A DNA stretch of 62,968 nt, filler included, from Neolecta irregularis DAH-3 (Eukaryota): the NCBI GenBank assembly GCA_001929475.1. It is 9 parts of 9 records of this genome, joined end to end, with 100 filler letters (N's around TTAATTAATTAA, not from the genome) between each part and the next. Parts side by side here need not be neighbours in the genome. Positions count along the whole stretch, not along the records: positions 21,879 to 32,938 come from LXFE01004230.1; 8 more parts are not named here. One strand, 5' to 3'. A program made the position numbers and the translations under genes. This document shows positions 1-62,968 of this stretch, piece after piece; positions within the stretch are counted from its first letter, which is position 1; each line of letters begins with the position of its first letter. The notes below the pieces were generated by a model, which was not told the DNA's origin, ran no database searches, and was given only the letters and a program-made list of their open reading frames with translations.

Positions 1-126
1 CTTTCCCAAATGCTGATTGATCACTGTGACGCCAGACAAGTCAGGAGCTCAAGACGGGAGAAAAAAATGCGAGATAGGGGCACAAGACTGGAAAGACAGG
101 AGAGGCGGGCAGGATGGGAGAGGGGC
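1..126. repeat. Dispersed purine-rich repeat, copy 1 (cut by window start and gap)
   Basis: Near-identical to 7086-7210; the only difference seen is an A7 run here versus G6 there. Confidence 0.9.
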
Positions 127-648
127 NNNNNNNNNNTACAAATTTCTAACATTCATCTCGACAGTCAAAAAGATCGTCAAGAGCAAGTTCAAATTTTAAA
201 AGCGTAGATAAATTCAATAGATTGTTGTGCAGTTTTCGATAGAACAAGTGAATCTATGTTGAGGGTTTTTGGCAGATAGTCTCACAGGATCGTTGAGACT
301 GGGTACAGATAGTTATTGGTATTTCTACAAGGGCAATTTAGCCCTCCTTTTAAAGACATTTCTAGCAGAGCTCACATGTGAGACAGCCGGAGCAAATAAA
401 AATGTCAGTTGAGACAAGAGGAGTGACATACGTCTACTGCGACAACAGGAGTCGTGAGCTTTAAAAATATCAGATGAGACAAGAGGAAAGACCGGCATAA
501 GTAAGTCCATTGGCAAAAGAGGAGAGCCCAGAGCAAGCAAAATTGTCACGAACAATCAATATGTTGTCGCAATCCCCAATCTAGGTCAAGCTAGCAGCAG
601 CAGCAATCGCAACAATCCCAACCGCAGTCAGAGTCACAGTTTTGCCTG

Positions 649-1356
649 TGTAGTCCTTCCCGTTGCTCTCTCACTCCCCAGCACATGACTACTTCGACTA
701 CCCCCAGACTCCTATCCCTACCTTTTTCCAACGCTCTCAATGCCCGCCACACCAGGAGCAACTACATAACACAGGACGCCAATAATCATCCTGATAGAAA
801 CCCAGGAGCCCAGGACTCTATGCAAGACATAAACTGGGCTTTCGAGATACTTTCAGATACAGAAAAGAGACGACTATGGGATTGTGGCAGGGCCAACAAA
901 ATCAACAAAATATTAGCATTTTCTACGAGAAACTACTCAACCTTTCTCCCCTCCCTACGTCACCCTTCACCATTCTGACTGGCCTAGAATGATACTGGCG
1001 TACCCTATTTCCTTTTCCTTTTGTCTATTTATCTCTACTTCCAGGGAGGCTGGTAAACTGCTGTGCAGCCTTCTGCCGCTCCCGGGTTTATATCTCTGTC
1101 GCTTTCCGTTTCCGTTATCTCTCCTTCCTCTTTGTACTCCTTCCATTTGATACCGGCCTGCTGCTGGCAGCTATTAAAAGGGCTGGGTTTCTGTATTGTT
1201 AGCTAGCCAATTGTATTAATCCATTTCTAGTCTTGAAGGCCCAAGAGATTGAATGCCTATATATGATCGCGCTCAACAATCAACCATCTATTAATCCTAT
1301 AAACACATGCAACATCTAGCTACACCCTGCGTGCTACATTGGCGACAACAGCAGGA
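649..1356 (+). mobile_element. Putative 5' LTR (649-1338) plus tRNA-Ser-type primer-binding site (1340-1356); internal region absent
   Basis: Termini TGTAG...CTACA are inverted. One nt later TGGCGACAACAGCAGGA is the complement of TCCTGCTGTTGTCG-CCA, matching fungal tRNA-Ser 3' ends. The left boundary is less certain. Confidence 0.6.
685..978 (+). CDS. Degenerate J-domain (DnaJ-like) ORF inside the putative LTR
   Basis: HPD motif and helices III/IV: NHPDRNPGAQDSMQDINWAFEILSDTEKRRLWD. Helices I/II are divergent. Confidence 0.6.
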   Translation: MTTSTTPRLLSLPFSNALNARHTRSNYITQDANNHPDRNPGAQDSMQDINWAFEILSDTEKRRLWDCGRANKINKILAFSTRNYSTFLPSLRHPSPF

Positions 1357-1709
1357 TCTGCGATTCACCAAACCCCATAAAAATTCAATAATTTGCTTTG
1401 GAGACTACTTATGGGAGGCGGATGAAAAGGTGACGACGTAGCTTGCAGAAATTCAGTATTCTGCCTAAAAAATGTTTCCTTCATGAAACTTGAGAATAAT
1501 ACTGTTTCTCGCGGATACACTAGTTCTATTATAAAAATTGAAAAGACAACATGAAAATATATTTCCGAATTCGTAGCAGATACCACCATATACACCCGGC
1601 TCATTCAACGAAAAAGAATGAATGGCAGAAAGAAAACCTCGCTAATAATGCCCAAACGCAACAATAGGGGAGTTAAAAAAATGAGGAAATAAATATAATT
1701 CACAGAATG

Positions 1710-3128
1710 CTACCATCGCTCTATACTCCGTCGAATTCTATCTCGTCCTCCGATACGGTCGAGAACATTGCCTAATATACGATCACTGCCGGCACGACCG
1801 TGTCTTCCTCCTGGGGTTGAGGGGAATGTTCGAAGGAGAGGAGAGCCAGAGCGGCTAGATAGACGACGATCATCAATTGAAGGGGCGAATTCTTCGCGAA
1901 TACTACGGGAGCGAGAGGGTTCAGGGAGTGAGATTCGGGTTGGTGGACGTTCAGAGAGGGAGAGGGAGAGTTCAGTTAGACCTCTACAGATTGTATCTCC
2001 CCGTTTTTTACTCGGCCCACCTTCTTTGGCGAGTTGAATGGCTTCTGAACTGACTGCTTCTAGAGCCCGATAACTTTCTGTGCTTAGCACCATTTTGGCT
2101 TTGATCAAGGCAGCATGCAGCAGGGGATGGGTGTTTGGAGAACCAGAAGAACTTGTCGTTGCTGTTGTTGGTCTTTGTTGGTCAATCTCCAACCTTTTGA
2201 TGCGGGTTTTCAAGTCTTCTAGTTCGTCCCAGACGGTATAAGTAGTACTCGCATTGGAACTCCCATCTTGCGAGCGGCTTTGTCGGGCAAGGTTTGGCTC
2301 TGTTTGGCTTCGCGGGACTCCTAATCTGGTATCTGAAGTCTCGTATTCTGGATAGCAGGGATGGCGACTCGAGGGTCTGTTTTCGGAAAAATGGTGCCGG
2401 GAAGTAGGTCTGTTTTCGTATGGCGAACAGCTGGCTGGTCGTGAGGGTGGATTAGTTTTATCATAGTGTCGTAGAGAACGTGAAGAGTCATCATCTTGTG
2501 GATAATAATTGTTGATTCGTGACTGATTGGTATATCTGCTAGTGGGCCTCTCGAACCGAGAAGAAGGCCGTTCTTCGTACACTGCGATTACTTCATGTCG
2601 AGTTATATTTCCAGAGCCTTCTTGTAGTCTGCGACGATCGGATTTTTTCGGACTTGACGGGGTAAACTTTCTCGGGGTCTCATCAATGTCCGGAAATTGT
2701 TGTTTTCGTGGAGTTGGTAAATCTGACGACGCACTAGCTCGTCGCTCGAGATATTCCATGGTGCGCGCGCGCTCGCGTAACCTCGAATCTGAGTCGGAAG
2801 CGGAGGCCGAAGTAGGATGGAAAGTGGAATTAAGAGGAGGCAGTCTGCCGGTATAGTCTGCCGAATACAAGCCGTCCCTTGGTGAAGCACGGCTACTGGA
2901 TCGGTCTACAAAAGACGATGGAGTTTCAGATGGACATCCTGAGCGGACAGTTCTCCAGGACTCGATGCTACTTTCGTCGAGACCCTTGCGCTGAGACTGC
3001 AAACCCGTCATGATTCCCAGTGACCGGCGGCTGAGGGTCGGCTTGGTTATGGATCCCTTTAGCGGACTCTCCCTCTTTGCAAGACTTAAAAACAAATCCG
3101 CGTCTTCGGTTTCGATGTTCGAAGCCAT
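1710..3128 (-). CDS. Ser/Arg-rich protein with conserved coiled-coil, Mto2/Spa18-like (non-centrosomal MTOC)
   Basis: Long ORF, probable ATG at 3128 (MASNIETED). Motifs TVWDELEDLKTRIKRLE and HPLLHAALIKAK..YRALEA resemble ascomycete Mto2/Spa18 homologues (recalled). Confidence 0.55.
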   Translation of the reverse strand: MASNIETEDADLFLSLAKRESPLKGSITKPTLSRRSLGIMTGLQSQRKGLDESSIESWRTVRSGCPSETPSSFVDRSSSRASPRDGLYSADYTGRLPPLNSTFHPTSASASDSDSRLRERARTMEYLERRASASSDLPTPRKQQFPDIDETPRKFTPSSPKKSDRRRLQEGSGNITRHEVIAVYEERPSSRFERPTSRYTNQSRINNYYPQDDDSSRSLRHYDKTNPPSRPASCSPYENRPTSRHHFSENRPSSRHPCYPEYETSDTRLGVPRSQTEPNLARQSRSQDGSSNASTTYTVWDELEDLKTRIKRLEIDQQRPTTATTSSSGSPNTHPLLHAALIKAKMVLSTESYRALEAVSSEAIQLAKEGGPSKKRGDTICRGLTELSLSLSERPPTRISLPEPSRSRSIREEFAPSIDDRRLSSRSGSPLLRTFPSTPGGRHGRAGSDRILGNVLDRIGGRDRIRRSIERW

Positions 3129-3724
3129 AAGCAGCAGGTGCAAATGCGACTCTGCCGCGGGGCGAAGGAGGGACTGCGCGCAGGTCGGGGAGCAAGAGGG
3201 CAGATCAAAGGGAAGTCGAATTTTTGTGGGTTGTCCTGTTTCTAAAACCCCCAAAGCACCCGCAGTCCACATTACCTTGTATCTGTGGCATCTCGCTACG
3301 GTCACTTTGTTGACTGGGAACAGCCAGGTATACACCAGAATCACCCGCTGCCAAACAGACAGTCTAGAAAACTTGATAAGAATATAGCCGATATGCTGCT
3401 GGGTCAAACAAAAAGCAAGTTTCGTGGGCATGCCCGACGAGCCTGTCTGAGTCTCCACTAGAAGTAAATTAAATATACGTGTCCTTCAAATATCTAAACC
3501 CGCATCCCAAAGTTTGAGAATCTCTGTAAAAGTAGATCCAAGCCGGAATCAAAGGGAATAATATTGTAATTAGTGATTATGAGGATATCGCGACTTTGTT
3601 CCAAGATCTTTAACTTTGCTTTCTAGTATAGAGCAAATTATCCGAGTTGAATCTTTTTATACATTCGGTGTCTAATACTCCAAGTCCTCCAAGTCCACTC
3701 GGGGGGCAACACGTGTCTTCTTTG

Positions 3725-4112
3725 ATGGTCGTCTGTGCCGAGCTGCGGGCACTTGAGCGCGAGTACGCAGCATTTGTCGATGCATTGCACATCACAGGGC
3801 GGTGTACTGCGCGTATCTGCACCCGCGAAGGTATTACAGTGACAGTTGAGGTGTCTGTCGCTGGATGGAGGGTCCGTCTCAAGCACAATTCCCTCAATCT
3901 AACCCTAACCGCCCTCTTAGATCTCTTCTGGCATGCCGCCATCCACCTACGAATCCCCAGAAGCACTGCTAATGGCCATCAGCCCTGCCTTTGCGGCAGC
4001 CTTCAACGACGCGCTCACCGATAGGCTGCTCAGTATCGTATGCCTTTTTTTGCACACGGTCGTTTATGTACAGGCCGCACAGCAGGGAGACGGGCATAGG
4101 CAGCAACGTTGA
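3725..4112 (+). CDS. GSKIP (DUF727) domain protein
   Basis: Removing intron 3872-3920 gives ELRALEREYAAFV...TREGITVTVEVSVAGWR-ISSG...YESPEALLMAISPAFAAAFNDALTDRL, matching the GSKIP pattern. A second intron near 4038-4073 is inferred. Confidence 0.7.
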
Positions 4113-4694
4113 TTGTACAGAATATATGCATCTTTTCTATATAGAGTGCAAGCCTTGTGGCAATCACAATGATTAACTGGCGGGGACATTATTCGAGAGG
4201 ATTGACAAACGAAAAGATGGCATTTGTTGTAAACATCAATTGTTTAGAGATCTTTGAGTTGTGTCCCCTGTCAGGCCGCATTCAGACTGGACTTGTTCCA
4301 GATGTCATTCATTTAACCTCCAATTCCAGTCACCCTAGATCATTACTTACCTAATCTTGGTTAGAACTTGACCTCGCTCTCAAAATAGCAGGTTGCATGT
4401 AAAAAATCGTCACAGATTGCCATTTTCAAACGAAGGCATCTCAAATGACGAACTCCATTGCTCAATTCGAGCATCACCTGAACGACTGTTCTCTTATTTT
4501 TAATATGAAAAGTCGTCGTTCCAGGCAAATACCTTTGTTTGTGGCTGTATGCGATATTTCGCGATGATCGTCCCCCCTTCATGGGAACAGAAAACATTAT
4601 CCTGCTGCACGCGACATTTCACATCAGTCACGCTCCCGAAAGGGTACGGACATAAACACTGCCTTGCCGCAAAATATGTGGTCCACCGCTCCAG

Positions 4695-6312
4695 ATGAAG
4701 AACGTTTCTTGCCTGCTGTGCAGTTTCTGCGCAATAGTGCGGGCCACAACAGTGGCTCCCACAGATACCTATACAACTCCCGCTGCAGTACCAGTTACTA
4801 TTGTCAACGAATTTCCGGTATCGTTGAGTTATACTGCCGCCAATGGGAATACAGAATCTTTGAATACAATGTATACATCTAGTGCGACTAGCATTGTTTA
4901 TGCCATGGTTACGCAAGGGCCAAATGGAATCGTCAATATTGGTTTCCCTACAATTACGACACAAACGTATTTCTCTCCCTTGTTTACTAGTTCTCATTAT
5001 TTGCAGCGCAATATTAAAGGCTGCAGCTACTGCTGGTCCCAACCAAATTATTCAAAACGTTATCGTTGCAGAAACATCGATAATTATCAGTGGAACTAAA
5101 GCAATCATTCCCAAGCAGTCATTCAAGTATCTCGTAAATGTGAATCTTCCATTTGTCCCTGCGTCTCTCGTAGTCCCGTCATCGAAATCGGAGAATACAT
5201 TTACTCTGTCACTATCTTCGTCGAGTGATTCCGTCGTATTGTCTGCAAATGGGTCATCATTAACCACCATCTCCACCCACAAAAACACACCAAGAAGAAA
5301 ATCGCTAGCCGTGTTTGAAATTGATTCGGCAGGGCACCTCATTCTCGCAGATTCAAAGGCCTACGTCTATTTAAATGACGCTTCTCAGTTCAATATAGCT
5401 TCAACTGTCCCACCGGATGGTAAGGCTGTCACTTTTTCAGTGTCGAATGGACTATTGTCGTTTAATGGATCATCGGATTGGTTCGTTGATTGTAATCCGG
5501 AAAATGCACCTGTGACTATCGGATACATTGATGCAAGTATACAATGGCGAGCCGATATCTGCACATTCACGGAGTTGAAAGTCAAGGCTATCAAAATCAT
5601 TTCTTCGTCTACGACTACAAGTTCTTCATCTGCGCTACATACGTCGTCAGTGAAGGTTACACCGCTTCCCTCTCCAGCTGCTGCTCAAAATGTTGTACCA
5701 ACAGTACCCTCAAATCCTACCCCGCAAGAAACAAAGGATGTCCAGCATCAAAATGATTCTCCTCCTGCGCCTCCTGCGGCGCCTCCTGCACCTCCTCCTG
5801 CAGCTCCTCCTGCAGCTCCTCCTGCAGCTCCTCAGGCGGCCTCGCCCTCATCCTCGGGAGGCTCCTTTGATCCATCATCAGTTTCAACAACAGACTCTGG
5901 TTTCGTCTCGCTGATACTCAATGCACACAATGGTTACCGATCTCAGCACGGTGCCTCTGCTCTCACTTATTCGGATGATCTAGCGCAATTTGCTCTGACA
6001 AACGCCCAGACCTGTCAGATGGTTCACACATCCGATGATTCGCACGGCGAGAATCTTGCCAGCGCGACAAACTCTGATCCCGCAGGAATGGTCGGAATGT
6101 GGTACGCTGAAAACACAAACTATGACTACGCCACTGGTTCCAGTATCAACGGCGCCGTCACAGGTCATTTCACGCAACTTGTCTGGAAGTCGACTACCTC
6201 TGTTGGATGTGCCTGGGTTCCCGGCTGTGGAGGCTTGGGTACGAAATTGACTTGTGAGTATTCATCGCCTGGAAATATGGCGGGTCAATATACACAGAAT
6301 GTCTCCCAGTAG
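4695..6312 (+). CDS. Secreted CAP/SCP (PRY-like) protein with long N-terminal region and Pro/Ala linker
   Basis: Signal-like N-terminus; intron about 4967-5006 joins the two ORFs; motifs LNAHNGYRSQHG, HGENLA, GHFTQLVWKSTTSVGCA, CEYSSPGN. Confidence 0.9.
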
Positions 6313-6689
6313 CAATGTGTCCAACCGCCCGCCTGCCAGACAAAGAGTGGTCCGGTGGACCGTTGGGCGGATTGGGTAGAAGGAACAGAGGGATATAGTA
6401 TATGGCAGAGTATATTGTTTCAACTTGCTACATTTCTATTACTCTATTATACTATTCTAATGTACTGTGCTGTCGTTTTTGCCCTTCGGCTAATTAAAGC
6501 CCTTTCCATGAGAAATAATAGCAACCGAAGAAATGGATAGATAGAAATGAATTTATATTAGCAATTTTTGTTATTTTGTGAATGCGGGATTGCAAGGTTC
6601 AAGTCTGAACCACTAAATGTTATCAGCACTCTGTAAATTGGCAATTCCTGCGGCAGGCGGCGGGGTCAGGCGGCCCGTTGAACATACTA
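6313..6689. mobile_element. Non-autonomous hAT-type element (MITE)
   Basis: Degenerate TIRs CAATGTGTCCAA / TTGAACATACTA; 8-bp TSD CCCAGTAG (6305-6312) / CCCAGTAA (6690-6697); interior 6510-6660 aligns to 38784-38905. Confidence 0.75.
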
Positions 6690-7085
6690 CCCAGTAATAT
6701 CGTTGTTTTTTTCGCCTTGTACGTTGTTGGTTGGGATTCACTTATATAATGTCTATTAATGATAATATCTTTCATTACGACTAGTTCTGATTATTGAAAA
6801 CGTACTCATTGAATGACTTTAACGACCGTCTGTTGAGGGCTATTCTTTCAGAATGAATGTACCTCTTTTGAGATACAGATCATGCCCATATAGGTGCCCC
6901 AGGTGGGTTTGCCGGGGTCATTGATGAATGGCAGAGGGGTCAGAGGAGGTGGGTGTGGCAGGATCGGTGGGCAGGGCGGTGACAGGCATAGGAGTGAGAG
7001 GACGTGAGTGGGTGAGGTGGGCAAGGGAGCGCAGGTGTTCTGCAAAGCAGCTGCTGGGCGGAGTTTAGCAGTATAGTAGCTTGAA

Positions 7086-7210
7086 CTTTCCCAAATGCTG
7101 ATTGATCACTGTGACGCCAGACAAGTCAGGAGCTCAAGACGGGAGGGGGGGTGCGAGATAGGGGCACAAGACTGGAAAGACAGGAGAGGCGGGCAGGATG
7201 GGAGAGGGGC
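7086..7210. repeat. Dispersed purine-rich repeat, copy 2 (within a G-rich tract about 6900-7390)
   Basis: Direct match to 1-126. Confidence 0.9.
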
Positions 7211-7699
7211 ATGGGCGGGACAAGGACTAGCGGGACGGGCGGGACGGGAGAGGAGGCACAGGGAGAGACAGGAGAGGAAGGAGGGACTGGTGGGACGGGA
7301 AAGTCTGGCGGGACTGGAAAGGCGAGTGGGACAGGAAAGGCGAGATGCGGAAGGTGGGCCAGGCAGGAGCCCGACGTGGGAGAGACTGACTTTGTTTTAT
7401 TAATCTCTACATATCACATGAATAGAAAGCATACATCAGAAACAACCAAACAATGATGTCTGAAATACGTGATAGATATTCCCAACACAACAAAGTCACT
7501 TAGACAACATGTGTTCTTTGCAAAGCTACATGTATCAAGCAACTTGCACCAGCTTTTGATTTAACTTACCCAACAGGTTGACTGGACGATGTCCAATATC
7601 AGCCATTGAGCATCCCCAGTCCCAGGAATTTCCATCTCCGCAGAGTAATCGTGAGACAAATGGGCGAGTAACGGCAAAGAAAGAAATCAACAGAAACTA

Positions 7700-8180
7700 T
7701 TTTGCCTGATCATTGCCTTGCAGAGTTGCCGATATTGTATAGAACAGTCGTAATATTTGTCTGTGCGTTTGCGTTTTCGATGATGGGAGTTGTAACGTTA
7801 AATATCATGCTGCACTCTCGGCCGCAGCGAGTCAACTGGTCAACAAATCGACGGAGCTGTTCTGCGTTGCAATGACGTTGGCTGTCGAAGATTACAATAG
7901 CCCAGTTGTTTATGACTTTAGGCTGGATTGATTAGGATAACTCAAGGGCTGTAGGAACATACTTTAATGAATCTGATATTTTTGAGATCCCGTTGTGCAT
8001 TATCCCGGATCTGGGCGCATTTGTTGCCAAACTGAACGTCAGGTTTGGGTAAAAGTCGTCCCTGGACAGAGATCATTTTCGTGTTGACTTGCAAGCCATA
8101 CTGGCGAAGCATGGAGTCTCTAGACCAATCGAGTGAGTCGACATTTCTAGAAATCTGGGCTTTTCGATCATTAGGCCTCA
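7700..8180 (-). pseudogene. Argonaute fragment (L2 linker and start of MID), truncated
   Basis: RPNDRKAQI...LDWSRDSMLRQYGLQVNTKMISVQGRLLPKPDVQFG...RDLKNIRFIK, intron 7923-7962, PKVINNWAIVIF...FVDQLTRCGRECSM. In-frame TGA at 7710-7712; no PIWI domain downstream; 5' part runs into a gap. Confidence 0.8.
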
Positions 8181-8224
8181 NNNNNNNNNNNNNNNNNNNN
8201 NNNNNNNNNNNNNNNNNNNNNNNN

Positions 8225-8236
8225 TTAATTAATTAA
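8225..8236. other. Artificial contig linker (stops in all six frames); also at 15279, 21823, 32983, 37956, 56929, 59830, 61850
   Basis: Identical TTAATTAATTAA flanked by N runs at eight sites. Confidence 0.97.
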
Positions 8237-8528
8237 NNNNNNNNNNNNNNNNNNNNNNNNNNNNNNNNNNNNNNNNNNNNAGTACCCTGCTGGAGGATTA
8301 GATGAGGTTTTTGTTGATCCAGCTTTCTGTATTTCTCTACTAGACTTGATTTTGTAATATAAATCAGGTGCCCAGTATTCATTGAATTCTTCCGCTCACA
8401 TCAGTCACATATGATATGACATCATCTTGAATACCATCCACTGGTAATCGAAATGGAATCCAGAAAGAATCCAACTCCCAATTGTGCTAGTATCACATTT
8501 ACATCTCATCGTTGAGCCTCAGATTTAG

Positions 8529-8685
8529 GGCAATGCAGCTGCAGCGATAGTCGTGGATATTGTGGTCTTTTCTCTCGATACCATAAAGACCCACTTTCAG
8601 GTACATGATGGATTTTACCAGAATGGCGCTTTCAACGGGCTATACAGAGGATGTGTAGGCGTTGCGGCTTGTACTGTGCCATCAG
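8529..8685 (+). pseudogene. Mitochondrial carrier fragment, Pet8/SAM-carrier-like
   Basis: AAAIVVDIVVFSLDTIKTHFQVHDGFYQNGAFNGLYRG resembles Pet8 repeat 1, but the PxDxxKxR signature is degraded (P>S, R>H) and the rest of the gene is missing. Confidence 0.7.
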
Positions 8686-8745
8686 GTGTGTTTTTCACAG
8701 ACCTTTTCAAGTCCTTATTCACAGCGTGTTGACGGGCCATGGGCC

Positions 8746-9209
8746 CCTGTCGGTCAGTACTAACAAACAGTCGCAGCCGTCAGAAATTGGTAATAGGCCA
8801 ATAAAATCTAACGAAATCGATTGAAATCGAGATTTTGGTACCGGAAGTAAATGGAGAAACCCCAAAGGACGTTGGGTAGAAGATTCGGTCCGTTGACAAA
8901 TGTCGCATGAACTGACATACTTGAAAACATCTCGAGAAACACCTGGCCGGTAATATTCCTGTCGTAAGGCGAGGTAAGTCTTATCAAAGCCAAAATGACC
9001 ACTTGTGTTAGCTTAATGCCAGAAGTTACAAATAAGACCAGGATACTAAGTGTTGTAACTCTGTATAGGACATACCTAGCCTGAGATTGATTGGGTATAT
9101 CCTTACAACTTGCATCATGAAATGTGTGTAAGAGTTTTTCTCAAATGGTATAATTATGAGGTACACATAATCTTGATCCAACGTAAAGGAGCCCATTGTT
9201 CAAGGTATC
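8746..9209 (-). mobile_element. Ty3/Gypsy integrase relic (H2C2 zinc finger and start of core)
   Basis: NGLLYVGSRLCVPHNYTI*EKLLHTFHDAS//GHFGFDKTYLALRQEYY.PG.SRDVFKYVSSCDICQR...SISLDFIGLLP...LLVLTDR; stop at 9141-9143. Confidence 0.9.
9006..9107. mobile_element. 102-bp solo-LTR-like insertion nested in the integrase
   Basis: TGTTAG...CTTACA termini; exact 5-bp TSD ACTTG at 9001-9005 and 9108-9112; removal restores HDAS-GHFG. Confidence 0.85.
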
Positions 9210-9586
9210 CAGCTATCGAACCTGCAGCAACCCTGCTTAGTTAAAGCTTTCTACTCTCAGGAGTTTATCACGGAATACTCTGGAGAGATGCTGGCACACA
9301 CTAAGGTGGCGACTAGAAACTTTTGGTTTGAGATTTCGGGATAGTATTATGGGGGTTCGGATGCTTGAATTCTATATGCTTCTTACTCATAATCTTGTCT
9401 AGTCTGGGAATCCAGTTTCTTGAACTATGTCGATTAATTTGTCCGTTTTCGTTTGCGGTCGATAGGTTTTGTGAGACACTTGAGGTTCGCTTTGGGGCGA
9501 TTTCCTCAGCATCGCTCCCGATAAACATTTGTGACAACGCCTCTCCTCCTGGTGAATCTTTGGTCGTGCATCTTCAGCTCTTCGTC

Positions 9587-11782
9587 ATGGAGACCAAGTC
9601 GGATACCAAGTTGCCTACAAACCAAGCCAGACCGCCTCTACCCGCCGACCTGCCTACCTCCCTAGATTCGCGGCCTCCCATAATCCTGCAGTCGACCTCA
9701 TTTCAGGACCCTTGGAGTGGGACTGTTGATTCTCTTCCGGCGTCAATGAATATGAATTTTTCACTGCCTACCCTCATGAACGGCTCTGGTTCAATACCCA
9801 ATATCGGAGTATCATCAATCATCCCCTCTGTCATAAAAACTCCGAGCATCTTGGTCAGAGATGAAGAAGATATCATCCAAGATCCCGAGATCGACGAAGT
9901 TTCCAAGCGGGAGGAACTACAGAGGCTATTCCAGAGATCTGCAAGTAACGGGGATATGGACCGCGTTCGTTCAATGTTGAAGGACCGGATAAAGAAATAC
10001 ATCGATATAGACGCTCAAGATGAAGAAGGGACAACTGCACTCATTAATGCCTCATGTTTCGGACATCAAGAAGTTGTTGCAGAGCTTATTGATGCAGGAG
10101 TACACATTGACAAACAGGATAAACGTATTCCGTCCATTTTATTATTCACTGACTTTAGATCAATGGAGTGCTTTGATGTGGGCTACGAATAATAACCATT
10201 CATCTATTGTTCGATTATTACTACATCATGGTGCATCCCCCAATACCAAGACGGCGACAGGAAGGACGGCCCGAGATTTTGTGTCTCCAGGGAGCGAAAT
10301 TGAAGATCTTGTATTTAATTTTTGCTCTAATGGACTTGGAGAGTGTGGTATAGATGACTGGTATGATCGTGGTCTGCCGTATCAACAGCTGGAGCAACAA
10401 ATGTTGGAAAGTGAAGCAAAAAAGCGAATGATGATGGAAAGCTCGTTGAATTTGGAAGTCGATTTGGCTAGTTTAGGGTTAGATGATGGAATAGAGGTAC
10501 TTTCCTATTCAATCGTGTTTTGATTTAGCAGGCGCAATTTGAAGACGACAACGAGGAGCCTGGTTTTGTATGGGATCGGTGCCTACCAGATCAAATGTTT
10601 GTCTTTTTGGAATCCGACATTCCCCGAATTCTCGACACAGTAATAACGAAAATGCAACCGCTTCGGTCTCCTGCGCAAAAACCTATACCTGCCAATGTCT
10701 TGTTCTTGTGTTCTCGCTTCGCCCATTATTTCTCCGATCCGAGTCTGCTTACGCGCCTTTTAAACGAAACGTTGTCACGCATCGACACTGTTGTTGACGC
10801 AAAGCTGGAAGATATGACGATCCAAGCCTTTTGGATTTCGAATTGCACGTTGTTGATATATTATCTCAAAAAGGACCCGGGCCTCCTCTCAGCAACTTCC
10901 TCCTTTCAAGCCAAACTTGCTGAAGAAATCAATGAAATTTTTGTAATTTTAATCCGCGATGTCGAGAGAAGATTAGATAAAGTTCTCTCTCGGGCGATGC
11001 TCGAGCATGAAACTATACCTGGATTCGAAGATATTCAGTATCAACATGAATGGAGAATCTTTCGCTCACGGCATAAATCGCATAAATCAACGAGCAGGGA
11101 TACCAGTCCTCGCCAAAGAACAGCTCCTAGTCCACGGAATATAACCTCATTACTTTCATCTACACTTTTTGTTCTAGAAGCTTACGATATCCATCCCGTT
11201 ATAATCTCTCAGTGTCTCGCGCAAATATTTTATTGGCTTGGTTGCGAACTGTTCAACCGGGTTTTATCGAGCAAGAAATTTCTAAGTCGATCACGGGCCA
11301 TGCAAATCCGATTAAACATTTCAGTGTTGGAGGACTGGGCGTGTGGACTGGACAAGTACTCTGGAGCGGAAACTGCCAAAAAGTTTATGAGTCCGATAAT
11401 CCAGCTGTTGCAATGGCTTCAATGTCTCTCCTCAACGTCTTCTGAACTCGAACAATTGACTACAACGCAGAAACAACTCCCGTTATTAATGCCGCAGCAA
11501 CTGCTTCGTGCAGCCCGAGATTATCGCTACGAAGTAGGTGAACCCACGTTTCCTGTCGAATTTCGTAAATACCTGGAGCAGTTATCGAAAGCATTGACCG
11601 TCGAAGATGAGGAAGCTGAGATGTTGGAAACAACGTTGATGTTACCTTTTGCATTACCTAGTTCGACCGAGATGATTGTCAACTATGGAGCCGGCATTGG
11701 TGGAACAGATCGGGAACGTGAAAAGCGGTATACGCCGTCTCTACCTCCCGAGTTTCTTGAAAAGTTTGATAATACTAACTGA
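9587..11782 (+). CDS. Ankyrin-repeat and Dilute (DIL) domain protein
   Basis: Ankyrin motifs (GTTALINASCFGH, WSALMWATNNNH) and DIL region (QIFYWLGCELFNRVL..SRSRAMQIRLNISVLEDW); two short GT-AG introns near 10126 and 10497. Confidence 0.9.
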
Positions 11783-12373
11783 TTTTGGAGCCGGTTGAAT
11801 TGGAATTTTGTTTATCATCGGGTGGGAATGAAAGTGGGTGCACGTTTTGATTTATGATAGATATTTATATGACTTGACTTTTCGTGCATAACCAAGTATT
11901 CCATCCATCATATACCTCCGCTTTGTATAACATTCGCAATGTCTCTGTTAACAGATAGGTCGACAAGTGGGAATATCCGAGTAACAGTAAGATAGTGTAG
12001 ATTATGCTACTTTCCTAGATTCCGTCTGATTGCTGAGTATTTATCCGATCTGAGGGATATTCGGTTGAATATTGGCATACAGCACAAGAGTCTGGATCAT
12101 TGCTGCAAAATCACAAAAAGGTATTTGCAGCCTGTAGACCGTGGTCTGGCTCACGATGATGGAAAGTTTGTTGAATTTGGCTAGTTTAGGGGTACTTTTC
12201 TGGTTTAATTTGTCATAATGACAGCATGACTTGATTTGTGTATAGAATAAACGATAGAACAATCAAAACCGTGCACTAATTCGTCTATGAAGTTATTGGA
12301 GTCTAGAGTGTAGTCTTTTTGGTGTTTTGTTGGTGATATTCGGTAACCACCCACGAGAATTTAAGACGTTGAC

Positions 12374-14380
12374 ATGGATCGGGTTTCCAGCTCGAGAAAG
12401 CAAAAGAGGCTACAGACACAAAAGCCATATCATAGACCAGAAACTCCCAAGCGGAAGAATATTACGCCACCTACTGTACTTTTGAAAGAAGAGTTTGTAT
12501 GTGTTAATTTGATTTAGACTCCTGGAGGGATATTTCGGTCTGTTAAAAAGCTTTTCAGTCCTTCGTCATGGCTTGGGACACCTAAAAAACAGCCAGAGGA
12601 AGAGGACGATGATGATGAGATGGATGAACGAGATGAGATGTATGAACGGGATGAGATGTATGAGGATCCAGAACCGCAACCTGTTTATCCCCAAATTCCA
12701 GAAACGCCTGCTGTCGCATTATTAACCGAGTCTATATCTGCTGAATCAAGCCCGAACCAGATATTAGCATCTTTCTTTGAAAAGAGGGGAAATTCTGCGT
12801 TGAGTCCGATTGAAATTGAAGGGGTGATGAGTTTGATGCAAAAAGCTAGTAATTTCGATATAAAGCGTATTGTATTAACGAAAGCCTCGTCGACGCCTGT
12901 TACGCCTACGTTTACTACGCATGCAAAACCTCGATCGATGCCGCAGTACCAGCAATCTATATTTACCCCGGTTAGACCGCCGTCATCTCAACCGAGCATA
13001 TTCACAAACTCTGTGCCTGTATCGCGGCAGAGTACTCCTGGCAGTGTGACCACGAGTGCACGAAGGCCAAATTTCTATAATGCTGGCGGAAGTACGAGTT
13101 CTCCTTTTCGACGTCGCCGGATAGGTTCTACAACGCCTCGCTCTTGCAGTATTTCTTTGAGTCCGGAAGAAACTAGAAGCAGAGATGTAAAGGTGAGAAA
13201 CGGAGATGTAAAGGTGAGAAGTGGAGATGTAAAGGTGAGAAGCGGGGATGTAAAAGTGAGAATCAGAGATTCACCTGGAGAGAGTGTACCCGGGAAAAAG
13301 ATAAAGAGTAAAACTGCTGCGAGTATTTTGAGTATTCTTGACGGGGAGGATGTTGGAGCAAGTGACGAGAAAGCCAAAGACGTATGAAATGTTTGTTTCT
13401 TTTCTAACTACTAGATGGATCAATTATCGCAATATCTAAATCCATATGCGATAGGTGGATTTTCACCCAAGAAATCTCAGTCATTTACTCCAGTCAAGCC
13501 GAAAGCGCCGAAGAGTCCTGTTCTGAAAACTGCTGTTGAAGAAATTACCAAGAGTGCAAGTTCGCCTGTGAAGACGAAAAGTACAGCGTCTTTGCTTCCT
13601 AAGAAATCGACGTCCAATATACAAAGTTTTGGACCTGCCAGTTTTAGGAAGAATGGGTTCAAGCCGATTGTATCGAGCCGTCTTCGGAATGTTGAAGTTT
13701 TGCGTGATGAGGATGATGAGGGTCAAAAGGAGATGCATTCTGAGACGCTGCGGGTGTCTAAAGAGGAAAAGTCTGCAATTGAGAATCCTTCATTTGGATG
13801 TGGGACAGTGCCGGAGGATGTGCCGAAGGGAGTACTGGAAAAGTCTACTATGCCGGAAAAGTCGTACGGATTGATGCCATTGACGGCAGGATCACTTGAT
13901 GAACCCAAGCTGTATCCGGACATTTCTGGTTTCAGTTCACGGGTGATTCCTGAGAAGGATAAGAATTTTGCGGGCAAAGCCGATGTTTTGTCAAACATTG
14001 ATTTTACGCAGAGTCCTGAGAAGAAGGGGGGGTTTGTGTTCAAGGAACATATGAATGGGGTGAAGGATATCAATGGGGTGAAGGATATCAATGGGGTCAA
14101 GGATATCAATGGGGATGAGAGTAGGAAGACGGATGGGGCTGAGAGTGGGAAGACGGGCGGGGTTGTAACAGGGCAAGAGGACGGATTGCGGGAGCGGATT
14201 CTACAGGTAACTTTTCTTCAATATGTGAGCTAACGGCAGGTGCCCGAGTCTAGTCTTTGCCAGTACTTGTTTACGGTTGAGAGCGGGGGCGCAGGGGCGG
14301 GGCGACAGGCGTTGGAGGGCGCGCTGCCGGTGTTTGTGTTTAGCGTGCCTGGGCAGGCGGCCGCGAACGGCAGGAGATAG
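12374..14380 (+). CDS. NUP60: Nuclear basket nucleoporin Nup60-like
   Basis: N-terminal KPYHRP and amphipathic GIFRSVKKLF; helical region LASFFEKRGNSALSPIEIEGVMSLMQK; SKTAASILSILD; C-terminal FVF; 3-4 short introns. Confidence 0.75.
13183..13262 (+). repeat. Coding 21-bp minisatellite x4 (DVKVRSG)
   Basis: GATGTAAAGGTGAGAAGYGGA-like units; further 18-bp arrays near 12615-12665 and 14053-14113. Confidence 0.9.
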
Positions 14381-14429
14381 GGATACATGCAGTCTAGCGC
14401 CACCGACGACACCTACCCGATACCGTACC

Positions 14430-14625
14430 CTCCACTACCCGACTAATTACCGCGCCTCCCAACTATTACCGCACCTCCCAACTATCCACACATCCCAACC
14501 CCCAACTATCCACACCATCCCATCTATCCACACATCCCATCTATCCACACATCCTAACTCCCAACTATCCACACCATCCCAATCCACACCATCCCATCTA
14601 TCCCCACCATCCAACTACACCTAAC
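14430..14625. repeat. C/A-rich degenerate tandem tract
   Basis: Repeated CAACTATCCACACCATCC-like units with almost no G. Confidence 0.8.
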
Positions 14626-14637
14626 CACCACTCCCCA

Positions 14638-15234
14638 ATGCTACCACCGCTCGCATCCTGGGAGCACACGCTGCTCGCGCCCCTGCGCAGTGCCGGGCTG
14701 GTAGAGCTGCCGGCGCACCTGCACACGGTGCTGCTGGCGGCCGCGGGGTACCACGTGCTGTTCCTGCTGTCGCCGCCTGTGTCTGCGTGGGCGGTGCCGC
14801 GGGCGTACGCCGCGCTGAAGCCGCGGACGCGGCTGAACTGGGACATCCACGTCGTGAGCACGGTGCAGAGCGTGGTGGTGCTGGCGCGGCTGCTGCCGCT
14901 GCTGCTGCACAGCCCGCTGGGCGACTCGCCGGCCCAGCGGATCCTTGGCTACGCGCCGGCGCTGGGCGAGCTGCACGCGCTGGCGGTGGGCTACTTTGTG
15001 TGGGACGCGGTGGTCAGCGTCAAGTACGTGGCGCTGTTCGGGCCGGGCTTTGCGGTGCACGGCCTGGCGTCGCTGCTGCAGTTTGTGCTGTCGTTTGTGA
15101 GTGCGCGCGGGGTGCGGGCTGACCGCAGCGGCCGTTTCTGATGGGCTACGGCCCGGCAGTGCTGCTGTTCGAAGCCTCGACGCCGCTGCTCAACATCCAC
15201 TGGTTCCTCGACAAGACCGGCCGCACCGGCAGCC
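14638..15234 (+). CDS. TLC-domain membrane protein (TMEM56/Tda4-like), 3' partial
   Basis: RLNWDIHVVSTVQS, AVGYFVWD, GFAVHG, intron, RPFLMGYG..LLFEASTPLLNIHWFLDK. Confidence 0.9.
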
Positions 15235-15520
15235 NNNNNNNNNNNNNNNNNNNNNNNNNNNNNNNNNNNNNNNNNNNNTTAATTAATTAANNNNNNNNNN
15301 NNNNNNNNNNNNNNNNNNNNNNNNNNNNNNNNNNAAACTCTAAACCACAGGAAACCGCTTTGACACTTGTGCGACCTTTGGTTATTGAATAGACGAGTTG
15401 GCAGTTCTCGTGCTGGATCGACAAACATCTTGATAACAAAGAGGATTACTTGAAATCCTTAAATTTCGCCTAGGTCGCGTGTCTCTGATTAAATCCTGGT
15501 CCAGGCCGCGTGTCAAATGT

Positions 15521-17263
15521 TCAATTAATATACAATTCCGTGACCTGTCCTGAGACCTTGATTGGTCCAGCTGAAATTACTAAAACATTTTCTCCAAGGG
15601 AAATCCATTCAGAGGAATTCACCATATCAAACCGCACGCGAGCTTTTTGTCCACTATGCAATTTTTCAAGTTTCACTATTGTCTCGGGAGAAATTGAGAC
15701 AACCTTGACGACTGCACGGACACTGCCACAGTGTGCTACTGCTTGACATCCACGGACGAGAATCCCTGATAAGCATAGGGCGTCCACCATGAATCCAGTA
15801 TGTGGAATAGGTGGTGGTTCCCCAGACTGCAATAGCACCATGCCTTTTTTCGGCTTGATGGCAACTGAAGATGATATCGACATTGCGCCAGCTTGACCAG
15901 CGATTAGGCATTTTGTTGGAATTCTTTGTCGATGTATACTGTTGATTGTAACTTTATAAAATTTGTCAGAGATAGGGCCGATCCACATGGTATCATCCAC
16001 ATTGATACGACCGGCTTTGTTCATTCCACCAACGACAAGGCCGGTGCCCGCAAGGTCATAAACATCTTCAATTTGAAATACGCTCCCTGAATCTGTCGCA
16101 CTCTGAGATATCGGAGGTTTTTGAAGTAAATTTAAAAACGAATGGAGCAGCGAGATGCCCATTTTTGTGACGCTAGACGTGAAAAATATTGGCGTGATCG
16201 TTTCCTTTGAAAATTTCTGACTAGCGGCGACGACAGTTTCTTGGTCCTGGACGATAAATGGAACTCGACTGGGACTAGACTCTTTTAGAATTGTATATAG
16301 CCTTTTCAACGTGTGTCGTAGTCGGACTTTAGTGGCAATATCCAGTTTTGTCACCAAAAGGAACAATGGCACGCCCAAGGCATGGCAAATTGACAAATGG
16401 TCTTGAGTAACATGCGAGATTTCGTTTGTGTTAGCAGGAACCATGGCACAGGCATAGTCTGGACTGTGACCTGTCAATCCCCGAATCGTATGTTTAGTGT
16501 AATGGGGTAATCCGCAGCAATCGATAAAGGTTATCACTTTACTCGAAGCAGTGACTATTTCCTCCCATGAAGCAAAATTGCCGCTATAGTTCAATGCTCG
16601 ACCGGCGGAATCGTATCCAAGGACTTCAATAGCTATATGAGATGTGTGACCGCTTTCTATCTCATGTCTATGCCGAAACAGGTTTAATCGAGCCTTGCCG
16701 CGACCGTTATCCGGTTCTAAGTGGTGAATACAAATGAACAAGACGCAACGATCGCACCTCCCTGGGTCATCACGCCCAAAAGAGTCGATTTTCCAGCTTC
16801 ATGATCGCCCACAGTTGCAATCCTGACTTCAACAAACGAGTTTTGGTTGGCCCATCGTTTCCTCACCAGGGTTTCGATGATCTTGCGTCCGTTTCCACAA
16901 TAGATTTCCCGAATAATGCTGACTTCTGCATCAAGTTCTTCTGCCATAGCACGAAGATTCATAAGCGAACTTTCGAGTTCGTCATGAGACAATCCGAGCA
17001 AACTTCCATCGTCTCGTACACCGAGTTCATAAATCGCTTCTCCATGTCCGGCACTTTCAGCCAGTCTCCATTTCATCTCTATCGTATCAACAACGCTCTT
17101 TGGAATACTCACGCGTGACAAGATGATTGAATCGGTCAGAAGAAGAAGGATCTAGCCGTGTCTTGTACTCGATATTCCCTGATTCAACTTCCGCAGAGAG
17201 GACAGAGGAAGTTTGGAATGGAGGACAAGTCTTTTGATTCCCATCCTTGAATATTGGATTCAT
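15521..17263 (-). CDS. GTPBP1/GTPBP2-family translational GTPase
   Basis: EVESGNIEYK, QMKWRL, GDHEAGKSTLLGV, ARLNLFRHRHEIESGHTS, TFIDCCG, TKLD; two short introns. Start codon inferred. Confidence 0.9.
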
Positions 17264-17456
17264 TGTCTTGCATGTTGTTGATACTCCACTTTGGAGAACA
17301 TCTGATCCGTTATCTTTCCAAAGTATATATTCTTCTTTAATAGACATATCCAGTAGAATAGCGACTTTGAATTGAACATTTGTGTTTCTAGTGTTTTGTC
17401 TGAAAATCAAAATTGCGACTTTGATTGTACCATCCATTTATATTTTCTCCACTAAA

Positions 17457-18967
17457 ATGGAAGTCGGAGCCCTCGTTATCGAACAAGGATCAACGTGGAC
17501 TCGCGCAGGGTACGCCGGTGAAGATTGTCCCAAGGCAATAATACCGACGACCTATGGAGAAATGCCCGACGGCAGAAAAGTATTTGGAGATTTACAAGTG
17601 AATTGTCCTCGAGCTGGAATGGAACTCAAGAACCCAATGCAAGATGGGCTTGGTATGTGTGCTGAAAGATTCTTTACTAAACTGGTCTAGTTTTCGATTG
17701 GAATGCCACAAAAGGGCTATTGACCTCGATATTCCGAGACCATCTGCGAATTAATCCCGCAGAGCACCCATTAATTCTCACAGAACCTTCTTGGAACACT
17801 TGCAAAAACAGGGAAACAGCAATGCAGTTGGCGTTTGAAGTATTTAATGTGCCCGCATTTTTTATTGCAAAGAGTGCTGTGTGTTCAGCGTATGCCTACA
17901 TTCTGTAGCGTACTCATGTTAGTTTTGCAAATGGAAGGCCTAGCGCATTGATCGTCGAACTTGGATCTGCAGTAGCCAGTGTTACCCCGGTCTGGGAAGG
18001 TCATGCGCTAAAGAAAGGTGATTTATTTTACAACGCATTCTCATTACAGGTGCCCTTCACCAGGCTTTGGCAGGCGACCATATCTCGAACCAGCTCAGAT
18101 CATATTTCAGCCGCCAGGGAATTCCGATTACTCCTCATTACTTGATCGCGTCGAAAACACAAGTAGAACCCGGTCATCCACCGCAGTGCCAGAAAAAGCA
18201 ATTCGAGGGGATCACGCCGTCGTTTCACCGGTATCAGGAAGATCGAGTGTTGCATGAATTCAAGGAGAGCGTATGTCAAGTTTTAGAAGGAGAATATAGC
18301 GAGCCGTACATATTTTGCTTCACAGTTACTAACGGAATAGAGCGGCGGCGTCAAGGCCGGGGCAGCCATTTGAATTTCCTGATGGATTCAACAGAAATTT
18401 TACTGTTGAAAAGTATCGCGCGCCAGAAGTATTATTCAAACCGTCATTATCGACTCCCNNNNNNNNNNCGCGGCGTCAAGGCCGGGGCAGCCATTTGAAT
18501 TTCCTGATGGATTCAATAGAAATTTTACTGTTGAAAAGTATCGCGCGCCAGAAGTATTATTCAAACCGTCATTATCGACTCCCGTAACATGTGTAATCTC
18601 GTTATTCTGACTTTAGGATGCTCCGGCTTCTCCAGATGCGGTTGGACTTGCTCAACTTGTATTCAACAGCGTCTCGGCATGCGATGTGGATATTCGCACT
18701 CATCTACTTTCTCACATCATCGTTACAGGTGGAACCTCGCTGAATATGGGATTGATGGATCGTATTCACATTGAGCTTTCGCGTCTTGCACCTGGTGCCA
18801 AAGTCCGTGCATTTGCATCTGGACAGTCTGTTGAGCGGAAAAACTCTGCGTGGATTGGAGGTTCGATATTGGGTAGTTTGAGTGGATTTCATTCCATGTG
18901 GATTAGTCGAGCGGAATATGATGAGGCGATTGACAAGGCTGCTTTGATATCCAAGAGATGTAAATGA
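17457..18967 (+). CDS. ARP4: Actin-related protein 4
   Basis: RAGYAGEDCPK, EHPLILTEPSWN, LHEFKESVCQV, IIVTGGTSL, ERKNSAWIGGSILGSLSGFHSMWISRAEYDE; five introns; assembly overlap at 18459. Confidence 0.9.
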
Positions 18968-19106
18968 GGAGAAAGCAATGGAGGAGAATTGTGACAAATG
19001 AAGATGATGACAAGGGGAATTGATAGGCGATTGGATATCCTCGAGTACCAACATGTACAGTTATTAAATATTTCTACAATACATAGAGCGTAGTATCCCT
19101 GGCTAA

Positions 19107-19787
19107 TTAAGCCGTTAGAAATTCGTGGATGAGCCATAATCCGGGCCGGTAATGTGTCATATATTGTCTGTATTCAGACTCTGAAAGTTTTCCTGCGCAG
19201 TACTCGGCGAGAAGGTTTCGAGCAGTCAAAGTCATTGCATTTGGCACCATTGCCACTTTTAGTTCTAGCAACTGAACGGCACGATCTATTAGATATTCAC
19301 GGTTTTGCAGGTCTGAAAGGCTGGGAAAGGGAATATGAGTGAGTTGAGCAGCGTCTTTTGCTTCTCTGTCGGCATCGAGGATTCCGGGTTCGTCGACTAC
19401 CATGTGTCTTGCGTCTATCGACAATGTGGGAAGCGACAGGTACCAGATGATTGGCTGTGTCATATCTCCGCGGCTTGTTTTGATGATCAACCCGAATTCG
19501 CGGTGCAGGATCTGCGAGTACTGGTAGTGAACTTGCAAGTCGTCTTCTTCTACGGCTTTCAGTTTTCCCTTTTCGACGTATCTGCGATTAACGCGGAATA
19601 TCCACTGTAGAATGAGGGCAAAAAGATCCTGGGGCATTTCCGAGAAGGGATTGGATTTTCTTCGGCGCAGGATCTGGAGAGTTGCGATAGTCAATTTTGA
19701 GTGTTTGTATGTCTGAAGCGCTGTTTTTGTGGCTGAAATCTGAATGGGCAAACCAAATATCAGCTGTGCGTTGGAGGACAAGGCCAT
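19107..19787 (-). CDS. Hypothetical protein with a weak F-box-like motif
   Basis: Single-exon ORF from MALSSNAQ; FSEMPQDLFALILQWI resembles an F-box start. Confidence 0.6.
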   Translation of the reverse strand: MALSSNAQLIFGLPIQISATKTALQTYKHSKLTIATLQILRRRKSNPFSEMPQDLFALILQWIFRVNRRYVEKGKLKAVEEDDLQVHYQYSQILHREFGLIIKTSRGDMTQPIIWYLSLPTLSIDARHMVVDEPGILDADREAKDAAQLTHIPFPSLSDLQNREYLIDRAVQLLELKVAMVPNAMTLTARNLLAEYCAGKLSESEYRQYMTHYRPGLWLIHEFLTA

Positions 19788-20095
19788 GTTTATATTTTGT
19801 GTTTGTGCGGAAGATTTGCAGGAATAAATTGGCGTTTGGATTGCAATGGCATATTTTGGGTCGGCTACGTCAGAGCTGGATTGAAGTGAAGTGAATGAAA
19901 ATATGAATGATAACAGAATATATGAATGATAATATATGAATGATAACAGAATATATAGCGGATATGCTGAAATCCATACTGCTCGATACCTGCGTCGAAA
20001 TGAATCAGAGTACTGACATTCGTAATGACGTAATGAGGCGTTGTGCATTCCCATCCGCATAAAAGACGCGCTGCGTGCGATCTTGCAGAACCCCT

Positions 20096-21050
20096 ATGAA
20101 TCGAGCAGTCAGTCTCCGGTCGTCCAAGGGAAGAGAGCCTTCTGCTGTGGCCTCGGACAAGTCTAGAAGCCGTAGGTCGGCATTGGTTCAGTGTTGATTT
20201 GCAGGGTTCAAGCTGCACTCGCTGCGGTCAGGCCTCCAAGCGGAGCTGTCGAAGAAGCTGTACCGGTACGTGATAGTCGGGCGGCAACTGACGCGAGACT
20301 TATCAAGACTGAGAACAATGTGATTAGCGCATATGAAACCGCAGTCAAAGAGCGGCACAGTGTTGCAGCGCAGGTAGGTGTATTTCATTGTTGTTCTAAG
20401 CGTCAGCTCTCTGACTGGGGCGAAGCGACTGGGGACGATATGGTGTCTGGTGTGTAAGCGGGAGAATTTTGCTGACCGCAGACATTTCCGACAAGCTGGG
20501 GGTGATTATTGCTGAATTTGCCGAGATTGAGGACTGGTTTGCGTCGCAGCTGGAGGATTCGCGATCAGTGTTGAAGCATATCCGAAACATTGAGCAGGGG
20601 GTGCAGCCGTGCCGGGACCAAAAGGCCAAGGTGATTGACCGGATTGCGCATTTGCGACACTCCAAGCCGGAAGCTCCGGAGATTGTTCGCTTGGAGCAGG
20701 AGCTTGTGCGAGTGGAAGCGCAGAATCTTGTTGCGGAGGCGCAGCTGACGAATATCACACGCAGCAAGCTCAAGGAGAGCTACCAGCTGCACTTTGCAGC
20801 GGTGCAAGAGCGGGCGGAAAAGAGCATTATTCTTGCGAAATACGGGTGCAAGCTGCTGGACCTGCTGGACGATGCGCAGATTGGGCCTGGCGAGATGAGT
20901 CAGGGGTACGAGGGGGAGGGGGCGGCGCGGCAGACGCTGGTAGAGTGCGAGAACGAGCTTGCGCGGTGGAAGCCCGAGTCTGAGCAGATGTCTGACGAGG
21001 GCAGTCTCGCGGCGTCTGAGGGGGAAGCCAAGCAGAGCCAGCCAGCGTAG
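20096..21050 (+). CDS. Pil1/Lsp1-family BAR-domain protein (Meu14-like)
   Basis: Spliced MNRAVSLR...ELSKKLYRLIKTEN...QLSDWGEATGDD..SDISDKLGV...LEQELVRVEAQNLVAEAQLTNITR; four introns. Confidence 0.9.
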
Positions 21051-21089
21051 ATAGGGAGATTCTCTCCAGCTTGACTATTTACAACAAAT

Positions 21090-21778
21090 CTATTCTCTAT
21101 CGCCGAAGCGGCGCTTGCTCAGCTCGTATGTGGAGAGCATGATTGCGCAGGAGGGGGCGACTTTGGCGGTGCGGGCGACACAGCCGGTCCACAGTTTGCG
21201 GCAGCCGTGCCGCCTGAGGATGTCTGCGAGGATGTGCAGCGTGCTCCCGCTGCCGGCGTGGACCTGGCGCTGGGTCTTGACCAGGTCGAAGGGGTGCGTG
21301 AGGAAGGAGGCGACGCTGCCGCTGCAGAAGCCTGCGGCCAGCGAGTCGGCAAAGACGGAGCAGTCGGAGGCGCAGTCAGAGGCGCAGTCAGAGGCGCAGT
21401 CGGACACGGAGCGGGAAAGCGCGGCGCGGATGGCCTCGACGCCGATCCAGTACAGGCCGCTGAACGGCACGTCGCGCCACAGCGTGGGCGTCAGGCCGCG
21501 GTACAGGAAGCGCAGCCCGCGCCGGCGGACGTGGAGCGCGAGGTCGGCCGCAACGTGCCGAAAGTGCGACGGCGTGGCGTGCTGCTGAAGCGACGGCGTG
21601 GCGTGCTGCTGAAGCGACGGCCGAAGCGACGGCGCGGCGTACTGCTGCAGCTCCGGCGCTCCCTGCAGGCGCGTGCGGAACAGCTCCAGCGGCGCAATCA
21701 GCGTCACCGCCAGGATGCGCGCCGCACTGCCGCACAGCAGCGGCGCCAGCACCGGCGACTGCGGCGGCGCGTGCCGCC
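21090..21778 (-). CDS. MTM1: Mitochondrial carrier Mtm1/SLC25A39-40-like, 5' partial
   Basis: APLELFRTRLQ, PTLWRDVPFSGLYW, HPFDLVKTQRQ, KVAPSCAIMLSTYE. Confidence 0.85.
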
Positions 21779-22417
21779 NNNNNNNNNNNNNNNNNNNNNN
21801 NNNNNNNNNNNNNNNNNNNNNNTTAATTAATTAANNNNNNNNNNNNNNNNNNNNNNNNNNNNNNNNNNNNNNNNNNNNAGTTCCTGGATGATGGCTCCTT
21901 ACCTTTTGGTATAGGACTCATCATCCATAGACTCTTCACCCGGTGGTACTAAGCTAAGCTCCCTTGTTGGTAGTAGCATAGCATAAGGACAGAGAACCAT
22001 CCTTACACAATATACCCCCTTTAATACCTCTCTAATCTCTACAAACTCTCTCTCCTAATCTCAGCCTCAAGGAAACTAAACCATGCTCCCTCCTCAGGTA
22101 AATCAAATCTCCAAGTGAGAAGAAGAGTCAAAGTCCCCGCGAACCTACCCGAAATTGCAGCCTGCATGTTTCAAGCAATACCTGACAAATTTAGCCTTCT
22201 TGCGTAAATAGATCTTAATTGTAAACCCTGTACTTGTAGATCATGTTAGTGTAATGCCCAAAGTCTCACAGTAGCCAGTCAGAGGACAACAAACCAGTAA
22301 AAATATTTGTCTCCTATGGATTATTATATGCGTTGCTGGTGACGAAAGTTGCCTCAGAATCACTAACCACCAACTTGTCCTTTTTATCTTTCCTGTTTCA
22401 TCCATCCTTCCTCCACC

Positions 22418-24303
22418 ATGATATTTCCCCATGCTGCTCCAGCAACGAACCTTGAATGATATGCCCTCTCTGTTTTTGACCCAGTGCTGACTAGGCTACG
22501 CTCTCGCAGGTATTTGTTTTGTTCCATCTGGGTGATACTACCACTTTCAGCTTGACATCAATGCCCGTCCCTCCCGCTATTATAGACGTTCGAGCATCAT
22601 TGTAACTATTGGGCCATCCACAAATAGTGTGGAGATGATCAACAAACTTAGAATAGCCGGTGGCAACATTATTAGAATGAATTTTAGCCATGGAAGTCAT
22701 GAAGTAATAGTATCTCGTTGATAGTATGTTGACTCGGATAGTATCATCAAAGCGTGATTGACAATACTCGTGTCGTTGAGAAGGACTATTCTCATAGATC
22801 GTTGGCTATCGCTCTTGATACTGTGTGTCCTAGTTTCCATGACGCCTGCTCATAATTTACAGAAAGGCCCAGAAATCCGTACCGGAAATACTGTCGATGA
22901 CAGTGACGTATCGATCACGTTCAAACCTGGCTATCTAATTTCTTAGTATCCAATTCTTGCCGGAGATGAGATGATTATTACTACCGACCCAGAATACAGC
23001 CAGAAGTGCACTAATAAGATCATGTATCTCGATTACACCAATCTTGCTAAAGTCATTCGAGTTGGGAAAATAATATATGTCGATGATGGTGTTTTGTCGT
23101 TTGAAGTTCTTGAGATTCAAGATCATCAAAGTGTCAGAGTTCGATGCCTCAACAACGGGAAAATTTCCAGTCGGAAAGGAGTCAATCTTCCGAATACTGA
23201 CGTCGATCTCCCTGCTCTTTCCGAAAAAGACAAGGCCGACTTGAGGTTTGGTGTCAAGAACAACGTTGATATGATTTTTGCTTCGTTTATTCGTCGTGCG
23301 CAAGATATTTTGGATATTCGTGAAGTTCTCGGTGAAGAAGGAAGTGATATCAAGATTATCGCGAAGATTGAGAATCGACAAGGTGTTAACAACTTTGACG
23401 AAATCCTCAAGGAGACTGATGGTGTCATGGTTGCTCGAGGAGATTTGGGAATTGAGATCCCGGCCCCTCAAGTCCTCATTGCTCAAAAGATGCTCATTTC
23501 TAAGTGCAACCGAGCTGGGAAACCGGTTATTTGGTATCTAGCCGCTGTCAGCTGTGGTTTAGACTTTTAGTGCTACGCAGATGTTGGAGTCGATGACTTA
23601 TAATCCTCGACCAACCCGAGCTGAAGTCTCCGACGTCGGGAACGCAGTCCTCGATGGTGCCGACTGGTGCGTGCACATCACAATCATTTGTATGACTGTC
23701 TAGTGTTATGTTGTCTGGGGAAACTGCCAAAGGTAAGTATCCTGAAGCATCTGTTCAGATGATGCACGAAACCGTTCTTATTGCCGAATCCGCAATATGT
23801 TATACTCCTCTATTCAACGAAATTCGCCTCCTTACTCAAAGCCCTATGGACACTGTTGAAACTGTCTGCTGCTCTGCTGTTTCTGCCTCTATGGAACAAG
23901 GTGCCAAAGCAATCATTGTTCTATCAACCAGGTTCTACACCTCACTTACCTGAACTGACATGCAGTGGCAATTCTGCTCGGCTCTGTGCGAAATATAGAC
24001 CGAGTGTCCCAATTCTGATGGTTACCCGAAATGTTCGTGCTAATCGATTCTCTCATCTTTCACGAGGAGTTTATCCTTTTTTATACCCTGAGCCGAAGCC
24101 TACTACTGCTGCGGAATGGCAGAAGGGTGTTGATACACGACTAGAATGGGGCATGAAGCAAGGTATCCAGCTTGGATTGCTTAAACCTGGTGATTCAGTC
24201 ATTGCTGTTCAGGGATGGAGGGGTGGCCATGGAAATACAAACACACTCCGCGTATGCTGTCGGTGGGAAATGAGGCTGATGGTAGATCTTGACCGCTTTC
24301 TAG
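22418..24303 (+). CDS. PYK1: Pyruvate kinase
   Basis: [76 protein letters not shown]; multiple short introns, the first being AT-AC (22459-22499). Confidence 0.97.
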
Positions 24304-24384
24304 AATTGGAGTTGGGCTATTAGCGATTGCCATTATTTGATTTAGCATGCAGATAGGAATCAAAAATTCTATGAACCGAAAACT

Positions 24385-26445
24385 TTATAAAACGCCAATT
24401 CTATACGTTTCCTTTAAAGTCTGTCTATCAACTTCGGACGGACTACCAACCATCAAGTCTGCCCCACTTCCGCTTTTTGGAAAAGCGATAACATCTCTGA
24501 TTGAATCTGTTCCAGCCAGCAGGGCGCATAAGCGATCAAATCCCAGAGCGATCCCACCATGAGGGGGACAACCACTGGCTAAAACGGACAATAGATGATC
24601 AAATGTCTGCAACTTTCCCACAGGAATTTTGAGAACATCTTTGAGAACAAACTTTTGCAACTCGGGGTTATGAATCCGTATACTTCCGCCGCCCAACTCT
24701 ATACCATTCACGACGAGATCGTAATGCTCTGCACGAACTCGGTTTGGATATAGTTGAAGAAGATGAATGTCGTCTAGCTTGGGCGCGGTAAAAGGATGGT
24801 GAGTCGACGCTAAGCCGGCCTTGCCCCCTTGTCCTGGCTCATTGCTCACGGGAGTGAATAAAGGAAAGTCGTAGATCCAGAGGAATTGGAAATCATTGGG
24901 TTTACTAGGTGGTAACAAGTTATATTTCACGGCTTGCTCGTAGAACAACTCCCTCGCTTTCCCAAGAGGTGTTGTTCCGCCCTAATTTGTCATAATAAGA
25001 AATAAAGAGATTATACTGATGTGCAATGGGGTCTGTGGTGAACGATGACCAGATCACCAATTTCGAGCCCGAGAATACTATTTAAATGGTCGACATTTTC
25101 GACTCTGCAGCCTTTTAAACAAGGATTTCCCTCTATCCAGTCCTTCAGATTGAGTTCATTGATTCTCGAGGTAACAGGTCTGGAACCTTGTTTTGTTGAA
25201 CATAGTTCACAAGTGGATGTTCTTAGTGCATTCGACAATGTTCCGCCATTTTTAAGGACGATAGCTTCGATTACCGGGTTGTGGTCAGTTGGCATCACTT
25301 GGTTTGAGATATCTTTGATGAGGAGAGGGTTTCGGAGGTCTGGTTTATCCGAGCCGTACTTTTTAGGATGAGCTTTGGAAGTAAGTGGAGAAATGTACAG
25401 TTGAGATGGCTTGACGGTAGGTTAATCTCTTGAATGGTTTATCCCGGGGGAATTGCATTCCTTTTATTGCTGAGAATATCATTTTGATGATATCTTCGAC
25501 CACATTCTGTATGATTTGAGGGGTCACAAAGGCCATTTCCATGTCCAACTATTTCATGAGGCAGGGTTCAAAGTAGAGATATACCTGAGTAAATTCGGGC
25601 TGGCGATCTGCTCTTAAATCTTCATCTCGAAAACAGCGAGCGATTTGAAAATATTTATCGATGCCGCCGGCCATCAGGATCTGTTTATACTGCTGTGGAC
25701 TCTGAGGAAGGGCGTAGAACTTGCCTGTTTGGCGTGATGGAACGATGAATTCTCTGGCTCCTTCTGGGGTCGATTTGAAGAGCAAGGGAGTCTCGATTTC
25801 GGTAAAGTGGTGCTTATCGAGCAACAAGTTGCGACACAATTGCATTACTTTGGAGCGCATGCGGATATTTTTCTGCAGGGCGGGAGAACGAAGGTCGAGG
25901 TGCCGGTGCTGCAAGCGGACGAGGGGCTTGACTGAGTCGAGGGATGGAGATGACGGGAGAAATGGCAGCGGATCCTGGGCCTTGTTGATCAATGTCACAT
26001 CCTCGACGTCGATCTCAATTTTTTCCAGCGAGGAAGAGATCTGGGGCCTGGGTGAAACGGTGCCGGTGATGTGGACGATGCTTTCTGAGGGGATGCGGGC
26101 GAATTTCTCGATGAGCGCGGGCGAAGGCGAGTTCAAGACGAGCTGGACCGAGCGGGCCGCGGTGTCTCTTAGCAGAAAGAAGCGGAGGCCCTTTGCGATT
26201 TTGCGGTTGGGGACGATGAGCCAGCCATTGAGAGAGACAAAGGCGCCGATGAGATTTGGTGACAGCGTCGAGGGAGAATGGGAGGCGCGCGGGAAGGTGA
26301 CTGCGGGAAATTAGATAAGCGATCCGCAGCAGGCAAACATGCGGGAGTCATGCAGGAACGGCAGCGCCGCATTCACAGACAGCCATCTCCGCGGACACAG
26401 CGGCAAACGACAGCGCGAAAGCGAGCGAGGCAGGAGCGGCGGCAT
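24385..26445 (-). CDS. MSD1: Mitochondrial aspartyl-tRNA synthetase
   Basis: Arg-rich presequence; STPEGAREF, LPQSPQQYKQILM, RCFRDEDLRADRQPEFTQ, YGSDKPDLR, HHPFTAP, PPHGGIALGFDR; first intron GC-AG (26301-26342). Confidence 0.95.
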
Positions 26446-26523
26446 TCGGCATCCACCTCAATATGCCAGGGCAACCCAGAGGCATTAAACTAAATGGCCC
26501 CTAATTAGTAAAACTCCGCCGCC

Positions 26524-26529
26524 TATAAA
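26524..26529 (+). promoter_or_regulatory. TATA box of the snoRNA gene
   Basis: TATAAA about 30 nt upstream of the predicted snoRNA 5' end. Confidence 0.55.
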
Positions 26530-26555
26530 GCCCGCACCCGCCCCTCTCCGCCTCC

Positions 26556-26689
26556 ATCCTTCCACGTTTTACAACGTTATGATGATTGCACTCTTTCAGC
26601 GACCAGCCTTTCCCTCTTTGAGGCAAATGGCTGCTGATGACTGGCGTTCGGCATTCTTGTTACGTTGAGAACGTCTACTGTTTCTGACC
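26556..26689 (+). ncRNA. snR45: Box C/D snoRNA, U13/snR45 type (18S helix 45 ac4C guide)
   Basis: 5' ATCCTTCC complements 18S GGAAGGAT; box C ATGATGA 26579-26585; internal CTGATGA; CTTGTTACG 26656-26664 complements 18S CGTAACAAG; box D CTGA 26684-26687. Confidence 0.85.
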
Positions 26690-26940
26690 CGCTTGCATCT
26701 CGTGGACTGGACCAAGCTGTTATATCCAATAGACTGTACATTTCCTATCTCTCTGTATTGCATCGTACTCCGCAGTTTCTCAGGTGTGGGGTTGCTCAAG
26801 CTGTGCTTCACCACGTAAAAACAGCGGCAGAGCATATAGGGCTACCATACATTTTGTTCTATTTTGATGGGCTCCGCTATCCAGCAGCCCATCGAGATTT
26901 AAGCTATTCCCTACATGAAGCCGGATTGCAAAACCGCCTA

Positions 26941-27899
26941 TTACAGTTCAAGTTTTTTTAACCTTGATGCAATTGCTTCCAGCAGTGCAGGCTGCAGTTT
27001 TGCAGCATTTTTTTTCTTTGCCAGCACCACCTTCTCCCGTGCCTCTCTAAACTTTCTGTTTGGAAACAGCTCTGGAATCTTGAGTGGTTCCTTCTGCGCC
27101 CCCTGCTTTGGTAAATGCCGCCGCCGGAAATCATATTTGCCCAGCTCACGGCGTAATTCAAGAGGAAACGGCGGATTGCGCATAGAGGGTATAAACGTTT
27201 TTTCGAGAACCAGACTCGCAGGAGTATCCCCTGGATATTCTAATGTTGAGCGCTTTGGACAAGAAACAGAGTACCCTCTTTATTCTGTTCCGGCACCGGC
27301 CAAGGTAGAACTCGATTCAGTCCTGGAATATATCTTTTGAACGTAATCTTTCTCAGTTTCCTATCAAAATACATCGGACCCTTCCTAATATGTTTGATTG
27401 CAACACTGTACATCAGCATCAATGTCGGAGAGAGAGCACGTTTGAGTTGTTCCATCTTCATTGGGAATCTCTGCCAATAGCCGAACACTCGAATACGGAA
27501 CCGGACAAGAATACATCATTAGATCAAGGGAAGCTGGGGCGGCTTTGGGCTTTAAGAAACCGGGAATAGGTTTTTCTTTCTATCAGTCATTATCTCACTA
27601 CGGCGAGCGATAGTTGTGTACCATATTGAACCCCTCAACAGTGAGTTCATTGCGTGCTTTATCTATTTCGGTGACTTTCCCTTCTTTGTATTTATTATTC
27701 CCCTGGATGCATTGCACCTTTTCATGTTATTACCAAATCATAGAGACTGTACCAAGTCACCGACTGCGATTCCCCATTTACTAAAACGTAACCGCTCGGG
27801 AATTTCAGGGGAGGTAAACTCGTTCTTGTATTTTTCTGTGCGCCGTTTGCTTAGTTTAATCGTTAAGGGTGGGTTTCGAATAATTGTACGGAAGGACAT
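26941..27899 (-). CDS. Mitochondrial ribosomal protein uL24m (MrpL40-like)
   Basis: KOW-like WGIAVGDLVQCIQG..KEGKVTEIDKARNELTVEGFN; VPYSSVRL; RYIPGLNRVLPWP; TFIPSMRNPPFP; four introns. Confidence 0.75.
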
Positions 27900-28290
27900 G
27901 TTTTAGTGGGAAGAGTTTTAAGAGTTTCGACTTTTCTTGGAGCAATACCAGTCACCAGCTTGTACCTTTAAATTCGTTCTCAGATTAAAAATTAAGATCA
28001 AATTCTGGTTAGTAGTACTCCCGGAACAGACAAGAGCAAATTTAATAGCCAAAAGGAATTCGGCTGTAAAATGTCCAACAGCCATTCGCTCTTCACAATA
28101 TCAATGAAACCCCGTTTAAAGCATACAGAGTCAGGTCCACTTGTCAGTCTCAAAGATAAACTGGTGTAATTAAACATGTTACGATTAACACTACCCACAG
28201 GGAAAGTTTTGGAAAGATGTCTGGTCTTGATTCATTACACCCAAAAAGAAAATCCATGTATACCGTGACCAAAAAAACATAAATACAAGT

Positions 28291-31186
28291 TCAACTCTTA
28301 GCCTTGTCTTTCCTCGCAGTGCCAGGAGTTCGTCCCTTGCGGCCTTTGGGAAATGCATCAACAGCAGGCGTCATAACAGTGCCTTCCTGAGTCTCATGAT
28401 ATTCAATACCACTCAACGTAGCCAAAATTCTCCGCTTTTCGCGTTGAGCGTCTGGATCGCCGTATTTAACACCGCCTTGACTTTGTAGTTGACTGCCGTC
28501 AAAATCGCTATTTGTTCTGTCTTGGAGGAGATTATATTCACTTTCGATGGAAGGTGGAACGGTGGTTATCGAGTTGCTTTCTGACGCAGTCCTCTTTTAT
28601 GTGTTAGTATTTTCAAGGTGAAAAGATATACAGAAATAACTCTACCTTTCAGTCTTTTCTTGGTCCGCGAGTGAGGTACAGTGGTGTTTTGCTCCATAAA
28701 TCTTGCTAAATTTCCAATTTGACTTAGATGTATTGACGGTTTCGTATCTTCAGCCCCAGTCACCAAAGAAACGTTCGACTCGGTAATAGTCTCCAGTTTT
28801 TTCGGTACAGCGCTTGGAGGAGGCGTATTTTCATCCTGTTTTGTAGACATAATTATATTCTTTTGAGAAGACTTCTTTTCTGGAGACACAGATCTCTCAT
28901 ATTGTAGCGCTTTGTTAGGGTCAAATGTGTGTGGAAAGATAGTTTCATCCATTCTCTGGTTATTATTTCGACAGGAAAACAACCAGTGAGGCGAGACGAT
29001 GTACGGACGAGGTTCAACATTCTTGGCCGCTCGGAAATCCTTGTGTGAATCGTTCATATGTGAACTTTGATGGATGAGATGTGTTACTTGTCCCGGTTTA
29101 AATTCACGAAGACAGCCGGCGCCCAGAATTTCCGCAATAGCTAGATATTCGATCTCGCAAGTCTAATAGTCAAAAACAGGAAATACAAAACGACATACAC
29201 TTAATTTCGTGCTGACACATACTACACAACCATCCAAAATATGAGAACGAATTGAATCTTTCGAAATGAATGTAGGCACGTCGTCAAACTTTCTAATGCC
29301 TGGATTTTGTGGGGGTGGAATAACTTTTTGTTTTGCAGTTGGCGCAATAGATTCCTCATTCAAAGTAGAAGCCTCACCTAGTTTCTCAGCAAGATTAAAG
29401 AACAAAAAGGTGTATACCACAATCAATCCTTAAATCATCTCCTTCTTTACCATCCAAAACATACTTTCTAATTCGAGCTATACAACCTATTTCCAAAGTA
29501 TCCCATAACCACGATACTTGAACGATGCGTACACCCCATTCCTTTGCCTTTTGAGCCTTTTGACTTTTCTTACTTGTCTCGTTTAATATAAGAAGACTTC
29601 TTCGTCGATTCAGCGATTCTTCAAACCGAAAGCCTCAGGTTTGCATGTGAAATAAAACAGACATACCTAGCCTAATTAAAATCTTTTTAATATGTAAATG
29701 TTCGATTCCGGAAAACCCGCTCACAGAAACAGAATATTGATTTGCGCCTTGAAAAAATTAGAATACTAGGCAAATAAATAAAAAGTATACCATCCAAGGC
29801 ATGTTGGTTAGTAAAAAGGGGACCAGAAATGATTTCTGATAAAGGGTCCAAGAATGCCTTTCGATGCAGACATTTCTCAATCCACCATTCCGTGATGAGA
29901 TAAGCTCCCTCGACGACAGGTGCGTCCTTTTTCAATGTTGTATGAGGTACTACTACGAAACACGTCTTTTCATTTCCCGAAAATCGAAACATGCCTTTTG
30001 CAATGGAACCGCCGTTATCAATTAAATGTGAGGTTAACAAAGCTGCCTTTCGATTAATTTGAGATTTTCAAGAAATAGATCACCTGTCTATCATCAAAAA
30101 TTGACAGGAAGAATGTCAATCCACTAAATATACCCGTGTCTGGGCTATCCATTTGAAACAGACTATCGTCATTGGTTTCCATTGTAATATCGAATCCGAA
30201 TGATGGTTCGTAAGGTACTTTTGCAGATTGATCAGCCATTTTGACGTCATTATCCTCCCACAAGGATGTCTCCGCTTTCTTCAAGTTTGTAGAATCGTTA
30301 TCCTCGATAAGAATATCCTTCCACACATCTTGGCTGCAAGCCTGACTTGCTTTACTCTTGATGCGTTTTAATGGCCGTCGGTCAGCCGCAGCAACTGGAT
30401 CTGCCGTTCTTTTTGGAGCGATAGGATTCGTCCATGCTCCTTGACCTCTTTTTGAAGGCGATAATAACGGGTCAAATAGCACTTCGTCAAGACAGGCGCC
30501 TCTTTCCAGACTTCGATCAAGCCATTCCGGAGCCACGATTTTCATACCCCATTTTTTGGCAAAATCATATTTCTTTCCGGTTGCTGATGCTGCAACGAGA
30601 TGGGTTACATGTTTTGTGAGGTCTTTACAATAAGTTCCTCCGTTCTCCGTGATTTGTCGCTCGATGATTTCGCGAAAGTCTATATTTCAGATAAACTCGG
30701 ATCAGTGAATACCAGCGGGGAGATTCGTTAGACAGACACTTAGATTATAGAACGGTGGAGATTTATATTTTTGAACGTACTGTTGTTTAGCTTGACGGTA
30801 ATGAAGATGGTATACCTGTTCAACATTGATATCTTCACCGTCTAACCATGCTTTGAACATATCCTCAATCCATTCAGCCCGCATAATTTTCAAATCGGTA
30901 CGGTGCTTAGCGGCGTACTTTATGTCAGTCATTGCATTTTCATATCGATGCTTTATATTTCGGTGTATTAAAGTCTCCAACAATCAAATGCGTAACTTCA
31001 ATAGTCAAGTCATTCGTGTATTTTGCACCCATTTGAACAGCTTGTTTGAACATACTATTCTATTCCGCGTATAAGTACTTGAGATTAATAATTTGTCACC
31101 CTAATTTCTTGAGGAATGGCAGTACAGCATAACATGACACCAATTAAAGGCTGTGAGCTCTTTGAAACTTCGAATTCGGTAGCCAT
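28291..31186 (-). CDS. rad4: Multi-BRCT replication/checkpoint protein Rad4/Cut5 (Dpb11/TopBP1)
   Basis: PLIGVMLCCTAI, MGAKYTNDLTIEVTHLIVGDFNTPKYKYAAKHR, DLTKHVTHLVA and further BRCT W motifs; many short introns including GC-AG 30918-30951. Confidence 0.9.
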
Positions 31187-31443
31187 GATTACTGAAAACG
31201 AAAGAGAAGACTAGATGTGTAGAGTGGAGAACGGGTCGAATCCAGGTGTAGATGATTTTACGCACGTGAACGACGTAGTCGATCCCCACTAGGGCATCTA
31301 CTCCCTCTCTAATTAGCCTCTCACATAATCTGGTGGAGAGATGAACCAGGAATATGTTAAAAAGCAAGTATAAGTTGCTATATTATATATATAATTCTTT
31401 ATATCTATCTAAATATTGGCAAGGGAACAGACAAGCAGGTGGG

Positions 31444-31500
31444 CAGTGTTGGGGACGGGCCATGAGAAGCCCGGCCCATGCTTTTTCACGTGACATTAGA
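31444..31500 (+). mobile_element. hAT-like terminal sequence (left end)
   Basis: CAGTGTTGG followed by GGGCC/GGCCCATG subterminal motifs; related to 38530-38593 (reverse) and 8722-8746. Confidence 0.55.
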
Positions 31501-33240
31501 CAGTACTATTTGGGCAGCGTATCACCCATACCCGCCTTCCTACCTGCCTCACCAACTTGTCTCGCTAGCCTCTCCCATCACTCCCACCTCTCATGAGTCC
31601 CTCCATTCCTGCCTGTCCCTCCTGTCCCTTCCCTCCAGCCAAGTCGGGGATGGGGAAGGGTTGCGTAGAGGCAAGGCACCAGGATCAGGTGGAACAGGAG
31701 CGACTACGGAAGGTATAGATGCGGGTTAGGGAACATTTATAAAAGCAGGAGCGGGTGGACGATTGTTGGGTAGTCCGACATAGCACACAGGAGTAGCAGT
31801 TGATTAAATGCATAGTCAACTGTGCCCGACTAGCATATCAGGCACAAAGACAAAAAAAGGATCGTAGTGAACCTGCGTGATCCCTATCCATCCTCTACCT
31901 ATACATTTGCCGGGGGAAACCGAAGCCTGCATCGGAAAAGTAGTCGCTTGTGCGGTACTGGCGCTTCTGGGAGGGCGGGGGCGAGGTCGACGTCGTCCTG
32001 TGCTCGCAACGCTTCGCGACTGCTGGCTGCTCTTGACATCGCGTTCGGCGTTTGCTTCTTCGCGCTCGGCCAGGAGGTGTTCAACCACCTTCAATCTAGT
32101 AACAACCACGCTATGTTTATCCCTATTATCTACGTGATTATGATGGCCGTGTCCTCGGTTGCTCTGCGCTGCAAAACAGCAAGTCGTTCTTATTTCCCTC
32201 ATTTTCTGATATCAGACAGTGACTGTTCTTCGTCAAGTTTGGATGAAACGAATTACACCTACACTCGTTTTCAACAATATAGATCGATTGATAACAGAGT
32301 TGCGATTAACACCCCTCGATCGTCTGCCGCCTGCCTGTGCTGCCTCTTTGCACTCGACCGCTTTGCATCCGCGAAAGCGCCGCCCAGGCCCTCGCAACCC
32401 TATTCGCACACCTTGACTTGGACTCCATCAGACTCACCTACTCTCCCTAACTCGAAGAATTGACTCTTGAGGTCTGGGTCCGCCCTCGTCTGATCAAGCA
32501 TTCAAAACTCTTCCCAGCATTTTCTACAAGAATTAATGTCCCGTATAGATCCTTTATTCACCCTACTTCTCACACTAATCAGTGGTCCCAGGACTCCAGA
32601 GCCTNNNNNNNNNNTATCAGACTCGCCTACTCTCCCTAACTCGAAGAATCGACTCTTGAGGTCTGGGTCCGCCCTCGTCTGATCAAGCATTCAAAACTCT
32701 TCCCAGCATTTAATAATTAATTTCCCGTATAGATCCTTTATTCACCCTACTTCTCACACTAATCAGTGGTCCCAGGACTCCAGAGCCTCTTGATGCAATT
32801 CCTACTACGCCCAACCAAGAACACAGAGATGTTGGTGGATTACTTCTGCGTGCTGGCGCGTTTGTAACAGCTTCTCGCATTCCGTATTTCAACCAGGAGA
32901 TTCTATCGCTTTCATATCAAGGGTAGAATCCATTGCTANNNNNNNNNNNNNNNNNNNNNNNNNNNNNNNNNNNNNNNNNNNNTTAATTAATTAANNNNNN
33001 NNNNNNNNNNNNNNNNNNNNNNNNNNNNNNNNNNNNNNATGTATAAACCGAGTGTGGAGGTTTGGTAAAGAATAAAATCCACTTCAAGCCCTGAGAAATG
33101 CCGATTAAGATCAAAGGCTTAACCAAGTCACCGAGGACGATGATAACCCCAATAGCAATTGCATTCAACGAATGCAAATTAAACCCCCCTAAAAAACAAT
33201 AGAAAGTCTAATATTTATGTTACAAATCTAACTGTCATTT

Positions 33241-36228
33241 CTAAAGCATTGCCTTTTCCTTCCGTAACTTTTTATGTTTTGTGAGCTTGTCCAAACTCGA
33301 AACATCAACGAGAGAACCTGTAGACATGGCAGCCTGTTTCGCACTTGCAATCTCACTATTCAAGTTTTGACCTATCAAATCGGCCATTGCAAGAACTCGA
33401 GATGATACTTGTCATAAATTTTTCAAGTTTGAATTCAAGGACATACCAGTTGCTGAATCTCGACGATTCTTTCCCTCACGGCGGGATATGGCAATGTATT
33501 CGACCATCTTCCATAGTCGTCCAGTTGGCATTACCTGACCTTCTTCATTCCGGGTTGGTTGGTAATCTGGGTGAATGGTCATCATAGGTGGTACTTTGTC
33601 CCCTTTAGTCCTCCGAACAATGATGAGCCCTTCTGCTTCAAATCTGGTAAAGGCATTCTTCAAGGTCTCAATATTGACCGCTTCAAGATAAGATAGATCG
33701 CCCTTAAATTAAGAATGCTGGATAATAGAGCAGTACCTGGTGATATAATGTCTTTCCTAGAAGCTGGGTCATATTGTGAAATTGCTTGGTGTCGACCCAC
33801 ATCGTTGGTACATCCTCCAATTTCCCATTTTCTTTTGTGAGATTTTCGATCGGTGGAGTCAATGCAAATAAACTTGTAGCGGCAAGCCAATACGTTTCAA
33901 TAAAAGGCCAAATCTAGCCGTCAACTTCCATTAGGAAATTTCTATACCATGAAACAATAAAAATCAAAGTTTGTCCGTCCACCAAGACGTTCTGAGGTAG
34001 ATAGCTCCACAAATCCACTGTCAATTTTGATAACATCGTCACCCTGCTCTTCAGTCTCCCATGACCATGGGATAAATATACCTCTAGAGATTCAAGTGCA
34101 TTATCCAGATTCACTTTTAAGCCAGACGTATCGTAAACGAATTCCTCGCGTAGCAACTGCGAAAGGAAATTCGCTTGGCTAAAGAGTTCTTGATAAGATA
34201 TACGCTGAATTAATGGTCCGCCGCCTTGTTTAATCTTTGTGTACATTGAAGCAACAATTATACACTCCGGCACGAATAAATGTATGACTTGATTCCGATA
34301 TAAACTCAACTATCCCGTCAGTACTCGAATGGAGGATAAGGTACCTCGAATCGATCAACGGGGTAAAAAGTCCTTTCTAAAAGACCAGTTCCTTCACCTA
34401 CAAGACTTCCAAGTACTTCCAAAGCCCTACCTGTCACGCTCAATTAATCAAGAGCCGATACCGATCAATAACTACTCCCGTTTCCATGCCCCCAAAATCG
34501 GCTACGCGGCCATTTTTCAGAATGATCCTCGCACGTAACCATTCTACCCGTCTGATCAATTCTTTTCTCCCAACACCACGCCCTCTTAATGTCAGAATAA
34601 TAGTTCCAACGAGAGAAGTTGGCATAACTACGCTCGCTGCATTTATATCTCCAAGAACCTTATAACCCAATGTTCGAAGTAGGCGAGACTGAAATTCTTT
34701 ATCCAGCCAGAGTTGTTTTGGGGTTTTTTGTTTTCCTAGCGCCTTTCTACAGGGTTACAAGCGCTACTGAAGGATGGCTACGCATGACGGGATCCATGGT
34801 CTTTGATAAACGCTTGAAGACTGCAGGGTTCGCCAAAGCGAACATCGACTCGACCCATTTGGAGCGAGAGAGATGACGATGCTGAGAATAGATTGCCTAG
34901 AGACTCCTTCTTCTTTGGCTTTCCCAATAGTTCATTGACATAAGATTCTGTTTCGATTACTTTATCATATTGCATGGAAATCTCAATGTCAATAGAAGTG
35001 TAGGAGATGAATTACCGGCACAATCCAACAGTCTTTTACGCGGCCATTGATGATGGTATCAACAACCAACTTTAAGATTCCCAGTTTGGGAGACAATAGC
35101 TTTCCTACTGTGTTAGCCGTATAAAGGACAATAGAAAAACCAGTCCGGGATCGTCCACCTTCGATGAAGCATTCAAAATTATATCCTCGAGAGAGCAGGA
35201 TGTCGATATAGGCCTGGCAAATGGTGCTATAAAGTTGGTCATCGCCCCACGCTCGTCTTATATAGAAGGCACCAGCATGCTGCAAAAAACTGCCGAGAAC
35301 GGGAATATTCAAATTGTCTCCTGCCACGACGGTCGGCAAACTTAATCCCAACCTATAGAAGATGAATTGCATGGTAACATAATCGATATGAGAACGATGC
35401 GACGGCAACAGAATCAAGGACTGTTTATTACGTGCAGCATGAATTGCTGTTTGTTTTAGACGTTCAAGGTCGATGTTGTTGATGAATATTCCTTGATGAT
35501 ACATTNNNNNNNNNNTGTAACATAATCGATATGAGAACGATGCGACGGCAACAGAATCAAGGACTGTTTATTACGTGCAGCGTGAATTGCTGTTTGTTTT
35601 AGACGTTCAAGGTCGATGTTGTTGATGAATATTCCTTGATGATACATTCGAATCAGAATTTGATTTACCAGAAAGCAAGCGCCCTAGACCCGATTAATTT
35701 GTTTTAGAAAAGAGATATTGAACCTTGAGGAACCCCGGAGAATTAAACTTTGCAATCATTCTGTCTGCAACGCTGTTTACTACGTCGAGTAGTCTCGCTT
35801 CCCACATTTTTTGAGCCTGTTCGCGCTTCGAGGGATGGATTGAAGGATCGGAAAGAACACGTTCTCGAGCAAGCTGCTTTACTTTCATAGTAACTATATG
35901 TAAGCATTCTGAGAGAAGGAAGTGGAAATACCGGCGATACTATTCACGATCTTAGTTTGCATTCGGTCAGAGAAACCATCGTAGCAAATAGGCTGTCCGA
36001 TGTAATTGTTGTAAGATCTCCAGCCCTACTCAAATGGGTAATTCGTCTTAAATTATGGATACATCTCCAGAGTAGTATCTCTTCACTTCTTTCATAAAAT
36101 TCAAAGGATCATCAAGAAAGTGTTGAGGATCGTTAATTCTTCATGGTTAGTTTTATTCGCCCAATAGTATACGTCAAATTACGATCGCCAATAGCGAGTT
36201 CTCCGTCAGGTACAACGCGGACCAGCAT
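33241..36228 (-). CDS. PlsB-type glycerol-3-phosphate / DHAP acyltransferase (GPAT/GNPAT family)
   Basis: LPSHRSHIDY (HxxxxD), GAFYIRR, FIEGGRSRTGKLL, LSLYRNQVIHLFV; more than ten short introns; spliced C-terminus ...KEKAML. Confidence 0.9.
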
Positions 36229-36405
36229 CTCAGAGGGTACGGAAGGCGACATCGGGCGCCAAAAAACCGTTGAGCGGGGCAAGTCACCTGACACGGGAAA
36301 AAGTATTTAAACAGTGAAGGTGAATGCAGAATGACTAGAAAGATTGCGCGAATACACCCAGATAAACCCTCAGATAGCGAAATAGAGCCTACAAAAATTG
36401 GCCAC

Positions 36406-37505
36406 TTAACCAGATACTTGTAAAGGCGAAACAGCATTTTGTATCCGCTTCTGATCCTGTTTCTGCATCTGCTCAAACGCCATTTGCTGCTGCTGCATTT
36501 GCTGTTCGGCATCGCCTACAATAGTTCCTGCAATGCTTCGAACCAGCTCAAGATGACGCTCCAGCTCCTGCAAGACCTCCTCTTGCATATTCCCTTTGCC
36601 CAGCATGAAAAATTCGAGGTTTTGCATAAGATAGCCTACAAAGTCCTGTGTACCCGATGCCCGGATAATTTCGCTACTGTCGACTTCGTAGTCTGTCAAC
36701 ACACTTTTTGGCCTATGCCCTTCTTTTGACTTGCGCTTTTCCTGACGTTTGCGGAACTCGGCGTCGATCCAACGCGTCTTGACCTCTGTATCTTCTGTTC
36801 CAAAGAGTTTGGCCGCGCGTTTATTGACTCGACAGCGCAGATCATTGTCTTTATCTAAATCATCAGCTATATACAAGACCTGTGCGTACTTCGATCTTCG
36901 TTTTGTTCCCGCCATCGTTTCTTTCGCTGGCGGTTTTCAATACGTGTTCTTGCCGTTGCCTCAGCCTTTTTGAGATCATGGCCCGAGAATAAACCGGACA
37001 TGTTGAAGGGGTCTGCCGAGGTCGCATATTGGTGCGGTTGTTGTTGCCGGGAGGATTCAGGATTGTTCGTCAAAGTATTTGTAGGACCAGATGTAACAGA
37101 AGCAACCTGGAATAATGAGTAAGAAATTCCATCGATACTGGCAATACCTGTTTTGCGAGATATTTGATCGCAGCAGCTGTTTCCTCGCTGATTTCTCCCC
37201 TCATCAACTCATCCAGACTCAATTCCGGGACTTCTACATTTCCATTTGCGACGATCTGAATGTGGTTGGACACTTGGAATCAGCGCGGATGGAATATTAG
37301 CGGACAAACTTATGGCTGGAATACTGCGACGGATTAATTGGGTGGTGGTGACTGCGAAATGGGACTGCCAATGCGCCTCGCCCTGTTCTTTTGCACTTGG
37401 TGGTGAAAAAGCGAACTACGCCTTTGTTCCTCATATCACTTTAATTTCTGGCGTTTGTTTTGGCAATGATGCCAATGAAGATGGAGATTCGGCATTATTC
37501 AACAT
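36406..37505 (-). CDS. DUF3020-domain protein (5' exons uncertain)
   Basis: Spliced RIENRQRKKRWREQNEDRNKDNDLRCRVNKRAAKLFG...WIDAEFRKRQEKR. Confidence 0.75.
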
Positions 37506-38027
37506 ATCGTCCTTCCTCAACGAGAGAACGTTTATTTCGACAAAACCGTCCTTGGAAAGCAGTCGAATGGTGAGAATCTGTGTAGAACAAGTGGAAGAAA
37601 GGTTTACATTCGCTGGGTCTCTGACGGAGACTCACCTTGCCGTTAGTTATGCCAATCTTTTTCTTGAAGCAATTTGTTTACTTTTGAAAGCAGTAACTCA
37701 TGAACTGCCTTGGTGATATCAAGATGCTGTACCAGTATGTATAACGGTTATGTCTGATATCACAAAGTTTCTTCAAGGTCTTTTGTCATTTCCATACCCT
37801 TTCAAACCCCACCATATGTGCTGATATCGAATGAAATTTGATTATTCAATCGTTTCCTTGTGAAAAACACTTCACTTGGTGATAAACTAGAGCATAATTG
37901 TCTGGATTCAANNNNNNNNNNNNNNNNNNNNNNNNNNNNNNNNNNNNNNNNNNNNTTAATTAATTAANNNNNNNNNNNNNNNNNNNNNNNNNNNNNNNNN
38001 NNNNNNNNNNNTAACAATTTTTAATTA

Positions 38028-38445
38028 TCATTCGATTTTAGCAGAAAGTTTGATACCCATAGCGGCCAATTCCGCTGCAAGATACTTCAAGACTTAGGGA
38101 AGAGTAACAACGGTGACATCCTCACCGCCAACCCACTTATTTCCATGTCCATCTTCCCAAACCCCGTCTTCAAAACCGGTAGCGGTCATTGCGCACGCAC
38201 GACAACCGGAGACGCTGATAGTAGACGACACCGATATAGATATCTGCGTACATTTCGTGGCCGGTGATGCCACTATACATAGGTTCGTTAACAAGGTTCC
38301 CAGTAGACAAGAAATATGTCAACTTGCAACCGATATCTGCGTTAACTTTTGTGAAGACTTTACTAATGTACTTTTTGTCGTGGATAGTCGCAGTTTTCTT
38401 GGATACATCTTGCAACATTTTCTGTCGCAGAGAATTTATATACAT
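38028..38445 (-). pseudogene. RPA135: Internally deleted RNA polymerase I second-largest subunit (RPA135) fragment
   Basis: Three non-contiguous blocks: DIGCKLTYFLSTGNLV | NEPMYSGITGHEMYADIYIGVVYYQRL | CRAC...WEDGHGNKWVGGEDVTVVTLP*VLKYLAAELAAMGIKL, with a frameshift and a stop. Confidence 0.9.
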
Positions 38446-38529
38446 AATATAGTAAGTTATACTAGCATTTTAACATATTCCTGCCTTGCCCATCTCTGCT
38501 CTCACCCAAAATGGTTGTCACATGTTAGG

Positions 38530-38593
38530 CCAGGCCCGGCCCATGGGCCAGTTCATGGAAAAGCCCATGGGCTTCGGCCCATTGCCAACACTG
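38530..38593 (-). mobile_element. hAT-like terminal sequence facing the RPA135 fragment
   Basis: Reverse strand reads CAGTGTTGGCAATGGGCCGAAGCCCATGGGC with repeated GGCCCATGGGCC palindromes. Confidence 0.6.
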
Positions 38594-38783
38594 CATGAAT
38601 GTCATTACAGATAATTAGTGCTGATGAATGAATCATGCGTCTCGTTTTTCATAATGTATACTTTATTTACAATTCATTTGAATGAATGTTCTATTAAGAC
38701 AAGAAATTGTCTTGGGATGATACAGTTGGTTGAGATGGCAGAAGAACTGACTGCTTAAGGGGCTTTTTATAAATAGTCACGAG

Positions 38784-38919
38784 GAGAAACAATAGCAACT
38801 GAAGAAAAGGCCAGATAGAAATCAATTTATATTAGCAATATTTGTTATTTAGTGAATGCGGGATTACAACTATGTAAATTGTTAATTCCTGCGGCGGCAG
38901 GCGGAGATTGGACACACTG
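38784..38919. mobile_element. Truncated copy of the 6313-6689 MITE
   Basis: Aligns to 6510-6689 with one indel of about 33 bp; ends in TTGGACACACTG. Confidence 0.75.
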
Positions 38920-39096
38920 ATCGCTCGGCCCTAGTGAAAACCATGAACCCAAGGAATAGTACGCCAGAGTGCAAGCGTATCATTGCAACATATCGAGGAG
39001 CAATGTAAATTAGGTGTCTCCTTACATTCTGATATCATGATGAGTGTCATGAAGAATGAATGCTGTTGAAAGAATGAAGATCCATTGATATTCTCC

Positions 39097-39487
39097 TCAT
39101 CTACCTCCACGCAATGCCAAAACCAAATGTATAGCTGTCCCTCCCTCGATTTTGTAGTCAGAAACTATCTTGTCGTCCGCCCTGATTGGTCAGTTCTAAA
39201 TTCGGGTTGACGAGCAAACATCTGTTTTCCGCTGTAAATCAGCCTTTGCTGAGGTGGGGGAATCCCTTCCTTCTCTTCAATATACTCCTTGATTTTTTTA
39301 ATCTTCGTAACGTCAGACTTAAATTAGGGGATATAAGGTCAGTACTGTATCATGCGATTCACACGGCACCATTATCTGGAGATGATTAACTCAGCTTACG
39401 CGGCCATCTGATTACCTCTTTTCCGGTCAAAGTCTACCTGTTAAAGATAGGTAAAACGACAGAATATACCTTTATTTTGATTTGCAT
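39097..39487 (-). CDS. RUB1: Ubiquitin-like NEDD8/Rub1 (five exons, absent from the ORF track)
   Basis: Spliced [77 protein letters not shown]: 76 aa plus one, with the Ala72 NEDD8 signature. Confidence 0.9.
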
Positions 39488-40893
39488 GGCAGATGTGGGG
39501 TTCAAATCCGAGGGGAATCGGGATGGCTCAAGTTACGAAATGGTCTCTCGACCTGAACAATCAATTTCCAACTACCACAATTCTACTGATTGAGTTGATA
39601 CATCCCTAATACTGTAGACATCTATTGTTCCTGAACACGAATGGCTAAAGTTGCTTTGTCTATATATTGGTGTCCCTTTCAAGAGAGAGAAATAAATTTT
39701 AGAAATTGTTTTGTTCTATTAAAAGATCTTTTAGATGCCACATAAATCAATGATAATGTTTTCCCGAGGAAAGTTCTCTAACGCTGCTAGATGACGGATG
39801 TAAATCTAATTCGGCAATTGGGAGATCAAGATCACTTAGTTTCGTTCTCGAGATGATACTCGATGATGGTAAATGGTTTCATTGAATGGATAATGGACGG
39901 CGAGAATAGCTGACGGAATATTTCGACGTATTCAGCAAAGACTCTGACGAGCGACAGGTGCACAATGCACACCCTGCCTATGATTCAATAAACGGGAATG
40001 TGATGCGCGATTGTGCAAATACTCGCAACATTTTCCTGCTCTTCTCCGGTACAAGTCAAGCTCACGCTGGGGCTTCTTTGTCTCCCAGCCCGTTCTCAAA
40101 TTAGAGATTTCCTGCGACTACCAATACCCTGATCCACAGTCTCATTATTCTGTTAAGCCTCAGTCCAGAGATGGTGGTGGTGATGGAATGCCTTTTGTGC
40201 GATCGCTGTAGCAGTTCATTACTTCATCCGCAGAATGTATCAATCATCGCGTAAACCTACATGGCTCCTAGCCCTAAACCAAATCTGAACTGCGAGTATT
40301 GTACTAACGAACAACGACAGAATTCCAATGTGGACTTAATACAGTGATTTGAACAAAATTAATGGTTCGTAGCTTACCAGTACCAGAACGATCATAAATG
40401 GAATTCTCAAGAGTAAAAGTATTCTAAATGAACAATGTCGAAGTAAAGAATGTCTAATGAAAGGAGGCCTTCAGAACAGATCTCTCCAAAATCTAATCTC
40501 TCAAATGTGTATGCTAAGTTGTATTTCCAAAACTAAAAGTGGTATTCTTGCAAGAAGTAAAACACCTCGGTGCTCAGGATTCGATAGTTAAGACATGTTT
40601 AAGGTAGGTTCGGAGGAGGGTCGCGCATTGTTCTAATTTATTTCGCATGTCTGCTGAAGCCTTTGAATAGGACAAAGCCAGTCCAGTCACGCTCTGAATA
40701 GTACACTGGAGACAAAAACAACCTCCGACTGCACACATTTTATCTTCTGTCGCAGAAAACTTTCATCGCGGTCTTCATTTCCATTTTCACTCTCACCGCT
40801 AAGAATTTTGAATTTTTGCCTCAACGCGTCATATTCACGAGGGGCTGCCTTTCCGCCTCGTCACTTTGTAAATTTCCCATTAACGAACCAACG

Positions 40894-43196
40894 ATGGATG
40901 ATTCCGCTATGTCTATCGACGTTCCAGGGGGGCTCACTAATCTTGATACTCCATTAAAAGCAATTATTGTTGCGGGAAGTGGAAATCAGCATGTCAGTTC
41001 GAAGTTGAACCCGATCCATGCAGCCTTTGTGGGATGGGTTAATGGGCCTACCAATCGAGAACCGGCAGTAGGATATCTGTTTAGCTATATCTAACAGACA
41101 GAAAAGATGCAAGGAACTTGAAGTTCAAGTGAGGGAGTCTCGCATTCCCGAACTGACGATTCCAGAGGAGAAAATTGAGGTACCACCGATTGCAGATAGG
41201 AGAACTTGAGATGTTTTAGTATATCAAACGATCAACCTTATTATTCTCGGAAACGCAACAGATTTCAGATTTAACAATACCAAACATATCACGACTTTCT
41301 GAATTACAAAGAAGCGCTCTTAAGACGCATATCCTCCAATATAAAGTCTGTCCCTAGGTTTTATATGTAGCTTACTCCTTAGACTTCCGAAGTATCACAA
41401 TCACTCCTTGAACATAATTCAATTCTTCAGTGCGCTGAAGCGCTCTACCTTCCGAAAAAAGACGGAATGCCGAACGGCGACGCGTTGATGGATTGGGTAA
41501 ATAATCTCGATCCGAAGCCTGAACAGCACGAAGGTGTAGAAATAATGCAGACAAGGCCTCCCTGCTCTCACCCTTTGTTTTGGGACTATGTCCATCGGTA
41601 TTAAATTCATTTTGCAGAAATATATTAATGATTTAGTGCTGTCCTCCGTGGATTATTGCCACAGACTTCCCTTATCTTCTCGAAAAGCGGGCTAGAAAGA
41701 TCAGAACCGGCAATATCGGATATCCTAAAGAGTCTCATAGACGTTTTAGATACATTTCCCTTGGCGAAAGCCTTCACCACCATTGAAGAGTTTAAGCGAA
41801 GACGAGATAATTGGCTCTCTCATCTATCGTATGTTCTTTTAGCCAGCAACTCTGACATCTCGGAAATGTTCGCCAGAAACTCCCCTCGTTATCCAATCGT
41901 AACCCTTCAAATAACTTGAAGATAATGTTGGACATCCTCGAGGGAAACATCGACATTATCAAGCAATCCAGCTCGACTTGGCAAGAATATTTTGCTGCCT
42001 CGGCATGCTATTGTGATCTATCGGATTTTCAAACAAGAGAAGAACGCTGGACGGACGTAACTGAGGGTTTCGCAGTTGACATCACACTTCCTTTCGAGGT
42101 GATATGTGGAAATCTCTGTGAAGGGGACATTCCGAAAGCTCTTACAAATTGCAAGGGCTTAGATTTGGGACTCGCTGCTATTTTAAGCGATCTACTTGAG
42201 AAAGCGGATGTTCTTCAAGATCCGATGGATCTTGGAAATAGCGAGGGGTATGTATGCTCCTAGCTTTGACGTTCACTTTCAAGTCCGCCGTTTGGATTGA
42301 GGGATTATTTCTGTATCGAGTATGGAGAGCTTCTAATGATGAACGAAGCTACCTGGAGAGAAGCATGCATCATATGGCAAAGCGTGCCAGGCATAGGGAT
42401 CGAGTACATCCAGAATGTACATCATTTCTGGAGATATACCACGATTAATCTTCTAGTCAATAATACACATTCCTCTTGAAAGCAAACAACAAATAGAAGA
42501 CCTTCTCACAATCTCAGATTCTTTAGATCTCTTTTTCGAGTCAGCTTATATTTCCACGTCCTGGGCCCGTCATCTTGAACGACAATCAAAATTTGGTTCT
42601 GCAATAACATATTTGCATCGCGCCCGATACTTTTCGCAAATAGATCGATTAGTATGGAAAATCTTTGAGAATACGTTACTATTCGGACCAATGAGCATTG
42701 ATGATGAACTCAAACACATGATTGGAAATCCAGGAAACTGCCCGGTTGAGATTGCGAATTTGATCGCACCAGTTGCCACGCTGCGGGGGTTCTATGAGCA
42801 AACCGGGAGGGAAAAACGGAGATGGCTTGCCGCGTTGTTCAAAGCTCCTAGAATTCCCAGGCGGTGCGTAGGAATGTTGATGTGTGAGATGCTGCCTTTG
42901 CTCGACGGTATTTCAGTCCCGTAGTTTGCGGATATGACGTTTCAGGATCAAACCTTTGGACTTACCGAGATCTCTTTGATTGTCTACCGGTTATTGAAGA
43001 ATTTTATTCGGGAAACGATTTCCAGGAAGGCATCAATCTTGTTCAACTCGCGATTGATGAAGGTCGTGGAGTCAGTTGGAGACAGAATATTCGGATGGGC
43101 ATGATAGCAAGGGATATTATTGCTGTAGTGAGGATGCTGATCACGAAGGAGATCGGTCGTGTATTCCTCGACGGTAAGCCATCAGAAGAGGAATAG
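40894..43196 (+). CDS. NUP85: Nucleoporin Nup85
   Basis: LMDWVN..DPKP, HPLFWDYVHRAVLRG, ILEGNIDII....STWQEYF, LRDYFCIEYG..TWREA; about eight introns. Confidence 0.8.
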
Positions 43197-43218
43197 CACA
43201 TTGTGACCGTACAAAGCA

Positions 43219-44410
43219 TTATTGTTTGAGTTTACAAATTGGAAGTTTATAGACGTCGACCTTGAAATACTTTCTTTGCACGCCCTTCCTTTCTTCTTCC
43301 GAGAAATCCACTGGGATATCTTTATATTCAACTTCAAAGCCGAATTCACATGACAAATCGAGTTCAGCTAAGCGTGTGTAGACGTCGTAAAATGTCTGAA
43401 AATCTGCGCCGAGGCCGTGGAAGAAGGAGAATATCCCATTTTGATCCAGCAGACCTACTGCAGAGTCGAAGAACAGGCGCAGATCCTTAATGTTACGACC
43501 ATCAGGATAGGTAACGTACAGCATAAGATTCTGCAAAACAGTCATAATATACTGCATCAAATGCCTCAACAGGTAAATCTTCGCAGAAATCTTGCCATCT
43601 TCCCTCGATAATCTAATGGTTCAGCGATTTCATGACAGGATGCAAACCTGAACACCTTCCTTCTCGTACCACCCTCTGCTTCGCATCTCGTGTAAAACAT
43701 CCGGGTGTGCTTCAACAATTACATGCTTCCTGGGTTTCTTTTCTTGAAAAAACCCATCGACAATGCCCAATCCGAAGCCAATATTTAATACCGACAGTCC
43801 CTTTCGTGGTAATAAGACTTCCGCAGTCTGTCTCATGATTTCGGTTTCCCAAGACATCATGACCTCGCTATTCTCGCTATCAAGTAGCGTCTCGGAGCCA
43901 TTAACTGATTTGGTGAATTTCAGTTCAGATGATAAATATTTTGAATTATTCTTCGCATCCTTATCTTCCGTTTCTTTCCTTCCAAGTAAATTTAGGAGCA
44001 TCTCAGTCCGTACGCCAGCAGAAATCATAACCTCATAAATCTCCATACATCCTAGACGACGAGCGAGGCATGCTGGAGTTTCACTGTTTCGATCCACTAC
44101 CAGTTCAAACCTCGAATTAGACTGGTGACGTACAGGCATTCCAGATTCCACCATTCATCAATATCCACTCCGCCAGCTGCTTGCCCTTCTCGACTCCGTT
44201 TTCGCCTGTTGAGCTTCCTTCAACTGCAAGATGTAGGGGTCCCTTTCCGGTTGTCGGATCCTGGTACCAAATATCTGCTTTCTCAACCTTAATTAACCTT
44301 TTAAATTCTAAAGATTCCAGGTTTAAGGCGGCATCTAATAGGAGATTATTTAATGCGATCTGCTCTGGAGGTAGAGCCCAATCTTCTAAGTGCATTTCTT
44401 CGATGGTCAT
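43219..44410 (-). CDS. RMT2: Arginine N-methyltransferase 2
   Basis: Ankyrin-like N-terminus, GVRTEMLL, VMMSWETEIM, VLNIGFGLGIVD, IVEAHPDV, FSFFHGLGAD. Confidence 0.93.
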
Positions 44411-44827
44411 GGAGGGGAAACGTTTGAAGTTCGGATCCAAGCGGAATCTCAGCTAAACTCTGCGGGATTTATCGGACCAGGAAATTTCACATTAATATCG
44501 TCTACTACATTTTAAGATAGTGAGAATGATCTTTGTCCTTTTGGTACGTGTAATGAAAGGATTATCATGGAAAATCTAGCAAAATTAGTATTAGTCACAG
44601 GGCTCCTTACGCTAACGTACGTAGCTTGCACTTAACTACAGTTGACAATTTGTAGACCATGTTTTCGAAAGGAAATTATTTGTGGAAATTCCAAAGGTAT
44701 TCGGGGGTAAGGAGAATCTTCACATTCGATTTCAGTATAAATTTGTATAGAATATGATAGATAAAGTTAGATGCGTGAATTACAGGTGTCCATCTTGAGA
44801 TGACGTCTCGTCACTTGTACGTGAGAT

Positions 44828-45649
44828 ATGGGCCTCGACCTTCACGATCCATCAGTCCGGCATTTCGAGTCGTCGAGCACATCATTGAATGACCTTATAC
44901 TTCAAAAAGACGCCTTAGAATCAGAAATAAATGAGCTTTTATCCGTATTAACATCTGTACGGGCTGGATAACCACAGTGCTGATCGAAGCAAAATGTTGA
45001 CATGAAAACACCCCTCATTGACCAGGAAGGCTTTCCCAGAGACGACATTGACGTTGCACAGGGTAATGTGAGATATTCACCAGCTCTTACCTGGAAGTGA
45101 GAACAGTACGAGCCAGATTAGTCTGCCTGCGGAATGATCATAAGAATTTAATGGCGAAGATCGAGGCTGGACTACATGAAAAATTCTCCAAAACTCCATC
45201 CCCAGGAACTCAAGTCAATCCGTCTACGCAGGCGGCCGGAGTTCGCAGCGACAACCTTGTGGTTGAAAGTGCATTCGCAGTAATCGACGACGTTATAGAT
45301 GGCAGTCCTGCTTTCACTGCGGTACGCCGAAAATCTGGCTTACCGCTGAATTTGTACAGGGTCTTCAAAAAAATGATTTGATAATCAAGTTTGGAAGTGT
45401 ACATGCCGGGAACCACGAAAATTTGTCAAAAATTGCCAATTTGGTTTCATCAAGCCTGGGGGTATACAGTTTGTAATATTTATTACTACTGACATTACAG
45501 CGGAAGATCATAGTCACAGTTGATAGAATGGAGAAGAGGATTCGTCTTGAGCTGATGCCGAATATCGAATGGGGCGGAAGAGGCTCTTTGGGGTTTGTCA
45601 ACCATGTGAACGATATTCATATGACAGGTGTCACATTCTTCCTCTATAG
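44828..45649 (+). CDS. NAS2: Proteasome assembly chaperone Nas2/PSMD9 (PDZ)
   Basis: [56 protein letters not shown]; five introns. Confidence 0.92.
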
Positions 45650-46567
45650 CACCTACGACTCTATATATGGTTGTTGGAGATGCCTTGAGAATATTTTCTG
45701 TGTTTGCCGCTCATTTTCCAAGCGTCCGTCTTATGTTTTGCTTTTGAATAAACTCAACTCAGTCGTTGAATTTCGGTGGGGGGCTGTTGTAGAAAACCGT
45801 TCTTCAAATGATGTCTCACAGTGAAGTTGTCTTTGACTACCATCTACTTCGACATGCTTCCTAGCCGCAGACGAGAATATTTGATTACAATTTCACGGTT
45901 AGGTTAGGATTGCAGACTATCAATTGCCATTGCAACGTGGTCAATAATTGGTTGATTCATTCGGCACTCTTAAGATGTCAAGTTGTTCAATCAACGACGA
46001 AGTCTGTTAAAGGGAGGCTTCGTAAACTGATGGTATATTAGGACGACTTTCGCTATATTTGCCTAAGGGTTCCGATGATCTACAGTTGTGTAATGCAATT
46101 GCAAGGGTCATAATTACAAGAATGTTTTCTATGCTCAATTAGCTTAACCCCAGTGAGAGGGTCTGAAGATGTAATCGAAATTGCAGTAGCATTTGACTTA
46201 GAGGGTCACAGCTGTTTCAGGCCAGTGATGAACATTGCACTGTGTGTATAATTGGATCATATACGATCATCGTTACTTTTCCAATTATGGCAGTCTACAA
46301 TTTCAGAATCTGATGGATTAATTGTGATGAATATTTCTTTGATGAAATACGAGAGATGTGAGCATTTCCAATGCAAGGATTGAAATTACAGACTTCGGTC
46401 TTTGGACAACCATAAGTGTCTATTGAATAAATAAAAAATTATGTCCTGGTCTCTTCAGTTATACCCATAAGTGGAATCCATAAAATAAATAGAGCATAGT
46501 AATGCCAGACCACGCTAATGATAAAAGTCTCCCTATGCTCAACGCTCGTAGGCATAATAAAAAGCCG

Positions 46568-47885
<1,318 letters not shown>

Positions 47886-48627
47886 TGTTCAAAAAGAAAG
47901 GTAAATCGATAGAACGGAAAGTGATTGTCGGGAAGTATTGAAATCACGTGCCGTTCAATCACTTTGGCACGTCATATCGTCAAACACGGCTTCGTTCCCC
48001 ATCCACCAGTCCTGAAAATTTAGTCCTACGGCCTCCAAAACTTTTATGACAAGATTCAAAGAGAGGAATAGTTGGGGACCTAGTTTGGATAAAATCACCC
48101 TGTGAAGGGTGTTGTTATCCCAGTTTAAAAAGACTACCTACGTTGCCTTTACCAGAGGTGGGAATTCATTTTATCCTGGATTCTGGACTGTCCATTTGAC
48201 AAAGCACTGAAAATGTCATTGTCATCATTATCCAAAGAAATATCGTCTATTTGCCTGCACTCAACTCCAACCTGTTTGTGAATATATTTGAACTAAAGGA
48301 AGCCCCTGTGTCTCTCACTTGATGATATAATGCCAGTGAATCGTAGAAAATGGTGCTGAGATTTCTGTATTAGTTTTCAGCCGACTGAAGATCCTAATTT
48401 TTGGAAATTTTGTTTCAACAATCCCAAATCTAACGAGAGCTGTAACCTAAATTCAATCCATCTATTTTCTGGAAGGCCACTTACTGATTCCGCTAGAACC
48501 GATAATATACTACAAATTGGAGGGCTTTCGCACCTTGTCCAACAGGTTTCTAATGTCTAGGGCCCTAATTTACCACCATGCAGATCTAGCTAATATAGAA
48601 ACGCTTCAAAATTACAAGGATTTGACA

Positions 48628-49863
48628 TCATGTCAATTTATCAAGTTCTTCCATTACTATATCAACATTATCCAATAATGATCCTCCTATAGTTTTTTGT
48701 AAATTCCATCTGGCGAATTCAACTATTCGTTTCATGAAGCTGATATCTTCACCTGTTTTCTGCAAATGTCTCTCATTAAACATGACAGCACAAAGATCGC
48801 CCGCGAATATTCCTGTTACTGGATAGCCGAAAGGAAGTACATGCAGATAGAAGTTAAGGACTAGGAGGCCATATTTTGTGGCTTTGGGCCAATCTTGCTG
48901 TTCAAGGGAATCTTCAAAAGCCTCACTGCAAAGTCGAATCGCCATATAGTTGAAAAGTTGGGGGACGGAACTGAACTGATTAATTTCCAATGAAAGCCAG
49001 TCGAACGAGATGTTTGTACGATTCTCCAAAATATTGTCAATGGATAATCGAGCCAATGTGAGGTAATTATCTATGTTGCCGATCATTCTATCCTGCGAAT
49101 CAGCAGTTCTCCGCAGTTCTCCGAGGCCCCTCATCCATCCAAACCCTTCACATGCCTCACAAATGCAATCGAACGAATACACTTCTTTCAAGTATGTTTT
49201 TCTCTCCTGTTCTGGTTTACGAATATCCAGATAAGCAATTTGAATTTCTGTATTTGGTTCGAGATCTCGTATAGCTTTGATGACCAGGTCTCTCCCTTTA
49301 AAGAAATATATCGCATTAGGCCAGCAGGAGTGATTGTAGTTTGCAGAAGCAGATGGATATACACCGAGGCCAATTTCACGAAAGCAATCATCGAGTATTG
49401 TGAAGGAGTTTCTTAAATTCTTCCGCGCCCAACAGCGAATATTACATTTCAAAAACCCGGTTTTGGCTGCAATGCGATCTGCAATGCGCATAGAAATATC
49501 GCAGTCGTTGCTTTCCAAAAGGCCTTCAAAGATGCGCTGTTCTGTTCCTGGTATCTGCATAATATAACCTAGGCGGGCGATCAAGCGTTCATCGTCCGTC
49601 CAATCGTCAGCTTCCTTTCCGCACCATGCCTTATGACATGCATCTATCCACCCAGTCTTTTGACATGAAATCGAGCAATATGCTATTTCTTTGCATTTCG
49701 CACAATGTTTCAGAGTTGTGACACGCAGACATGTTGAACAATGATTCGATCCAGACAACACAATTACCAAAGGCTTATGCGAAGCTATCGAGGTACCGCA
49801 CTCGATCGACTGGGATGCGACAGTAGAATTTCCCAGCTGAACTGAATTCTCTTGACGAAGCAT
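48628..49863 (-). CDS. SET and MYND domain lysine methyltransferase (SMYD/Set6-like)
   Basis: MYND CSTC...CAKC...YCSISCQKTGW..CHK; SET NHSCWPNA, EIQIAY; post-SET FDCICEAC. Confidence 0.88.
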   Translation of the reverse strand: MLRQENSVQLGNSTVASQSIECGTSIASHKPLVIVLSGSNHCSTCLRVTTLKHCAKCKEIAYCSISCQKTGWIDACHKAWCGKEADDWTDDERLIARLGYIMQIPGTEQRIFEGLLESNDCDISMRIADRIAAKTGFLKCNIRCWARKNLRNSFTILDDCFREIGLGVYPSASANYNHSCWPNAIYFFKGRDLVIKAIRDLEPNTEIQIAYLDIRKPEQERKTYLKEVYSFDCICEACEGFGWMRGLGELRRTADSQDRMIGNIDNYLTLARLSIDNILENRTNISFDWLSLEINQFSSVPQLFNYMAIRLCSEAFEDSLEQQDWPKATKYGLLVLNFYLHVLPFGYPVTGIFAGDLCAVMFNERHLQKTGEDISFMKRIVEFARWNLQKTIGGSLLDNVDIVMEELDKLT

Positions 49864-51212
49864 AGACTAAGGTGTTGGGGAGAGCATGTCAGGATTGAGG
49901 TGAGGTGGGAACCAGTGAGCGTTAATGTAGTATGGTCTGCTCGAATCATGGGGTAAATGTCACTATTCAACTCAGTCATAGAATCGACAGACATTCATTG
50001 GTTTTGAAAAAAAGAACGATTCCTTTTGTTTTGGTCAATATGCCTCTTGGGTGAGATTACGAAAACTGAGATATATCACTGCGAAGGTAATTACTAATTA
50101 AAAGCGGATGATGACTCTGAAATTTTGAATTTCAAAACAAACTAGATTTTTCTGGTGATAAATTGTCGCGTTTATTTGAGATAATATCAAAGGCAACTCG
50201 AGGAGCCAGACAACAAAGCTTGAGTCGACCTTTGGTCGCGGCTTCTTCTCCTTCAGAAGCCTGTGTCGAAGCTATACGATGACGATAGAGTAATAAGTGG
50301 TAGTATGCAATAAAGCATCCATACGAGGCAGAATATCGGTCATGTTTTGAGCTACAGAGTTTCCTGTTGATAGGAAATGCACTAATCATTTCTCAAACCA
50401 TTGCTTCAACGGTAATAACTCGGGTTTCCGCAGGATCAATGACATCGACACTTACCATTTAACAGATGAGAACAAAAGTGCGTATGAACTATTGCCATAA
50501 CGTTTGACTGTACGTTGAAGTTGCTGACTGGGCCCTCTTTCACTAAGCCTTGTAAGAGAAACTGGTCCCAGAATCACATCAAAAGACGAAAAAAAGAAGC
50601 TAACATACTATCCTTTAAGGCAGGTCATGAATGCCAGCATAATCACGATAGAATTCTTGATATAAGTATCACATCTCCATATAAAATTCGTCCATATTGC
50701 TAATTATAATCATCTAGACAAACGATTTATTTCACTTTGCCAAGAAATCCTTGGGTATCCACTGGCACTTTAAAATCTTTCCATGTCGAGGAGAGGAATT
50801 GGATGGACCGCATATATTGAGAATACCCAATTGATTATACAGTTTCATTTTGCTGTAAACCACAGGCCATTTGCGGGACGATCCATTCAAGTCGTCAGTA
50901 TCGTTGTAAAGTGAATAGAAAATATTTGTCGCCAAAAATGATTTTCCAATCTTACTCTCGATTGAATAAAATCATTCCCTATTGAACCTAAAATATTTTT
51001 TCAAAAGAACTGTTCTGAAGGGTAGCGGGAGGTGATCAAGTACCCAATCCGCCCCAATATATCTCGATTTACTCTGGCGTATAGAGTAGAGACTGTACAC
51101 GTATGATTAGTGAAGAAAGAGCAACAGGGTACAAAAGTCGAAATACAAAATTCCTTCCAAACCCCACCAATTGTCCATTAATAAACACACGCGCAAGGAG
51201 AAAACCGGGGAA

Positions 51213-54200
51213 TTATTCAAGTCCAAAAAGAAACAACAAGTCTCGTTGGGTAAGTCTTGCAATAGCCTTAGTAGCATCATCACTTAGGGCTCCTTCAATC
51301 TAAAACAAGTTAGTTTGAAACTAACGTGGAAACGCACCAATTCTCTTTTCTTTTCTTGAAGGGCTAATACCCGATCTTCGACGGTCCCTTTTATCACGAG
51401 TTTATGCACAGTTACAGGAAGATTTTGACCAATTCGATGAGTCCGATCGATAGCCTGATTTTCAGTTGATGGATTCTTTTATTAATTTACAACATAGGAC
51501 TAGGCATACCCAATAAGGATCAAATATAATGACTTCGGTTGCCGCTGTGAGATTTAATCCAACATTTCCTGCTTTTAGAGAGACTAGAAGAACGGTAATA
51601 TTCGGATTGTCCTGGAATGAAACGATCGCTTCATTTCGAGCGTTGGCAGAAAGTGACCCATCGTACTATCCAATCAATAATACATTCAAAGAACAAGGCT
51701 CACTCGACCAAATTTGATACCAGCTTCTCGCAAAGGATATTCTAGTATGTCTAAAAGCGTAGTAAACTGAGAGAAAATTAAAGTCTTGGTTCTGTGGTTT
51801 TTCCTGCAAGAGTTAATAATGGGCAAAGCCTTAAACGAGATACTTTCTCGTAGCCCGTAAAATATCCATAGTCTTTTCAACTTTTGCCGAGGGAACGTAT
51901 TGTCGACTACCCAAAGATCCATCAAGCTTATTAGATGACTCCATAGCTTTTCCTTTTCCTTTTGGATCAGCAAGAATTTTATCCTTTTCAGTTTCAGATT
52001 TTAATCTTTCTGGAGCGTGCGTCTTGTAAAACTCTTTCAAAGAAAAGACACGATTCATATCCAATCGACCTCTACATTGCGGACACTTTCCATGGGAAGA
52101 TTCCTGTCCAGCTTCAATATTGATCGCTTGTGCTTGAACAACAACGGAGAGAAGACATTCGGCACAATACTATCCCAATCAGCTATAAACTCAAAAAAGA
52201 CGACTTACATAATGCCCGCATTCAAGACAACTAGGATTATCCGCGGAATCAAAGCATATCGAACAGTCAAAACTTTCAAGGCTTTTGATTCGTTCGACTA
52301 CATCACTAGCTAAATGTGCAATTATTTCCGCTTGTTGATTTTTGGTGGATTCAATAGCACTAGATGGAACCTCGATGTTTTTGATTAAATGTGGATGACA
52401 ACACGCCTGGCGTAATCGTAACAACAACACAAGAATATTACTCTACATCAAACAATCAGTAATAAATTTCAACAAAAAGGATAAATACGTAATTACGACC
52501 AACGGTTCCGGCTTGTACATATCGATTCATTTGAATCAAACTTCTACTTTCCAAACGAGAATAAAAATCTTGTTCATCAGGACTAAACACCGCGTGAACT
52601 TGTTCAATTGTTTTCGGAGGTAAAGTCAATATTGGCCGTCCATCAATTTCACTCTCTTTTGTTCGTCGTAATAATACAGCTTTTAATAGCGCTTGTAACT
52701 TTTTCATAGCCTTGGAAATATATTGCTGACGCCCTGATTTCAAAGGTCTTGAAAAATTAGAGTTGAATTCAGATAAATTGTTGTATGGACGAATTCGAAG
52801 GAACTTTATTAGACTAAACAGTTCATCTACTCCATTCTAGTCATACTTAGCCTCCTCCGAAAAAGACACGAGAGGGTATACCTGCATAGGAGTTCCTGAA
52901 AGACACCATCGATATTTCGCTTTTAAAGTATGACAAGCCTTGGCGCTTTGTGTATTGTGGTTTTTAATCATCTGTGCTTCATCAAGGATTACTCGATACC
53001 ATTTCGCATCTGTAAATGGACAAGGAATAGGTGGTCGTTCAGGTAACTCTGGATTCTCCTCACGTAATTTATTGTGTTTTTCAATGGCTTTATATTCATA
53101 AGCAAGAGTATGAAAAGTGGTTAAAACGACGTCGTATCCAAGTAACTCTTTCGCTTTGAAATGTCTTCTGTGATTCGAATGGTGAATGTACACTTTTAAT
53201 TGTGGAGATGTTTTTGTTTTGATTTCGCGTGCCCATTGGTGGAGTAACGCTACTGGTGTCACGATCAAATTTGTCTTTGAAGAAAGGTCGTCGGATTTTC
53301 GGGATACAATTAGCGCGAGACTCTAGAAAAAATCAGCATATATAGGACAAAAGGGGACTTTTTGACCTGGACTGTTTTACCTAATCCCATATCATCTGCC
53401 AAGATTCCTCCACGGTTACTTCCTTGTTCCATTTTTTTCAACCATGTTAATCCCAATTTTTGATGTTCCATCAATGCAATGCGATCGCTTAGACCAGCTG
53501 GCGTGCCTTCTCGTAGATGAGCTGGTAATTCTTGATCAGGTCGGATATTCATCAACAGATTTTTTAAATCTTCTTTTGTTTGACTTGAATCCTGACGATC
53601 GTACATGCTTGAGTACATGTTATAATAACTCTGTGCCATGGCCGACATTCCATGAAACGACGGTGACTGTTGTGCAAAAAGTGGAGATGTATCGTCGTCG
53701 GAAGAATCGTCGAGGGAAATTGGATGATTGGGTGATGATCCGAGGGTATTTTTGGAATTGTCTGTGATCCATGGTAATTCGCGTTTAATTCGAGGTCCCT
53801 GTTGAGGATACGGATTTCTAGACCAAGGACTGTAACCCTAGAAATAAAAAGCTGTTCATATCATCAGGGATTTACCATATCGAATGGATTCCCTTGGCCG
53901 TTATTTAGGAGGTGAATGGCATCACTCATCCAAGACGGTTCTTCAAGGTTGACAGTAGACGAACTTGACAGATCAATAATATTCGACGAATGTTGAGGGT
54001 TAATTCGATGTGGTGCAGTCGATTCATTGCGTTGCCGGGGACTATAACTTGATTCTAAAGAATAGATACTAGGGACCCGACTCGCTTCAGGATTCACCAT
54101 AGAATCCGAGCTTTTGTCATCAAAAAGGAGAGTAGGTTCCACAGGACTATGATAACGATTCTTTGATCCAGGTGACATGGACATCTCTTTAGATATCTTA

Positions 54201-54699
54201 CTAGCCGAAAGCTGACAAGGTCGCATCAGAGACAACTCAGCACCAAGTGTACTCTGCACCGTTGGCACCGATAAACTTTGTCCAGACAAGGATCCGTTTT
54301 CTTCGTCCAACAACCATCTGGCAAACTCCTCATCCCTGAAAATAATCAGTACATACAGCACGAATGTAAAAAGTACTGCCGAATCTGTTCTAGTCGCCTC
54401 TCTTCCTCTTCAGTACGACCAAGTTCGCCCAACAACTGTCTCGCAAACGCGGCGTCCCTGAGATTAGCGTAAATGAAAGCGGGGCTAGTATACTCTTCCT
54501 GAATTTTCCTTCGTTTTGCTTCGTTTTCAAGGGGATCAGACAACGGTCTCCCATCTATTCTATTTCTCACAGATTTCGCTTGTTCGCTCAACTCTAGTAT
54601 CATCTCGTCGTTATCGGATGTATTCGAAAGAGAATCGCGAAGTAGAGTGATCTCGGAGAGATATTGACGCAGGTCTTCTGATTCTGCGTCGGTGGGCAT
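51213..54699 (-). CDS. SNF2-family ATPase with RING finger, Rrp2/Uls1-like
   Basis: [71 protein letters not shown]; about ten introns. Confidence 0.92.
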
Positions 54700-55495
54700 T
54701 ATTGCCGATATGCAAGTTTATGAAATCACTCAACATACAAACTACACCGCTAATCCCCTCAAAAAACGAGTAGGAATTCAACGATTTGAAATAAGCTTTA
54801 CGGGGCTAAAAAAACAATAAAGTCTATTGGACGGAGATAACTGGGTTGTTTCCCGGGCCAGTTTCTACAAGTGGCCATATCATTTGGGGGGCGATTCACA
54901 TGCAACAGCAGCTTTATAAAAGAGGCAGCATATTAAAACCTGCGGTAGCAGCAGCTCCAATAAATAAATAAAATAGGCAGCATATTAAACTATAGCAGCT
55001 CTTTCTATAAGATAAGCTTGCAAATAACTAGTGTAAAGATCAAACTATCTCAAAAAGTGTGTGAAAACAGAAAGGCAAAAAGAGGAACAGACACAAATCC
55101 CATTTTTCCAACTAATGAACAAAGAAGTGAAAAACAATAGAAGAAATTTAAGCTGACCTTTTCTTCAGATACAACAAGAGTAGAGAGAAAAAATAAAAGC
55201 CAACTACACCTGCCCCCCTGAACAAACACGAAGCACAACAACAACAACGACGATGACGACGAGGAAGACAGAGAGACTAGGAAAGAAATTCTTTTACGCA
55301 TACAAAAGAGAAATTGTATATCATTCCACCTAGACAGCAAAGAAATTTAAGAAACGGAAACAAACAAAAAGGAAGAGAGGAGGAAGGAAAAGAAATCAGG
55401 ATATGAGATATGGATCGCTTTTATTTCACCGTCCACTGCAACGAAACGTGACAAAAAACAAGGGAAAAACAGAGAAGAGTTTAGACAAGAATTGT

Positions 55496-56884
55496 TCATT
55501 GGGCAAAGACGGAATGTAATGGCCTTCCATCTGCGTCTAGACGGTCGTATCTGCCATCACGCATGTTTGTGTAGAGTTCATTCAAGCGGGTGACGCCCTG
55601 GGGATCCATTGGATCCGAGGGGACTTGAATTTGACCTGGAAGACCAGATTGAATTGGAGTGGGATGCATGTGGGCTGCATGAGTGTTCATTGGAGCGAAT
55701 GCACTGTAGTGATGTTGAGGCGGGAGACCCATGGATGAGTATACTGGGGGTGGAGCAGATTGTCTAGAATGTAAGCGCGAATATTAAAAAGAAAGAGAAT
55801 AAATACCGGTAGGGAGTTCCAGGGGGGCCTGAATTACTCTGACTTCTTCCCCATGAAAGACGGACCCTGGAGGATCCGATGGGATATCCCTGCATTTGAT
55901 TGATTGCAGCTTCAGCGGCATGTCGTTGGACAAACTGCACGAATCCACAGCCTTTGCCGGGGGGGATTTTAACATAGGTGATTTCGCCAAAGCCTTGGAA
56001 GAAACTTCGCAGTTCGTCTTCGGTGACGAAGCTGGAGAGGCCGCCTACGAATACGGTGGTGTTGTTTGGGTCAGTAAACTGGTTTAGGGTTTGGGGGGCG
56101 CCGTAGTAGCCGCCGCCCATGGAATAAGCCATGGGCATCAACCCGCCTCCAGCGGCGAGGCCTGGATTTCTGTTTTTTGGGGTGGCCGAGTTGATTCGCA
56201 TTGGCCTGTTGCCGCAGTAGACGCCTTGCATTTCAGATAGAGCGTCCTGCTGTTCTGCCTCGTCGCTGAACCTAACGAAACCGTATCCTCGGGAATGGCC
56301 TGTCTGGGCGTCTGTCATTATTTTTGCGGACTTGCAAGAGGGATATCTAGATTGAAAGATGTTCTGTGGTTAGAGGAGTATGGAGAACAGATACCAAAAG
56401 GACGAATTCGTTTGTTTCAGGGCCGAGGTCGCCGACGAAGATGGAGAATTCGGGGCCGCGGTCGTCGCTGTTTGGTGAGACAAGACGAGAAGGGAGGGTA
56501 CCGCCGGTCGTTCATACCGCCGCCACTGGCCCAGTTGAGCTTGAAGAGGCGATTTGAGTTTGGGATGAGCTGGCCATTGAGGGCGAGGGCCTTTGCGGCG
56601 GCGGTGGCGGAGGTGAATTCGACAAAGCAGTAGCCCGCGGGGGAGTTTTGGAACTTGTCGCGGATCATCTTGACATTTACGTTTTCGCCTTGGTTGTACC
56701 AGATTGCTCTGACTGCGGCTTCGTCCATCCAGGTGGGATCGAGTTCGCCCATCCTTGCGGGGAGGTCAGCGCGGGGCGGGCGGGAGCGGCGCACCAGAGC
56801 GTGTTCTTGGCCTCGCTGCTCGATCCCGCGGTGGATGCGGGCGTGTCGGTCGGGGCCGCGGCGGGCGCAGCAGTGGCCGTGGCC
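55496..56884 (-). CDS. Three-RRM RNA-binding protein, Ngr1/Nam8/Csx1 family, 5' partial
   Basis: LWMGELDPTWMDE, AGYCFVEF, FKLNWASGGG, SRGYGFVRF, DPNNTTVFVGGL, GKGCGFVQF, RVRLSWGRS. Confidence 0.93.
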
Positions 56885-57066
56885 NNNNNNNNNNNNNNNN
56901 NNNNNNNNNNNNNNNNNNNNNNNNNNNNTTAATTAATTAANNNNNNNNNNNNNNNNNNNNNNNNNNNNNNNNNNNNNNNNNNNNCTCTTCCTCTTCCTCT
57001 TCCTCTTCCTCTTCCTCTGCCTCGTCCTCTGCCAGTGCATCTCCGCCCTCGCTGCGCAGAAAAGCA

Positions 57067-59019
57067 GTGTCTGGGGTGTATGCTGGTGCTGCTCCTCCTA
57101 CTGCTACTACCACTCCTACCACTCCGCCTACCACCGCCGGGATACCTGCTGCTGCCACTGCTGGTGGGATATCTGCTGCTGATGGGATATCTGCTGCTGA
57201 TGGGAGACATGCTACCGCCGGGACAACCACCACGATACATGCTACCACCGGGACATTGAAAACCACCAGGATACATACTACCACCGGGACACCCACCAAG
57301 ATACATGCTACTGCGGGGACAACTACCAGGATAAATGCTACCACCGGGATATCGACAACCACCAGGACACATGCTACCACCAGAGCACATGCTACCACGA
57401 GCAAAAGATCGCTCGCTTCTGCCCTGCTCCTGGGCACCCGGCACGCCGCACCCGCCGTGAATGCCCTCTCGCTGCTGCTCAACACGCTGCTGCTGCTCGC
57501 CTGCCTCGACGCCACGTTCCGCCCCCTGCTGCTGCACCGCTGCCACTCCCTCGCGTTCGTCCGCGCGGGCGCCGTCTCCGCCTCCGCGGCCACGCTGTCC
57601 TTCCGCATTCCCGCCGCCCTGCCCGCCCGCCTGCTCTACCGCCCCGCCCACGCCGCCGCCTGGCTGCCTGGCCCCGCCATCCCGGCCCTCTCGCCCGCCT
57701 CAGACTATGTCGGCACCGCCACCCTCGCCCGCCTCGCCCCCGCCACAACCTACGAGTTCCGCATCCCCCGCGTCGGCTCCGGCCAGTTCGAGACCCCGCC
57801 CGCGCCCCTTTCCCCCGCAAAGTGGGGCTTTGTCTCCAGCTCCTGTGTAAAACCCTTCTGGCCCTACTCCCCGCTCAAGCACCCCCTCGACATCCACGGC
57901 TTCGACCTGCTCGCCGCAGACATCGACCCCTCGACAAAGTTTCTCCTCTTCCTTGGTACGCCCCTTGCCCCGCATGCTCACATCCCAGGCGATTTCATCT
58001 ACGTCGATGTCCCCATCCGCCCAGGCTCAGACACCGAGTCCTACAATATGCTGTATCGCCAAATATACGCATCCAGTTCATACAAAAAGATATACCAGCG
58101 CATTCCAACCCTTCATGTTTGTACGATCCCCCTTGATCTCTCCTCATTCTAGATGACGACCATGAAATCGCAAACAACTGGGATAAAGGCGAGACCGGCC
58201 GTATTTCGCTCCCCCAATCGGCCTAACTCTAGTTTACCGCCCTGCAATCGCCGCATTCGAGTCTTACCAGCATGCTGCTAATCCTAGTCCCGTCCATCCC
58301 AATGCAACATACTACTCTTTTGACTATGGTGACGTTTCATTCTTCATGATGGATACAAGGCGTTACCGATCTTCAAATTACGCTCCAGACGGTCCAGATA
58401 AAACCATCTTGGGACTAGAACAACGAAAAGCTTTAATAGAATGGCTTCACACCTCCCAAAATAACGGAATCATCTTCAAATTCGTAATTTCAAGCGTCCC
58501 ATTTACCAAAAATTGGAGGGGTCCAGATGCCGAAGCCGATACTTTTGCCGGATTCCTTCACGAACGAAAAATCTTGATCCAGGAAATGAATAAAGTCGGA
58601 AATGTAGTCGTATTAAGCGGAGATCGTCACGAAGTATGCTAGATTCCATGCTTTATTTAACCTTGTAGTTTGCTGCTACTAAAATTGATGGATATATCCA
58701 TGAATTCAGTACTTCGCCTTTATCCCAATTTTATCTTCCTATACGTACGTACAAACCACTTGACCATGAAGACTTGCAAATCAATTATCTCCCTGACGGT
58801 AATTATAAATATTCATTCTTTGATATAGATACCACCTTACCTGATCCAACCGTCACTGTTCGCGTGCATATTAATGGCAAAGAAGCTTGGAGATATACAG
58901 TTGTTGCAAATCAACATCCGCCAATTGATACATTCCATGTAAAACAGTCTTATTCGGCTGCTGATCTCGTGGCTGATATTTGGGGTTGGATTGAAATGAA
59001 GTCTTGGGGAACAAACTAG
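57067..59019 (+). CDS. PhoD-family alkaline phosphatase/phosphodiesterase, start uncertain
   Basis: SSCVKPFWPY, FLGDFIYVD, YDDHEIANNW, MDTRRYRS, ISSVPFTKNW, LSGDRHE; four introns; Thr-rich repeat insertion at the 5' end. Confidence 0.9.
57165..57400 (+). repeat. Coding minisatellite (IHATTGTTTR-like units)
   Basis: Repeated ATACATGCTACCACCGGGACA-like units; a (CTCTTC)n run lies at 56985-57017. Confidence 0.85.
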
Positions 59020-59210
59020 CCTTTAAATCTTGGACGGATTTCTATCCAAACATCGAAATTAAAATTAGAGATTAGCATTCATACATATTCTATTTGATTA
59101 AACACTGGAGCGCATGAATCGGTGCAGCATTTCATGGCTGCGATTTGGAGGGTTTTTCTGGTTATCCCGCAGTTATAAAATCAAAATTATAGATTCGAAT
59201 TCATGTTCTT

Positions 59211-59757
59211 CTATTTTAATTGTTTAAATATCCGCGGAGCAGCACATGAATCAACGCAATGCATCAAATGCATCAATTCTTCGACACACTAAATGGTCAT
59301 TATTCCCCCTTTAAAAAGTACTTGCGTCCTCCGGGTGACGTATTTTTCTTCCAGATTCTTCCGCCAAGGATTCTACTTTCATTACTCGTTCTTGACAGTC
59401 GTCGAAATGATATTTGGATGGTCTACATCCGTGTGTGTGTTTACATTCTATTATATGGTTGGGTTGGATGTGAAGTGTGGATAATTTACCCTCTTGTATC
59501 CCCGGCATAGGGTCTTCCGGCTCTTCTTGTTCTACCTCTTCCTCCTCTACCTTTTCTTCCTCCTCTACCTTTTCTTCCCCATCTTCTTCGCTTCCCATTC
59601 CATCACCTTCACGTTCATCGTTCCCTACTTGCCCGTCTTCTTCTTGTCCTGGTACTCCTTTTACTTCAACTTGAGCATCGATATCCTGTTCATCCGAACT
59701 TTTCGCTTCAGCGTGAATCGTAGGAAACGATAAAAAATCGGAAAGCCACGGTGTCAT
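59211..59757 (-). CDS. QCR6: Cytochrome bc1 hinge subunit
   Basis: Acidic N-terminus; spliced EDPM..IQEEC...C...KYHFDDCQERV...EDCVEELMHLMHCVDSCAAPRIFKQLK; GC-AG intron 59289-59325. Confidence 0.93.
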
Positions 59758-59885
59758 TGATTTTGAAAAGTGGAGTCGGACGTTTNNNNNNNNNNNNNNN
59801 NNNNNNNNNNNNNNNNNNNNNNNNNNNNNTTAATTAATTAANNNNNNNNNNNNNNNNNNNNNNNNNNNNNNNNNNNNNNNNNNNN

Positions 59886-60595
59886 CAATCATGAATTCAT
59901 ACCAATCATGAGCATATCGACCAAGTCATAATTTTTATTTCCCTGTCCCCAGCTGATGAAAGCTTGAACCTGAGGGTCAACAGAAGCGGCGCTGTCCATC
60001 CATAGACCCACAATGATCTTCATTCCATTGGCAGAAACGGCCTGCCCAACATTCTGAAGGGTGCCACAGCCGGTATCATAGGTTCGAACGGAATAAAAGC
60101 CTTTGTTCTTTAAAAAGGCAATATCGGACAAGACTTCATCTGTGGACTTGCAAGAGCCATCATTGTGGAAGGGGCTATAAGCAATTGTCCGTGCCTTGTA
60201 ATTTCCAGAGGAGGACCATGAACCAACGACACCTCCAGAGGTCGCAGTTGGCGTATTGGCTACTTCGGTGGAGGTCGCTTTGATGGGAGATTGAGTTATG
60301 GAAGCTGCGACGAATGGTGTGGTTTGGGGAGCTTGAAATGTTGTCGAGGTAGTGGGAATTGATTGAATTGTTTGCGTTGAGGCAAGAAGATATGTGGCCA
60401 GCGAAGATTTGGCCCTGTGAGGGATGGCTGGATTGAGGCCCTGCCTCCTTGGACTTGGCAAATAAACTCTATCTTTCGTGGAAAGACTTGTACTGGTAGC
60501 TGCTGTAAGCAGCGTTATCGTGGTTCTCGCAAACCTATTGGGACAGCTTCCAGTACACAAAAAAGCAAGGTGAGCAGGACAACAGCGAGATGCAT
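59886..60595 (-). CDS. Secreted GH17 glucanase/glucanosyltransferase (Scw4/Scw11-like), 5' half
   Basis: Signal peptide MHLAVVLLTLLFCVLEAVP, intron, Ser/Thr stalk, IAYSPFHNDGSCKS, VRTYDTGC; TATATAAA upstream near 60755-60762. Confidence 0.88.
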
Positions 60596-61162
60596 TGCCG
60601 AATGAGTAAAGACTAAACGATGGAGATGCGATTGACCTTCCAGAGATCAATGAAAGAGTGTTGGATTGCAAAGGACAGTAAACAAGCGGGTTGCGTATCG
60701 AGAACGAGACTCGGAGATAATCTCTTGTCTGGGCGAATTGGACAGGCATGAGGGTTTATATAATCCAGCATTGGCCGGATGCAGGCAGGTCAGTCGTTGC
60801 AAGAAGACAAGGCGTCGAGCTGCAAGGAGCTGAAAAATGTAGAAGGCTGGTGGTGCAGCCTGCCCAGAGGCAGCCGCCACACGGCCGTGTCTGGATCCGG
60901 CCGCGAAGGCGCAGGGACGGCTGGCACTTCCCGATCGCAGTCCCAATCCAGGAGAGGACGGCACTGGTGGGACATTTGCATGTGTTCTGCTTGGGGTGCA
61001 GGGTTCAAGGCATTGCCGCCGGGTTGCAAGAACCTGTGCATCTGCAGCAAAGTATCTGGGAGAGCTCGGTGGCATACCTAGGGCGCAAAAGCAAGAATAT
61101 ACGCCATGTAGAGGAATATGTAGTTGGATATAATAATCAATATCATCCGCTCAATAATATGA

Positions 61163-61805
61163 CTACCAGACATCGTTAGAAGGGTTCGTTAGGTCAAACA
61201 TTCCCCAGCTCTGCTCAACATTGAATCGACCAGGTTGCTTCCAAGGTTCCTGATAGGTCACGAAGAAACAAACATTCGGACCCATCACCGATAAGACACT
61301 TCCAATCGCAGTCTTCTGATTCGCATATGACGGAACCATGCCGCCATTGGTATTTCCGTGGTTGGGAAAGCCAGTTTCCGTAACGAAAATGTTCTTATTC
61401 GCACACGCAGCTGATACTTGATTTACGTATGATTGAACAAGGGCACCGTCGTCTGCAGCACTTTTAGAAGGATCGGCATCGAAGTATGGATGAGCATTTA
61501 GACCCACGACATCAAGGACGCCTGAGGCACACAAACCAGGATTCTAACTATTAGAGGATTCTGAGTAAGGACTTGAAACTTGAAGATAGGATTGGACCGT
61601 ATCAGCTGTGCCAATTGGACCAGTGTATCCTGCAGCTACAACTTGAGATCGAACTGATTTAATTTTAGCGATCAAATTGACCGCAGTGTCGCGGTTGGAG
61701 TAGAGCACTTCATTACCTTTAATATTAGACATGCATGATCAATCATGAATTCATACCAATCATGAGCATATCGACCAAGTCATAATTTTTATTTCCCTGT
61801 CCCCA
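61163..61805 (-). CDS. GH17 enzyme, 3' half (adjacent repeat unit)
   Basis: IGNEVL (acid/base), GYTGPIGTAD, NAHPYFD, VTETGFP (nucleophile), EPWKQPG..VEQSWG. Confidence 0.88.
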
Positions 61806-61905
61806 NNNNNNNNNNNNNNNNNNNNNNNNNNNNNNNNNNNNNNNNNNNNTTAATTAATTAANNNNNNNNNNNNNNNNNNNNNNNNNNNNNNNNNNNNNNN
61901 NNNNN

Positions 61906-62968
61906 ATGCAGGAATATTCGTAACTAATCTTTAGATTCGAGGATGATTTGGACAGCCGCCGCCGGACAAACAGCCGCCGCCGGACAAACAGCCGCCACCA
62001 GCTAGGACTGCTCACCGCTCCATGCTCATGCTCCCGGAGACTTTTGCGCGGCCCCCTCTGCCCTTGCCAGTTGCCACCGCCTCCGACTCTGCTGCTGCCA
62101 CTGAGCCCGAAGCAATNNNNNNNNNNTGGAACTTACTGTGAAAGTTCTGGAACTTACTGTGAAAATCCAGAATTACAGTGAAAGTTCTGGAACTTACTGT
62201 GAAAATCCAGAATTACAGTGAAAGTTCTGGAACATACTGTGAAAATCCAGAATTACAGTGAAAGTTCTGGAACTTACTGTGAAAATCTGGAATTACAGTA
62301 AAAGTTCTGTAATTTACTATGAAAATCTGGAATTACAGTGAAAGTTCTGTAATTTACTATGAAAATCTGGAATTACAGTGAAAGTTCTGTAACTTACTGT
62401 GAAAATATGGAATTACAGTGAAAATCCAGAATTACAGTGAAAGTTCTGGAACTTACAGTGAAAATCCGGAATTACAGTAAAAGTTCTGGAACTTACAGTG
62501 AAAATCCGGAATTACAGTGAAAGTTCTGGAACTTACTGTGAAAATCCCACTTTTTTGGAATTTACAGTTTAAATTCCGGAACTTTCAGTGAAAGTTCTGT
62601 GTAAGTATCTTTATATTCAAACACAGTTCACTGCTCGCTCGCCACAATCTCTGCTCCCCGTCCCCTACCACCTACCTCATCCCCCACTCGCCATGCTTGC
62701 AATCACCCTGGACTTGATGCCTTGTGGCCCATGTCAAAGGTTTTGGCAAAGCTAGAGGCTGTTGTAAGCGGATGCAGGAATATTCGTAACTAATCTTTAG
62801 ATTCGAGGATGATTTGGACAGCCGCCGCCGGACAAACCAGCCGCCACCAGCTAGGACTGCTCACCGCTCCATGCTCATGCTCCCGGGACTTTTGCGCAGC
62901 CCCCTCTGCCCTTGCCAGTTGCCACCGCCTCCGACTCTGCTGCTGCCACTGAGCCCGAAGCAATGACA
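61906..62968. repeat. Tandem macro-repeat (61906-62116 recurs at 62772-62964) with an internal 19/21-bp minisatellite (62127-62600)
   Basis: Alternating GAAAGTTCTGGAACTTACTGT and GAAAATCCAGAATTACAGT units forming a 40-bp higher-order repeat. Confidence 0.9.

Follow-up and report, generated by a model that had tools for sequence, protein, structure and literature searches.

A likely U2-type AT-AC intron beside a 10-nt microexon in the pyruvate kinase gene of Neolecta irregularis

Introns that begin with AT and end with AC while otherwise carrying a U2-type 5′ site are rare. One survey counts 24 of them among 610,067 introns and describes them as conserved between orthologues, with examples of this AT-AC II class in human SCN4A and SCN5A and in TAF2 of human and fly (Sheth et al. 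2006, PMC1557818). The same source recounts yeast experiments in which replacing the first G of an intron by A was rescued, less efficiently, when the last G was replaced by C (Parker and Siliciano 1993; Chanfreau et al. 1994, cited in PMC1557818). In Ganoderma lingzhi 13 AT-AC introns have been reported, corresponding to 0.014 % of splice sites, with Sanger data confirming one of them (PMC11590231). Minor introns present a different picture: according to a survey of more than 3000 genomes, Ascomycota and Basidiomycota have no convincing minor introns and have lost most minor snRNAs (PMC10639083), a statement made for Dikarya generally in a main text that does not name Neolecta. Rhizophagus and Basidiobolus are named there among the fungi that retain minor introns. 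The searchable literature contains no mention that we could find of an AT-AC intron in Neolecta, and the word intron is absent from the main text of the Neolecta genome paper (PMC5309816), which does mention that RNA of N. irregularis was sequenced.

Here we describe such an intron near the 5′ end of the pyruvate kinase gene of Neolecta irregularis DAH-3. Our reading, to which we assign a probability of about 80 %, is that 22459-22499 is a real spliceosomal AT-AC intron, removed constitutively by the major spliceosome, which splits a tryptophan codon as TG/G and is followed by a microexon and a GT-AG intron. It is a rare further example of the known U2-type AT-AC ("type II") introns and does not reveal a new mechanism. 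With the animal AT-AC II introns it shares the AT-AC ends, an otherwise U2-like 5′ site and a position kept between orthologues across large distances. It differs from them in belonging to an ascomycete, in its length (41 nt, and 56 nt in the second lineage described below), in lying beside a 10-nt exon and in interrupting a glycolytic gene; moreover, dependence on the major spliceosome was established by experiment for SCN4A and SCN5A, whereas for the Neolecta intron we infer it (PMC1557818). The yeast mutants have the same pair of end bases in an ascomycete in which, as presumably in Neolecta, the major spliceosome acts on them, and they supply the likely mechanism; those were laboratory mutants spliced at reduced efficiency, whereas the Neolecta intron is natural and kept in two lineages. 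Ganoderma lingzhi offers AT-AC introns within Dikarya and a gene model that, as in Neolecta, was broken by an unrecognised intron; it is a basidiomycete, other genes are concerned, and the relevant passages of PMC11590231 contain neither conservation across lineages nor an adjoining microexon.

The window, that is, the whole 62,968-nt stretch of DNA that was analysed, is a chain of contigs, and genes flanking a linker need not adjoin in the genome. Linkers of the form N44-TTAATTAATTAA-N44 are found at 21779-21878 and at nine more places, which include 8181-8280, 15235-15334, 32939-33038, 37912-38011, 56885-56984, 59786-59885 and 61806-61905; gaps of 10 N occur as well. Islands of at least 58 % G+C in this 44 % G+C genome (14101-15300, 20701-21900 and 56401-58000) lie at contig ends beside linkers. 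The assembly may break at G+C islands, or the islands may be foreign sequence. One island, 21090-21778, contains on the minus strand an open frame that, from its motifs, may encode a mitochondrial carrier protein. Just downstream of the pyruvate kinase gene, at 24385-25421 on the minus strand, open frames split by short introns presumably belong to an aspartyl-tRNA synthetase, again judging by motifs.

The identity of the gene is clear from full-length homology. Its largest exon, 22947-23534, matches 7999 proteins in a protein search, among them fungal pyruvate kinases whose full-length members carry both the PF00224 barrel domain and the PF02887 C-terminal domain, and its exons correspond in every letter to P0121, the deposited N. 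irregularis DAH-3 pyruvate kinase isoform A. The best match, P0011, belongs to a cluster that also includes P0121 and the deposited isoform B, P0122. Our model has 10 exons separated by introns of 34-41 nt, 9 in all, ends at 24303 and encodes 514 aa (Table 1); introns 3-9 are 34-40 nt long and all GT-AG, and exons 4-10 fill the rest of 22704-24303, with the stop codon ending at 24303. The protein is colinear with P0011 (489 of 514 residues identical, no internal gaps), exon 1 aligning to M15...E27 of P0011, and falls among ascomycete pyruvate kinases in a tree.

Table 1. Proposed structure of the pyruvate kinase gene, in window coordinates
Feature	Position	Strand	Details
Exon 1	22418-22458	+	41 nt; 13 codons beginning with the ATG, plus the first two bases (TG) of Trp
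Intron 1, AT-AC (putative)	22459-22499	+	41 nt; interrupts the Trp codon in phase 2; 5′ site ATATGC, 3′ end CTAC
Likely branch site CTGAC	22487-22491	+	branch A 9 nt from the 3′ end of intron 1
Exon 2, microexon (putative)	22500-22509	+	10 nt; third base of Trp plus Leu-Ser-Gln
Intron 2, GT-AG	22510-22550	+	41 nt, phase 0; GTATTT...TTTCAG
Exon 3	22551-22703	+	L-D-I-N-A-R ... S-H-G-S-H-E
Intron 3, GT-AG	22704-22741	+	
Intron 4, GT-AG	22823-22862	+	
Intron 5, GT-AG	22908-22946	+	
Intron 6, GT-AG	23534-23570	+	
Intron 7, GT-AG	23667-23703	+	
Intron 8, GT-AG	23932-23965	+	
Intron 9, GT-AG	24252-24285	+	

At the 5′ end of the gene, the first ATG past an in-frame stop (TAA, 22364-22366) is at 22418-22420. 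Its frame runs for 13 codons and closes at TGA 22457-22459, the stop that the sequence-only reading of this DNA had described. That reading had further proposed that a 41-nt AT...AC stretch of locally typical length is removed ahead of a 10-nt microexon. The length is indeed typical of the gene, and when 22458 is joined to 22500 and 22509 to 22551 the sequence reads N-L-E-W-L-S-Q-L-D-I-N-A-R and continues in frame into the remainder of pyruvate kinase; P0011 reads across the same joints, and two metagenome loci have the same arrangement. Among the splices considered, only the removal of 22459-22499, which begins ATATGC and ends GGCTAC, restores the frame. The joint is fixed to a single base: it cannot slide, because the G that ends the exon differs from the C that ends the intron, and the A that starts the intron differs from the G that starts the microexon. 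Needed for the frame, starting with AT and ending with AC, the stretch falls into the class of AT-AC introns, and the short, in-frame, conserved exon of 10 nt that follows it, coding (W)-L-S-Q, into that of coding microexons.

Canonical alternatives were sought by eye. The only GT dinucleotides within 22418-22509 are at 22472 and 22485. Pairing them with the AG at 22493-22494, 22508-22509 or 22549-22550 gives introns of 23-38 or 65-79 nt, and donor 22472 with any AG leaves all three ATG frames broken or closed; no open canonical path was found by eye, the frames being followed for donor 22472 only. The case named beforehand as speaking against the AT-AC intron, use of the TAG at 22492-22494 with an upstream GT, is covered by this inspection and within the same limits yields no open path. 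Nested two-step splicing was also considered and set aside: once an internal GT...AG at 22472-22494 is taken out, the AT...AC ends still remain. In the orthologous metagenome locus L045, likewise, no canonical splice with an open frame was found.

P0011 provides the nearest comparison. This protein of 528 aa is encoded on a 1657-nt contig, 96 % of which is covered by the frame; it reads N-L-E-W-L-S-Q-L-D-I-N unbroken over both joints, and it starts without a methionine, within sequence homologous to the 5′ leader of the window. As 1657 nt leaves no space for 341 nt of introns and there is no initial Met, the contig looks, from its size, like a transcript of a close relative. Its DNA is absent from the 80 loci, out of 211 relatives, kept from a metagenome scan, in which the top locus is 76 % identical.

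The same 80 loci show both how general the peptide is and how unusual the split is. The W-L-S-x-L stretch is general across fungal pyruvate kinases: 69 of the 80 fungal loci encode it unbroken, 66 with W and 3 with R, and the suggestion that the splice restores a Trp typical of fungal pyruvate kinases is thereby borne out. A further 9 loci end before the stretch or show no N-terminal match. The remaining two, L045 and L046, separate metagenome records that are identical across 500 nt, are split exactly like the window. In L045 an ATG, 13 codons and TG, together 41 nt as in the window, precede a 56-nt intron (ATATGT...GGCAC, 2713-2768) within the same Trp codon, so placed that position, phase and terminal dinucleotides equal those of the window, and the same holds for L046. 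Its 10-nt exon, 2769-2778, codes for (W)-L-S-Q, the residues of the window microexon, and is followed by a GT-AG intron of 151 nt that matches window intron 2 in position and phase. The L045 model has 515 aa, 379 of them identical to the window protein, and six of its seven introns lie at the codon position and phase of window introns (14/2, 18/0, 69/0, 306/2, 414/2 and 510/0). When the two loci are aligned, 13 bases are identical across the 5′ joint, and TGCTGA and AC/GCT are also common to both. Other introns are not shared: L045 has an extra 35-nt intron at 2991-3025 (codon 38, phase 1, in the T-I-G/G-P motif), a site near which other fungal loci such as L035, L043, L048 and L066 are also interrupted, and lacks the window introns at codons 96, 111 and 338.

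The organism behind L045 clearly stands well apart from Neolecta. Among the best 120 matches listed, its largest exon is at most 81 % identical to any named pyruvate kinase, and a 26-row tree places it beside Neolecta and Protomyces/Savitreella (support 94/93), apart from Pezizomycotina; being derived from a single gene with long branches, the exact placement is not to be leaned on. Because that organism is not closely related, the AT-AC intron and its neighbouring microexon are, by this comparison of loci, older than the split between Neolecta and the L045/L046 ascomycete. The AT-AC intron and microexon are thus well supported by comparative evidence and the intron is almost certainly real; that N. 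irregularis itself splices 22458 to 22500 we infer from the same comparisons.

How much of this could arise by chance depends on what is counted. For the bare motif ATATGY..CTRAY..AC the window has 6 matches where 3.12 would be expected, at least as many turn up in 13 of 100 shuffles, and its GT...AG analogue occurs once against 2.19 expected; since neither scan rises above chance, the bare motif proves nothing alone. The coding context is another matter. When 22459-22550 was shuffled 200,000 times, only 31 shuffles gave a G-Leu-Ser-Gln 10-mer that led into a GT and had 30 nt or more to either side, and in 470,595 bases, both strands, the pattern TG/ATA..AC/G-Leu-Ser-NNN/GT was found solely in the window, L045 and L046, each time in the pyruvate kinase gene. 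The coding context is therefore beyond chance, and the bare motif is not. A crude scan for short introns that merge frames was dropped because it did not discriminate: GT-AG ends returned 1195 candidates, and ten end pairs chosen arbitrarily returned 1082-1899. The 5′ flank of the gene contains a second ATATGC...CACTAAC...AC match, 22326-22374, which stops one base short of the point where homology to the P0011 frame starts (~22376). It is probably a coincidence, about three such matches being expected by chance in the window, and might conceivably represent a leader intron.

The splice signals of intron 1 resemble those of its canonical neighbours. ATATGC is the A-for-G version of the GTATGC that opens intron 9, whose branch is CTGAT; the 5′ site of L045 is ATATGT, its GT-AG introns beginning GTAAGT, GTATTT and GTATAT. 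Of the 8 GT-AG introns of the gene, 7 have an NTRAY motif 6-15 nt from the 3′ end, as do all 7 L045 introns; in L045 the branch of intron 1 is CTGAT, 11 nt from the 3′ end. Under the working definition of U2-type used in PMC1557818, a 5′ site matching the U2-type consensus except at +1, comparison by eye with 14 local GT-AG introns shows the 5′ site to be U2-like apart from +1. The sequence-only reading had likened the donor to GTATGC and called the branch U2-type, and both do match the gene's own GT-AG introns. What it said of the literature also agrees with the sources: PMC10639083 finds no convincing minor introns in Ascomycota, and the yeast rescue described in PMC1557818 indicates that the major spliceosome can splice reciprocal A/C ends, less efficiently. 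From the U2-like 5′ site and branch, together with this literature, the major (U2-type) spliceosome is the likely agent of removal.

Under this reading U1 and U6 would read A-TATGC, a 5′ site otherwise consensus-like, and U2 would pair with the branch sequence, CTGAC, whose A lies 9 nt short of the 3′ end, while the compatible A...C pair would stand in for the usual contact between the first G and the last G of the intron. Introns of 34-41 nt would each be recognised as a unit, so that a 10-nt exon between two of them would be no obstacle. Either single reversion, to GT-AC or to AT-AG, would impair splicing, and the intron may have persisted through the harm done by such single steps.

Several other readings of the same locus can be set against this one. 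If Neolecta and the L045 organism had kept the minor spliceosome that other Dikarya lost, intron 1 could be a U12-type AT-AC intron, sharing with that class its terminal dinucleotides and a branch near the 3′ end, here 9-11 nt away. The 5′ site of U12-type introns is rigid, (A/G)TATCCTT, ATATCCTT, and their branch is TCCTTAAC, some 10-15 nt from the 3′ end. The signals seen here depart from both: the window has ATATGCCC and GTGCTGAC and L045 ATATGTCC and ATGCTGAT, with 5′ sites ATATGC and ATATGT in place of ATATCCTT and branches CTGAC and CTGAT that repeat the motif of neighbouring GT-AG introns in place of TCCTTAAC. The minor introns that were described first had AT-AC ends as their classical hallmark, yet the survey that says so reports, over more than 3000 genomes, that convincing minor introns are absent from Ascomycota and Basidiomycota, the group to which Neolecta belongs (PMC10639083). 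We consider such an intron very unlikely. An Rfam search gave 0 matches on the 63-kb window alone, which is uninformative for the remaining 14 Mb of the genome. It is also unlikely, if easier to imagine, that intron 1 is the relic of an ancestral U12-type AT-AC intron that survived the loss of the minor spliceosome toward Dikarya. Such a relic would have gained its U2-type 5′ site and branch by drift, keeping its AT-AC ends, and would have been held since, each single-base step toward GT-AG breaking splicing; if true, a minor-to-major conversion in fungi would still be visible, and dated, in this intron.

Removal by the major spliceosome is also compatible with a regulatory role, in which weak AT-AC ends would allow retention to turn pyruvate kinase off. 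Retention does bring an in-frame TGA at once, in the window and in L045, and in the window the predicted 13-residue product agrees with what had been proposed earlier; in yeast, A...C ends are spliced less efficiently than G...G (PMC1557818), and the arrangement has been kept for long. The stop, however, follows from TGG being split after TG by an intron starting with A, so that TG/A forces it with no need for selection, and conservation is equally explained by the harm that both one-step reversions would do. A switch is therefore, in our judgement, decidedly improbable. The models in the public annotation, P0121 and P0122, have neither the AT-AC intron nor the microexon, and the isoform A N-terminus can be reproduced by joining 22431-22472, a start in another frame, to 22551 onward. 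This, however, requires a 78-nt intron with TT-AG or GT-CA ends, non-canonical as well and, against 34-41 nt elsewhere in the gene, twice as long, and leaves 14 N-terminal residues that match no homologue and lack the Trp of 66 of 69 loci. Isoform A also reads through intron 9, giving a false 25-residue tail absent from P0011, and isoform B, which starts at the internal Met of M-I-N-K-L-R, is without the conserved R-R-S-S-I-I-x-T-I-G-P segment. It is hardly credible that the deposited models are right; both are wrong, P0121 at both ends. Least of all can we believe that a GT-AG intron has been disguised by miscalls at its two end bases. The assembly is fragmented, its contigs chained by linkers, but two errors would have to fall exactly at the two ends and yield the one compatible pair, in a genome whose paper reports 199-fold coverage (PMC5309816), and L045 and L046, from independent assemblies of another organism, have AT and AC there too.

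The first consequence is a corrected public gene model: the N-terminus of P0121, which lacks the conserved Trp, is wrong because the AT-AC intron and microexon were missed, and its C-terminus is wrong because the last intron was missed. More generally, pipelines limited to GT-AG and GC-AG introns will break genes in fungi rich in short introns. For studies of intron evolution the arrangement offers a marker common to Neolecta and the lineage of the L045/L046 ascomycete. It would also place in an ascomycete, naturally and under conservation, the A...C intron ends that yeast genetics first defined as a compatible pair.
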